From the NCBI GenBank assembly GCA_965112155.1, contig OZ218100.1: a stretch of DNA of 64,000 nucleotides; one strand, written 5' to 3'. Shown here piece by piece: positions 1 through 64,000 of this stretch. Source of the stretch: Podarcis liolepis. Taxonomy: Eukaryota. The position numbers and the translations under genes were made by a program. Numbering within the stretch: the stretch's first letter is position 1; each line of letters begins with the position of its first letter. Below the pieces are notes generated by a model that saw only the letters and a list, made by a program, of their open reading frames with translations, had not been told where the DNA came from and ran no database searches.

Positions 1-802
1 GGAGATGTTCAGTTATTATTTCCTTGGCTTAGGGAGGCTCACTATGAAATTTGCCACTCAGTATTATAGACTATGCTACGAACTCAGACTGATATCAGCT
101 ATAGATTGGGGTTAATGTTCCATAATGGCAGCACATCAATTGGAAAATTACTTCAGGTTAACTCTTGCCTTGTAGAGATGAGATGAATTCAGTTTCCAAA
201 AAGGGGAAATGTCTTTCCCAAGGGATTTGGGTTGAGGGGTGGAAAGGAGAAGGTTGGTCTATATACTTGATTTTAAGTTGAATTCTGCTGCTGTTGCCTT
301 CCTCCTCCATCTCTTTGCTTGTTTTAAAAATCCCATTTTCCCAGTCTTCATGGTAAAGTAATCTAACTAAAGGAGGAGTGAAGGCATTTGATTTATGGGA
401 ATACCTTCTATTACACTCTCCTTTTTGAGCTGTGTATTGTTGTTAGCAATCTTAGATATTTTTTGCTTTTGCTGTGACACATCACAACAGTGTCGACTCC
501 TTCTGAATGGTTTGTCTTGGCTTCCTGACCCACTGTATTTATATAACAACATTAGAAAATGAGAATGCTCCACTGCAGGAAAGGTTGTTTTAATCATAAT
601 AAAGTTGCTCACTTTCACAGTATAACTGAGGAAGAGCAATAGTCCTGTGAGTACACGTCACGGAAAGGATATTTTCTGTTTCCTGTGGAGTGACAAATTA
701 GAATGCATTAAAGCTAATTCTGTAGGCTATTACTGAGATTATTTTTGCATTAGGTATAGTGATGCCAAGTGAAATGCTCTTGGCTGCAAAGAAGCTCTAA
801 GG

Positions 803-938
803 CAGGCATGGCCAAACTTGGCCCTCCAGCTGTTTTGGGACTACAACTCCCATCATCCCTAGCTAGCAGGACCAGTGGTCAGGGATGATGGGAATAGGAG
901 TCCCAAAAGAGCTGGAGGGCCAAGTTTGGCCATGCCTG
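803..938. mobile_element. hAT-type MITE (palindromic)
   Basis: TIRs CAGGCATGGCCAAACTTGGCCCTCCAGC / GCTGGAGGGCCAAGTTTGGCCATGCCTG; perfect 8-bp TSD CTCTAAGG (795-802, 939-946). Confidence 0.9.
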
Positions 939-1299
939 CTCTAAGGGATTTCCCCAACTTTGTATCTCTTATCAAGCACTTAGTGTTTAAATATGTATCC
1001 TCTCCACAGGCCAATAGGCAATCCATTTAAACTGGGCTACTAGGATTTTCCCTTCAATCTTTAATATCCATCTTTTCTGTGTTATAAATTTGGGTAGTTG
1101 TGCACATTAGTTTGCCATCATCATTCATCTTCACAACATCTGTATAAGGGACATCGATCATGTTCCCAAATTATTGTGGATAGGAAACAAAAGCTGGGAG
1201 AGATTGACTTGCCCGAGGGCACCCAGTAAATCTACGACAATGTTGGAATATGAACCCGTACGAGGTTCACACTACATTTAATCAGGCCACATTGAATTA

Positions 1300-1531
1300 T
1301 AGTGGTACCTCAGTTTACGAACTTAATCCATTCCGGAAGTCTGTTCTTAAACCGAAACCATTCTTAAACCGAGGTGCACTTTCCCTAATGAGGCCTCCCG
1401 CCGCCGGTGCCCTTACACCATTCGGATTCCATTCGTAGACTGATGTAAAGTTCGCAAACCGGGACACTACTTCCGGTTTTGCGGAGTTTGTAAACCGTAA
1501 ACAGGGCTGTTCTTAAACCGAGGTACCACTG
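1300..1531. mobile_element. Tc1/mariner (Tigger-like) MITE
   Basis: TIRs (T)AGTGGTACCTC / GAGGTACCACTG; flanked by TA on both sides. Confidence 0.85.
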
Positions 1532-2689
1532 TATACCTAAATATGTAAAATATTATTGGAAAATAGATTGTCCTGAATAGGCACCAATTTTTTTATAAAA
1601 TTATATCTGAGCCAGAAGAGAGCCATATTGGCTTTGAAAATAATTTGTTGGAGCCTGAGTTGTGCAGAAAGGAACAAACTGGATGATCCCACAGGCAGTA
1701 GAAAGAAGGTAATTTTTGCTGATACTCCCCCCAGCCTCCTATGCCCCCCAATATCTGCTCTGGGGGGTTAGAGGAGTGTTCCCCCCACCAAGGGAATGAG
1801 TGAATGAGTTCTTCTTTTAATGCAGGTATAACTAGATCCAACTATCTTACCTTCAGGTCACCAGACATAAATATTGCTGTTTTACCTTAACTTGAAAATT
1901 CCTTGTAAGCCCTTGGAGTAATTTGTAACAGGTTGTCACCCAAAGCATTGTTTTATTTCTGTGCTTGTTTAAAAGCATCCTATCAGCTGATGGCAACTCA
2001 GATGTTTAAATCCAATTCATGATTCAGACACATTTGTGACCTACAAAGAATAAAGCTGAAATCCTATTCATGGGTAACGGTATTATATTAAGTAGGGCTG
2101 CTCTGGAGTAGTAGTTAGCAACAATATTATACCTATACAGCACAATTCATGATTTATATATACTTAGATGTGTGGAGGCCTGGGAAAAGATGGGGGCATT
2201 AACACACACAATTTGCTGGGTTTTTCAGGGCCTTGGCATCTCTAGATAAGCCAGCTTAAATCATTTTTGGATCACACAGTGATCATTGTACTTCATTCAT
2301 TGCTTCACTCCACATATCAATATTCTCCTTTTTCTAAATGTTTATATTGGATGGAATGTTATGGCTTCCCTGTTGATTAGCTCAAATTCAGGTTCACCAG
2401 TGACACATTTACTGTACCTTGCACTTGGGAAAACGTCAGTGCGTCACCTTTCCCATTCTGGAGAAATTTCCAGCACAGCATAATTAACACCTGTGGGAAC
2501 CCAATGGGTGCAGTAATCTGCATTAGGTAATACTTATGGGCTTCTCTCTTCCAACTTCAGCTGAGGTCAGAGCTTGGGGAATTCAATTCTAAGCTAACAG
2601 TGGTGGAATGAGGTTAGACAGTAGCAAATAAAAAGACTTTTCAGTCCAAGCAATATAAAGGTGGAATAACCAGAAAAGTTATTTTAGGG

Positions 2690-3033
2690 CAGAGGTCTGC
2701 AGCCTTTAAGACAAAACGAGCCACTTGGACCCATTTCCGAAGAAAAAAAAACTGAGAGCTGCAAAACCACTGCAACATTTAAAACAAATATAACACTGCA
2801 TATATTGTTTCTTACCTTAATGTCCGATCTGACAGCGGGCGGGAAGGTGATGTCGGGACGGTGCGTGACTAATGCACGCACCGCCCCCATGCGACGTCAC
2901 AGCCAGTACAGCACCCGCCACAGTGGGGAGTGTCGGGGCGCACAATGTGCCTCCTCCCCTCGCTAGTATCCGCCCTGGAGCCGCGGCAAAGGTGTAAAAG
3001 AGCCACATGGGAGCCGCGGGTTGCTGACCCCTG
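2690..3033. mobile_element. hAT MITE, same family as 36253-36583 (opposite orientation)
   Basis: Imperfect TIRs CAGAGGTCTGCA / TGCTGACCCCTG; 8-bp TSD TTTTAGGG; interior is a near reverse complement of the 36.3-kb copy. Confidence 0.9.
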
Positions 3034-3894
3034 TTTTAGGGCAAAGCAGACTGGGCTGGAAGGGGTGGTGCCACAGTTTGCTATCCACTTTCGTACTTTT
3101 TTTGCCTTTGATGGAAAGTTAACTTGATTATAATAGTTCTTTGTTTATTATTATTTTTTTATATCAACAAAGTTGTCACCTAGCAACATAAAGTGCCGCT
3201 AATTATAAAGCTTGTTATAAAGCACCAGAAAACACTCTGCAAGCCAGTTCATAAGACCTCAGGCCAAGTGCTGTGGACTGGCCTTGTGAATCAGCCTTTA
3301 ACCTGTACTGATTGACAAAAGTATATTTCTTTTCAAATGAGTCCCTATTTATCTTGTTCGCCAAGAACCCTTATCTGTTTTACTTTACAAAGTGTTGCAG
3401 TGGAGAAAATCTAAACACTAGTTCTTATTACCATTGCCAGGTTTTTTGAGATTCTTAAACTGAGAGACCAGAAAAAAGAGCTTTGGAGATAAGCAGGTGG
3501 TGCCCAGGCAGTGGAGGAGGAACCCTGTTGAGGTATGAGTGGAGCCTTATGCCTCCTTGGGGGAGGCAGGGAGCAGAGCCTGGAAGCAGGAGAAGGACAT
3601 AGATGCAGATGACTATCATCTGCAGCAGAACGTCCCTATTTCAATTCCCAATATCTCTAAGTAGGACTTGTGAAGACCACTGTCGGGAATCTGGGAGAGC
3701 CATGGTCAGTCTGTTTAAACATTGCTGAGCCAGATGGACCAATGGTCTGGTTCTGAATAAGACACCTTGCTGGGACAGGAGTAGAAACTGATAGAGTTTG
3801 CTTATCTTAAGATCCAAGCCAATGCTTTTCAATGGAATCCATTCCCCATCCAGCTGCCAGTCACGAATGCAATTTGAATTCTCTCCCTCATAAA

Positions 3895-4070
3895 AGAGGG
3901 AAGGTTTGCTCAGTGGTGGAGCATGCAAATTTTCATGCAGAAGATCCTAGTTCAATCCTTGGCATCTCCAGCAAGTAACTGACTGAGACTCTAAGGAGCT
4001 TCTCTGCCAGCCAGAGTAGATAATCCTGGGTGAAATTGTCAACCCCCTGACAATTGGCAGAGGAACGTGT
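3895..4070 (+). mobile_element. Degraded tRNA-derived SINE
   Basis: tRNA-like head GCTCAGTGGTGGAGCATGC...GTTCAATCCTTGGCATCTCCAG; similar degraded copies near 10200-10316 (-), 13560-13715 and 49735-49870; boundaries approximate. Confidence 0.5.
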
Positions 4071-4125
4071 GAACTAACCCCACTGAACAGCAGTATGAAA
4101 TTATACAAAGCAGCTGTCTGCGGTA

Positions 4126-4987
4126 CAGTGGTGCCTCGCAAGACGAAATTAATTCGTTGCACGAGTTTTTTCGTCTAGCGAATTTTTCGTCTTGTGAAGC
4201 ACGAAATCCCATAGGAATGCATTGAAATTCAATTAATGTGTTCCTATGGTCAAAAAAGGCCAAACAAAGCCAAATTTGGTACAACAAGAGTTTATTAAGT
4301 GCTCTTTAAAGTCACACATACTGTAAAGAGCATTTCAAAAATTGAAGGAACAATAAATTAAGTTTCTAAACATGACAGAAAAACATTTAAAAATCAACAA
4401 AGTGTACAGTACATTTTCTAAGACTCTGGGGGACAACTCGAAGAAGGTTCCTCTTCCACTCTTTGCTTCTTGCTGAAGAACCCCCTCCTCAACTGTTCCC
4501 CCAGCCACCCACCACACAGAAATTCAAATCCAGAATTTTTTTAAAAAAACAGCAGAGTGGCCCAATGGTCACAGAAAATCATAAAAATGCAGAAAAAAAC
4601 ACACAAGCTTCCAGATTCTTGCAAACCCCTCCCCAACACCAAGTCCTTGAATTCCAAACACCCCAACCTAAAATCCAACCCCCCCCCAAAAAAAAGTTTT
4701 AAAAGTTTAAAAGAAGTTTTGGAAAAGCTTCAAAAATCACCAAAGTCTTCAAAAACCTCAAAAAAAGCTACCACACCGCGTTCTATGAGTTGCTCCTTGA
4801 AGTCAAGTCGCAACTGTATTAACGGTGTTAAGAAAAAGGAAACAAACTTACAAGACGTTTTCGTTTTTCGTCTTGCAAAGCAAGCCCATAGGGAAATTCG
4901 TCTTGCGAAGCAGCTCAAAAACCGCAAAACCCTTTCGTCTAGCGAGTTTTCCGTCTTGCGAGGCATTCGTCTTGCGGGGCACCACTG
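4126..4987. mobile_element. Non-autonomous Tc1/mariner (Tigger/pogo-like) element
   Basis: TIRs CAGTGGTGCCTCGCAAGACGAA / TTCGTCTTGCGGGGCACCACTG; TA TSD; subterminal TTCGTCTTG repeats; no transposase ORF. Confidence 0.9.
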
Positions 4988-5324
4988 TATTTTATCTGCG
5001 GTTCCCCTTGATTTTGCACAAGTGCAAAATCAAGTGAAGAGAAAACCAGTTTCTCTTCATGCTGGGGCAGTTGAAAAATAAATAAATACCCCATACACCT
5101 CATTCACAGGGATCAAATTGTGAGAGAGCATTTTGCCAGTTTTCAGCAATATTGGGGGATTGGTTTGGGGCAGGAAAAGAGAAGGCCCTGCATCTCTTTC
5201 TTTGCCTTATGATGTGTGGTATGACAAGCGACAGCTTCCCTTCCTGTTTCCCCACTTTGTCTTTGGGAAAGAGAGACGTGTACTACTTAGCTGGCCCACT
5301 AATAGGTGCATCTGTAGTAGTTGT

Positions 5325-5362
5325 GTTTGTTTGTTTGTTTGTTTGTTTGTTGGTTGGTTGGT

Positions 5363-5396
<34 letters not shown>
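5325..5396. repeat. Compound tetranucleotide microsatellite (GTTT)n(GTTG)n(GCTG)n
   Basis: Directly visible. Confidence 0.95.
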
Positions 5397-5398
<2 letters not shown>

Positions 5399-5490
5399 AG
5401 CTGCCATATCCTTCACTAAAGAAACTTCTTGGGGACAAGGAAATGGTGGTGGTTGAGTTAGCCACACCTACTCGGGCAAGTAGAACATTA

Positions 5491-5884
5491 TGTGACTTTT
5501 GGTTATTAGCCGTGACCCCCGCTAATTGATTTACGAACCTCGATTAGCGATTTATGGCTGACCGGTCCGGCGCGCTTCCCTCAGCTGCGCCACTCAGTCA
5601 CGGCTCAGCAGAGTTTCACACAGCGGTGTAGAACTGTCACCAGCTTGATTCAGCTTCCAGACAAACACACAGAGTCCAGCTTGTCTATTTACAGCATTTT
5701 ATTCCGACATTCCCCCAGGGATTTCCTGGGCTCCTCTCCGCCATTACAGGCTACGTCTCTTCCCCACGGAACACAGAGTGGGACTGGCAATCTTTTGCCC
5801 AAACTCCTCCCAGCTTCGAAAGCTGACGTCAGAATGCTGAGGCATCATGGGAACAACTTAACCAGTTAAGTTCCAACTCCCACA
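5491..5884 (-). repeat. 3' LTR of the copia element
   Basis: Direct repeat of 8124-8517, with one mismatch seen; minus-strand AATAAA at 5698-5703. Confidence 0.95.
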
Positions 5885-5922
5885 CCCCCTCTTGCATCTC
5901 ATTCTGACAAGACCCTCTGAGT

Positions 5923-6992
5923 TCAACACCTTCCCCTTTGCCTTGTGCCCCTCCCCGGCATCTTTCCCAGGCACCTGTTGAACCCCTTCAACACTCCCAG
6001 AATCACACTGTGCGACACTTTTCCACGCACCTGTGACCTGATACCAGCAGTTGTGTCTTCTCCGTCAGACTCTTCCCCCTCTGACTTGACAACCCTTCCG
6101 TGAGCTTTCTCCATTACCGGAGATGAAGCCTCACACCTGGACACTCCTTTCACAACTCTTGGAGATGCCCAAACCTGCTCTGAACCCTGATTCTGGACCT
6201 GGTCCCCATCACCGGGATCTGAACCCTGATTCTGGACCTGGTCCCCATCACTGGGTTCAGCCACAGCCTCCCTTCTCCCTTGAGAAGACTTTGCACCCGT
6301 CACCTGGTGACGTATTTCCTTTTCCTTGAAAAGTTCCTCCAGAGCAGACCCAGTAAACTGTGACCCTCGGTCGCTCTTGAACCCTTGCACCCTGGTGGAG
6401 AACCTTAGTTCCACCTCCGCAACCCAACCCTGGATCAGTTGCGCCACCTCCCCCTGTGATTTGAGAGAGAAACACCAGCCAACCTGGCTGTGGTTACCTG
6501 TCAGCGACAGCACATACCTGGCCCCACCCAGACTCTCAGACCTCTTGGGTCCTGACAGATCTGTGTGAACCAGCTCAAAGGGCTCTTTGGTTACCCTCCC
6601 AAACCCGGGAAAACCAAGCACCTTTGCACCTTTGCATGCCCTGCACCCTTGGGACCTCCTCCCACATTGTGTGATTTTACACCCTTTTGTGCACCTGTGC
6701 AACTTTTGCACATCTTTGGGAACCATAGCACACTGCACCTGTGCTTTTCCAGCATTCCCACCACCCTCCATAGGTGACTCCAGAACAAAGAAATTGTTCT
6801 TGCTCTTCGCCATGTTGACCCGTTGTCGCCCCCCTCTGAAAATGGAACAGGTGTCATTTTCAAAGCACATCTTTTGAACCCCTGCTTCGTTAGAGCAGAT
6901 ACAGATAACTGACAACTATTCAGTCCCGGCACAACGCAGATCTCTAGCTCCTCCTGTGAAGGAGAGAAAAAACATGTTAGCCAATAAAACAA
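5923..6992 (-). pseudogene. Degenerate copia pol fragment (post-protease region and rve integrase)
   Basis: ELVHTDLSGP...SLGGARYVL...W...VE...FKSDRGSQFT...IRHQVT matches the copia integrase core; VVPGLNSCQLSVSALTKQG resembles the copia VPxLxxNLLSV motif; frameshifted; 39-bp tandem duplication at 6179-6256. Confidence 0.85.
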
Positions 6993-8123
6993 TTGTTCCT
7001 GTTGAAAACAGCCCTGCAGTTCCGCAGCTTGCCTATCAGGTGCTGCCTGATAGCAGAAACCAAAACACCCAGCGTGTCATCGTGTCCTGACTGGAGTTGT
7101 TTTTCACAGTTGCCATAGAAGCAACAAACGTCCCGCTGCCTCAGTCCTTGGCAGCATCCGAAAACCGCAACATCCTGCGTTGCTCTGAAGACTGGACTTA
7201 TCTCAGAGTTCCCAGACAACTCTGCAGCACGTATCTCCCGCTGCAGCAGATGGCTGGCCTTGAAGCCTGGCAATGACGAACTCCAGTGGAAAAATACTGC
7301 TCCGGGGCTCCTCCCAGCTGGCCTCCTTCTCCTTCTTCCGGAAAAGCACTCCTTGCCAGCTCCGCCCCCTTTGAACCTCCACTTCATTCCAGCACGTACA
7401 GTGGAAAACTTTAAACGTGCCTTTGGAAACCTTCCGCCCCCCCGACCTGCTCAGCAGCACTCCTTGTGGCTAAAGCATCAGGGACAGGGGCTCCAGCCAT
7501 CTTTAGGCTTTTGTAGTCCTTCTCCAGGGCTCTGGCCTCCTGCTGAAGCTTCACAGCAAACACAGCAGTACATTTCCAAGTGCCAATAGTCCCTTTGCCC
7601 CCCCTCTGGGGCCCACAGCCTTTCCCAGCTGTGCACCGGCTCTCGCGTAGGTGATCAGCGCCATCTTGTCTTTCTGTTCTGAAGCAGCCATCTCCCGGCC
7701 CTTGCTTTCCGCCTCCAGCCTCACAAACACCCTGGAGCGCTGAACGGCCTCTGGCTTCCTGGCACCCAGAACAGTAGACTTCAGATCAGCAGCCAGGTTG
7801 CCCAACTTCTTAAAGTGAGCCTCCCACAGTCCTCCAAGACCTGGCAGCCTGCCATCCTCTTCCGTTCTCCCAAGGGGCCCCAAGCTGTACTCACAAGAAC
7901 ACCAGCTCATCCAGCACCCGTCCGGAGAAACGATTCCCTGCTGCTCTCAGCTCCTTGGCTCCACAGCAGTCCTCTGCGTTTTTCAGCCAGCCGCTTTTTT
8001 TAGCTCTGCAGCTCTCCTTGCCTCTTAACACCAGGCAAAAACCAACCACCATCTCCTGCCGAACTTCAAACGCATTCCGGCAGCCTCTTGTGACAGTTTT
8101 ACAAGCGATGATGATCCATAACC

Positions 8124-8517
8124 TGTGACTTTTGGTTATTAGCCGTGACCCCCGCTAATTGATTTACGAACCTCGATTAGCGATTTATGGCTGACCGGTC
8201 CGGCGCGCTTCCCTCAGCTGCGCCACTCAGTCACGGCTCAGCAGAGTTTCACACAGCGGTGTAGAACTGTCACCAGCTTGATTCAGCTTCCAGAAAAACA
8301 CACAGAGTCCAGCTTGTCTATTTACAGCATTTTATTCCGACATTCCCCCAGGGATTTCCTGGGCTCCTCTCCGCCATTACAGGCTACGTCTCTTCCCCAC
8401 GGAACACAGAGTGGGACTGGCAATCTTTTGCCCAAACTCCTCCCAGCTTCGAAAGCTGACGTCAGAATGCTGAGGCATCATGGGAACAACTTAACCAGTT
8501 AAGTTCCAACTCCCACA
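8124..8517 (-). repeat. 5' LTR of the copia element
   Basis: Direct repeat of 5491-5884. Confidence 0.95.
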
Positions 8518-8797
8518 CATTACTCCTCCCCCTTGGCCTATGAAGGAGGGAAGCCAGCACTTGCTACACTCTGCCCCTAGGGGGTAAAGAAAGAGACGTT
8601 CAGCCTTCTTGCCACCCCAAAAACAATTTCCTGGTTTTCTAGCCATTACCCAAGGCATTTTAGGGAGCCAGAGTCAATGAAGCAATCCAGCTCAGTTAAC
8701 CAAGTAACAGGGTGAGTTCTTCCATATGTTAACAGGTTTTGACCCTTTGTTCTTGCTGTAGTTCCATCCACTGGGACAGGCCATGCTTTTTCTAAAC

Positions 8798-9181
8798 GAG
8801 GTGGGGAACCTATTTCAGCCGGAAGGCTGCACCCCCTTGTGGGCAATTTTCCAGGAGCTGCCTGCCTGTTGATGAGAGGGGTCAGAGACAAAAATGAGTG
8901 AAGAAGCAATAGTTGTGATTCATACCTCTTTACAGTAGGCTACACTGCAGCCGTGCAAAAGCCAGAGGTTTCTATACCCTTCCACCACACACACACACAC
9001 ACACACACACACTGCTCTCTCTAGTTGGGCAAGCAAGAGGCCTTGTCACATTCCATTCAGGCAAAAGCACTCTGGGGGGTGCAGAGCAGGACTGGTGAGG
9101 GTGCTGAGGGGAGGGTGCTGAGGGCAGACAGAGAGTCCTGCAGTGGCCAGGGCCCCCAAGCCCTGAGGTTCTCCACCCCTG
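8798..9181. mobile_element. Old hAT-like MITE containing a (CA)n tract
   Basis: Degraded TIRs GAGGTGGGGAACCT / AGGTTCTCCACCCCTG; imperfect 8-bp TSD TTCTAAAC / TACTAAGC. Confidence 0.5.
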
Positions 9182-10568
9182 TACTAAGCATATCTAGCTG
9201 GGAGGGGGCAGAATGAGAAAGTAGACAGGGATTCCGTACGCTGATGAAATGAGAAATGTTGCACATGCTGAAATCCCTTCTTCCACACAACTTGATAATG
9301 TTGCAGGTGCCCTGTGTTCCCTTTCACCATACTTGCATCTTAAATCCACACTTTGTGGGCTTGTTGTTTCTTCTTAGCATTCCTCGTTCTTGTTAGGCAG
9401 CACACAGGATGGTAATCAAAACAGTCAGCTTTTGTTCTCTTTTGTTCTGATCCAAGAGAACTTCAAATAGAGGCCAGGCAACCAAATGATATCAGTGGAA
9501 TTTTGTAAATCGGGTACCAAGGATTTATTTATACCTCCTTAACGAGGTAGGAGTTGCAAGGGATTAAGCATCAAAGATTCCCCAAATAACTGGAGACTAC
9601 GTGACTGATCTGCTGCCCTGGACTAAGCCACACGTGTGCATGAGCCCTAGAAGAATTAGCAGTTGTGTTCACATACTCCGTTGCTCAGGTTGCATTACGA
9701 GATTCAAAGGCTGGCTGAGTGTCAGCAAATATCCGTATACTGACCATCGAGACAGATTTACTAGGCGAGATGCCTGCTAGCCAGCCAAACACTCTGATGC
9801 CTGTGATCCTAATGTTGACTTTACAACAAATGGGGGGAAAAGTAAATGTGTTGATCTATCCAATTGCTTGTGCATAAAATACTTGGCAGTGTCAAGATTA
9901 AGGATAAGCTAGTTTTGATTGCTGTAAAACACACAATATTTTTGTCATTCTCCAAGCTCCCCTGAACTTCCATGATAGGTGTGGGAGCAGTGCTTTCTCT
10001 ACAGACATTGGAACTGTGTGAAAAAGCATGATTACATTATTTTACATAACACCCAAAGCTACTCTGTGTATGCACTCCAGAAAGATAACATAGAAAAAGA
10101 GTGACATTGAGGATATCTCACCTGTCTAGTGCTCTGCATGTGTTTTTGCCATCAACAGGGATAGTATAGCATAACTGCTTTGCATGGTTCTTTATCCCCA
10201 GCATCTCCAGAACTGGGAAAGACTGAAAGGAACCCTGGAGATGCCAATCAGCACAGACAACACTGAGCTAGATACACCTGTGGTCTGAGTTGGCATAAGG
10301 TCGTTTTCTATGTTCCTACAACCCAACATTTTGGGTTTCCTTTAAGGTGGAATTGTAATGGAGTGGACTGGGGGTGGACTTGGATAGAATGCCATTCTCT
10401 GTAGTGACACACCTTTCAGGTAAAGGGATATGTAGCATAACAAATGCAGGTCTCCACAGGACAATGCTAAACTGTCTAAAAAGCCAATGTTTCCAGTTAT
10501 CTGCCTCTTTTGACAGGTTGTGGACATTCACTGATGCTGTTTTGTCTTGCTTTTTTTTTCCCTTCCAG

Positions 10569-13020
10569 GCCCTTCATCTGACACGAGAGCTAGAGGGGGG
10601 GAAAAACTTTGCCAAATCAACTGTCAGCAAGGACAGGGATACCGTTTACAGCTTATAACCTTTGTGAACCCTGCATTATTTTCCTAACAAAACAGAGACT
10701 GTTAAAGAGCCCCGGAACCAGAGTGATGAACCGCCGTGTCTGGAATTGAACTCATTCTGAAGTATGCAAAATCTTCCTTTTATGGGATGTCCCACCACCA
10801 ACTTGAGGATATGTTGGTTCAGCCACCACCCTGTTTCAGAACACACTGTGTAGCCTTTACAATAGTTTATTTGTCAATCAGTATATGGGGTTCCAATATG
10901 TTTATGGGTTGCAGGATGCTTTCGGTTGGCTTTTATTTTTCAGGGTTTCCCCTACCCCTCTTAAGGTGTGAGTATTCTCCCTCCCCACCCGTGAAATGCT
11001 TTAAATTGTTCCTTTTCACATGCCGATTCCTCATGAATATGAAATGCAGACTAATATATGCACACTGAAAAGCCAAATGGATTTTGGCTTGAAAATACCA
11101 ACAGCACTTGAATATTTCAGTCTTTATAGCACCTACCAACTATTTGAATTTGAAAGGTGGTTTATGAGGGGTTTTAATGTTTGCTTGTTATATGGTTTGG
11201 GCTTTTATTTTATTTTTTAGTTGGTTGATTCTGATTCAGAACCCTTCTCCCCCCCACCCCCAAAAGTCTTTGCTTAAATTTAAGGGTACTCCTTTATTTC
11301 CTTTCAATACCAAGAGGGTGCACTTTACCTCACAAAATTAGCCACCACCAAGGCTGCATCCTTACCAGTGTTCGAAAGCTATGAGGCGGTGTGGGGGGAG
11401 GAGGGGTAAATTCATAGTGTTTTATGAGTCAATAACTGGCTTGCTATTAGTCAAATCGACTCGGGCCTAGTGCGTAATCCTAGCAGTTCTGCCAAAACAG
11501 CTGCAGTGATTGTGATTGTGATTTTGGCCTGCCCAGGCAATTTAGCAACTGGCTGATCTTGAAAATGAGTAAGTGGTCTGCCCTGGTTGCCATCTTGCCA
11601 GACAATTAGTCCTTAACAGCCTAGAAGGCAGCAGCTTAATTTCAGATTAAATTTATTAATAATAGTAATAACAACAACAACAAAGACCTAAAATAAAAAA
11701 GACTATATTGCATGAAAACGAGAGTTTTATGTATATGCATCATCCAGGACTTGGATGATTTATTACATTGGTAATTATTTTTACATCCTCTCCTTGATTA
11801 TTCTTTCCTTCTTCTGAAGTGTCATCGAGTCTAGGAAGAGAAGCAGAGGGAAAGGCAGGAAGGAGAGACAGGGTGGGGGAATACATACAGATAGCTTTTC
11901 ATAGGAGCGTAGACTGTAATTGGATAAATTCCACGGAAAAACAAAGTAGTTTTTATATATTTTGCTTATATGGGTTTCTTTTGTAAATTTATATGGTAAT
12001 AATGACTGAAAGGTATGGTGCTGTGCAGGTCCTCTCTGTTTGATTACTTTTTATTGATACCTTTTGGGGAAGATAAGGGCAAAGAGGGAAACCCAATGGT
12101 ACGATTCAATTTTTTTGGGTGGGGCGGGGCAGGAAGTGGTGTGGAGACACTTTGGGTAGGACAACATATACAGGATTTCTCCAAAGTGGTATATGAAGAA
12201 CTTTTCTTGGCATAAAAAAGACATAATGCATATAAATATATAAATATATTTTATTATGTACAGAAACGGATCATTATGCATGAATGTTAGGAGAACAGGC
12301 TAGCATTTTAACCCAAAGTTTCAGTGCATGAGTTTCCACTGGCACATGAACCATGTACTTTGTGGTGTGACTCCCTTCAGCCGCCACACTTGTAGGCACC
12401 CACAAGCACCCACACACTTATACACACGCACACAGACATCTGTGGGCCCCATATTGCTCCTTCTTTTCCAGCCCTTTGAAGTAATATTGGTGAAATTACA
12501 GCTCCTTATATGATGGAAGTTTTGTTTCGTACTGTAGCCTCTTCCTCATGACTGTGCTGCGCTATTCTCTAGATGAACATGTGAACTCCATCATGCAGTT
12601 CATAAACTGAATTATGAAAACTCTGTGCTGTCGTGGTTCTAAGTAGCTCATAGAATATAAACTTTCCAGATAGTTAAAAGATTTTTATCATTTTCCAAAA
12701 AATGCAAAATAAAAAAAAATACAGGCTATTTTTTTAAGAATTAAGGTGGTATATTTATCAATGGCAGGGTCCAGTTTATCATATTTCTTTAATCAGAAAT
12801 AACCAATGTGTGTGTTTGTTCTCCACATTGGAAAGGGCTTCCCCGAGAGAAAAACACTGTAAAATTGTCATCTGTTCCAGGGGCTTAAGGAAGGTGTCAT
12901 TTTCTTTAGAGAGACTCAGTTACAGGTACCTATTACCAAAGCTAGTTCAGAATTTTGCTCACATGCCTTCACTGCATAGGAGTATCTGGTACATCATTAA
13001 ATGTGAATTCAGCTGACAAT
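10569..13020 (+). other. Probable terminal exon and long 3'UTR of an unidentified gene
   Basis: Strong acceptor TTTTGTCTTGCTTTTTTTTTCCCTTCCAG|G; stops in all three frames within ~120 nt; ~2.5 kb of AU-rich sequence with no recognisable TE; AATAAA at 12708-12713; ATTAAA at 12996-13001 followed by a GU-rich tract at 13025-13060. Confidence 0.6.
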
Positions 13021-13060
13021 GACATTTTGGGGTGTTTTGTTGTTTTGTTTTGTGGTGTTC
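12996..13060 (+). terminator. Polyadenylation signal with downstream GU-rich element
   Basis: ATTAAA, then CA ~17 nt downstream, then TTTTGGGGTGTTTTGTTGTTTTGTTTTGTGGTGTT. Confidence 0.55.
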
Positions 13061-14297
13061 CTCCCCCCCCCCCAAAGTATAGCTATGTGTTTGGTGACTA
13101 ACAGTTTATTTTATTTGTAAGTTTCTGTCTTTCTTCTCAACAGGAAGTCTGTATAAAAAAACCTGGTACACAGCAAGCTTTATGGTTTCCTCATTTGACT
13201 TCTGTTGAATTTCCTTTAATATTTCAGGGAGTTCATTAGAGAAACAGGTATATTCTTTATTTTGCAAGCTCTAATATTAGTGATTAATTTACACAAAGAG
13301 TAGAAACTGTGTGTGCAATCTGTCCACAACTAAGCCTGTTTCAGTGGAAGAGAGTTAAGCACCTGCCATCATTGGGGACTTTTCAGGGGACTTGAGTAAA
13401 CATGCATAGAATCAAACTACATGGCCATAATCCTAAGTACACTTATTGGAGATGACACAGCTCAATGGTTGCAATAAGCTTTCCATCCTCATTGTTAAGC
13501 TCCCATATGTGTTTATATAATGCCCAAGTGACAGGCTTCCAAGGAAGCCCAAGCACCTGGACCGTACGTAGATCAGTGGTTCAGCACGTGCTTCACATGC
13601 AGAAGGTCCCAGATTCCTGGCATTTCCTTATAGGGTTGGAAAAGACTCTGTGTAAACACTACTGAACTAGATGAACCAATGGCCCGACTCTGCAAAGGTA
13701 GCTGCCTATGTTCCTCAACTTTTATACTTTATTGGGGGTATTGCTGGGAGACAATTGTGTCATCCCAAAGTATGTGTAAAGAGCATGCATCATTGAACCA
13801 AGGGAGACTTCTGAATAAACAAAGAGCCTAAATGCAAGCTAGTTAGATTAGGGTACTGAAGCTACAGGCAACTTGCTTCTATTGACAACCATAGGATAGT
13901 CACAGTGAACACCATCAAGCTATATTTAAGCACTTTGTAGCCTGATTCTATGCATACTTACTCAGAAGTAAGTCTCACTGATAGTACATTGCATTCTGGA
14001 CTCAGTCATAGGAATGTAAATCTGAAAAGAGCCCACAAAGGTCTATCAGTCAATCCATTTTTTGCCCTCCTCTATAGCTAGTCCCTGAAGCCTCTCACAA
14101 TACACAACTCCAAGTATTTGACTTCTGCTCTCAACTGGAAGGCTAGTCAACAAACCCTTCTCTTCAGGCATTGTCCCAACAACTATATTCTAGTTTATAA
14201 GCATAAGTAGCCTCTGTGTCTCATCTTTTATCTGGAAACTAGAATGAGCAATGATTTCTCAAGCTTGCCAGACTACGGCATTTACATGGCTCTAAAG

Positions 14298-14436
14298 CAG
14301 CAGTTCTCAACTTGTGGGTCCCCAGATGTTGTTGGACTACAACTCCCATCATCCCTGAGCTCTGGCCTTGCTAGCTAGGGGTGATGGGAGTTGTAGTTCA
14401 ACAACATCTTGGGGACCCACAGGTTGAGAAAGGCTG
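14298..14436. mobile_element. hAT-type MITE (palindromic, related to 803-938)
   Basis: TIRs CAGCAGTTCTCAAC / GTTGAGAAAGGCTG; TSD CTCTAAAG on both sides. Confidence 0.9.
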
Positions 14437-17373
14437 CTCTAAAGGAATCCCATGTTAGGGGAAAGCATGATCTGAAAAATCCTCTAGTTAGATCCTAGAC
14501 CACTTTAGAAGTAACACAAAACCATGGTTTGGTGTTATAAGTTTCAGTGAGTCTCAGGCTCTCACACTGCTACACCCTTCTTCTCTATCTGCAAGATTAA
14601 AAGCTTCCATTTTTCCTTTTGAATAAACTGCAATGTCCCATTATATTTCTAGACTCAGGAAATTGATTTTATTGACTGTGGTTAGTCAACAAACCAGAAT
14701 CCAAAACAATAATTTAATCCTGGTTTGCTTAAACAAGCCACAGTTAGAATAAACCAGTTTTCAGAATTTGGATGTAGCATCATATATATCTATATCTACC
14801 CCTCTTTTTAAAACTGGCTTTTGAAAGTGGAAGCTTTCAGTAATCTTTTTCTTTTGCATGTGAAAGGGATGGGGAAGAATCCAAGCCCGCAGATCATCAC
14901 AGCTCATTCGCATAGTACTCACTAAACCATGGTTTACTGTTAAACCTGAATGGGGTACTGTGCCAAAAATTCACGTATTTTCTAAATTCAGAGGCTAATA
15001 TTATTGCTTGGAACCTTTGGCCACCAAACTACATTTTTCAAATGCAAACCTCAACCTACTTACCTTGAAGCAGTCCTGGAGCACCTGCAAGTGATTTGAA
15101 CTTCCCAGGCATCCACTATCCCAATTATCCATCATCCACTACCTAAGGGTTCAATTGTGAAGATCACTTCAATCCTACAGAGCATTGAAAAGTGGTGCAT
15201 TCCTGATGAGTTCACCCTTCATTTCCTTAAATGCTATGGTATATGAGCATGATTATTGGTGCACAAGCTGCAGTTGTTATATTGTGTCTATGGGCAACTT
15301 TGCAGGCATTGTTGAATTGTTTCTGGAATTATACTTATAACATACAACAGCTAGGTAACTAGCCCTAGTCACCCTAATTTTTGGAATTATGAGTTCATTA
15401 CAAATTGAAATTGTGTCCATTAAATAAGGATTTGGCATAGATGCGTAGGCAATTTCTTTAACTGTCTACTGAACAGTTCATAGGATTCTGTTTTTAGAAC
15501 ACTTCACATTTCTTTTTTGATTTCACTCTTGATGAAATAATTTCTGTAATAATGGGTTACCAGACTGCTGCCTATCATATCACACCGTATTCAAGAACCA
15601 AATGTTGGAATGCTGATCTCTTCGAAATGACATCATTGCTTGGCGAACAACCTTCATTCACTAGTTTCTATACATGATGTATATTGGAAATACCAGCAGA
15701 TGAGGGGGACCAGATACTTTTACTTGCTATGGGGAGGGACTAGGGAGGGAAGGGGGAATGTATTGTACATTTTGGCTTCACGTGTGAAACTTTTTTTAAC
15801 CAAAAAAAGTTGCATGAATGGACAAAATATGTATACAGTATCTGTAAAACTGTCTTATCTGGGTTATTTCTTTCACTGTCAGACCACATACTTTGGAAGA
15901 ATATTCCATCCACTGCCTTAGTGCATGGCCATCTTTCCTAAGAGGTGCACAATTTTTACTTTTCGTACAAGCTACCTTGCAGTTTCGTTTGAAAGCCAGC
16001 ACTGTTGCAAACGCAATGGAGACTTTTTGTGAAACCAAATGCTGACATGGGTGAATATACTACCTTACTACATAATGATTGGATGTCAGTTTGATTTTGA
16101 AATCTTACCCCTTTGCAAATGAAATAGCAGTGCAGAGCTTATCTCCACTTGGTGTTAGTAGATATTGCCTCATGTATTCCATTCTCAATTGTAATCTAGT
16201 TTGTAAAAGAAATTGTGACGCATGTAAATAAAGCATAATGGATCTCTATGCTGAAACATACAGACTTGGTTTTGCTTCATTAAGTTGTCTTTGTAGAAGG
16301 ATCCAAATGGGTAAGGTTTTTAAAAAAATAAATCATAGGTTTTTACATTGTATTCAGTTAAGTAACACCCCACAAAATAATAAAAAGGAAGAAAAATAAT
16401 ATCCACATAGTCTCCTTTTATAATTCATTTTACAACATAGAGAATCCCTTAATGATATTCAAAGGTCAACTATACACTTTACAATCAATGAAGTATCCCA
16501 TCTATAATTATACACCTTTGATCTTACATAATTGATTGATTTTGCCATCATTGCATAATCCCATATCTTACTATGCTGTTCCTTGTCATAGTAGTAGCCA
16601 ATCTCCACAAAGCTGTGAATAAGGTCCTTGCAGCTGCAACAAATAAGTCATTTCCTTGTGTTCCTCCTTCACTGGCCCTTCTAGATAATTTAAAAGAAAC
16701 ATAACTGGAGGTAATGGGACTTTGTATCGCAGAATTCTTTATAAATGTACTATGATCTACCTTCTGCACAGTAGTTTCATATTTCTATCAGATGTGGGGA
16801 ATGTCCCACTTTCTAGCATTTCTAGCATGTGGAGGAATTGTTTGTATTTAGTTTATTTTTACTGGTGTGATATACCATCTACTCACTATTTTATAGCAGT
16901 TTTCCCATTATTCATGAATTCAAAGAAGCCCTGTGTCCATATAACCATAACTTTCCCCACACATCTCTTGGTGTATTTCCCCCAAAGTTCTGAGCCCATT
17001 TTATCCTTGACTTTTTCTGGCCCCATATTATAGTTCAATAGCAACTGGGAAATTGTTTATCTGCTTTAAATTAGTTTCTCAAATTCAATCATTTTTCTGA
17101 TTTGATTAGATATTTTTCTCTGTTCTTGCAGTTTAGAACAGATTCAGAAGTATTCAAAACAGAGAGGATTCCTTCCCACCATCTGTCTCCTAATCTCTCA
17201 ATATGAACATATATCTGTGCTTAATTAATCCATGAAATCTAAAAATATTGTAATTTTCCCACATTTTTAACTTAAAAGGATTCTCTTCTATTATGTCTGC
17301 ATTGGTTCCAGTGAAGAGAATTTAGGATTGAGTTGTCTTTTCTATCAACCACCTATTCTTAACAAATTAGAAA

Positions 17374-17376
<3 letters not shown>

Positions 17377-17426
<50 letters not shown>
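17377..17426. repeat. (AT)n microsatellite
   Basis: Directly visible. Confidence 0.95.
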
Positions 17427-17434
<8 letters not shown>

Positions 17435-17628
17435 TCTATTTTTGTATGTTTCCCACAGTATTCTGTGTAATGGAACTCCAGTCAAATTTTGTTCAGATTT
17501 AACTATTGCCTCATAAGGGGTCACAATCCAATCTACCAACCAAGTTATTACATTTGAAAGATAAAAAAACTTTCTATTTGAAACTTGGAAGCCTCCTTCT
17601 TGCTTAGCATTATAAAGATGCTTTAGAT

Positions 17629-17855
17629 CAGGGCTCACCAACCTGGTGCCCATGGGCATACATGCACTCCATGAGGCTTTGACTGTGGGGTCCTCACCCC
17701 TCTTCCTGCTGAAATCAGGCTTGAAACAAGCATTCCATTGTTGCTGACACAATAGATTGCAGTGTGTGCTTGTTAGTGATGTAGTGTGGTGCCAATGCCA
17801 GTGTCTCCAGTTAGCAAAAATGCCCATGGAGCCAAAAAAGTTTGGTGACCCCTTG
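17629..17855. mobile_element. hAT MITE nested in the L1 remnant
   Basis: TIRs CAGGGCTCACCAA / TTGGTGACCCCTTG; TSD CTTTAGAT / CTTTAGAG. Confidence 0.75.
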
Positions 17856-20800
17856 CTTTAGAGTCACTGATTGACTCATAAAAGGTATAAAAATGGTTAA
17901 GGTATTTCCATAGCTGACACAAACTTTGATGTGTGTGAGGTATTAAATGCAATACAATTTAGGCAATGGCTGCATCAGATCAGTTTAGGCTGTAGGATTG
18001 ATACATGGGATCAATTACACTGCACTATTGTGGCAATACCCTGATAGCTGCAGGATTCATACCACAGCTCAATAAACTGCTGGCCTAGAGTTAGGGTTGG
18101 AATTGCTCCTGTGTTATCCTACACCAGGCTGCCTCTCATTTCAGAGATTCACTTCTTACCTACTGCTCATACTGTGTTGGACGAGCAGCAACGGAACACA
18201 CTGGCACAGCCTTTGGCATCAAAGCCTGAAAAGTTGGGCAGCCGAAGGAAACTTTGCTGAAGGAGTAAAGTAGAATAGCTTATAGAAAGTGGGAGGGGAA
18301 GCATAGCTCTTTTACTATGTTGCTCTCGAAACAGCTAAGAGGTAGTTGTACCATCAAGGCAGAGTGCGTCTCCCAAGTGCCCATCAAAACCTGGAACTAG
18401 CTTTGGCTGCAGTAGTTCTTCTGTTGAAAGCATGTGAAATAGTCTGTGCCCATGGAACCCTCTTGGTTCATCAGATTGTAAGAGACAAATTAGTAGATGG
18501 ATGGGATCGTTAGCTTCCAATTCTTTCTTCGGCCTTACCACTTTTATCTTAATTTATCTTCCTTTCTAGTGGAAGTTAGCACAAGTGAATTGAGATGATG
18601 CTCAGATAATAATGGCTAGAGAGAGGCTGTCAGCATCATGAAAACCAAGTGTTTGCTGCCGTGCCGGTATTGGAAGGAGGGGATGTTGCCAGATGGTTCT
18701 AGAAACTATTCATGCTATTCATGCCATGGAAGTCTGGCCCTGATGTTATGACAGCCCAACATTCCCTCTAATAATAAAGCTGGGGAGCCAATGGTGTGCC
18801 TTCTGCTTCACTTTGTTCTACCAAGGGCCTAGTAGAATAAAGTATTCTGATGACATTGTGTGTCTCTAACTCCAACCTGACTTCATTCAAGATCCTTTGA
18901 GCCAAGGATGACAAACCTGCCACTCACAAAGCCAATTGATTGCAAGCTCCCCTTTTCTTCCCCATTCCAGCTCTTCATCCCAGGGACATATAGCAATCAT
19001 TCGTCCATGCAGGGTTAGTGCCCACCCCGAAAACTGCACCATTAATTGCATATGGTTGGAGGGAGAAATGATACACCTCCAGAAATTGGTAGTGGTGAAT
19101 CTCAGTCCCACACCCAGGAAAGGTCCTGTTACCCCAAGGTGTTTGGGTGTGGGTGAGGATGTGTTGTGTACCTTCATGTGTGGCTTTGTGTGTACTGGCA
19201 TGCAGCCTTTGGAAGAAGGGCCAAACCTTGAATGCAGCCTCAGGTGGAAAAAGGCTAACCACTCCTGATATCAGCTGCTAGGGCGTCTGCCCCTCCCACA
19301 AGGCTTTAATTAAGACGGGAGGGGAAAGTACCCTTTCTGATCTAAATTAACTCACAACATCCCAATCTTAATTGAAACTGGGACGGTGGGAGGGGGGAAA
19401 GACCTAAAATCTTAATGATCCAGAAGAAGGGAAATGGGAGTTACAGGAAATGAGTCATGACACCTTGATGGCACTTGCATCTCAACCACAATTTCTTTCC
19501 AAACTCTTCCATACAGTGTGGTCACAGAAAGTTAATCTACTTTCCCGTTCTGTACTGGTCAGGTTCAAGGACATTCAACCTGTTCCCTACTATAGTACAC
19601 AGGTTCTGCAAAAAAACCAAAAACTCTCCCCGATTATGTGGAAGTTGTTATATTTGGTTGTTTACCATCTGATGTTTTATTTACTGCTTATGACTACTTT
19701 TGTTATATTCATAATTACACACTTTTTCCATGTTGTAAGCTGCCTTGAGCATGGCTTTAACTATGGAGAGGTGGAATACAAATAAAATGATGCATGTATG
19801 AAATTGAGCACCTATTGCCACAAACAGATACTTGATTTTGCTCCAAAGCCATCTATAAATAGCTGAGCAAAAGTAAGGCTGAGACAAAGGAATTATTTAG
19901 AAGGAATATAATGCAACAGTGCACCATATTGATTTACATACGGCCCTTGATGACTTGGATAACATGGGAATTGCCTGTGCAGCTGGCTCTTTTGCAAAAC
20001 ATCCTGTTTGAGGTGCTATCATGTGACACAAAAACATGGTCCATTGTGATGAGATCTGTAAAGTTTGTGTGTTCAAGATGGTGCATGTGAATTCACCTCA
20101 AGAGGGATGGACTAAAGCATCCTGGCCCCTATACATTTTATGTGAGTACATCTAGTTCTAACCACTTTAAAAAAAACAGTGAAAATATTCACACAATCCA
20201 ATCCTGTGTATACTTATTCCAAAGTATTTGCTTCTGAGGTCAGTCGGCCTTATTCCCAAGTATACATTCCTGGGACTGCAGTTCAAATACGCAAGGCCGG
20301 CTAACATATGCAAACTGCCTGCTTTTTCTCACCACACAATTCCCCCGGTTTCCATGTTTACAAGTGTAACTTGGCCCTAATTTGCCAATTATCATATGCA
20401 ATAATTATAGTATTGTATTCTGCCCAAGAGCAGGTCAACAATCACAAAGAGCTGGCCCCTCTGCTTTGTGAAGTTGACCTCTGTCAGCTACAGACTTGTT
20501 GCAAAATCTGTAGATTGATGACTCATGAGTTCGCTTGAGGACTTTGACTTTTCAGTCTGAGGGTGACAATGCTAATCTTTTGTGCATTTTTTCACTACAT
20601 TTCCTCATTGCCATGTAAGTTAAGACAACATTTGAAGCCACAACCCAGAGTCTTTGGATTTTTTAGCTAATTTAGTCCTCACAAATGCCAATGAATTCCA
20701 GGAAAACGATCCCTTCATCTGTAACAGGAGATGGGCTTTTAAATAAACATATTTCCAGATTATAAGACTTCCAAATAAATGTATTTTGGACACGTGCTGG

Positions 20801-21455
20801 ACCTCACAAGCAATTTAACCCTGCATATTTTGATTTAAGATTATCCCGGTTATAGTCCATAAACCAGTTAAACCAGAGCACTTGGATGTAAGCCAGCTTT
20901 ACACCCATTTACGTCAATGGAACTAATTTGATTTAAATCGGGGCATTCCAGCGTAATTGGTTTGTGAATCAGGTTGTTACTCATAGATGTCAGTAGGACA
21001 AAAGTGCTTAAATCCAAGTTTTTCAACCTCACTAGATTAGTTTGGCTGCTCAAACTTAAAATTGTGTATTTGCTTGTTTAAAACTAAATAAAAACCTCAG
21101 TTTTTTTTAAAAAAAGAAGTTTCTAGCCATCTTTATTATGTAAGAAACTGAAGAATTGTTAAAAAAAAATACAGCATGCTTCTATGGGTCAAACACCACA
21201 GCATTTAAAAAGGTCAAGGTCAGCCCAATTGCTGAGTGGGACTAATTCCTTCCAGGCTTATGAACACGCCTTGGCAACCAGTTAAATTCCTGACATTCTA
21301 CATGCAAAACAGATACCTTGAGTTACATCTTCCTCTCTGGACATCTTCCTTTGCTTCTTGATTCAGTTAACAGCATGATGATGGAGCCACTAAGCCAGAT
21401 GTGTGTACATCAACATTACATTGTTCATAAAAAACCTCAGCTGTCTCTCAACAGC

Positions 21456-22281
21456 TGTCAGGATGATGGGGGGGGGGGGAGAAGAGGATCCCGGCAAGGG
21501 GTGTAGCCAGGACTGGGACACTCTGGGGCAAGCAGGGGATGGGGAAGGAAATACAGAGTGACAGAGGATGGTGAGGGGATGGGGGTTGGTGCACAGGAAC
21601 CAGAGCAGCAGGGACCATCACTAGAGCCAGAGGAGCTGCTGCCCCAAGAATAGCCTCTTTGAGGCTTAGGGAGCAGCTTGAGGGGCGATCTAGGAGGCTG
21701 ACGCAGGCAAGGGCCCACAACCCAGCTCCCTAGCTGGCCAGGTGGGCTGGCTAGCTCTGGGAAGAGGGGTTTGATTCCTCAGCTGGAGCAGAACTGGAAC
21801 AGGTGAGAGTCACCTGCCTCATCAAGCTCAGATGCTGCAATCAGCAAAGTACAAAAGGGAAGCAGAGCTGAGGGGCTGTGTCTGCTTTCCATGTTGATGG
21901 ACCTTGGCTTGGATGCTCCTGGACTTGGGAGCAAAACTAAGCTTTATTTCATCTGGGTCAAAGACCCAGTTTGGCACCCCCTGCATGCATTACCATATAC
22001 ACAGGCTGTGAACCGCAACGGCACCCCTCTGTAGGCTTCACCTGGGGCAAATAAAAACTGGCTATCCCCCCCCCCCCGGCTCTGCTAGACCTCTATGGGA
22101 CTCTGCTTTGGTTTTGATTTTGGACTATACTCTGACTCCTGGACTTGGCTGCTTGGATTGGCCCTGGACCGCATTTCCTGACTTTTGGACTTCAGACTTC
22201 GTTTGAGTGGATTGACCCCTGGACTTGGACTTTGGACATGATATACTGACGTGCTGCCAGGTAGGCCAGGGGTTCAGGACA
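21456..22281. mobile_element. Possible solo LTR (Gypsy-like), degraded
   Basis: Starts TGTCAGGA and ends TCAGGACA; GC-rich; repeated GGACTTGG motifs; no clean TSD. Confidence 0.4.
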
Positions 22282-22926
22282 CCAGAAAACGATACAAATA
22301 AAAGTAAAGAAAGATTGCAACCAGGAAGGCTTCATTTCCAAATAGGAACCACAGAGTTAACTTTTAGAGGAGGAGCCATTTGCCTCCTGGTGGACTGTGG
22401 GTAAAAGAAGCCCCCTGGTGATTAAGATGGCTGCTGGAAGTAGTTTTCAGTTGGGATGCAGCATATGGAATTCCCTCCCCAGGAAGACTTGCCAGGAACC
22501 AAACATCGCTTTTTACACCAGGTAAAGTCCACCCCCCCCTCTAGCATGTTATCTAATTGTTTGTCAATCCTCAGATAGTTACTGTGGGCTGCACCACCCT
22601 GGCTGGGCCTACTAATGCTGGCCCTGCCCTGGCCTTCCGATACAGCGTCCCTCAGGGCATTGTGGGAAATATATAAGGGCTGTCAAGTGTTGCTGCTTCT
22701 GTCACCTGTAAAAACCCACACTTGGGGCCACACCAGTGTAGGAGGGGACTGATCAGGATGTAGTTTTGCCAAAGCCCCTTCAGCTGTACTCTAGGGACAA
22801 TATTTTTACTTACTTCACCAATTTTTCAGGCGCAATGTTCAGCTGTATTGGAAGCAGCACTGCCCTATGATGAGCAGGTGTAAGGCACCCTCATCCCCTG
22901 CCACACCCTAAGGCACCCATTCTTGC

Positions 22927-23008
22927 CATAGCTGAATTTTTAAAAAAGGGAAATTCCCTTATTCTGAATAGGATTCCTCACAAGAAAAGGGAAAAGTTGA
23001 CAGCTATG
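22927..23008. mobile_element. Small hAT-like MITE
   Basis: TIRs CATAGCTG / CAGCTATG; TSD ATTCTTGC / ATTCTTAC. Confidence 0.7.
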
Positions 23009-24240
23009 ATTCTTACCTTTTGCATTGCCACAGTGAATTGGTATGGCACAACATGCAGGTGCAATAGTGGTGAAACATCAGCGTAAATCCACTTCTGTGA
23101 CAAATCTTTTGGTTTCACACAGAGAGAGGAATTTAGGAGTGATCTTATCCTTGCCCAACAGGCATTCCTTGATAGAATTACAACTGTAATCCATAGCATT
23201 TTCTTTCTTAATGCATTATTCCTTATTACCAGTGTGCAGGACATTTTTATGGGCCTTATGCACTGTATTTATTTATTTAACATATTTATAGGCTGCTTTT
23301 CTAGGTCAAACCCCCTCGTGGTGGTTTCCAGTATACAAATCGTTATAAAAAACAACAACAATAACATAATATTATGCCACCCCCAATCTCTGCCATGTAG
23401 TAGCAAAATTCATGTGGGGTTCCAGGCGTTTACCCAATGTTGTTTCTGTTGGAAAATCCAGGCACAGCAGAGACTGTAGTGTCTTTACACCTAAGCATTG
23501 ACGGAAGGTGTGCAGAGCATTACACCCAAGAGTGTCCCATGCTGCTTCTCCCATTGTTTCAGCCAGCTTGGGTCCAAAGAAGAAGCTAGCCATGCTCTCT
23601 GGGTACAGTCTCTCCCAGACAGCCTGCATGGAGTTCTGCTGCCACCTTCCTTCTCGATCTTTCTAAAAACCTCCTGCAAAAGGACACTTTTTTACTGTAG
23701 TGACATCACTGTCCCTGTAGCCCTGGCAATCTCCCCCTCCCAACTCTTTTGTCTCTGCCCACTATTCATGGGGGGAGGGGAGGACAGTATATGCATTGTC
23801 AATCACTCTTAATGGCTCAGTAGTCTGCTTTCTTTGGCTGATAGAGGTGCCATTAAGAAACAAACTCCTGAACAGGAAAACCTGTGTCTTCTGTATTTTT
23901 ACACTGCTAATTTCAGAGCCTGTTAGCTTGCCTTAGTTTTCTAAACACTGATTAAAGCTCAACACCCAGGAATGTAGGGAGGGGCAGGGCACCCAGAAAC
24001 CCAGGGGAATCAGGGCACCCACAAATCAGTAATGATACCAACAAGTTGGCACTAACAATAAAATATTAAGCCCAGCATAGTAACACTACCATCTGACCAA
24101 ATTGTTTATTCTACTTATGTTTTTTTATTTTTTATTTTATATACTTACAGTGTCTACTGATTTCCTCCTCCCTTGGGCCTTTTCCAGTTTTTCAGAGTGG
24201 TCTTTAATATATTTGTAATTTGTATACAGCTTTATATTTT

Positions 24241-24709
24241 GTTGTTGTTATTGTTTAGTCGTTTAGTCGTGTCTGGCTCTTCGTGACCCCATGGACCAGA
24301 GCACGCCAGGCACTCCTATCTTCCACCGCCTCCCGCAGTTTGGTCACGCTCATGTTTGTAGCTTCGAGAACACTGTCCAACCATCTCGTCCTCTGTCGTC
24401 CCCTTCTCCTTGTGCCCTCCATCTTTCCGAGCATCAAGGGTCTTTTCCAGGGAGTCTTCTCTTCTCATGAGGTGGCCAAAGTATTGGAGCCTCAACTTTA
24501 CGATCTGTCTTTCCAGTGAGCACTCAGGGCTGATTTCCTTAAGAATGGATACATTTGATCTTCTTGCAGTCCATGGGACTCTCAAGAGTCTCCTCAAGCA
24601 CCATAATTCAAAAGCATCAATTCTTCGGCGATCAGCCTTCTTGATGGTCCAGCTCTCACTTCCATACATCACTACTGGGAAAACCATGGCTTTAACTATA
24701 CGGACCTTT
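24241..24709 (-). mobile_element. RTE-BovB LINE, 5'-truncated 3' fragment
   Basis: MVFPVVMYGSESWTIKKADRRRIDAFELWC...LQYFGHLMRR...RRRGRQRTRWLD...WRALVHGVTKSQTRL is the BovB ORF end; one frameshift near 24438; (CAA)n tail; 11-bp TSD CTTTATATTTT. Confidence 0.95.
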
Positions 24710-27371
24710 CTTTATATTTTATACAATGCTAAATGATACTGCTTGGAAACCACATTTGTGCTGTCTTGGGTTCCATGATGTAAGAAAGGTGGGCTATAAA
24801 TGTAGCAATAAATTTGCAAATGTATGCAAAATCTGATGAAAAGGTAGTGGTGTGTATGAAGGAGTATAACACTAAAGCAGATTGGGTTTTTTTCAGAGAG
24901 TAAGATGCCCAGGAATGGGGAGGGGGATTCAGACAAAATGAAACAAAGGTGTAATGAGATCTCACTTGGGTCGTTTCCAGATGATTTGTTTATTGAGCAT
25001 TCACCCTGATTTGTTTGCACAAAGCTTGTAGGGAGGTTATACAGTGTCTGCTGTTTATTGAGTATTAATTCTGGGGTTTTTTCGGGGGGCGCTGGCCTGT
25101 TGGAAGCCATATAAAAAAAATGTTATCCCACATGTTCTAGTACATTTTTGCATAATTTTCCTTACCACAAAGGGACTGTTTTTCTCAAAGTGAGTTTGTT
25201 ATACAAGAGCACCAAATTCACTTTAATTGTGCAACCTGAATTTGCCGGTATGCAACTGAATCCATCCCACAAAATAGTGACAGCCTAGAAGAATTTTGGT
25301 GAAAATGTGTGAGTAGACCAATATGTAATCAGTTGTTTTTAAAGCAAAGGATATTGTGACAAATATGAGAATATCAGAACAATGCTCAAGATGGGAGCTG
25401 TCTGGGAGGTGTCAATGTATTTACACATGGTTACATGTCTATCCAGCTCTTCCTCCATGGAGATTAAGGCAGCATAATTTTTCCACTCCATAGTAGCCTC
25501 ACAACAACCCTGAGAGGTAGATTACACTGAAAGTGTGTGAGCAGCCCTATATCACTCAATAAGCTTCATAGCTGTTGCGATTTGAAGCTGGGTCTCTCCA
25601 GTTCACATCCACCACACTAAGCTGATTATCCAGATGCCTGTTCCTTGATCCCTATTTTTTGACATATACCTGCATTTGCAAAACAAGGTGGAATATGGAA
25701 TTAATTATGGGCTGCATAAGCTACTACTAGAAGATATTCTTGGAAGAAACAGGCAAAAATTATTCAACTCATCCCAGGCTTCCCAGTATATTCTCCAATG
25801 TTTTTTAAAAACATTATTCCATCTCTTTCTCTTTCCTCCCAGCATAATTTGAATAGTGCTGAATCAGCACATCTAGTTCTCAAAGAAAGTCTTGTGCGAT
25901 TCAGCCTACATTTGCAGTGTTGGGACTTTCCCTGGGAAAGCAAATTCTCATTTGTTTAAATGCAGCAAGGTTGTATTGTATGGCTTGGGGTAATTCTGGA
26001 CTGAGTAAATGAAACTAACACACAACACAAACATACATACAGTCCATTTGGCTGTCACCTTGAAGGCAATGCATACTTTTTGCAAAACACTGAAGTGTAA
26101 TTATTGGCTTTCCTTCTGTTTCACCAGTCCTTTCCTGTTGCTACCTTTAGATGCCCTTGGGAGATGGTGCTAATGAGATGACCTGCTGCCACCAATATCT
26201 GTCTCTTTAGGATTATGAAATTGAGTTGTTCAAGTGGATAAAGTCCAGAATTAGAAACTGTACGTCACCTGCATATTATAGCTACGTGATTCATTTAGAT
26301 TTGGCTGGTGACACACCTGTTTTGCATAAACATATTTTCTCACTGCTCCTCCTTAGAAAGGAATCTCTTTCTGTTAATGATGTTTTTCCAGTAATGCAAG
26401 AAGTGACCTATCAATCTTCTCCGTCTCTCCAATAAGAATGTATTAAGGAAGCAATTATCCTGTATTTGGATAAGAATTATTTTCCTCCCTTCCTTCTACA
26501 GTCTGCCTCCTTATGCTGGTTTGATTCCAGAAAATAAAAAGGCAGACCATAGTCTTATTTGGGGACCAAATTCTGCAGGTGAAGCATGTAAATCACAGTC
26601 CCATTCCTTCCTGCTGAAGAGTTTTCTTACACTCAAAAGTCTTCACACACCAACAGAAGGTGTAAAAATGCCTTCATTTCCTTTGAGACTGGCCCAAGGC
26701 AGAGAATGCATTTATGTCTCCAGACACTTCTGTTTCATTTGGATGAGCGTTTAGAACTTTTTTTAATAAATTAAGTGCAATAAGTAGAATGACCCTTTAC
26801 AATGTCTTCCTCTTCTTTGTGCATGCTGTCAGTCTGGTAAAGCCACTAGTGTACTCTACAAAAGGAGTACTTCTGTAGAATAAAAGATGTGGGCATGTGA
26901 TCAAATCAAGTCTGCATTCCTGTACATTTATAAAAAAGGTTATGTGGATGTACATGTACAGTCTTATAAGGCAGCCCATCCTTTGTCCAGGCGTTGCTCT
27001 TAGAACAGTCTTCCTAACTGCAATCTGTTAAGAGGTGATACCAATATCTTCCTCCCCTCAGCAGATTCAACTGCTGGAACCTAACTCTAGTTGTTTTTTA
27101 AATAAAGAGTTTATTATTATTATTAATATCATTTATTTTTTATACCCTGCCCATCTGGCTGGGTTTCCCCAGCCACTCTGGGCAGCTCCCAACAGAATAT
27201 TAAAAGCACAACAAAAGATCAAACATTAAAAACATTAAAAACTTCTCTAAACAGGGCTGCCTTCAGATGCTTTCTAAAAGTCAGATAGTTGTTTGTTTCC
27301 TTGACATCTGATAGGAGAAATAAAAAAATTCCTTCCAGTAGCACCTTAAAGACCAACTAAGTTAGTTCTTG

Positions 27372-27409
27372 GTATGAGCTTTCGTGTGCATGCACACTTC
27401 TTCAGATAC
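27372..27409 (-). ncRNA. Minimal hammerhead ribozyme motif (Penelope pLTR)
   Basis: Exact reverse complement of 28463-28500. Confidence 0.75.
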
Positions 27410-27735
27410 ACTGAAACAGAAGTTGCCAGATCCTTCTATATAGTGAGAAGGTGGGGAGGGGTGTTACTCAGAAGGGTGGTGGGAATGGGAGATAGGCAGA
27501 TAGGCAGATAGCTGGGAGAGCCTGTTGACGACTCTTAACGACTGTAATAGGTCTTACAGGAGAAGGCAAGGGGTGAGGAGGTGAGAAATGGTTTAGTCAT
27601 GTATAGTGAGATAAGAATCCAATGTCTTTGTTCAGCCCAGGTTTTTCCATTGTTTTAAGTTTGGTAATGAGTTGTAATTCAGCAGCTTCCCTTTCCAGTC
27701 TGTGTACACCTTGCCAGCTGGGCTGAACAAAGACA

Positions 27736-28134
27736 TCTTTGTTCATTTTTATTCTGGCTTCCTGTGGTGGTAATTGTGGTGGTAAATTTGTTTTATGATT
27801 TGTATGTAAGAGAGGTAAATAAAGTTCTGCAGAAGGATGATCATGTTATTGGCAGCTTTTTATAAATATAGCAAAAATAAAATGATCTTCAGTAAAAAGT
27901 CTCTTTTTAAAAATATAAACTTTCTCCCTAATTATAACCTTAATATTATTTGTTGGTAGCTTAAAATATTCAAAATGTTTGTCCATTGTTCGATTAATTG
28001 CAAAGTTCAATATAAAATGTTAACTTTCATGTGTTTTACTTGAAAATAGTTAAAATGTATTTAAACTGGAGGCTTCACTAAAATAAAGTCAATGCTAATT
28101 GTTCCTTCAATTGTAACAAAAGTATATCTTTCCA
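27736..28134 (+). repeat. 399-bp direct duplicate of 30628-31026
   Basis: Identical by eye from TCTTTGTTCATTTTTATTC to AAGTATATCTTTCCA. Confidence 0.95.
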
Positions 28135-28462
28135 ATGAATCCAATGTCTTTGTTCAGCCCAGGTTTTTCCATTGTTTTAAGTTTGGTAATGAGTTGTAAT
28201 TCAGCAGCTTCTCTTTCCAGTCTGTGTACACCTTGCCAGCTGGGCTGAACAAAGACATTGGATTCTTATCTCACTATACATGACTAAACCATTTCTCACC
28301 TCCTCACCCCTTGCCTTCTCCTGTAAGACCTATTACAGTCGTTAAGAGTCGTCAACAGGCTCTCCCAGCTATCTGCCTATCTCCCATTCCCACCACCCTT
28401 CTGAGTAACACCCCTCCCCACCTTCTCACTATATAGAAGGATCTGGCAACTTCTGTTTCAGT

Positions 28463-28500
28463 GTATCTGAAGAAGTGTGCATGCACACGAAAGCTCATAC
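28463..28500 (+). ncRNA. Minimal hammerhead ribozyme motif (Penelope pLTR)
   Basis: GUAU-CUGAAGA-A-GUGUG(CAUG)CACAC-GAAAGCUC-AUAC: catalytic core, stem II, stem I GUAU/AUAC and palindromic AGCU stem III. Confidence 0.75.
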
Positions 28501-30256
28501 CAAGAACTAACTTAGTTGGTCTTTAAGGTGCTACTGGAAGGAATTTTTTTATTTTGACTATGGCAGACCAACACGGCTACCTATCTACTATCTGATAGGA
28601 GGGCATTCCACAGGGCCGGTGCCACTACTGAGAAGGCCCTCTCAACAAATTGATAAAATAAAAAGTACAAATAAAGCAGCGGAACCCAACCATAGTTGAT
28701 TCTGTTTGGTAGGAGGAAAAAGTAACAAATAAGGAGGCTGGTTGGTTCTCTAGATGCACTGCTACAGGGCTTCCCACAGCATTATATTGTCAGTGTGGAG
28801 TGAGGGAGTTTGCCAAACTGGAAAGCTATGGAGACTCTTTACACTGGCATGACAGGCTGCAGAGAGGGATGAATGCCTCTAGAATGAGCAAGGAAATGGT
28901 TGGGCAAAACTCGCATACAGGATATAGCCAACATATTTGAATAACAGTGTTGCCAAAGCTGTTGGGATGGGATGGGATGGGAAGTAGTGAGGAGTGGAGT
29001 CACTTCTGAAATACGTGGCTCATGTGCAAGGAAGCCTTTAATGTGGCTACACCCCCTCTGTTCCCATCTGCAATGTTCTGATGACCCCTGTTGCTCATCC
29101 TTGATGTTCCTGAATTTATCCACCCATAGGATTGGTATCCTACCATTCTTAAAAAATATTTTCAGATTTTGAAAATATGGCTCCATTTGCCCTCATGTAG
29201 CCATTTGTTTTCTTTTATTTTAAAAAGAACATTTTGTTGGCTTGATATTGAAGCAAGTCAGAAGCTGTGTTTGCAATTTGGTTTTGTAAATATCAGTACT
29301 TCACTTACTTGCATGGGAAATGGTTGCAATTAGGAAAGTGGAGGAAACTGCAGGTGCCTGATCTCAGGTTCCTGATCTGCAACCACGTTGATGACAAGGG
29401 ATGAAAGCTGTGTACACCTTGCCAGCACAGCTAGGTTTTTCTTTCTCTCAATTTGGATTGAAGCAGTGTTTCATCAAATGACAGGATAGACATGGAATGC
29501 TGTGGCCACGCCACTTCCCAAACCAGTGGTGGGAGGGCACTGGATGCAGAGCAAACGAGAATGTGTACCCAGCCTAATTTTAAAATGGAAGGATTTGTTT
29601 CACAAGGTTGCAGTTTAATGGGTATCATGTTTCCTTCTCCCATATCTATCCTTCTGCCTTGATACATGGATTTGGGAGCACAGTCTGGAAATCTAGCATA
29701 TCAACCACACCTTACCTTCTGCTGATTTAGAGAAAGAAACCTATGATTAGGCAACAATTATAATGAGCACCACTATTTTTGAAATCTAAATGTTCTAGTA
29801 CAAGATTTGTCATGTCTTTGGTGCCCCCAATGAAATTTAACAGCAGGCCTATTTGGGTGGAATGTGACAAAAGACTGAAGCTTGAACACTGAGGAGGATA
29901 CGCAGAGAATAAGCTATATTTACTGCACAACCACTCTGGTCTAGCTAGGAGATATACATGTAGAAACAGGCATTCATCATGTATCTGTTCCATTGGATTA
30001 GGCAAGCTGCACATGAAAAGAGGGCCTATGCATGGTGGTGTGGAGTGTGTCCAACTTCTGGAGCTACATATGTATTTCCCAACACTGGATTTGGAACTTC
30101 TAGCAAACTCCACTTACAATGGTCCTTTTTGCCCATTCTAACAGCGTCAATCCCTTGTTTAGAGTGCCAGCAAAACCATCTCAATTGTGGGTATCACCTG
30201 TAAAAAGGCACATTCATACCTGTATCCAAAATAAAACGATTCATGGAAATTGTTAT

Positions 30257-30600
30257 TATTACTATTTATTAAATTTTTATGCCGCCCTTTATCCCTGGAT
30301 CAGAGGGTGGTTTACAATAAAAAGCAGAAAAATACATAGCATAGTACCAAACAAAAATAATACTGCCCCCCCCACCTAGTTTAAAAGGCCATCAGTTGCT
30401 TAATTAGCCAAAGCCCTGGAAGAAGAGGGATGATTTTGCCTGGTGCCTAAATATATGCAACCAAGATTCCAATTGAGGTTCACTGGGGAGAACATTCTGC
30501 CAGTGTGGGGCCCTTGCAGAAAAGGCCCATTTTCGTGTTGCCACCTTCCGGACCTCTTGAGGAAGGGACACAAAGAAGGGCCTCAGATGATGATCAGTCA
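30257..30600 (-). mobile_element. Old L2/CR1-like LINE 3' fragment
   Basis: TTTATT tail, TTTATGCCGCCCTT, ...TTTGCCTGGTGCCTAAA...GAAAAGGCCC similar to other squamate LINE ends; boundaries approximate. Confidence 0.5.
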
Positions 30601-33600
30601 ATGAATGCAGAGACACATTACTGTTATTCTTTGTTCATTTTTATTCTGGCTTCCTGTGGTGGTAATTGTGGTGGTAAATTTGTTTTATGATTTGTATGTA
30701 AGAGAGGTAAATAAAGTTCTGCAGAAGGATGATCATGTTATTGGCAGCTTTTTATAAATATAGCAAAAATAAAATGATCTTCAGTAAAAAGTCTCTTTTT
30801 AAAAATATAAACTTTCTCCCTAATTATAACCTTAATATTATTTGTTGGTAGCTTAAAATATTCAAAATGTTTGTCCATTGTTCGATTAATTGCAAAGTTC
30901 AATATAAAATGTTAACTTTCATGTGTTTTACTTGAAAATAGTTAAAATGTATTTAAACTGGAGGCTTCACTAAAATAAAGTCAATGCTAATTGTTCCTTC
31001 AATTGTAACAAAAGTATATCTTTCCAGAAACCTATAGCTTTGTTACTAATAGAGAAATATCAGGCCATTTCCTCTGTGTTCAGCTGAACTTCTGGTGACT
31101 TCTTGATATGTGAGATACAGATATTTCCACCATAGCTCTCTTGTTAAATTGGACTTCAGTGTTTCTGTCTCTCTTAGATAGGCAGGAAGTGTAGAAGACT
31201 TTCAATAACTAAGCCAGTGTTCTTAAGAGTATTTTGTACTTGACACTGCTATACATGCAGTATTTATAAAGTACATGTTTCTTTCAACATGTATACTAAA
31301 AATAGGGCACATCCACAGGCCTATCACAGGCTTGCCAGAAAAGACATGTCTGGTGTCAGGACACATCAGTAGTGACATTAATGGGGAGGTGAATGGCAGC
31401 ATCCCAAGAAAACTCAGCTTTGCATTCCAATAGCTCTGGTGCACTTTGTGATACATTGTCTGTGAGCAAATGGGGCAGTGGAATAAATGTAATGGTTTTA
31501 AAAACCTCCCCGGCTTCATTTATCAGTCGGTAAAAGTTCATGATTTCAAGCATGATGGATAAGAAGCATTCCCCTGATTAAAGTCACCATTCCCATGCCT
31601 CAGCTGATCTGAACCCCCCTTTAAATGGAGTCTGGTGCAGCCACGGGTGTAGCATGGGGGGCAGAGGGGCCATGGCCCCAGGTGTGGATTTCTGAAGGGC
31701 TGCTTCCATGCAGGAGACCCTATGTAGGCACCCCCAGCATGGTCCGGCCTGGCGGTCCCCTCCTGGTGTCAGAGGAACCAACGTTTGCAGAGAGAAACAC
31801 CAGAGTGTGCTGCGCTGGGGGTGCCTTCTTTGTTCCGGCCAAATGCTTTGTCGACTGGCTGGGTTCCCCCCTGAACAGGTAGGCAGGCTTAGCAGTGTGT
31901 GGTTGTTCCTTCTTGCGCTGGCGCCACCCTCCCTAGATCCCAGCCTTGTAATGCTGGTGGGGATGCAGTAGCCATGCACCCTTCGATCCCAGCTTTGCCT
32001 TTGCTGGTGAAGTTGGGATCGAGGGCACATGGCTGTTGCGTTCTTCTCGTGCCACCCTCCCTGTATCTGAGCCTTGCTGAGAAGAATCAGACTTGTAGCA
32101 TTGTTTTTCCTGCCAGGTGGTTACAGGAATGAATGCAGGTTGCTATAATCCTGTGCTCTTTCACTGAGCTATCAGTAGTGCATTTAGGTATTTTTCTACT
32201 CTGGGCTCAGTTGGCGCGGTGATCTTTGTATGGCAATGTGCAATTGCTTACTTCAAAGTACGATAAGCCAGACATGATGCATCTAGTTACATTTTCTGCT
32301 CATTCTGCTGAATGAGGTGCTGGACTTCTGCCCTGAAGTCCTGTCTTGATGGCACCACTGTAAGAAATGGGGACTTCAAGAATGAGAAAATGTGTATATT
32401 AGACTAACAGGTTTTAGCATTAATGCATTCACCAGTGGTTTATGGAGAGAGAAAAGCTGCAAACTTATGAGCACTTACCTTGAACTGTGTGTGTGCTTGA
32501 GTATACATGCATAAAATCATGCTAAAACTGATATTTGGATGTCTTTCACAGGATCGATGTACATATGTGATGATGGTGTTTTACATTGGTTTTTTACTAT
32601 GCCAATGTTTTAGCTGTTTTTTTCTATTGTATTGTTCAGATGATTAATAAATAACATAACTAACAAATAAAACTACATCACCCTACCCTCTGAAATTATT
32701 ACTAAATTATTACTAAAAAGGCATACAGTGATTGCTCCATAACTCTAAATTCCATGACTTAATAATTATACTTTTTTCTGCATATCCTAATATTGGTTAA
32801 CTTTGAACTTGACACTTGGCTACTTTTTAAAAATGTATTTTAGTGTTACACCTGGATTGTACATGTGGGCAGGAACCTTTTAATGTAAATTGAATGGTGA
32901 AGCTTTTAAATATGTTCACTTGCTCCTTTGAAAGTGTTACCTGACTTAGCATCTTACAGCAAGTGAGAGAGCAAATTGACGTTTTTATACACGTAGTTAG
33001 TGAATCTTGAAAATTAATTCCATTTAAAGGTAGTCTATTTTAATTCTGTGAGAAATTGAACTTTGCTTCTGAGTCCTGTAGGGTGTTAGGATGCTATTAA
33101 AAATTGGAGATTGGATTCCTTGGTCTGTGGTTGGTTGTCTGGACCCCTCTGTAAGGATATACAAAGCACACAAAGTCCTTCAGAAAAAAGGGCCCTCCAG
33201 CAATTTCTCTGAAGTATAGAAATAAGTCACGTTTATTTTCAGAAATGGTGTGTGGTTAGCAATAGCTCTGTGTGGGATCACATACCCCAGAGCTTGTTAC
33301 AATTTATAGCTTCCACTGTGAACAAATGCTGCCAATAAATCTGTTCTCTGTGTTTAAGTCCAGAGCCCAGAACAGATATAAATATAAAGTATTTATTCTT
33401 CAAAGTTTCATAATTTTCATTTTCTTAGTTTTAGCTGTTTTATCAATTTCTATACTGCAAACATTTTATAATATACTGTCTTTATCTTGATTGACATAAC
33501 TTGCTAACTACATGATCAGTTTTCTATCTGAAAACAGAATCCTGACTGAAATGTTTATGGGTCTTTAGTACACAGAGTATAGCAGCAGCATGATTTTAAC

Positions 33601-33635
33601 ACCTAACAATTGAGACTGTAGTCCTATATATGCTT

Positions 33636-33977
33636 AAAGGTAAAGATAAAGGTACTCCTGACAATTAGGTCCAGTTGCGAACGACTCTAGGGTTGTGGCG
33701 CTCATCTCGCTTTATAGGCCAAGGAAGCCGGCGTTTGTCCACAGACAGCTTCCGGGTCATGTGGCCAGCATGACTAAGCCGCAGTGCACAGAAACACCGT
33801 TTACCTTCCCACCGGAGCAGTACCATTTATCTACTTGCACTTTGATGTGCTTTCGAACTGCTAAGTGGGCAGGAGCTGGACCGAACAACAGGAGCTCACC
33901 CCGTCAGGGATTTGGACCGCCGACCTGATCGGCAAGCCCTAGGCTCTGTGGTTTAGACCACAGCGCCACCCACATCC
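33636..33977 (-). mobile_element. Sauria SINE
   Basis: (AAAGGT) tail; TTCGAACTGCTA core; CAGCGCCACCC head; degraded TSD CCTATATA..TGCTTA. Confidence 0.9.
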
Positions 33978-34005
33978 TATATAGATGCTTACCTAGAAGC
34001 AAATA

Positions 34006-34363
34006 CAGTGGTACCTCGGGTTACAGATGCTTCAGGTTACAGACTCCGCTAACCCAGAAATAGTACCTCAGGTTAAGAACTTTGCTTCAGGATGAGAACA
34101 AAAATCGTGCGGCGGCAGTGGGAGGCCCCATTAGCTAAAGTGGTACCTCAGGTTAAGAACAGTTTCAGGTTAAGAACGCACCTCCAGAACGAATTAATAA
34201 TAGTTCTTAACCTGAGGTACCACTGTACTAAAATTTTTACACCAGAAGCCGCCACCGTGCAATTTCTGTTCTCATCCTGAAGCAAAGTACTATTTCTGGG
34301 TTAGCGGAGTCTGTAACCTGAAGCATCTGTAACCTGAAGCGTCTGTAACCCAAGGTACCACTG
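34006..34363. mobile_element. Tigger-like MITE (34006-34225) plus an inverted partial copy (~34248-34363)
   Basis: TIRs CAGTGGTACCTC / GAGGTACCACTG with TA flanks; the second piece is the reverse complement of the left half. Confidence 0.85.
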
Positions 34364-35311
34364 TATCCCTGAACTCTGTGGGACTTAAGGTAATTCTGGT
34401 AATATATTTAGTTTAGTTGTGAAGAAAATACATAATTAGTCCTCTTTGCACAGTTCCTATTTAGGTTGAAGGAAATTTGACCTCCTACTTATTGTAGGTA
34501 CTATTTTGCAATGCTGTCTATTAAGGTATGACTCATTCTAGAAAATAAAGTCTAAGGCAAATCTTGATGTACAGCCTTGAGTTTCTTAACCCATTCAAAT
34601 GTCTATATACTGTATGAATGAATGAATGAATGAATGAATGAATGAATAAATTTATTACGGTCATAGACCAGAAGAAAAGAAAAAACATAAAAGGCAGCAA
34701 TAATATATATACTGTATAGATACACTTACACATGAACTTTGAGAGAAAACTGGATTGGCCTATGTATGTTTGCTGTTTCACTTTACCTAATCAGGAATCA
34801 AGCTCTGTACTATCTGGTCAATTCATGCTAAATTATTCTTCCTTAGATGAATTATTTTTAATTTCACTTCCTCTTAAATATGAAGAACAGCATGCTCCAA
34901 TTCTATTTAACTTCAGATTTTCATGCCTGCAGAATGGCCCAGTTTTTCTCCATTTAACTCATTAGCCTAGGTGCAAAAAAATAGTCAAGGTAACTATACT
35001 CTATAAACTATACTGTATAAATGGGTATTTCTTATATTGATATATTTGTAGCTTAAATATCCTGGGTGGTAGTCAACTAAGTTTTACTCAGAAATTTTAC
35101 TCAGATTTACTGAAATTAATGGACCTAACTTAGTCATGGTTATTAATTTCATTGAGTCTACTCTGACTAAAAATATAGTTGAATACCACCCCCCTTTATA
35201 TATTATTTTTACTGATTGATAGTTTGCTGTTTATTCCCATCATACGTAACATCCCCTCCCGACTGACATTTTAAAAACTATTTAATGCTGGTAATTTTCA
35301 TGTGTACAATG

Positions 35312-35468
35312 CAGTGCTTTTCCCCCAAAAAAATGTTTGACCCAAGAAAATCACAATATTATAGTTCAAATCGGGGAAAATAAATACAGTAAATGGACAA
35401 AAGTACAAAATTCACAAAATGTTTAGGTGTATGTGTTCCCCTGCATCCCCCCAGGAAAAAAAGCACTG
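35312..35468. mobile_element. hAT MITE
   Basis: TIRs CAGTGCTTTT / AAAAGCACTG; TSD GTACAATG on both sides. Confidence 0.85.
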
Positions 35469-35608
35469 GTACAATGCATCCTTTTTGTATTTAACGCTAA
35501 GATTTTGAACTCTCCTGGATTTTTTTTTAAAGAGGATCTTACATTTTCTTGGGATTTAAACTAAGTTTTTCACTTAACCTTTAAAAAGCTCTGTTATTTT
35601 ATGCAATG

Positions 35609-35876
35609 CATACGTCGCGAGTGTCCTGGAAAAACACGGGACATCCTGTTTTTTCTGTGAGAGCACAGTGGCCATTGTGGGCACTGTGATCTTGCATGAT
35701 GTCATGCCGAGATCTTTCCTTGAAAAAGTGCTTTTTTGGGGGGCTGCAAACTTGTGTGGTGCCCCAAAAGATGCATATTTGGGCTCCATGGTGTCGTGCA
35801 GGTCACATAACTTGCCTGGGAGCCCAGACGGGAAGGCACACATCCTGGTTTTGGGACTCAGCATGTTGCAGGGTAT
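35609..35876. mobile_element. DNA-transposon MITE (CATAC... / ...GGGTAT ends)
   Basis: Flanking duplication ATGCAATG; termini similar to the 44058-44730 element. Confidence 0.6.
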
Positions 35877-36252
35877 ATGCAATGCACAAAGCTTATTAAA
35901 TAGCAATGATGGACAAAAAACCTTTGATTTTTCCTGATGTCTAATTTTTATGTCACTATATAGCCTAAGCATAAGTTTAATGAACACTGAAATTAGAAAA
36001 TATATTATTATGTAGCACATAGGTCCAAAGGCTCCACTGTGCCAGACTTCACCAAACGTCAGCCCTGGAGGGAGTGCCAAGATTCAACTCTAGAACATAG
36101 GAAGGCTGAATGCCACATTTCACTCCTTTGAGAAAGTGGGATATAAATTAAGCAAATAAAAAAGCAGAATGGAATTGCTTCTGAATAGATGTTGAATACA
36201 TTCCCTCTAAAACTTCAGTGTTTTAGCAGAAAAACAACTAATAGATCTAGAG

Positions 36253-36583
36253 CAGGGGTCAGCAACCCGCGGCTCCGGAGCCACATGTGGCTCTTTTACA
36301 CCTTTGCCACGGCTCCGGGGTGGATACTAGCGAGGGGAGGAGGCGCATTGTGCGCCCCGACACTCTCCACTGTGGCGGGCGCTGTACTGGCTGTGATGTC
36401 GCATGGGGGCGGTGCGTGCGTTAGTCATGCACCATCCCAACTTCACCTTCCTGCCCGCTGTCAGATCGTGGCTCCGGAGATATATTTGTTTTAAATGTCG
36501 CAATGGTTTTGCGGCTCCCAGTTTTTTTTTCTTCGGAAACGGGTCCAAGTGGCTCTTTTTGTCTTAAAGGTTGCAGACCCCTG
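36253..36583. mobile_element. hAT MITE, same family as 2690-3033
   Basis: TIRs CAGGGGTCAGCAACC / GGTTGCAGACCCCTG; TSD ATCTAGAG / ATCTAGAA. Confidence 0.9.
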
Positions 36584-38475
36584 ATCTAGAAGTATCCCCA
36601 GAAAGTATCACAGAAAGTATCCCCTCCCACATCAATGTGGAGCAGATCTACCCTTAGAGAATGCAGACTGCCTTCACAATGCAATCTGTCACCTGCAGTG
36701 ACTATTAAGTTTGCCTCACTTACAATGAATTGCCAATTGTCTAGACTTGGGAGTTATGGTTGTGGTCCCTAATATACTGCAAATGAGATCTTCTCTCCAT
36801 TAAATCAGTTTTCCATAAACTAACCAGTGAAAGGCCTGTCCGTGTGTTCAAAGCACATCTCCCATTTAATAAATGCCAACAGATCCTGTTATATTTCGGC
36901 AAAAATGGCACAATCTATTCTGGTAGCAGCCATGGCTTGAACTGAAAGTTATGAGATGCCGTACTGAGAGAGATGAATTCTCTAAAGAGCTGTGACAGAA
37001 TATAATTATGGAAGCCTTTCTGAATTTGGCAGTACCTCTCGCTTTGGTGTGAAGCCATCATTTCCCCTTGCCATGTAGCTAAATTCCTGTGCTTGTTCTC
37101 ACCAATGCTGAATTCATCACTGTGGCAAGGTTCTTTCAGAAACTTCCATTTGCCCCTTTTGCCAGTTTCCAAGGATCTTATGGACAGAGGCAGCCTTTGT
37201 CAGTGTGGGGTTGCTTATGAAATGGGTGGTTTCATGCATCAGTGTGGGAGAATTCTCATCTATTCAAGACCACGATGTGCCAGGTGCATCCACTTACCCA
37301 GCCTGGAGGAACTACTGCTGTCTCATCTGCTGCTGCCAAGAAAATTGTTTAGCCTTGTCTTGGGCCAAAAGGGTGGGGATTAGAAGAGCAAGGGAGAGCA
37401 AACTGTCTTTCTCACACACAAATGAGTGCACCAGCCTCTTAACTCCCAGTGGTATTGTAACATTGATGGGATTAGTGCATTCGCCTGCTCCTCTTCCTCC
37501 TCCTCCTCTTCTTCTTCTTCTTCCCCACCTTTCACCAGCAGGACCCAGGGCAGGTTACAACAGTTTAAAATTCAGAATTATTTTTTTAAAAAAACAGATT
37601 ACAATCACAGGGATAGGGCTCTTAGATCTGGTGGAAAGACCAGGGTGAAGAGGTGTGTCTCCAGCATTTGCCAGAAGCTTTGTAGTGAAGAAGCCAGACA
37701 TGCTCACACCAATTAAAAGCCTGATACAAAGCAAACTTCTATGTACCGCCTTAGGACATGTGCAGAATGATAAAAGGAAACAAAAACTCCAATGCAGAAT
37801 AGCAATTTTCTCTCTCTTTATTTTTCTGGGTCCACAATGACTACATTTGTCTGCAAACAAAATTGCTGGACCAAGACGACATGCATGCCTGATGATCAAG
37901 AAAAGCCTGCCTATCCTACATTAGGGAGACATTGTTCAGAAATGGTGCATCCTTTTGTCAATATTGCCCATGTATTGGTGCCAAGGTTACTGTCAGTTCA
38001 GGTTATGTGTTGAAGAAATAAAAGCAATGCATGTGCTGCCTGAGGGAAACTTTTAACATGTGCCCCAGATTTAAAAAGGGAGTAATATCCTTTCAGCGAT
38101 CCTTCTGTTCACTTCGGCCTAATATCCCTTCGTGCAGGATACCTTTCAGTCCTCTTTTAGATTCGTTCCTTTTGCTGCTTTCTGTCGGGCAGTCAAATTT
38201 GTAGTGAAAAGGCGGCAACTGTAACCTGTGTAAATTTGCTACCCGCTCCAAGTCACAGAAATGCGACGTTTCCTGTATGGTCCCAACAATCATCCCTATC
38301 TGAGTTTTCATGGATAACGGGACATTTTATATTTATTATTTATTTAAATCCTCTGGCAGCTTGAACACTGTCAAATTGAACATGATTATGAGAAAGTGGA
38401 AATTTAAAACAGGTTCCACATGAAGTATTTTTACAAACAGTGGAGGGCGTTTAAGTTGTATTCAGAGTAGACCCT

Positions 38476-38522
<47 letters not shown>
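38476..38522. repeat. (AAC)n microsatellite
   Basis: Directly visible. Confidence 0.95.
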
Positions 38523-39449
38523 ATATGTTGCCCATCTTACTGTGTTATCCCAGTAAATATAATAAACAATTAAATTAGGTCCATTTTCAATGAGTCTACA
38601 TACATACATACATACATACATACATACATACATAATTTTATTTGTATGCCACCTTTCCATAGTTAAAACCATGCTCAAGGCAGCTTACAACATGAAAAAT
38701 AATTACAAACATAACAAAAGTAGTCATAAACAATAACACATTAAAAAGTAAACAATCAAATCAAAACTATTTCCACATACATTTCCGCATAATAAATCTA
38801 AACTAAAGATTAAAAAATATCAATAATAGCAGTAACAACACCCCTCCTTGGCCAAAAACCCCCAACTTCCTTCTAATCAATACCCAGCGGGCTCAGCTTT
38901 TGTAGCTGGAGTCAGTCAGGGCTCTGCCTTTCTAGGACAGGTGGAAAAATAATGCAAGGCAGGGAGCAGGTCTTCCAGCACTCGCAGTCAATCTGGTGCT
39001 CTGAGTAAAACATAGCTGAACACTACCCAGAGCATCTGAACATCTTTATTTCCCCATTTGTCATCCTTTGGTCAATGTCAGTTGAGTCAATGTCAGTTGA
39101 CTTGAGTCAATGTCACCACTACAAAATTGGTTACAATGGTGACTACGGAAAATTAACATTTAAAATGCTCTGCCTTAAAAAAAAAGAAGCTAGGCAACAG
39201 TTATTCATTAAGTTATTAATTCCATTTCAACCGTGTTTGGTTCTCCCTCTTAGAAAGAAACTGAAACCCATTTGTTTCTGAAAGCTTTTAATGGTTGTTT
39301 GACTGACCATGTTGCCACCTCAGGCTTTAAAGCTTACTTTATTATATATATTATATATTATATATATTATATATATTATATTATTACTTTATTATATATA
39401 TATATTACTTTATTATATATATTATATATTACTTTATTATTATATATTA

Positions 39450-39545
39450 TGTATCTGAAGAAGTGTGCATGCACACGAAAGCTCATACCAAGAACTAACT
39501 TAGTTGGTCTTTAAGGTGCTACTGGAAGGAATTTTTTATTTTTAT
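39450..39545 (+). mobile_element. Short Penelope 3' fragment with hammerhead motif (39451-39488)
   Basis: Essentially identical to 28462-28552. Confidence 0.9.
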
Positions 39546-40666
39546 TATATATGGTGTTGAATGGCTGCTTTTAATATAAATGGCTGTTTTGTTTTTTGTT
39601 TTTGTACACTGCACTGTGTGCAACTGCAGAGGAGGGAGATACAAGAAATATTACAATTACAGCAACTTCTTTCTTCGCAGTTTAAAGGCCGGGGGTGGAG
39701 GAGAGAAAGATATTGCCTGTGTGACTTGAAGATTGCAGTTACAAACCTCATCCTACATAGGTTTCCTTAGATATTTCTGGACAAGATCAGGTTTTATTTT
39801 CCAGGCTAAAATATGATCAACTGGAATTTTGTCATCGGCCTTTAATGAGGACATCTAAAATACCACCAAATTCTGTCATGTTGTTCATGTATTTCCTTTG
39901 TAATAAACAGAAGTGTATTAATTGTCACTCCCATAATCTGCCAACTTCCCCCCATTAATTTTTATTAATTTTTCAAATTTATAATCTGCCAATGTTTCTT
40001 TTAGAAACATTTCAGTTCTTCTGTTTCTTCATCTTTAAGGGTTCATTCAGTCATCAGGTAATGGTTCTGACTAGTACTCTGATCCTAAACATTTATAACT
40101 CTGTATTTTGTCAGGGATGTTAACTAGCTTTGCTAACATCCTGCTTTGTGTTCATTCTGAGAACCTAGGCTGATGTAGTAAAGCATAGCACTGGACTTTA
40201 GAAAGTCAAGATTATTTAATTTTCCTCAACAAATAACATTATGATAAAAATAACAATTCAGCCTCTATCTCCTCAGCCAAATCTGTGCTTCTCTGTTTTC
40301 TAAGCTTTTGCTCACTGTAGCATTAACAGGACGAGGGAAACCTTTCAGTTTTGTGTATAGTTACATCCATGACAGGGAATGGTGAAGTTCACAACTGGCT
40401 TCTAAGTGTTCACCAAAAGAAATATTGGATGGGAGGACTCTTGTAAAATAAAATAGTTCACATTTTGTTTTTCTACTTAAATTTCCATTTTTATTCATAA
40501 ACATTATTGTATGCAAAAATCCCTTATTCCTCACTTCCCTTGTTTTCTCCTCTGTTTTGTTTTTAACCAGCAAGTAGCGCACTTTTAAACACTAGAAAAT
40601 CATTGAACAACAATAATAATACATTGCTAACCACAAATGTAAGAGTCTAAGAGCCAGGCCATGATA

Positions 40667-41031
40667 AAAAGGTAAAGGTAAAGGTACCCCTGCCCGTACA
40701 GGCCAGTCTTGACAGACTCTAGGGTTGTGCGCCCATCTCACTCAAGAGGCCGGGGGCCAGCGCTGTCCGGAGACACTTCCAGGTCACGTGGCCAGCGTGA
40801 CATCGCTGCTCTGGCAAGCCAGAGCTGCACACGGAAACGCCATTTACCTTCCCGCTAGTAAGCGGTCCCTATTTATCTACTTGCACCCGGGGGTGCTTTC
40901 GAACTGCTAGGTTGGCAGGCGCTGGGACCGAACAACGGGAGCGCACCCCGCCGCGGGGATTCGAACCGCCGACCTTTCGATCGGCAAGCCCTAGGCGCTG
41001 AGGCTTTTACCCACAGTGCCACCCGCGTCCC
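40667..41031 (-). mobile_element. Sauria SINE (full length)
   Basis: (AAAGGT)n tail; GCCACCCGCGTCCC head; degraded TSD CCAGGC..TGATA. Confidence 0.92.
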
Positions 41032-44000
41032 ATCCAGGCTGTGATAGAATCTGCTTATTATGGATATTTCTGTTTTGGCTGAAATCTTTGAAGGGGCTGT
41101 ATTTTGATTGATTTCTGGCAGAGAAGGGGAGAAAAATATAACTCTATATCTTATGCATTAAGATACTGAGATATGTACCAAGTAATATTATTGACAAGGA
41201 ACAGAACAGACAAGGCATGGTGGCTTGCCAAGGCCCTCACCTGAATAACCATTATTTTTCTTACAGAAAAAAATATTATTTAAAAAAGACTACTAGCCCT
41301 AACTTAAAAACAAACCGAACCCCAGAGTTAATACTTTGTATGTTTCACCCAATACTTTGTGTGAAACAATGTCTCGTAAATAAATAAGCAAGCAAGCAAG
41401 CAAGCATGCTACGTGCAGAGTGCTAGAATAAAATTGATGTATATAATAAGAATGAACAAAGAATCTACACAAACAATATTTCACCTAAACAATATTTTAC
41501 CTATGGTAAGGAATGCCTTTACGTCGGTCCACTGTTTCCTGACAGATCTCTCTCCGCCTGTGAAGAGTATGAAGAATATGGCACTTCTATACAACATAAC
41601 AAATTATTTTCAAACAGATCAAAGCAGCACTTTGCATGAAGCCTGGATGCCAGTGTGAAGAAGCCCAATAACTCTTGTAGCATGCCATACATTTAGGAGT
41701 CAGGTTGATGCATTCTGCACTGTTTCCAGTCACCATGCAATCTTCAGCATAGACCCAAAAGCGGCACTCTTTTTCAGGGACCCTGGGGAAGCAAAGGTGG
41801 AGTGCTGTGCAAAAACATTCTGCAAAATGTGGCTTCTGTTGTTTGTTTTCCAGCAACTGGCTGCCATGAAGCACCTAATGTGACATTGATTCTGCTGAAC
41901 CATCTTGGTTAATGGATTATGTAACTGAATTCTCTGTCATTCCCCCCCCCCCATCACATACATTTAAACTGATGCCAGTATGACAGAATGAATACGACTG
42001 AACATAGGAATTTCATATTGATTCGAAATTGCTATAATTTATCAATCACTAGGTCATAACTTTATATATTTACCACACTCTTTGGTAGACTTCGTTCCTA
42101 TTTTTAGTTGCTTCCTTTTACAATCACAGATTGGTAAGTGTTTGTTAATCTATGACATGAAAAACAAAACGAAATCTTGTGCTATCAGGTATCCCAAGCT
42201 GCGGGCGGCGATGGGGGGGGGCAGGGCAGGATCCTCACCTATTTGCAATTCATGGGACAATTATAAGGAGAAAATGATCCTGGTGTGCTTTGTTATTTGC
42301 TGAAAAAATGCTTTAAGAACTTGCTCTTAATTTTTATAATTGTCACACCATTAATGAAACCTTAACTCATATCAACCATATAAGGTTAAATTGAGTATTC
42401 AATCAAATTTGCATAAAATTGAAGGGGAATAAAATGAGTTTTAAAATAGAGCATCATATATCAGTTATTTGCAGATTATGTATGTATGTATTTATGTATG
42501 TGCCACACAATAGATACCCGTGTGGGAAAAAACAGGGATGAGCCTGCTGCCTGCAGTTTTTACAAATACTTGGGTTTAAAATATATAGTTTAATATATTT
42601 TAAAATGCATTTCCTGGTTTAATAAAGAGCAGCTCTTTAATCAAAAGGTTTTATATCCATGAATATAACCTAATTGACTCAAATTTTATTTTAAATAGGA
42701 TTTGCATTAGCAATGTAATGCAATTATCTTAGGATGTACCTTTACATTTTTGTAGATCAGATTTTAAAAAAAAGAAATTATTTGGTTTGGTTTGAGCAGA
42801 GTACTCTTTACAGCTTCTGCAAAACTCACTGACAGTGTTAAAACAATAGTATAATTGAAGTGTCATCATTATAAAAATAGTTTTCTTTCAACTTCATTTG
42901 TTGTAGTACTAGTAAGATTACCACTCCTCAAGGTGGCTATAGTACGGTATATTAGCATTTTGTTATTCATTTAAATATATGCAAATTTAAAGTCACCCAT
43001 TACCTAGTACTGGGTATTTGAAAAGCCCTCCCTCAAAAAAATATTGCTAAAAAAGATGAGTAAAGCAGGCCAAGACACTCTACATGTTACCAACCTATTA
43101 AAAAATTAAGTACCAAAGAAATATTAAATATGAAACATTGTGTCTTGACCTGGTATATTTCCAAGAGAGAAATCAATATACCTTTATTTAATATGCAAAT
43201 TTCAATCTCTTCAAGGATCCCCATTTGCTTTATTATGCCAGCTGAATATAACTATCCTAAACTGCAAGATTCCGAAGCAAAATGAGCTCATTGAAGAGGT
43301 CCCCCTACAAAAAACCAATTACCATCCATTATCTTGACTCTGCCATCCAATAACTATTGCACTTCATAGAAAAATGTACGGTTTAAAACAAGCTATGATG
43401 GAGGCATTGTTAAGTCTCTGGAAAGGTTTTGAAGAATAACGGACCATAATAATAATATTGGGTGGGATCTAAAACAATTAGAAGTTCTGCATTCCAAATG
43501 GGACTTTTTGGGGCGCAGGGATCTAATAATTTCTAGTTCATCTTCAAGTCCATTCTTTTGCATGATTTTTTTTTTTTACACATATTTATACTTTTTAATC
43601 GTTGGTGGATTTTAAACAATTCACATCCCTTCCTCTCTCTCTCTGTATGTGTGTGTATGTTTCAATGCTTTCTTAGTGTTCTTATGTATATTTTATACTT
43701 CAGCATTGCATCTTGTAACATATAGTGAATGGTGAAAAATATTACCAACGATCATTTGGATGAACACAACATGAACTGAACTAGTCAGTTTTATAAAAGG
43801 ATGAACTGCATCTGGAATTTGTTCCTTTTTGGATATCATAACACAACCCCTTTTAAAATGAATTTCCCAAGCTCTGTTCTATGTATCCAAATTCATAGGC
43901 GCACCCAAAGTAGGTCTTTGGAGACACGGGCAATTAGGCTTTTGCTAAGTAAGTTTGCCCATCCTTCCAGCTACATTCCAGCCCTTCTGACACCACAAGA

Positions 44001-44057
44001 CAGGAGTGAGGAATCTGTGGCTCTCCAGGTGTTTGACTCCCAACAGCATGGACAATG

Positions 44058-44730
44058 CAAACCCTCCAACATTCCTCAGATGAAAATAAGGACATTTCTT
44101 ACTCCTCCCCAACAGACCCTCCTCAACCCCCCCTTTTTTGTTCCCCTCCCTGCAGAGCATTTCCTATCAGAAGAATGGTGAGTGCCATCACCAATGGGAC
44201 ACAGCCCACACACCCTCCACTGTCCTGAGAAAACTCCTTAATCCTGCTTTTGTTTTATTCTTTGGTAGGGTTACAAAAAGAAAAACATACACCAAGAAAT
44301 AAATTTTAGAAAAGAGGATTGAATGCGGATGCACAAAGCATTCTTTAATTTAAAAAATCAAGACTCCTTGCGCTCCGCTCTACCACTCCTTTGTTCCCAC
44401 CAAGGGCGGCCCTGCCCTCTGCCTGCCTCTCGGAGACAGTGGGGCTGGGCCTCAGTGGCAACAGCCTCTTCTCCTCCTCATCCGCTCTCCAGCAGCTGCT
44501 ACAAGCTGCCCAAGGGAGGAGGCCAGCGGCAGCAGTCCTGGAGAGGCCATGGGGTGCTCCCTCGCCACCACCTCTGCTCGGGACAAGCCCCAGCTCACCC
44601 TCTTCTTCAAGCTCAGCAGCAGCAGCAGCAGTAGCAGGGGAAATAGGGACAGTTCGAGATGAAATCAGAAGCCGGGATGGCTTTCTTAATTCCGGGTTCT
44701 CCCTGGAAAATCAGGACACTAGAAGGGTAT
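44058..44730. mobile_element. Non-autonomous DNA transposon with GC-rich interior, nested in an older MITE
   Basis: Ends CAAACCCTCCAAC / AGAAGGGTAT; flanking GGACAATG / GGACAACG; halves of the older MITE at ~44005-44057 and ~44731-44800. Confidence 0.65.
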
Positions 44731-44850
44731 GGACAACGATCAGGGATTATGGGAACTGCAGTCTATCAACTTCTGAAGGTCTTCAGATTCCCCATTGCTG
44801 CATTATAACTTAGTTATCTTGGTAGGTGTTTTAATTAACGGTAACCTTAA

Positions 44851-45200
44851 GGGACGCGGGTGGCGCTGTGGGTAAAACCTCAGTGCCTAGGACTTGCCGA
44901 TCATATGGTCAGCGGTTCAAATCCCCGCGGCGAGGTGAGCTCCCATCGTTCGGTCCCAGCTCCTGCCCACCTAGCAGTTCGAAAGCACTCTTAAGTGCAA
45001 GTAGATAAATAGGGACCGCTTTATAGCAGAAAGGTAAACGGCGTTTCCGTGTGCTTCAGCTTCGTCACGCTGGCCACGTGACCCGGAAGTGTCCTCGGAC
45101 GGCGCCGGCTCACGGCCTCTAGAGCGAGATGAGCACGCAACCCTTGAGTCGGAGACGACTGGCCCGTACGGGCAGGGGTACCTTTACCTTTTACCTTTTC
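44851..45200 (+). mobile_element. Sauria SINE (full length)
   Basis: GGGACGCGGGTGGCGCTGTGG head; (ACCTTT)n tail; TSD TAACCTTAA. Confidence 0.93.
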
Positions 45201-46817
45201 TTTTAACCTTAATATACCAGAAGGACAGTTGCAGCCAAGTATGTAGAGAAGGACTGAATTCAACAACAATGCACAACAATGTTTATTACAGCATTATATT
45301 TAGAGGTTGCTACTGTATGAATTAGCACACTTCAAAATAGATCCAAATGCTTTGCTGCAAATATAAAAACTACTGTAAACAAAACAGAAAAAGGCTATAA
45401 AAAAATTCATGGTAAGTGTTGTTTTTTTTAACAACCCTGACAGCAAGAACAACCAGAAGCTGTAGTGGGGGGAAAGCTTATGTAAGTGTGGAGTTATCTA
45501 AACTGTCACTGTAGGAGTTGAGGGCAGGGAAATAATGAAATATACGCACATGCTGGATGAAGTTTTGCTGCAATTAGGTTGCCAGATCAAAATTTCAAAA
45601 GCATAGCAGACTGCCAAGCTGAAGTCTCTGTGAAGTTCTATGGAGCTGGAAGATTTTAAAGTAAGGAGGGATGATCATTGCATTTATGGAGCTGTGCTGT
45701 TCTGGAATAAGTAAAAGTCCTTTAAGTAAGAGACATCTGGCAACCTTAAATTACATGATATGTATGTAGACCTGACCTTGCTTCAACTTTCTAGCGGGCA
45801 AGGAGGCGATTTTTCTATATTTATCTGATGACGTTTGAGTCAGCTTGGGCAGACTTCAGTAAGAAAAAATGTTTAGAAGCACTTCAAAAAGATAAGATCA
45901 ATAGTTATTTTTAAGCATTATTTTCCTGTTTTTGCTGGCCAAAACTTCCAGAGTTGCAGAGAATGATCATTTATTTTTTAAAATAAATTGTTGTTCAATG
46001 AAAACTTCATCCTCAGCTGCTAAAATACATGGCTATCACCACTTCTGAAACTGTACTATGAGCATTCTTAAAAGCAATAAATTAAACTAATATTACTATT
46101 CAATTTATTTTAGCCTATCTGTAAGCATATTTTATCTGCTTCCATTATTTTGTCTGGAATTTGTCATTACTAAAGAGTGTAATCCACATTGCATTTTAAA
46201 TTATAGAAAAGCTGCACTTACATTTAATAGATTTGGATGGCACCTGGCATTTTTGCATCAGATTAGTCATTGTTTTTCCTTGCAATCAGAATTTCCTTGT
46301 ACTTGAAATATATTTGGATTGTGTCCATCCTATTAACACACAGTTAAATATGGGGACTCACTTGAAAGCTCCACATTTCCGGTGCTAATCATGATGCTGA
46401 TGCAAAGCGATAAGTACCTATCTTAAAATACCTGACTTTTAAAGGAATCCTCAAATCAGGGTGAAGCATGAATCCATTAGTTGGCATGGGCAGTTGATCA
46501 ATGAATTAATCACAGCTTTAACAGATGGATTTCTGTTCCAGTTGCAATCAGAGATGTAGCCCTTGCAGCGGTGACAGCCTATGAACACCTCATGAGTCAC
46601 ACAAGTTTGATTTCCCAAACAGTGACATTATATTGTATACTTAGGAGAAGCTAGTATATTTGTAAAATAACTGCAAAACATCATTTGCTTTGAGACGTAG
46701 TATTAACTGATCTATATATTTATTTACATTAACTATTAAAACAAAGTAACTGCTTGACCGAACACTTTTAATACATTTTCATTTCAAAAGCAGAGAATCA
46801 TAGTCTGAATCAACTAC

Positions 46818-47167
46818 CTTTCAATGGATACCTCAGGATACTCTTGCACTGCGATCGTACCAGCACTGTATAACGATGAAGTGCAGTGATGTCTGTTTTA
46901 GCTATATCGGAGGGGGAGTATGTTGTCGAGTAAGATGCTTCGTATTTTGCTGCTGCATTCTGCAGAGCAAAATCAATTTTTAGCTGTCCGAAACGTTTGT
47001 TTATTTCTGAAGAATTGGGAAATAAGCACATGGCAAAAGTGATCATAGCAAAAGATGACTCGTTTAATCACCTCTTCGTTACAAATATCCAGAATTCATC
47101 TCTTGAATCCCGTCAATATGAAGTCTAACTCCTCAAGAACATAAGATTCCTCTTCCAGATATTCAAC
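46818..47167 (-). other. Candidate exon of a minus-strand transcript
   Basis: Long pyrimidine tract ending CCACCTTAG|G; AAAG|GTAGTT donor; CpG-rich relative to flanks. Confidence 0.45.
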
Positions 47168-49886
47168 CTAAGGTGGTGTAAAATGTAAAAACAACAAAAA
47201 AAAAACAACAAAAACCATATGAAACCAAACACACGCATTTCGGGACCCTGTAGCCTTACTCCTGTACAGTATATCAGCGCTACTAATATTTACTACCACT
47301 GTTAAATTCAGCAGAGGTTTACAAACAGTACTTGCTCCATCGTATTTAGCTGTATTTAGTGCAGCAAAATCTGTCACTTCAGAATTTGCCGGTATTGATT
47401 TATTTAGACTGTAACCTTGGGAGCAGGCACATAATCTTTTAATATGTGTTTAATTAATTATTGTATATTATTACTTATGCCCCAAATATATCTGTATTTA
47501 CTCTGACATATATCCCATTGAGTTCCGTAGAAACTGGGAAAAATCTTATCCACAATTACCTGGGAGTAAGCCTTACTGAAAATAGTGTTGTCTACTTCCA
47601 AGTAAACATTCATACAGTTGCACTGCGTGTTTAAAATTGCAACCAAAGGTGAATAAAATAGTCAAGAGAGCTAGAGGACTTGTTTTTAGAAAGCATCAGA
47701 TGTTTTATGGTGCACCTTTACACTCTATAAAACAATCCCGACAAAAATGTCTTTGAAGCAATGGAAACTTGTGTCAAGCAGCATATATTGCATTTAGATT
47801 GCATCCATCACATTATGAATTGGTATCTCCTCACTTGTATATAGTATAGACTGTACAAATTAATCTAAGAATTGAGGAGTGCTGCTTTATGAATCAAGAA
47901 AATCCTAAAATATTTAATTATTCTGTTTGTATTCAGAGGTTTTAGAAGTCAGGCTGATGAGCAAGAATATAGTTAACCGTCCACCTTCCAATCTATTTAC
48001 TTTTAATGTAAAAGGTCTGCCTTTTATATCTGGTTTATCTATCGTTCAGTTGTACTGAAGCAACTGTCTGGCTCGGAGCAGCAGTCTAAATGTTCTGCTT
48101 TCTTTTGGCCTTCAGTTAAGTGATTGAGAAGTAGTGAGAAGTGGAATGATTTATCCAGACTTTTAAGTGACTTTTAAGATTTACATTTTTCGCTAAGGCC
48201 TCTGTGGCCATAACAGGAGACATATACTATTTCAAGAGTATTGAATTTTCCTCCATATCTAATTTTTGTGGCTCTATCACTTGCATCTATACTGCAAAAG
48301 GAATTCCCCGTGAAAGCCTCATAAACTCCAGCAAAACTGAGTACATATGGATCCTGCTCCACTTTATCACACTGCAATTGTCAAAAGCCTCATTTTTACT
48401 GTGTGCCATTTTGCTACAGAAACCTTCGGATATGGGGATGGTGGAATCTTATTTTCAAGCTGTATCTTATATATAGGAAATGTTGGTCCTAAACAGGTTT
48501 TATTTCTATCCAACTGTAATGGGACTTAGGGAACTACTCCAGGGTATCATCACTGCAATATTTGTTCAGCTAACGTTGTTCAAGGGTGCTAGGAATATTA
48601 ACTAGTCTACATCATACAGAATCCTTGACATTTTAAAGGTAAAAGCATAGTCAGTTGAACAACGAGACTAAATAATTTACAACCAATTTTTTTTAAAAAA
48701 ATAATTGATTTCATATTTAAGTTTATATCCCAGTTTTTAATTAATGCACTAATCCTAAATATCTTCCCACCACTGTCTATGAAGTCACCTCTCTTCCCTC
48801 CTTCAAATCTGTCTGCAAAACCCAACTTTTCTACAGATATTTTACTAGCACACTCTGTCCTCAGGGCTCCTCCAGACATCCTGTTTATTGAGCATTCACC
48901 CACATTTGCTTACACAAAGCTTACATGGAGGATAAATTCTGTCTGGTCTTTATTGAGAATTTGTTCTGTTTGTTTGCAAGGAGGTTCTATGACAATGAGC
49001 ACTCATCCTGAATACATCCCAATTTGCTTGTGCATCTTCCTGCTAATCATTCATTCACGCCACAATTTGTAGTTTCATTTCCCCATCACTTTCTTAACTG
49101 CAAAAACCAGGTTTTTTTAAAGTGAATTTGAAGCGACAGAGCTCTTTCACTTACTTTAGCTGTGCAAACCTAGATTTCGTGTTCACTTGAATCCCTCCCT
49201 TGAAATACAGATAGTCTGGAGATGATGCTATTCTTTTGCCTGCAGTCATCACTATTTTATCCTTTCTACTTTTGCTTATCAAGTCCTGCCCTTTCCGTTT
49301 CCCTCTGTCCTATCTATAAAAGTCTTCTTAACAGACAGTGCAATGGTGCACTGATTCTACTAAACAAATGCTAAATAGCAGCAGTAATAATGATAGTGCC
49401 AGCACTAGCACACTTATCTAAACGTTGCCATTTATACACCCATTGGACTAGCACTCCAGTTAAGGAGGCAGCACAGAGGGGCACCCTTCCTGGCCTTTCT
49501 TATACTATTCACGGCCTACGTGAAGCAGAAGACTCATGCGTCTAAATAACAGTTTTAATAGCTCTTCCTCTATAAAAACAGGGTGGCTAATAAAGCAAAA
49601 ACCATGCCATCAAAGTACAGATCTGTGAATGCAGCACCTGCCTCCCTTGTTACATTATATGCATGATGGAAGAGAGAAACTGCTCTTCCAGCTCATAAAA
49701 TGGAGCACAGGTCAGGTGAGTGCACAAACCAGGCCGCAGCTTATGGGGTAAGAACTGTAGCTCATTGGTAGAGCATTTGCCTGAAACTCTGGTGCACTTC
49801 TGTTGGTCAGTGCAGACAATGCGGAGATAGATGGAGCGTTGAGCCAACTCAGCATAGGATAGTTTCTTGCATGGGTTGTATAATCA

Positions 49887-50287
49887 CCGTATTTTTCGCT
49901 CTATAGGACGCACCCGACCATAGGACGCACCTTGTTTTAGAGGGGGAGAACAAGAAAAAAAAATCTCTCCCTCTGCGCAGCACCCCTTCAGCGAAGCGGC
50001 AGGAGAAACGAAGCCCCTTCCATTTCTCCTCCCGCTTGGCTGAAGGGGCGCTGCACAGAGAGGGAAAGCGAAGCAAAGCCAGGAGACCGAGAGGGATCGG
50101 TACGCACCGACCCCTCTCGCTCTCCAGGCTTCAGTGAAAGCAACGCAAAGCCTCCGGAGCACGGCGGGAGCGCTCCCACAATTTTGCCCATTCTCATTTA
50201 CCATATTTTTCGCTCCATAAGACGCACACACATTTCCCCTTAATTTTTGGAGGGGGAAAAGTGAGTCTTATAGAGCGAAAAATATGG
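49887..50287. mobile_element. Tc1/mariner-superfamily (Tc2/pogo-like) MITE
   Basis: TIRs CCGTATTTTTCGCTCTATA / TATAGAGCGAAAAATATGG; TA on the right, CA on the left. Confidence 0.85.
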
Positions 50288-53200
50288 TAAATGAGAATGG
50301 GCAAAATCGTCACCATTTGTGAGGTATTCTTAGGCAATAATTCAAACACAGCCTTTCCCCGCAAACTGGCGTCAGAATATTATAGGACTATAATAATAGC
50401 AAATAATAATACTTTTATTATTATTTATACCCTGCCCATCTTGCTGGGTTGCCCCAGCCACTCTGGGCAGCTTCTAATGCATATGAAAACATAATAAAAC
50501 ATCAAACATAAACAACCTCCTGATACAGGGCTGCCTTTTCTTCCTTATGTGAAATCTCAGCTTATCTTGGCCACTGTGAACTGGGACAAGAAAAAGGGCA
50601 GGGTCTTTTGATTTGCTGCTTCAGCAAGTGAAAGATTAAGACAAGATGGATGAAATGCTGTGCTTGTGCAGTAGCCCTAATTTGGGTATGGTATTGGCCT
50701 TTCAGGACATTACTGCCAGAAATGCTGATAACCAGATAATAGAAGGTTTGGATAACAGAAATGAGGTTTGGATCATGGAAGTCCCAGTAGTTCCAATATA
50801 AAAACTAAACTGACGCGTTAGTTTCTGGTGCTGAAAATTTGTTTTGCAGAACTACTGGGCTATTTCAATCTATAATGTTTTTAATTAATTCAGTCCCGAT
50901 CAGTGAATAAATTAAACCAAGACTCACAACAACCCTTCTAAAGTCACATTTAATCTTCACTCGTTTCTGGAAACTGTAAATGGGTTACAATGCTACACAA
51001 GTTTCTCTCTTATATGTTTAATGAGCATAGATCCTCCTTGATCCCCTTCTCTCCAAGCACGTACATGCATGCACATCACCAGTATAATTTCCATGCACAA
51101 GTTCTGAACACTGTGAATGAGAAGTCCAGCATCTTTTTAGTGAAAGCAGACTGCCACCTATAGGTGTATGTTAGGCTTCGCAAATAGGCTCTTTTTTGGG
51201 TAACAGGCCCTTTATATATACTACGATAAATTGAACTTAAAATTGTTATAATAGGATGACACAATCCTAATATTAATGTAGTTGCATAGTATTGTTTTAT
51301 ATGCATTCTGCTCTTCTATCCATAAAAAAACTAAACCCTTTAGCAGATTATTTCTACCTGCAAGATGGGTAGAAAAGCAAAAGGGTTAAAAAGAAATGTG
51401 GTATGTTCATTTTAAGAAGCAAAGCAATGTTTTAGTTTCATTATCTAGGCAGACCATTGATAGTAGACAACCTGTTATTCTGATAAAAAAGAGTGTTGTA
51501 AAAATTGATACAATATTACTTTATAGCATACCTATTTGTCTATATTGTTGCCTATTTATCACTTACATAACCATAATTTTAGTCATGCATTGTATTTCCA
51601 TTAAATCTGATATGTGTCCAATGTATCGCAACAAGGTTTATTAAAGATAAACAGCTACATTCCTTTATTTTGTTTTTCATTAAATCTTGGGGTAAGGGTG
51701 GGATGAAACGCTTGTAATGCAAGTCTTGGTTATGTAAGACTCAAGTATCACATAATCAGTCTCATCAGCATACACCTTGAAAATGGAAATAGAAATTACA
51801 ATTCCAGATATAGAACATTTTAGATTATTACTCTTATATTTTGCAGGTCAACATTTTCTAAATCACTTGGATAGATCTTGGAACAGTTAAAAGGTAAATA
51901 GAAATCCTTTTTATTTTTACTGTGCAGCTAATGACCTGGTCTATGCTACATGTATTAACATGGATGCTACTGGATAATTTCTGAAAATTAAAATCATATA
52001 GCAAAAGTTGCTATAAATGCTTTGATAGTGTCTTTGGTTTTGTGTTGCTCTTTTTTAAAAAAAGATGCATTAAGCTTGATGCATTGAAAAAGAGTTAACG
52101 GTAACATTTTCAACTCTCTTACTTAAGAGTAAATGTTGCTGATGGCATCTGACTCGGAATTACTGGGGAGGGGGGAGAGGGAATTAAAAGAAGTGCAGCT
52201 TTTATAAAGTTCTAAGATTGCCGAATGACTATTTAATTTTGTTTTTAAATAGTCTTAGCCATTGGTGTATTGAAAAGGCCCGTTTTAAAATGTCCTGCTT
52301 TCTGGGTTTCCTAGTTTACCCTTTTGTCGAAACGTGGTACCTAGAACAATTGGCGTCTTTGTGTGATGTATATATCCTTCCTTATTTATATCAAATTATT
52401 TAAAATTTATTTTATGCTATAACCTGTACAAGGTTGTAAGTAAATGATCTGTGCTGCAGGATTTGGACGTTGTGTGTTAAACGACTGTCCAAAAAAGGAG
52501 TACAGCAGTATCCGTTTGTGTTAGTTTTTTCCTCCACTCAATTCGTGGTTGCTGCAATACATTTTAGTAATAATTTGAACAACATTTCCCAATTACAAAA
52601 ACGTTAAGCAGACATATTTTGAAACAATTCCACCCAATTCATATATTTTTGTTTGAATCTGGCCCACCATCTTGACACTTTGGATAGCAGGATTTACTTT
52701 AAAGATTATTTTACTTTGTAAAGTACAGTATTAACTTTAGAGGAGAAGTGGCCAAAAGTATGAAAACCCACATCCTTGAGCATTATAATTCTTATTTGTT
52801 TTCTAATCTATACAGCAAATGGCCTTCTTGGTAAAACCCTTGGTAAAACAACTGCCAACACTTCCACAATATATAGAATACATTTGTCATAGTCCAAACC
52901 TAAATCAATACATAATACAGTAAGAGTCCACAATTTTCTGGAAAGGGACAAGATATTTTAAATGTCCCCTCAAATACTGGATGAAATAAGGGGTAAAAAC
53001 CCACTGTAGTACTTATAAAAGAACCTAAAAATGAATGTAAAATTATGCTCTGCAATAATGTGCTTTTATGAAATACTTTTCTATTTAATGTAGAAAGAGA
53101 ATGGATACGTGGGAGACATATAGGGTGGGTGGAGAGCACAAGTAGAATTTGGCCTTATGTCATTCCCATGTTATATAATTAGAAAGCCAACTTTAGAGCC

Positions 53201-53604
53201 TTCATCCTGAAGGATAATTCAAGCAGAAAAGTGGGGGGTGGGGGTGGGGAAGGGCAAAGGTGCTATATAAAATTTGGAAAGCGATGACCAAGAACATAGT
53301 TATATGATTTATCAATGAGTGATTGTCTTGCATGGAGAATTTTAAAAGGAAATATTAAGTAATCTTTCGAACTGCTGTTTATTTTTTTAATGTCAATTTC
53401 ATATTTTAATGAAAGAATAGAGGCAATTTCCTCCTTTTTTTATGAAATGTGAAAACGCCGGATCATAGAATTTGCAAGGGAACTTTTTAAGTTGTATAGA
53501 ATTCTGCTAATAGTTTACAACTATTTTACTATATTACTATATAACTATATTACAAAGAAATATAAAGAACAAGTGTTACTATACAGGTGATAAATCTGTT
53601 AGTA

Positions 53605-53900
53605 CAGGGGTCAGCAACCTTTTTCAGCTGTTCACCGTCCCTCAGACCATCTGGTGGGCCGGACTATATTTTTTTGGGGGGGAATGCACAAATTTCTATG
53701 CCCCACAAATAACCCAGAGATGCATTTTAAATAAAAGCACACATTCTACTCATGTAAAAACACCAGGCAGGCCCCACAAATAACCTAGAGGACACATTCT
53801 ACTCATGTAAAAACACGCTGATTCCCGGACTGTCCACAGGTTGGATTAAGAAGGCAATTGGGCCACATCCGGCTCCCGGGCCTTAGCTTGCCTACCCCTG
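53605..53900. mobile_element. hAT MITE
   Basis: TIRs CAGGGGTCAGCAA / TTGCCTACCCCTG; TSD TGTTAGTA on both sides. Confidence 0.9.
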
Positions 53901-55319
53901 TGTTAGTATATGTAAGAGAGTTCAGGTGTCTCAAGATAAAGTGTAACTATCCTGTAGTAACATTTGCACTTCTATGCTAACATCCGATTGTCATCAACTA
54001 GACATGATAATGCCTATTACGGGACCAAGAGTTTTAAAGCCTTCAAATATCACATTATTCATCGGACAAACATCTAACCAGCAGTCCAGCACAGTAAAAT
54101 ATGTAACCAAATTAGCAACCCATAAATAACACATTTTAGCTTAATGTTCAGTTTATCTCTCTATGTTCATTGGAACTATTAATTGCACAAATGTGTTCTC
54201 CCATGAAAAATGTTGCAAGGGTGAATTGCACCATAAATAAGTTCTAGGAGGATCTTTTATATCATGTGAGTGGGGGATGGAGACGGGACAACAGCATGTT
54301 TTCTCCATAAAGTCCAGATCTCAAATGTATTATATAATTCAGTGAGGGCCTAATGTTTCATTTGTTCAGTTACAAAAGAAAACTACTGTATGGAGAATTT
54401 AGCTAAAAATCCAACAATAGCTAGAAAAGAAGTTAGTTGCATCACCAAAACGACAACTGGTGGTCTATGAATCGATATATAGACTGATCAGAGACATTTA
54501 AGAGGGAATGCAATCACAGACTTGATTATAATACATAATATGTACGTCTATATTATTGGTATCAGGACTTGGGATTCCTGAAGTCGGGATGCCTGTATCT
54601 CTAGCTAAGACTAAATTTTATTTTATTATTGCAGAGAAGGAAATGTCCTTCTATAGCCAATAAATGTATGGATTACAAAGTTTCACTGAAGAGCTGCAAG
54701 AAAAGTAATTAGTCTTGTAAGAATTCTGTAAGATGGGTAAAGGGGAAAGGAGATCTCTTATCATGGTATACTCGCTGTTCTAATAAGGCGCCATTAGCTG
54801 TTACATAATCACAACTATTTCTTCCTCTTAGCCTATGTTTATGCCCGGCATTTAAGGTCCAGCATAATTAAATTAAAATGTCTTTGACTAGAAAAAAAAT
54901 GAATGAGGTACTTTTTTGTTTCAGCTCTTTACACTATGAAAGAGAAGCCTGATACTTGCTTCGACAAATGTTCATGATCTTTTTTTAAAAAATCCTACCA
55001 GAGGTAGAGACCTTTACTGACGTAAGATTGGGATCTGTCTGAATGGGGGGTGTTTTTTTTAAGCTGGCTAAAATTACTGGAAGCGTTTCTGAAAATAAAG
55101 AGAAAAAATTACAGTGCTCATCTGCCCTAATATTTTCACACGCAGCAAGACTGGTTTGCAGTGTCAGTAACATGCATCTGATCTGTGTCACCTGCTTTGC
55201 CATCTGAAAATCAGTCTTGGTGCAGAATTGCAGTGGCCTCCCATTGGTGTAAACTCATCTATTTGAAGAGGCAACATTATTCCATTCTGCAGCTTTTCAT
55301 TGTTACAGTTGTGTGCCAC

Positions 55320-56230
55320 AACAATGTAATTTATCCATATGGGCTACCACTTGAAGTGTACCACTTTCCATCTAATGCCCATCTAATGCCCAGTCTTTAA
55401 GGGCACATTCCCATACTAAAGGTTTACTGGACGAGGAAATAAAAGATTTGATGGGAGCTCTATATACTGGCAGAACACCAGATATGCTGCTGCCGTGGGA
55501 GATACATTTGGCACAATTGTGCAGATACGTTGGTGGAATGGCCAAAACCAAGTGGAGTTGTGGTTTCGACATGGCCGGAACAGAGGAAGAACACGTTTAT
55601 GCTACTTTCTAGACTCTCCCAGACTACGCACACCCCGGTCAATGGTGCAACTTTACACCATCCCTAGATCAGGTGCATATTTTTTTTCCCATCACACACA
55701 TTTTATGCTCATAAGGGGGAATTCTGGTAGCAGGACACTATGGAGAAAGAGCACTTTACACCCTGAGCTTGCAACACATCTGGGAATTGGAGCACATTGC
55801 TAACGCTTCTCTAGAATTCCAGACACAAATATCCAACACCAAACTCTACTCCACTCCAATACCCAGGGATGCCAGGACAGAGCACACACACAGGGTACTC
55901 CCGCTCCCATGCCTCCCGAGTCCCTATGGGAATATGGGCATCGTCTGAACTATACTGCTCCTACCTTGCAGCAATTAGGAGCAGGATCGCGCACACGCAG
56001 GCAAGGCCCTTATCCCGCAGCCATGCAAGCTCTCTGCCGTCAAAGACCAGGTACTCCAACTGTTGCCACTACTGTACCAGTCAACACTCATGAGCATTTT
56101 TACCTTGCATTCTCACAGATGGATGAACGGGGCAGAAAAAGCTGTCCCCATTCTTGCAAGAGTTCCACAACAACCCCCAAAGGGGAAGGAGTATGTATAC
56201 TCACAGTCAGTGTAGTCTCTCTTCCTCCAC
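55320..56230 (+). pseudogene. Highly degraded retroelement or viral pol-like remnant (Gypsy integrase or hepadnavirus-like)
   Basis: GC/CpG-richer island with frameshifted motif fragments (see findings); identity unresolved. Confidence 0.35.
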
Positions 56231-59174
56231 AAGGTGTACAGCTAATGGTGGCAGAGCACTCAGGTAGCATTACTCCCTCTTCTCTTTCAATCCCTCACAC
56301 ACTGTGTGTTCAGTATATTGCTTGTTATTTGCTGTGGTGGTGTTCCAAGGGCACTAAGGCCATGTCGGTCATTTTCACATTTTCTACTTGTACGTTCTTT
56401 CCCCTCTCCTCCAGGTTGAACACACACTCGATATGGTGTCTGAGCGTACGTGTTCAGACAGTGCCTTGTCAGTGGTGGCACTACAGTTTTGGAATCAACT
56501 TCCTAGTTGTATCTGTGTATCTCTCTCAGATATCACAGAGGTTTTCTTTTGACAGGCTTTTAAATTCAACAATTTAATTGCTAAAGACAACTTCTATCCA
56601 TTTTTTGGTGTTGTTTGTCCTTGTTTTATTCCTATTTTGTTTTTATACTCTTAGTGTTTTACTTTTAAAAAATGCTTTAGCTGTTTTGGAGCAGAAAGGT
56701 GGTATAAAAATGACAAAGTACTGAGTTAGCATACCAGGTCCAATAAATTGAAGCCACCAGAATGTGCCTTTGTTGTGCAAGAATCATATTGATTGGATAT
56801 CATGGTGCATTACAATTGTTTCCACATTTCCACTTCCTTGGATTTCTGTTTCTTGCTTATCCTCTCTTCCAATATCCAAATTTAGACAACAGTCCCCACA
56901 ATTATAAATAACAATACAGAAAACACAGAAAGTATTGACTGTTGCTTGCAGATGTGGGGATCATGCCTCATTTAATGTTTATAATGCACACTCTACTTGT
57001 GCCAAAATTCAAGGTAGTTACACATTTTATGGAAAAAAGGGTAGGACAACTAAGAAGAATGGAAATTCAAGCTTCACTAACTCATTTCCTAGGAGAGGCC
57101 ATTGTCCCAGAAAAAGTGGTATAACTAAGTTCGACAAAAAAAATCTCATTCCCTGAAAGGCATAATATCAGAAAGAATACCATTGTGCGGTAAGTAATCT
57201 GAATCAACATTGCATGCATGCACATCCACACAGTAATATACAGTGCAGAAAGGGCCCTAGTGACATCACTGATTGCCACCAAGTGTGGTTTGGGCGCAGT
57301 GTATGTTGATAATTAATGCCTATTTGTAGCACATGAGAGAGGAGAATCGTCCTACTGCTTTTGTGGGAATTTTTAAATCTGCATTTGTTGACTAGTGGAG
57401 AAAGATGAATGAAGTGAACATGCACTTCATATTTCATCTTGCAAAGTACACGATTCAAAAAAAGAAACAGCCCTTCAGTGCCTCTGATCTTTAATTAAAA
57501 AGTCAAGAGCTTTAATCCAATGCTACCAAAAAATAATAGAAAATTAAATATAAAAACTTCTCTCCAGGAAAACAGGGGGGAAAAATAGCCTGTGGTTCAC
57601 TTATGCCTATGATTAAATATAGAAAAATGGCAGTTTCTTAGAATGGAAGGCCAGCCAGCCAGACAGCACAGCTTTTCCACAGAACGTTGGGACGGGAAAA
57701 TGCAGAATGTGTTTATTTGGAAGAGTCTTTGACTCGTCTTAATTTTGACCGCCATTCAAGGTCTGTGCAGCTGAATTGTCATTCATTGGGGATATGTACA
57801 ACCTGACCCAATATGTTTATGATCTAGTGGCACTATTTTAAAAAAATAATCCCAACATACCATCTGCACCCAAATGCTTGAGGCAGAAATTATTATAAGT
57901 AGTTGTACTTTTTAGATCGGTTCATATGACGTGGGACAGAATGGCTCGATTTGCCTCAGGCGAGAAATCGACACTAGAAGTGAAGAATTTTATTTACAAA
58001 TAGCTGTCCAAGTATGTCCTTAAACACATCGTGTTAGCCCACCTCCTGTTTGGGTCTTTAAGACTTCCCATCCATTCCCCATCTCTGCTCCACTTACTGA
58101 ATTGGATCCTAAATACATGACTACTTCTTCCACATTGTCATCTCCCAGACTCATCAAGAGCATGTTGTGAGGTCTTCTCTACTGCAATGTTAGAACTTGA
58201 AAGTCATTTCTTGCAAGGTTAGGTTAAGTTAGGTTTATTACACTGATATCTCACCAAATGTGATAAAAGCACTAGGAAACATTTAAAGACTTTTTAATGT
58301 TATTTAGGCTGGCTTTTGGTGGCAGAAGTTAGGCTAGGTAGAATTTAGTTTTTATTATGATTCATTCACTGCATTGGCTTCAGTTATATTATATGTTGTT
58401 TAATGTTAATGTATTATTACCCATCTGGTGCCTTTGTTCAAATAAAATATGTATCGGAAGTAATTAGGCCGGCCCCGCGCTTCATTGTGCTGCTGCTGCT
58501 TCTCTTTCCAAAATCGCTGGTATAAGAGTGCAATAAGCACAGGTGAAAGATAGATATAATGTGGATCATCTAAAAGTGGACTACCCAGCAAAGTGCAAGA
58601 GGCCACAGCTCTGACAAGTTGTCCAAGGTAGTAAACGTTGCCAGTGGCTGCAATGCTTTCAGTATGAAAAAGCAACAACATTGATTAGAAAAATGTGAGA
58701 CTGTCAGCTCACTCCCAAGTTGGAACTTGTCCCTTCAGAAATGTGGTTAGGAGTGTAGTGTGACTGTCTTTTTATATTTCCATATGAAGCCCTAAATCTA
58801 AAACATACAAGTTTCTGCATTGGACCATAAGTTTTGTGTTAATGTTGACCCAGAAATCCTAGAAACATCATTACTGCCATCAGTTGATTTGTTTTAATGT
58901 TTGTTTTATTTAGAAAATTTATTAATGAGGAAGTGAGAGCATTATCCAGAGCTGGGTTTATGGTGAGCTGCTGTAAGTATAACCCTATGACCTTGATTCA
59001 GCCCTCTGTGGAATCAAAAGATTAGAGGGCCACCATTGCCATTCACAGTAAGAGGAGGAGGAGGAGGAAGAATAATGAAAAATATCTTATTTCTAACCAG
59101 ACCTCTGAACGGTCTGGCTGTTCTGAGATTCTGGGTTTCTGATGTTCCACATTGGTTTTGTTCCGCTTCATTAC

Positions 59175-59257
59175 CAAGCAGATTTGTAATCTGAGAGTCA
59201 TTATCCCGAGTTGAAACTAGGAAGGATTCCAACTACCTGTTTCCTTGTTAAAACATC
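59175..59257 (-). other. Candidate internal exon of a minus-strand transcript
   Basis: Branch-like CCCTAAAT and TTTTTTCCCTAG|G acceptor; TTG|GTAATG donor. Confidence 0.5.
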
Positions 59258-60348
59258 CTAGGGAAAAAACATATTTAGGGGTATCTTGGATTCAACGTTC
59301 AATTTAGAAAAACAATTCAAGAAAAATAAAATTTAAGTGGAAAATGATAATTAAACAGAAATGTTTTTAAACAGTAATATTATCCTTTGCTGGCAAATGC
59401 CGCTTTCTTTCACATCTGGAAACATGTCTTGGTCATCAAATGAAGCAAGCTAGATTGCCTAACTGCTGTTGCCCTGCCCCTGCTTTTTAAGAGGTTTGTC
59501 TCTCAGTCTAGAAAAGCATACCTCTTCCACATCACTCAGTCAGTCAACTATTATCACATAATGCAACAGTCTCAAAGCCCCACAGAAGTACCACAGCTTT
59601 ACCACGTTCACTTAATTCTGAAAGTTGTGTGTGGCAACCAAACAGCACGCTGTTAGTGGCTATCTAGTCATATTACACTGTTCAGGTTTTAAATATATTT
59701 AGCATTCTGTTTGGGAAACAGTTATTTATTCTGTCTTGTTTTGAGGAGAGGCCCAGAATTGACGAAAGGAAGCCAATAAAAGACAATAAAACAGAAGTAA
59801 ACATAAGCTTCTCTCTGCCGTTACATACTCTGACTAGTTTGCTTGCAGTGCTATATACATGCATTTTTCATTTATAAGCTCTAAATCATCTTCCCAGTTT
59901 CTTCTTTACTGCTTTCTCTAAAATGGTCCACCTATGTTAGGTTTGGATGAAAATTTTGTAAAAGAGGCTTATTTATCTGCTTTGGCTCAATGCACAGGTA
60001 CATTCATTTTGGCTGTGTCAAACTGGAACCCAGAAAGCGCTGCTTACTATTCTGGATTTTTAAAAAACTGCTCCACACTGGCTTTTCCTGAAGCTTCTCT
60101 TATGTATAAAAACCCTGTCAGGGATTTGCAAGCAGCAATAGCAGCAGCCTGCAAGTCTTTCAGCATCTCTGAACAAGCCAGTACCCTTTTCCCTTTACTT
60201 ATTTTGTAAAAAAAACACACCAAAGATTTGATAGGACATTCACAGTATATCTAACCCCTCTTTTCCTCAATCCCCGGCTCCACTTTATTTTCCCAACACA
60301 CAAAGAAACACACACAGGCACAGGTATCCATGTAAACAATGTATTTAC

Positions 60349-60890
60349 CTTCCTTTTTTTTTTTTGCTGCTTCTTCTTTGCATAACATTCATTTTGTGAT
60401 ACTATTAAATCTCAGCCGTCTGCTGGACGCACAAGCCATCTTAAGATGGTTTTGTTTTGCTTTTCCAAGCCCTTCCAAGAAAATTAAAATGGAATAAGGA
60501 GGGTAGGGAAGAGACAGCACAAGAGGAGCTACATTCGGCATGAGATTTATGGTACATTTCACTGCCCCGAGGATCCTTAAAAGGGGGGGGGGGACACACA
60601 CACACCAGAAAGCAAGGGAGAAAACTGTACTTACATTACTGCACACTCCTGCAAATCTCCTCCACCTTCCCCCTCCCCTTTACAACCTGATAGTACTACA
60701 CATTGCATTCCTAGTGAGCTCCGTTCTCTGGATACCGAATTAGAACCCCGAGCAAAGGATCAACCACTTATCTCTTTAATCTACGATTTAAAGTACATTA
60801 AGATCAGAGCGAAAATAAAATCACTGACATGGCATGAGAATATTATAACACACATGACAGACCTTTCATGCCTCTATGTATTTCCCTCCC
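60349..60890 (-). other. Candidate first exon of a minus-strand transcript
   Basis: Donor GGAAG|GTAAAT at 60347-60349; YY1-like GCCATCTT motif; lies next to the CCAAT promoter; 5' end unknown. Confidence 0.4.
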
Positions 60891-60894
60891 TTAG

Positions 60895-61010
60895 TGACAG
60901 ACGTTTCATTGGCTTCTCGCCGCGGCACGAGCCCTGCCGCTATTGGCTGGCGAGGTCGGGCTTATCCCTGTTGGTAGGCAGAGGCTGGCTGCCGGACTGG
61001 CCAATCGTGT
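60895..61010. promoter_or_regulatory. Small CpG-rich promoter with three CCAAT (NF-Y) boxes
   Basis: ATTGG at 60908 and 60942 (34 bp apart) and CCAAT at 61001, within a local CpG cluster. Confidence 0.65.
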
Positions 61011-61444
61011 GTTTTGTTTCCAGGAGAAACATGGCATGTATAGCTATTTAAATCCTACTACACGGTGATGTAAGCGAGGGGGCTGTTGTAAAAAAAGAAG
61101 AAGAAGAAAAAGGAGGGTGGGAGAAGAAAAGAGGTTAGTAATAAGGCAAACTGAAAGGAAAATCTTGTCAAGCTGAATTATTTACAGTGCATGAGTTAAT
61201 CCAACTGGAGACAAATATAAGTGACCCACCACACCTGCACATTGAACCAATATGTTAAAACCCTCTTCTGCAAAGAAATCTGCACAAACACATATGGCCC
61301 CTCTATTAGCCCAAATGCTGAGGTAATTTAGAGACACTGTTTTTGTCTCTTGACATAAATCGTTAAAATTCAAACACTTGGATTAATATTCAGGACGCAT
61401 CCTCTCAAATACTCTGTTGCTGCTATATATAAATAAAAGAATCC

Positions 61445-61446
<2 letters not shown>

Positions 61447-61495
<49 letters not shown>
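61447..61495. repeat. (AT)n microsatellite
   Basis: Directly visible. Confidence 0.95.
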
Positions 61496-61497
<2 letters not shown>

Positions 61498-61960
61498 CCT
61501 TGATCTACAACTTGCTTAGGGAGAAAAACACCTTTCTCTTTTAAAATGCAGTGTAGTACCATTGTTAGAGGGCTGTATTTTTGCAGTAGGGTTGATATTT
61601 TAAAGGACTGTCCAAGAACATTACTGCATGGAGTAGTAGGCACAGAGGTTTTATGGAGAATCATTTGGAGTACCGTATCCCTTTGACCCATTTGCTATAT
61701 TCCTTCTCTTCCTACATTCATGCAAGTGGTCAGAGAGATTCCTCCCCTGACCCTGTACAGTTTATCTCACCCAGTAATACAGCAAGCATAGTAATGGTAA
61801 TCCTGGTCCTTGTGCTGTTAAGCTATTTGTATTTGAATTTCCACCCAAACAAGATTTTTACAGTAAGTTATTGGAAGAAAGGACAAGATTTGCACATCCA
61901 CTGTATCTGGGAATCCCAGGGAACAATATTACAACATGGGCTTCTGTTTTGCAGGGGCAC

Positions 61961-62103
61961 CATGGGTGTAGCCGGGGGGGGGGCAGCTGCCCCCCTAGAT
62001 CAAGTAAAACAATAGAAATACTTAACTAACTGATCAATCACATCGGTTCTGCCCCCCCCCCCCGGTCTTGCCCCTCCTAACAAAAATCCTGGCTATGCAC
62101 ATG
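61961..62103. mobile_element. hAT MITE
   Basis: TIRs CATGGGTGTAGCC / GGCTATGCACATG; TSD AGGGGCAC / AGGGGCAG. Confidence 0.8.
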
Positions 62104-62175
62104 AGGGGCAGAGGATTTTAAAATCTGTTCAAGGAGAACCCTCTGAAAGCTTATTGCAGCTACCTTCAAGTAGAA

Positions 62176-62910
62176 CAGTGTTTCCCAACCGGTGTTCCGC
62201 GGCACACTAGTGTGCCGCGAGACGTTGGCTGGTGTGCCGTGGGAGGGAGGCGGGCGAGTCGGGCGGCGAGAGGCGGGGCGGCGGCGGCAAGGATCCGCGT
62301 AGAGCCGGGGGCGGCTCCGCGGTGGTGGTGCCGAGGTTTCTCTCTCCATTCTCCCCTCACACACACACACAGGAAATAACACAGGATCAGCTGACAGGAC
62401 CCGGCCAATGGGGCGGCGGCGGGGCAGCGCGCGCAAAAGGGAGGAGCGCGAGACAGCGGACGAGGAGGAGGCCGGCATGTCCGGGCAGCAGCAGCAACAA
62501 CAGCAGCAGCAACTCCCGGCGGCGGCTCCTCAAGCCCCGGGCAACCCTACTACCTCACCGGCCTCAGCCGCCCTCCTGCTCCACCCGCCGCCGCCTCCCC
62601 TGCCGGCCACCTCGGCCCCGCCGCCGCCCCCTCCTCCGCCCGCTATCGCCGCCACCACCACAACAGCCGCCGCCGCCTCAGCTGCCGCTGTCCCTCAGTC
62701 CCTCGCTTTGCTGCCTCCTCCCCCCCCCACCCCCAAAGCTTGGAGGTTCCCCGGCAAGGGGAAGGGGAAAAAATTGAAACTTACACTTTCGTGCGTCCCT
62801 CCCGGCGTGACGCTGCGCGCTGACGTCACGGGGCTGTAATGGTGGTGTGCCTCGAGATTTTTTTCATCAAACAAGTGTGCCTTTGCCCAAAAAAAGGTTG
62901 GGAAACACTG
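62176..62910. mobile_element. Non-autonomous hAT (Buster/Charlie-type) element carrying host-gene cargo (Pack-hAT)
   Basis: Perfect 15-bp TIRs CAGTGTTTCCCAACC / GGTTGGGAAACACTG; perfect TSD AAGTAGAA (central TA); subterminal GTGTGCC repeats; very GC/CpG-rich interior. Confidence 0.95.
62477..62700 (+). pseudogene. RANBP9: Captured RANBP9 (RanBPM) exon-1 N-terminal coding fragment inside the hAT element
   Basis: MSGQQQQQQQQQLP...AALLLHPPPPPLPATSAPPPPPPPP matches the human RANBP9 N-terminus as recalled (MSGQ-polyP/Q...AALLLHPPPPPPPATAAPPPPPPPP); the downstream SPRY-leading sequence is absent. Confidence 0.75.
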
Positions 62911-64000
62911 AAGTAGAAGATCTCTAATAGTGGATAAAAAAGCTTGACCTCCATTACTGTCATGGAAGACTTAGTGGACATTCAAGTCAAGAATTGCCCC
63001 GCTCAAGCAGAATGCAGCACCAACAAAAAGCAGAAAATATGGTGCCGATTTGCAAAATTGAATAAACAATATATGCAAATATATAAATAACTATTGATAT
63101 CTGAGCTATACTGCCACTAAACATGGAGGCTCAATTTATTTATTAGTAGCATCAAATACCCGGCACTGCCTGCAAATTTGTAGAAACCACACAATATAGT
63201 AATTTTTTTATGTGATTTGTGAGTTTGGGCCTATCATGCCAAAAACACTATCTTTTTGTGTTTTTATGACTGCTATATCTGATTCTGTCTTATAACTTTT
63301 TGTTATATTCATGAGACTTGCCTTTTATTCAGTGTTTTTGCAGCTGTAGTGTGCCAATAAGGCAGTATATTAAAGAAAGGTCCTTGTATTACTTTTGCCA
63401 TATTTGGTATATGTAATAGTCTTGTAATGTTTTGCATGGAGTTCTCTATAATATTCATTGTGTGGCTACACTGGTGTTTTAAAAGTATACTCTCTAAACA
63501 ACAACAGCAACAAAGTAGCCTCTGTTCGCCATTGCGGATTCATGGTACAATAGACTGCATTTAATTCATAAGAAAGGCAGGAACTGAACATTTTGGAATG
63601 AAATTTGGGTCTCAGTCTTTATAAATAAATGACAGTTATATGGCAGAAATAGGCAATTTCTTCAGCACTTAAAACCATGCAGAAAACCCATTAAGCTTGA
63701 TGGCTGTTTCTTCAATTTGCTAATTTTTGTTTTTCTGCAATACAGTTTTGTGTGCATTTGGTAGACAGCATCATTTAGCTGGCATAGAAGAGATATCATA
63801 AATACTGTACCACAGTTTTTATGTCAAGTATGATCAGACATGAACCAAACTATATGCCAAATGCGAAGCAGATCCCATATTTTAATACTTGGAATAAGGT
63901 ATAACCAGCAGTTACATAACTGATTATCTTATTCTGGACACAGCATTGCTTACTGTTGGAAGAACATTGCAAATCTTCATTCTATATGCTAGTGGCATGT

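Follow-up and report, generated by a model that had tools for sequence, protein, structure and literature searches.

A Penelope-like insertion in Podarcis liolepis with copies of two nearby host sequences at the junction of its inverted arms

The window analysed here is a 64,000-nucleotide stretch, without any N, of contig OZ218100.1 in the Podarcis liolepis assembly GCA_965112155.1. A Penelope-like insertion at 27318-28589 has inverted arms, a 12-bp TSD and two copies of local DNA at the arm junction, all identified by exact matches. At the level of the assembly, the structure is confirmed as described in an earlier note, which had reported the TSD, the arms, a 399-bp copy (27736-28134 = 30628-31026) and a 122-bp repeat with one mismatch. 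The features are as follows.

27306-27317, + strand: left TSD, ATCTGATAGGAG, exact match; 12 bp, the commonest length in the family (57 of 160 TSDs)
27318-27699, - strand: left arm A, antisense 3' end of the element (ORF end and pLTR) without the tail
27700-27718, + strand: templated insert F, copy 1, exact match to 29408-29426
27718-27736, + strand: B1, first 19 bases of the sense arm, with one base common to each neighbour
27724-27745, no strand: fold-back palindrome TGAACAAAGA-CA-TCTTTGTTCA over the B1/D junction, read from the sequence
27736-28134, + strand: templated insert D, 399-bp exact copy of 30628-31026
28135-28136, + strand: 2-base filler AT, inside TCCA-ATG-AATCCAATG
28137-28221, - strand: A2, the inner 85 bases of the left arm repeated, with one mismatch
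28222-28240, + strand: templated insert F, copy 2, exact match
28240-28589, + strand: right arm B, 3' end of the element in sense, with the tail
28467-28499, + strand: hammerhead-like core motif (CTGA-GA, short stem, GAAA) in the pLTR, from a motif scan
28590-28601, + strand: right TSD, ATCTGATAGGAG, exact match
29408-29426, + strand: donor of insert F, 819 bp beyond the element end, exact match
30628-31026, + strand: donor of insert D, 27% GC, intact, 2039 bp beyond the element end

Of the two arms, the one on the right (28240-28589) is in sense and has the tail; the left arm is antisense, starting 35 bases short of the right arm's end (positions 6127 versus 6162 of the family copy L044). The arms are complementary over ~315 bp with 0 substitutions and one 8-bp duplication in the left arm; this duplication and a C at 27690 are private to arm A, each found at 0 of 197 other loci. 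The junction repeat (27615-27736 = 28137-28258) has a single mismatch, 27690 C / 28212 T, where A2 holds the family allele T. Overlaps at the junctions are 4, 1, 1 and 0 bp, and CTGT, the first four bases of insert F, is also the continuation of the element. B1 appears to be an aborted start of arm B, and the AT filler would fit a short slip on the sequence of arm A.

The hammerhead-like motif has a mirror copy in the left arm; the scan used the core pattern of hammerhead ribozymes, and Rfam gave no hammerhead match. The family copy L044 encodes an 857-aa frame with matches to RVT_1 (E 9.8e-12) and GIY-YIG (E 3.2e-5). The arms in the window are 97-99% identical to L044 and retain only the last ORF codons. 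The single ORF with RT and C-terminal GIY-YIG (as read from L044), the inverted 5'-truncated copy with a 30-40-bp tail at one end, and TSDs of 12 bp here and 12-15 bp in 138 of 160 family TSDs are those of an endonuclease-bearing (EN+) Penelope-like element. Between RT and GIY-YIG lies a CX2-5CxxC motif (CNKPRCQLC at residue 717 of the L044 frame), which according to the available text of PMC8557442 defines the Neptune and Nematis clades, the motif being unable to tell one from the other.

Insert D is identical to its donor at 399 of 399 positions, at an offset of 2892 bp, and its sequence has two matches only in the 1.57-Gb assembly, the insert and the donor. Insert F had been taken for a plain 19-bp filler; it is an exact copy of 29408-29426 and so identifies a second local donor. 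The number of chance matches to F expected in the window is 1.8e-7, the flank match is better than that of all 182 swapped flanks, and the junction of the arm with F has only two copies in the assembly, both at this locus. Both donors are downstream, intact and in direct orientation. At polymorphic donor sites the inserts match this haplotype, with C at 31025 (T in read-derived contigs of runs X16, X1 and X2) and G at 29425 (A in X1 and X2). The proposal that template switching brought local host DNA into the element is supported twice, by F and by D. The palindrome described at the switch point is present and is predicted to fold with a 9-bp stem at -6.9 kcal/mol. The 10-bp microhomology TCTTTGTTCA is likewise real and not a chance match (2.2e-6 per site), but it does not span the junction as had been supposed, the direct overlap at 27736 (B1/D) being 1 bp. 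Since the direct overlap is only 1 bp, the 10-mer must have been made first by a fold-back or two-molecule step.

The family was surveyed at 197 other loci, of which 15 had no recognisable tail and were left unparsed (four of their junctions were inspected by eye), giving 182 other parsed copies. The family as a whole is larger, with 830 exact matches to the tail and many more copies that have diverged. Inverted arms are the norm, found in 132 of 183 parsed copies with this locus included. The earlier note had called for a survey of family junctions for locally templated DNA; a distal flank-templated insert was found in none of the 182 other parsed copies. Among 157 inner junctions (3 from this locus), 73 have overlaps of at least 2 bp and 23 have fillers of 8-49 bp, and in other copies 12 of 22 fillers match sequence within 60 bp (p<0.05 against a weak control). 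Direct repeats of at least 15 bp at the junction zone occur in 12 of the 129 inverted copies, a count that includes this locus, versus 0 of 1290 control windows, with L108, L127 and L213 left out of this count. The filler of L173 is repeated together with the arm end, L227 and L128 have restart and fold-back patchworks at the junction, and the junctions of L063, L083, L100 and L125 jump to distant element sequence. Short re-copied junction pieces are common among family copies. A few of the 12 junction repeats may come from a hammerhead palindrome or microsatellite (L203, L036). Spacers of at most 77 bp are found in 16 of the 36 copies with arms of at least 250 bp; some of the 16 have 1.6-kb arms, and none of them has such an insert.

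Several apparent captures were rejected. At L108 the 391 bp are flanking DNA that separates two independent insertions, both with a TSD of their own. The long gaps of L080 and L127 consist of fragments of a different dispersed repeat; no near-identical copy was listed close to L080, among the 40 of 1541 candidates that were scored. The short flank matches of L098 and L156 lie only within 22 bp of the site.

The reading we favour, with modest confidence, is that of a young two-armed insertion in which F and D were made by successive cycles of microhomology-primed copying and release during the joining of the two cDNA ends at integration. The target strands would be cut 12 bp apart and each would prime cDNA, yielding arms A and B, after which the end of arm A would pair through CTGT at 29408 and copy F. 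The A end would then pair with the end of cDNA B and both would be extended, producing B1 on the top strand and at least 104 bases of F and A on the bottom strand. Upon separation of this joint, the top end would fold back to make TCTTTGTTCA, prime at 30628 and copy 399 bases, and a slip at TCCA/ATG with re-annealing to the extended bottom strand would repeat A2-F-B. Since F would arise at the joining of A to B, distal copying would be tied to joining at least once. A lizard PLE protein cuts and extends both strands (PMC11167929), and snap-back and multi-round inserts are described in excerpts of PMC2943611. The parts of the locus appear equally young (0 substitutions between the arms, 0/399 in D and 1/122 in the junction repeat). 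Joining-time copying is further supported by other family junctions, which are sealed in the same sloppy manner, and by long near-perfect family palindromes that persist elsewhere without such inserts.

The short copying rounds look like the work of polymerase theta, for which the available text of PMC7165422 and PMC11541566 gives inserts of usually 3-30 bp and up to 157 bp, with templates within ~30 bp and <0.1% distal. Since reported inserts are shorter and templates nearer, 399 bp at 2 kb is outside this range, which counts against the favoured reading; a polymerase of higher processivity, acting on a resected end or on a sister chromatid that had been invaded, was probably required for that round. 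Also counting against this reading, separation of the joint requires that a 122-bp duplex be unwound or re-cut, which a later break explains equally. The 2-base loop also makes a poor hairpin and counts against the fold-back; a sister-chromatid route has been suggested for such palindromes (PMC11541566, in part). The order of steps rests on one locus, as 0 of 182 other copies have a distal insert.

That later break is the main rival, possible but on balance unlikely. Integration would have left A-F-B with ~320-bp arms and a 77-base spacer, and a subsequent stall or break at the hairpin, followed by a FoSTeS/MMBIR-type switch, would have added D, duplicated 122 bp and widened the spacer from 77 to 599 bp. 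The product can indeed be read as a clean tandem duplication of 122 bp whose two copies flank D, the bases that make up B1 are precisely those paired with arm A in a hairpin, and a 399-base copy fits a replicative polymerase. However, the long-armed copies with spacers of at most 77 bp (16 of 36, some with 1.6-kb arms) have kept them without an insert, and two rare distal copyings would have struck one locus at different times when none of 182 other copies has any. The parts also show no difference in age, albeit at poor resolution. The earlier note had allowed for either integration or later replication; the family survey leans to integration.

It is doubtful that a free cDNA end, perhaps on its own RT, scans and copies several kb of flank in repeated rounds, leaving host DNA between pLTRs and movable in trans; such scanning, if true, would be where the capture of host genes reported for PLEs begins. 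Improbable, too, is that the element's own RT made all the jumps at integration, from element RNA to nearby single-stranded DNA or a nascent minus-strand transcript. A minus-strand template predicts top-strand copies in direct orientation, as both donors give, junctions that jump to distant element sequence occur in the four copies named above, and L1 ORF2p is reported in excerpts of PMC11702581 to extend ends on DNA templates. The repeated A2-F is not explained by this activity itself, and no gene or minus-strand transcript was found among 165 open frames of at least 62 aa (9-46 kb), which gave one weak Pfam match. That match, RHINO at 31723-31932, was rejected as a gene (17.8 bits, below the cut-off; the real gene is on contig C9), no homologue was found for the frame 44348-44710, and an Rfam srg1 match was ascribed to chance (20.8 bits versus 70).

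It is very unlikely that D and the 122-bp repeat are an assembly artefact arising from a chimeric read or mis-join. Four contig sets (runs including X15, X16, X1 and X2) were compared over 26900-31400, and among the contigs listed none spans a junction. Contig depth in the insert interior is zero, most likely with the matches having gone to the donor, and the arms are swamped by family copies. An artefact would accord with the 100% identity of D to its donor and with run X15, which has the window's haplotype almost letter for letter and in which the donor contig is unbroken from 30600 to past 31400, without a branch listed where D begins or ends. Low-depth links beside a very high-copy repeat may be dropped in contig building. 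Against an artefact, the copies of the junction repeat differ at one base, the window has no N and the assembly resolves 1.6-kb palindromes of the same family; the fold-back palindrome, 2-base filler and second donor would not be expected from assemblers. The X15 donor contig also has a depth of 29.4 versus 19.4-23.3 on other listed long unique contigs, a weak indication, and this rise is absent in X16, X1 and X2. An X1 contig starts at 28590 with three unfitted letters, a hint of an empty allele too weak to count.

True transduction, with D and F carried in on the transcript of a source element, can hardly be correct even though PLEs can mobilise host DNA between pLTRs (PMC3846280, in part), since both donors lie at the target site, within 2.5 kb, D occurs twice in the genome with no third copy, the A/F junction has no other copy and the inserts carry this haplotype's alleles at 31025 and 29425; the suggested route to transduction thus finds no support, with 0 of 182 other copies having a distal insert.

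The truncated sense arm with tail, tailless inverted arm, TSD and ORF with RT and GIY-YIG are those of EN+ PLE insertions with inverted pLTR and tail, as described in available portions of PMC8557442, PMC3846280 and PMC11167929, but here the junction has host copies from 0.8 and 2.0 kb and is itself duplicated. What the portions seen of PMC8557442 and PMC3846280 report is host spacers (Pen1_Av) and the movement of host genes in trans rather than copies of target neighbours, and locally templated DNA at PLE inversion junctions was not found in the literature as partially covered. L1 templated insertions also copy genomic DNA near the target during integration, with 22 cases in 3,598 insertions in the text seen of bioRxiv 10.1101/2024.08.27.596794 and 3 cases in that of PMC11702581. 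Their rarity is like that found here (1 of 183, that one being the selected locus), whereas their templates are typically <250 bp and no more than 15 bp from the site, compared with 399 bp at 2 kb and two donors in another element class. Inserts of SD-MMEJ and polymerase theta, in excerpts of PMC2943611, PMC7165422 and PMC11541566, share the AT-rich template, rounds of synthesis that were cut short, repeats across the junction in both direct and fold-back form, and freshly generated microhomology from which the following round is primed. Priming and resolving microhomologies are present here (4 and 1 bp for F; the 10-bp fold-back primer and TCCA/ATG slip for D), but the templates, 19 bp at 819 bp and 399 bp at 2039 bp, are not the short inserts templated within ~30 bp of PMC7165422, and the length and distance of D are beyond the usual range. 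FoSTeS/MMBIR duplications with templated inserts share the tandem duplication, a local insert of several hundred bases and short microhomologies; they differ in that the rearrangement here is wholly inside a TSD-bounded retrotransposon insertion. This class of duplication is named in PMC11541566.

As a repair scar of a known kind, the locus is rare and well preserved; it records some six priming events in succession, and the captured DNA has not gone on to other sites in the genome. By the rule of three, distal copying would affect <~2% of inverted copies, none of the 128 others having it, and this is a single rare scar. Together with the family survey, the locus points to a sloppy form of end joining between the two cDNA arms, one that can occasionally reach >2 kb into the flank. 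Such joining would fit two-ended priming better than self-priming on one RNA, and bears on how Penelope-like elements finish integration.

Sequence comparison bore out in the assembly every coordinate that the earlier note had assigned to an inverted insertion of a Penelope-like element (PLE), composed as follows.

Features of the insertion (window positions)
27306-27317 and 28590-28601, 12-bp target-site duplication (TSD) enclosing 1,272 bp
27318-27699, antisense, left arm A, without the last 35 bases of the element
after A, which ends at 27699, first copy of F (copied downstream DNA), 19 bp
27718-27736, B1, the 19-bp first piece of arm B
27736-28134, D (copied downstream DNA), 399 bp
between D and A2, filler AT, 2 bases
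28137-28221, A2, repeated inner part of arm A, 85 bp
between A2 and B, second copy of F, 19 bp
28240-28589, sense, right arm B, with tail

D matched 30628-31026 in the window with zero mismatches, and a search of the 1.57-Gb assembly found no match to it besides the insert and the donor. The two copies of the 122-bp junction repeat differed by a single mismatch, the window contained no N bases, and the arms were 97-99% identical to the family copy L044. The repeats suggest that the host is a squamate reptile. The target site sits within another dispersed repeat (27133-27317 and 28590-28640); high-depth contigs link 27312 to 28601, the uninterrupted form of that repeat.

The 19 bp following arm A had been described as plain filler. 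The sequence and position held, and the segment proved to be F, identical base for base to 29408-29426, which lies 819 bp past the element end. The chance expectation of this match in the window is 1.8e-7, and the match of F to its own flank outscored all 182 swapped flanks. Thus the donors number two, both downstream, in direct orientation and intact. Adjoining pieces overlapped by 4 bp where A meets F and by 1 bp each where F meets B and where B1 meets D; D and A2 share no base and are separated by the 2-base filler. The 10-bp microhomology previously placed at the switch point, TCTTTGTTCA, spans no junction; its reverse complement occupies the 10 bases immediately preceding the 2-base loop. 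On the simplest account, B1 would have folded back at its end, built the 10-mer and then primed at the donor. Left-to-right synthesis on the top strand is favoured, since only then would arm B supply the loop and first pair.

For comparison, 197 family loci of 9-10 kb each were fetched from three match lists (the 39 best matches of one, 66 taken among the first 100 entries of a list of 201, and 92 among the first 100 of a list of 830), a sample skewed to young copies and first contigs; 182 were parsed and 15 tail-less loci left out. With the window locus included, 132 of 183 copies were inverted and the TSD measured 12-15 bp in 138 of 160. Joining of the arms leaves microhomologies, fillers and restarts: among 157 inner junctions, 73 overlapped by at least 2 bp, 24 were blunt or had 1 bp in common, and fillers measured 1-7 bp in 30, 8-49 bp in 23 and at least 50 bp in 7. 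Short re-copying is common. Fillers matched sequence within 60 bp at p<0.05 in 12 of 22 cases (a weak control), and direct repeats of at least 15 bp occurred in 12/129 junction zones versus 0/1290 controls, with three chains left out. None of the 39 fillers of at least 8 bp in other copies beat swapped flanks as a distal-flank match (the median flank examined was 4.8 kb on the upstream and 4.0 kb on the downstream side, and the downstream side offered at least 2.45 kb in 181/182 loci), and two matched sequence at most 22 bp from the insertion site. In L173 a filler is repeated together with an arm end, as at the window locus. Elaborate patchworks built up in several rounds, with fold-backs and restarted arms, were seen at the family junctions L227:4200-4380, L128:5005-5086 and L173:4790-4872. 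Another dispersed repeat, rich in GC, is represented by a piece at L080:5316-5651, precisely where the arms meet and following a 33-bp tandem repeat; this piece may have been captured as a template or inserted later. Many short copies (L132-L223) break in one or both arms near L044 position 6034, the 5' edge of a hammerhead-like motif, which suggests that self-cleaved RNA served as template; this differs from the in vitro result described in PMC11167929. A short tail-less piece of the family at 39334-39548 of the window begins at this motif and adjoins an AT-rich microsatellite.

In that in vitro work, a lizard PLE protein cut and extended both target strands (PMC11167929), which accounts for the two arms and the intact TSD. 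Snap-back inverted repeats and multi-round inserts are described for SD-MMEJ (PMC2943611), and aborted rounds yield longer microhomologies, from which the following round is primed (PMC7165422). Because of these precedents and the sloppy joining in the family, the window locus is, by a slight preference, read as a single prolonged joining episode. The pieces and overlaps are observed; from the order, timing and enzyme that we infer, F would be copied, arm B begun to give B1, the joint separated, the end folded back, D copied, and a slip followed by re-annealing to the extended bottom strand. Counting against a single episode, the 122-bp duplex has to open; moreover, D is far longer, and its template far more distant, than is usual for the polymerase-theta inserts described in PMC7165422 and PMC11541566.

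A later hairpin-driven break would explain the 122-bp duplication equally well and is a possible, less probable origin of insert and duplication, given that spacers of the same length or less persist, free of such inserts, in 16 of 36 long-armed copies and that all parts of the insertion look equally young. L041, L040 and L095 are still present in the assembly as palindromes whose arms measure ~1.6 kb and whose spacers measure 9-51 bp. A jump of the element's reverse transcriptase onto DNA or a local transcript is improbable; for the transcript, open-frame and domain searches found no gene around the insertion site. Donor-site alleles were compared with contigs of sequencing runs, among the rows listed: at 31025 insert and window carry C and runs X16, X1 and X2 carry T, and at 29425 insert and window carry G and X1 and X2 carry A, which fits copying from the same haplotype and would fit an assembly artefact too. 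Such an artefact is unlikely, even though no run contig among those listed spans a junction and the X15 contig, close to the window haplotype, is unbroken over the donor.

Elsewhere in the window, 5491-8517 is a young, internally shortened LTR-type element with 394-bp terminal repeats (TG...CA, one mismatch), a 5-bp TSD (CATTA) and, on the minus strand, an open frame that matches integrase (rve) weakly, below cut-off (E 1.7e-6). A weak match to the RHINO N-terminus (31723-31932, minus strand, 17.8 bits) is a chance hit or decayed copy, the real gene being on contig C9. A CpG island with low-complexity open frames (62001-63000) is possibly a gene start.

Inverted PLE insertions are textbook knowledge (PMC8557442, PMC3846280). 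For L1, 22 local templated inserts in 3,598 are reported, typically <250 bp and at most 15 bp from the site (bioRxiv 10.1101/2024.08.27.596794), with three further cases in PMC11702581; the supplementary figures of both may show distal templates. A literature search of partial coverage found no published account of such inserts in PLEs. The window locus adds the insert length, two donors, steps whose succession can be read and a bound on frequency. Genome-wide, D is present in two copies and the A/F junction at the window locus only, and the captured DNA has not moved to a new site. Since PLEs can move host DNA lying between pLTRs, their terminal repeat units (PMC3846280), the locus would nevertheless have a real potential for transduction.
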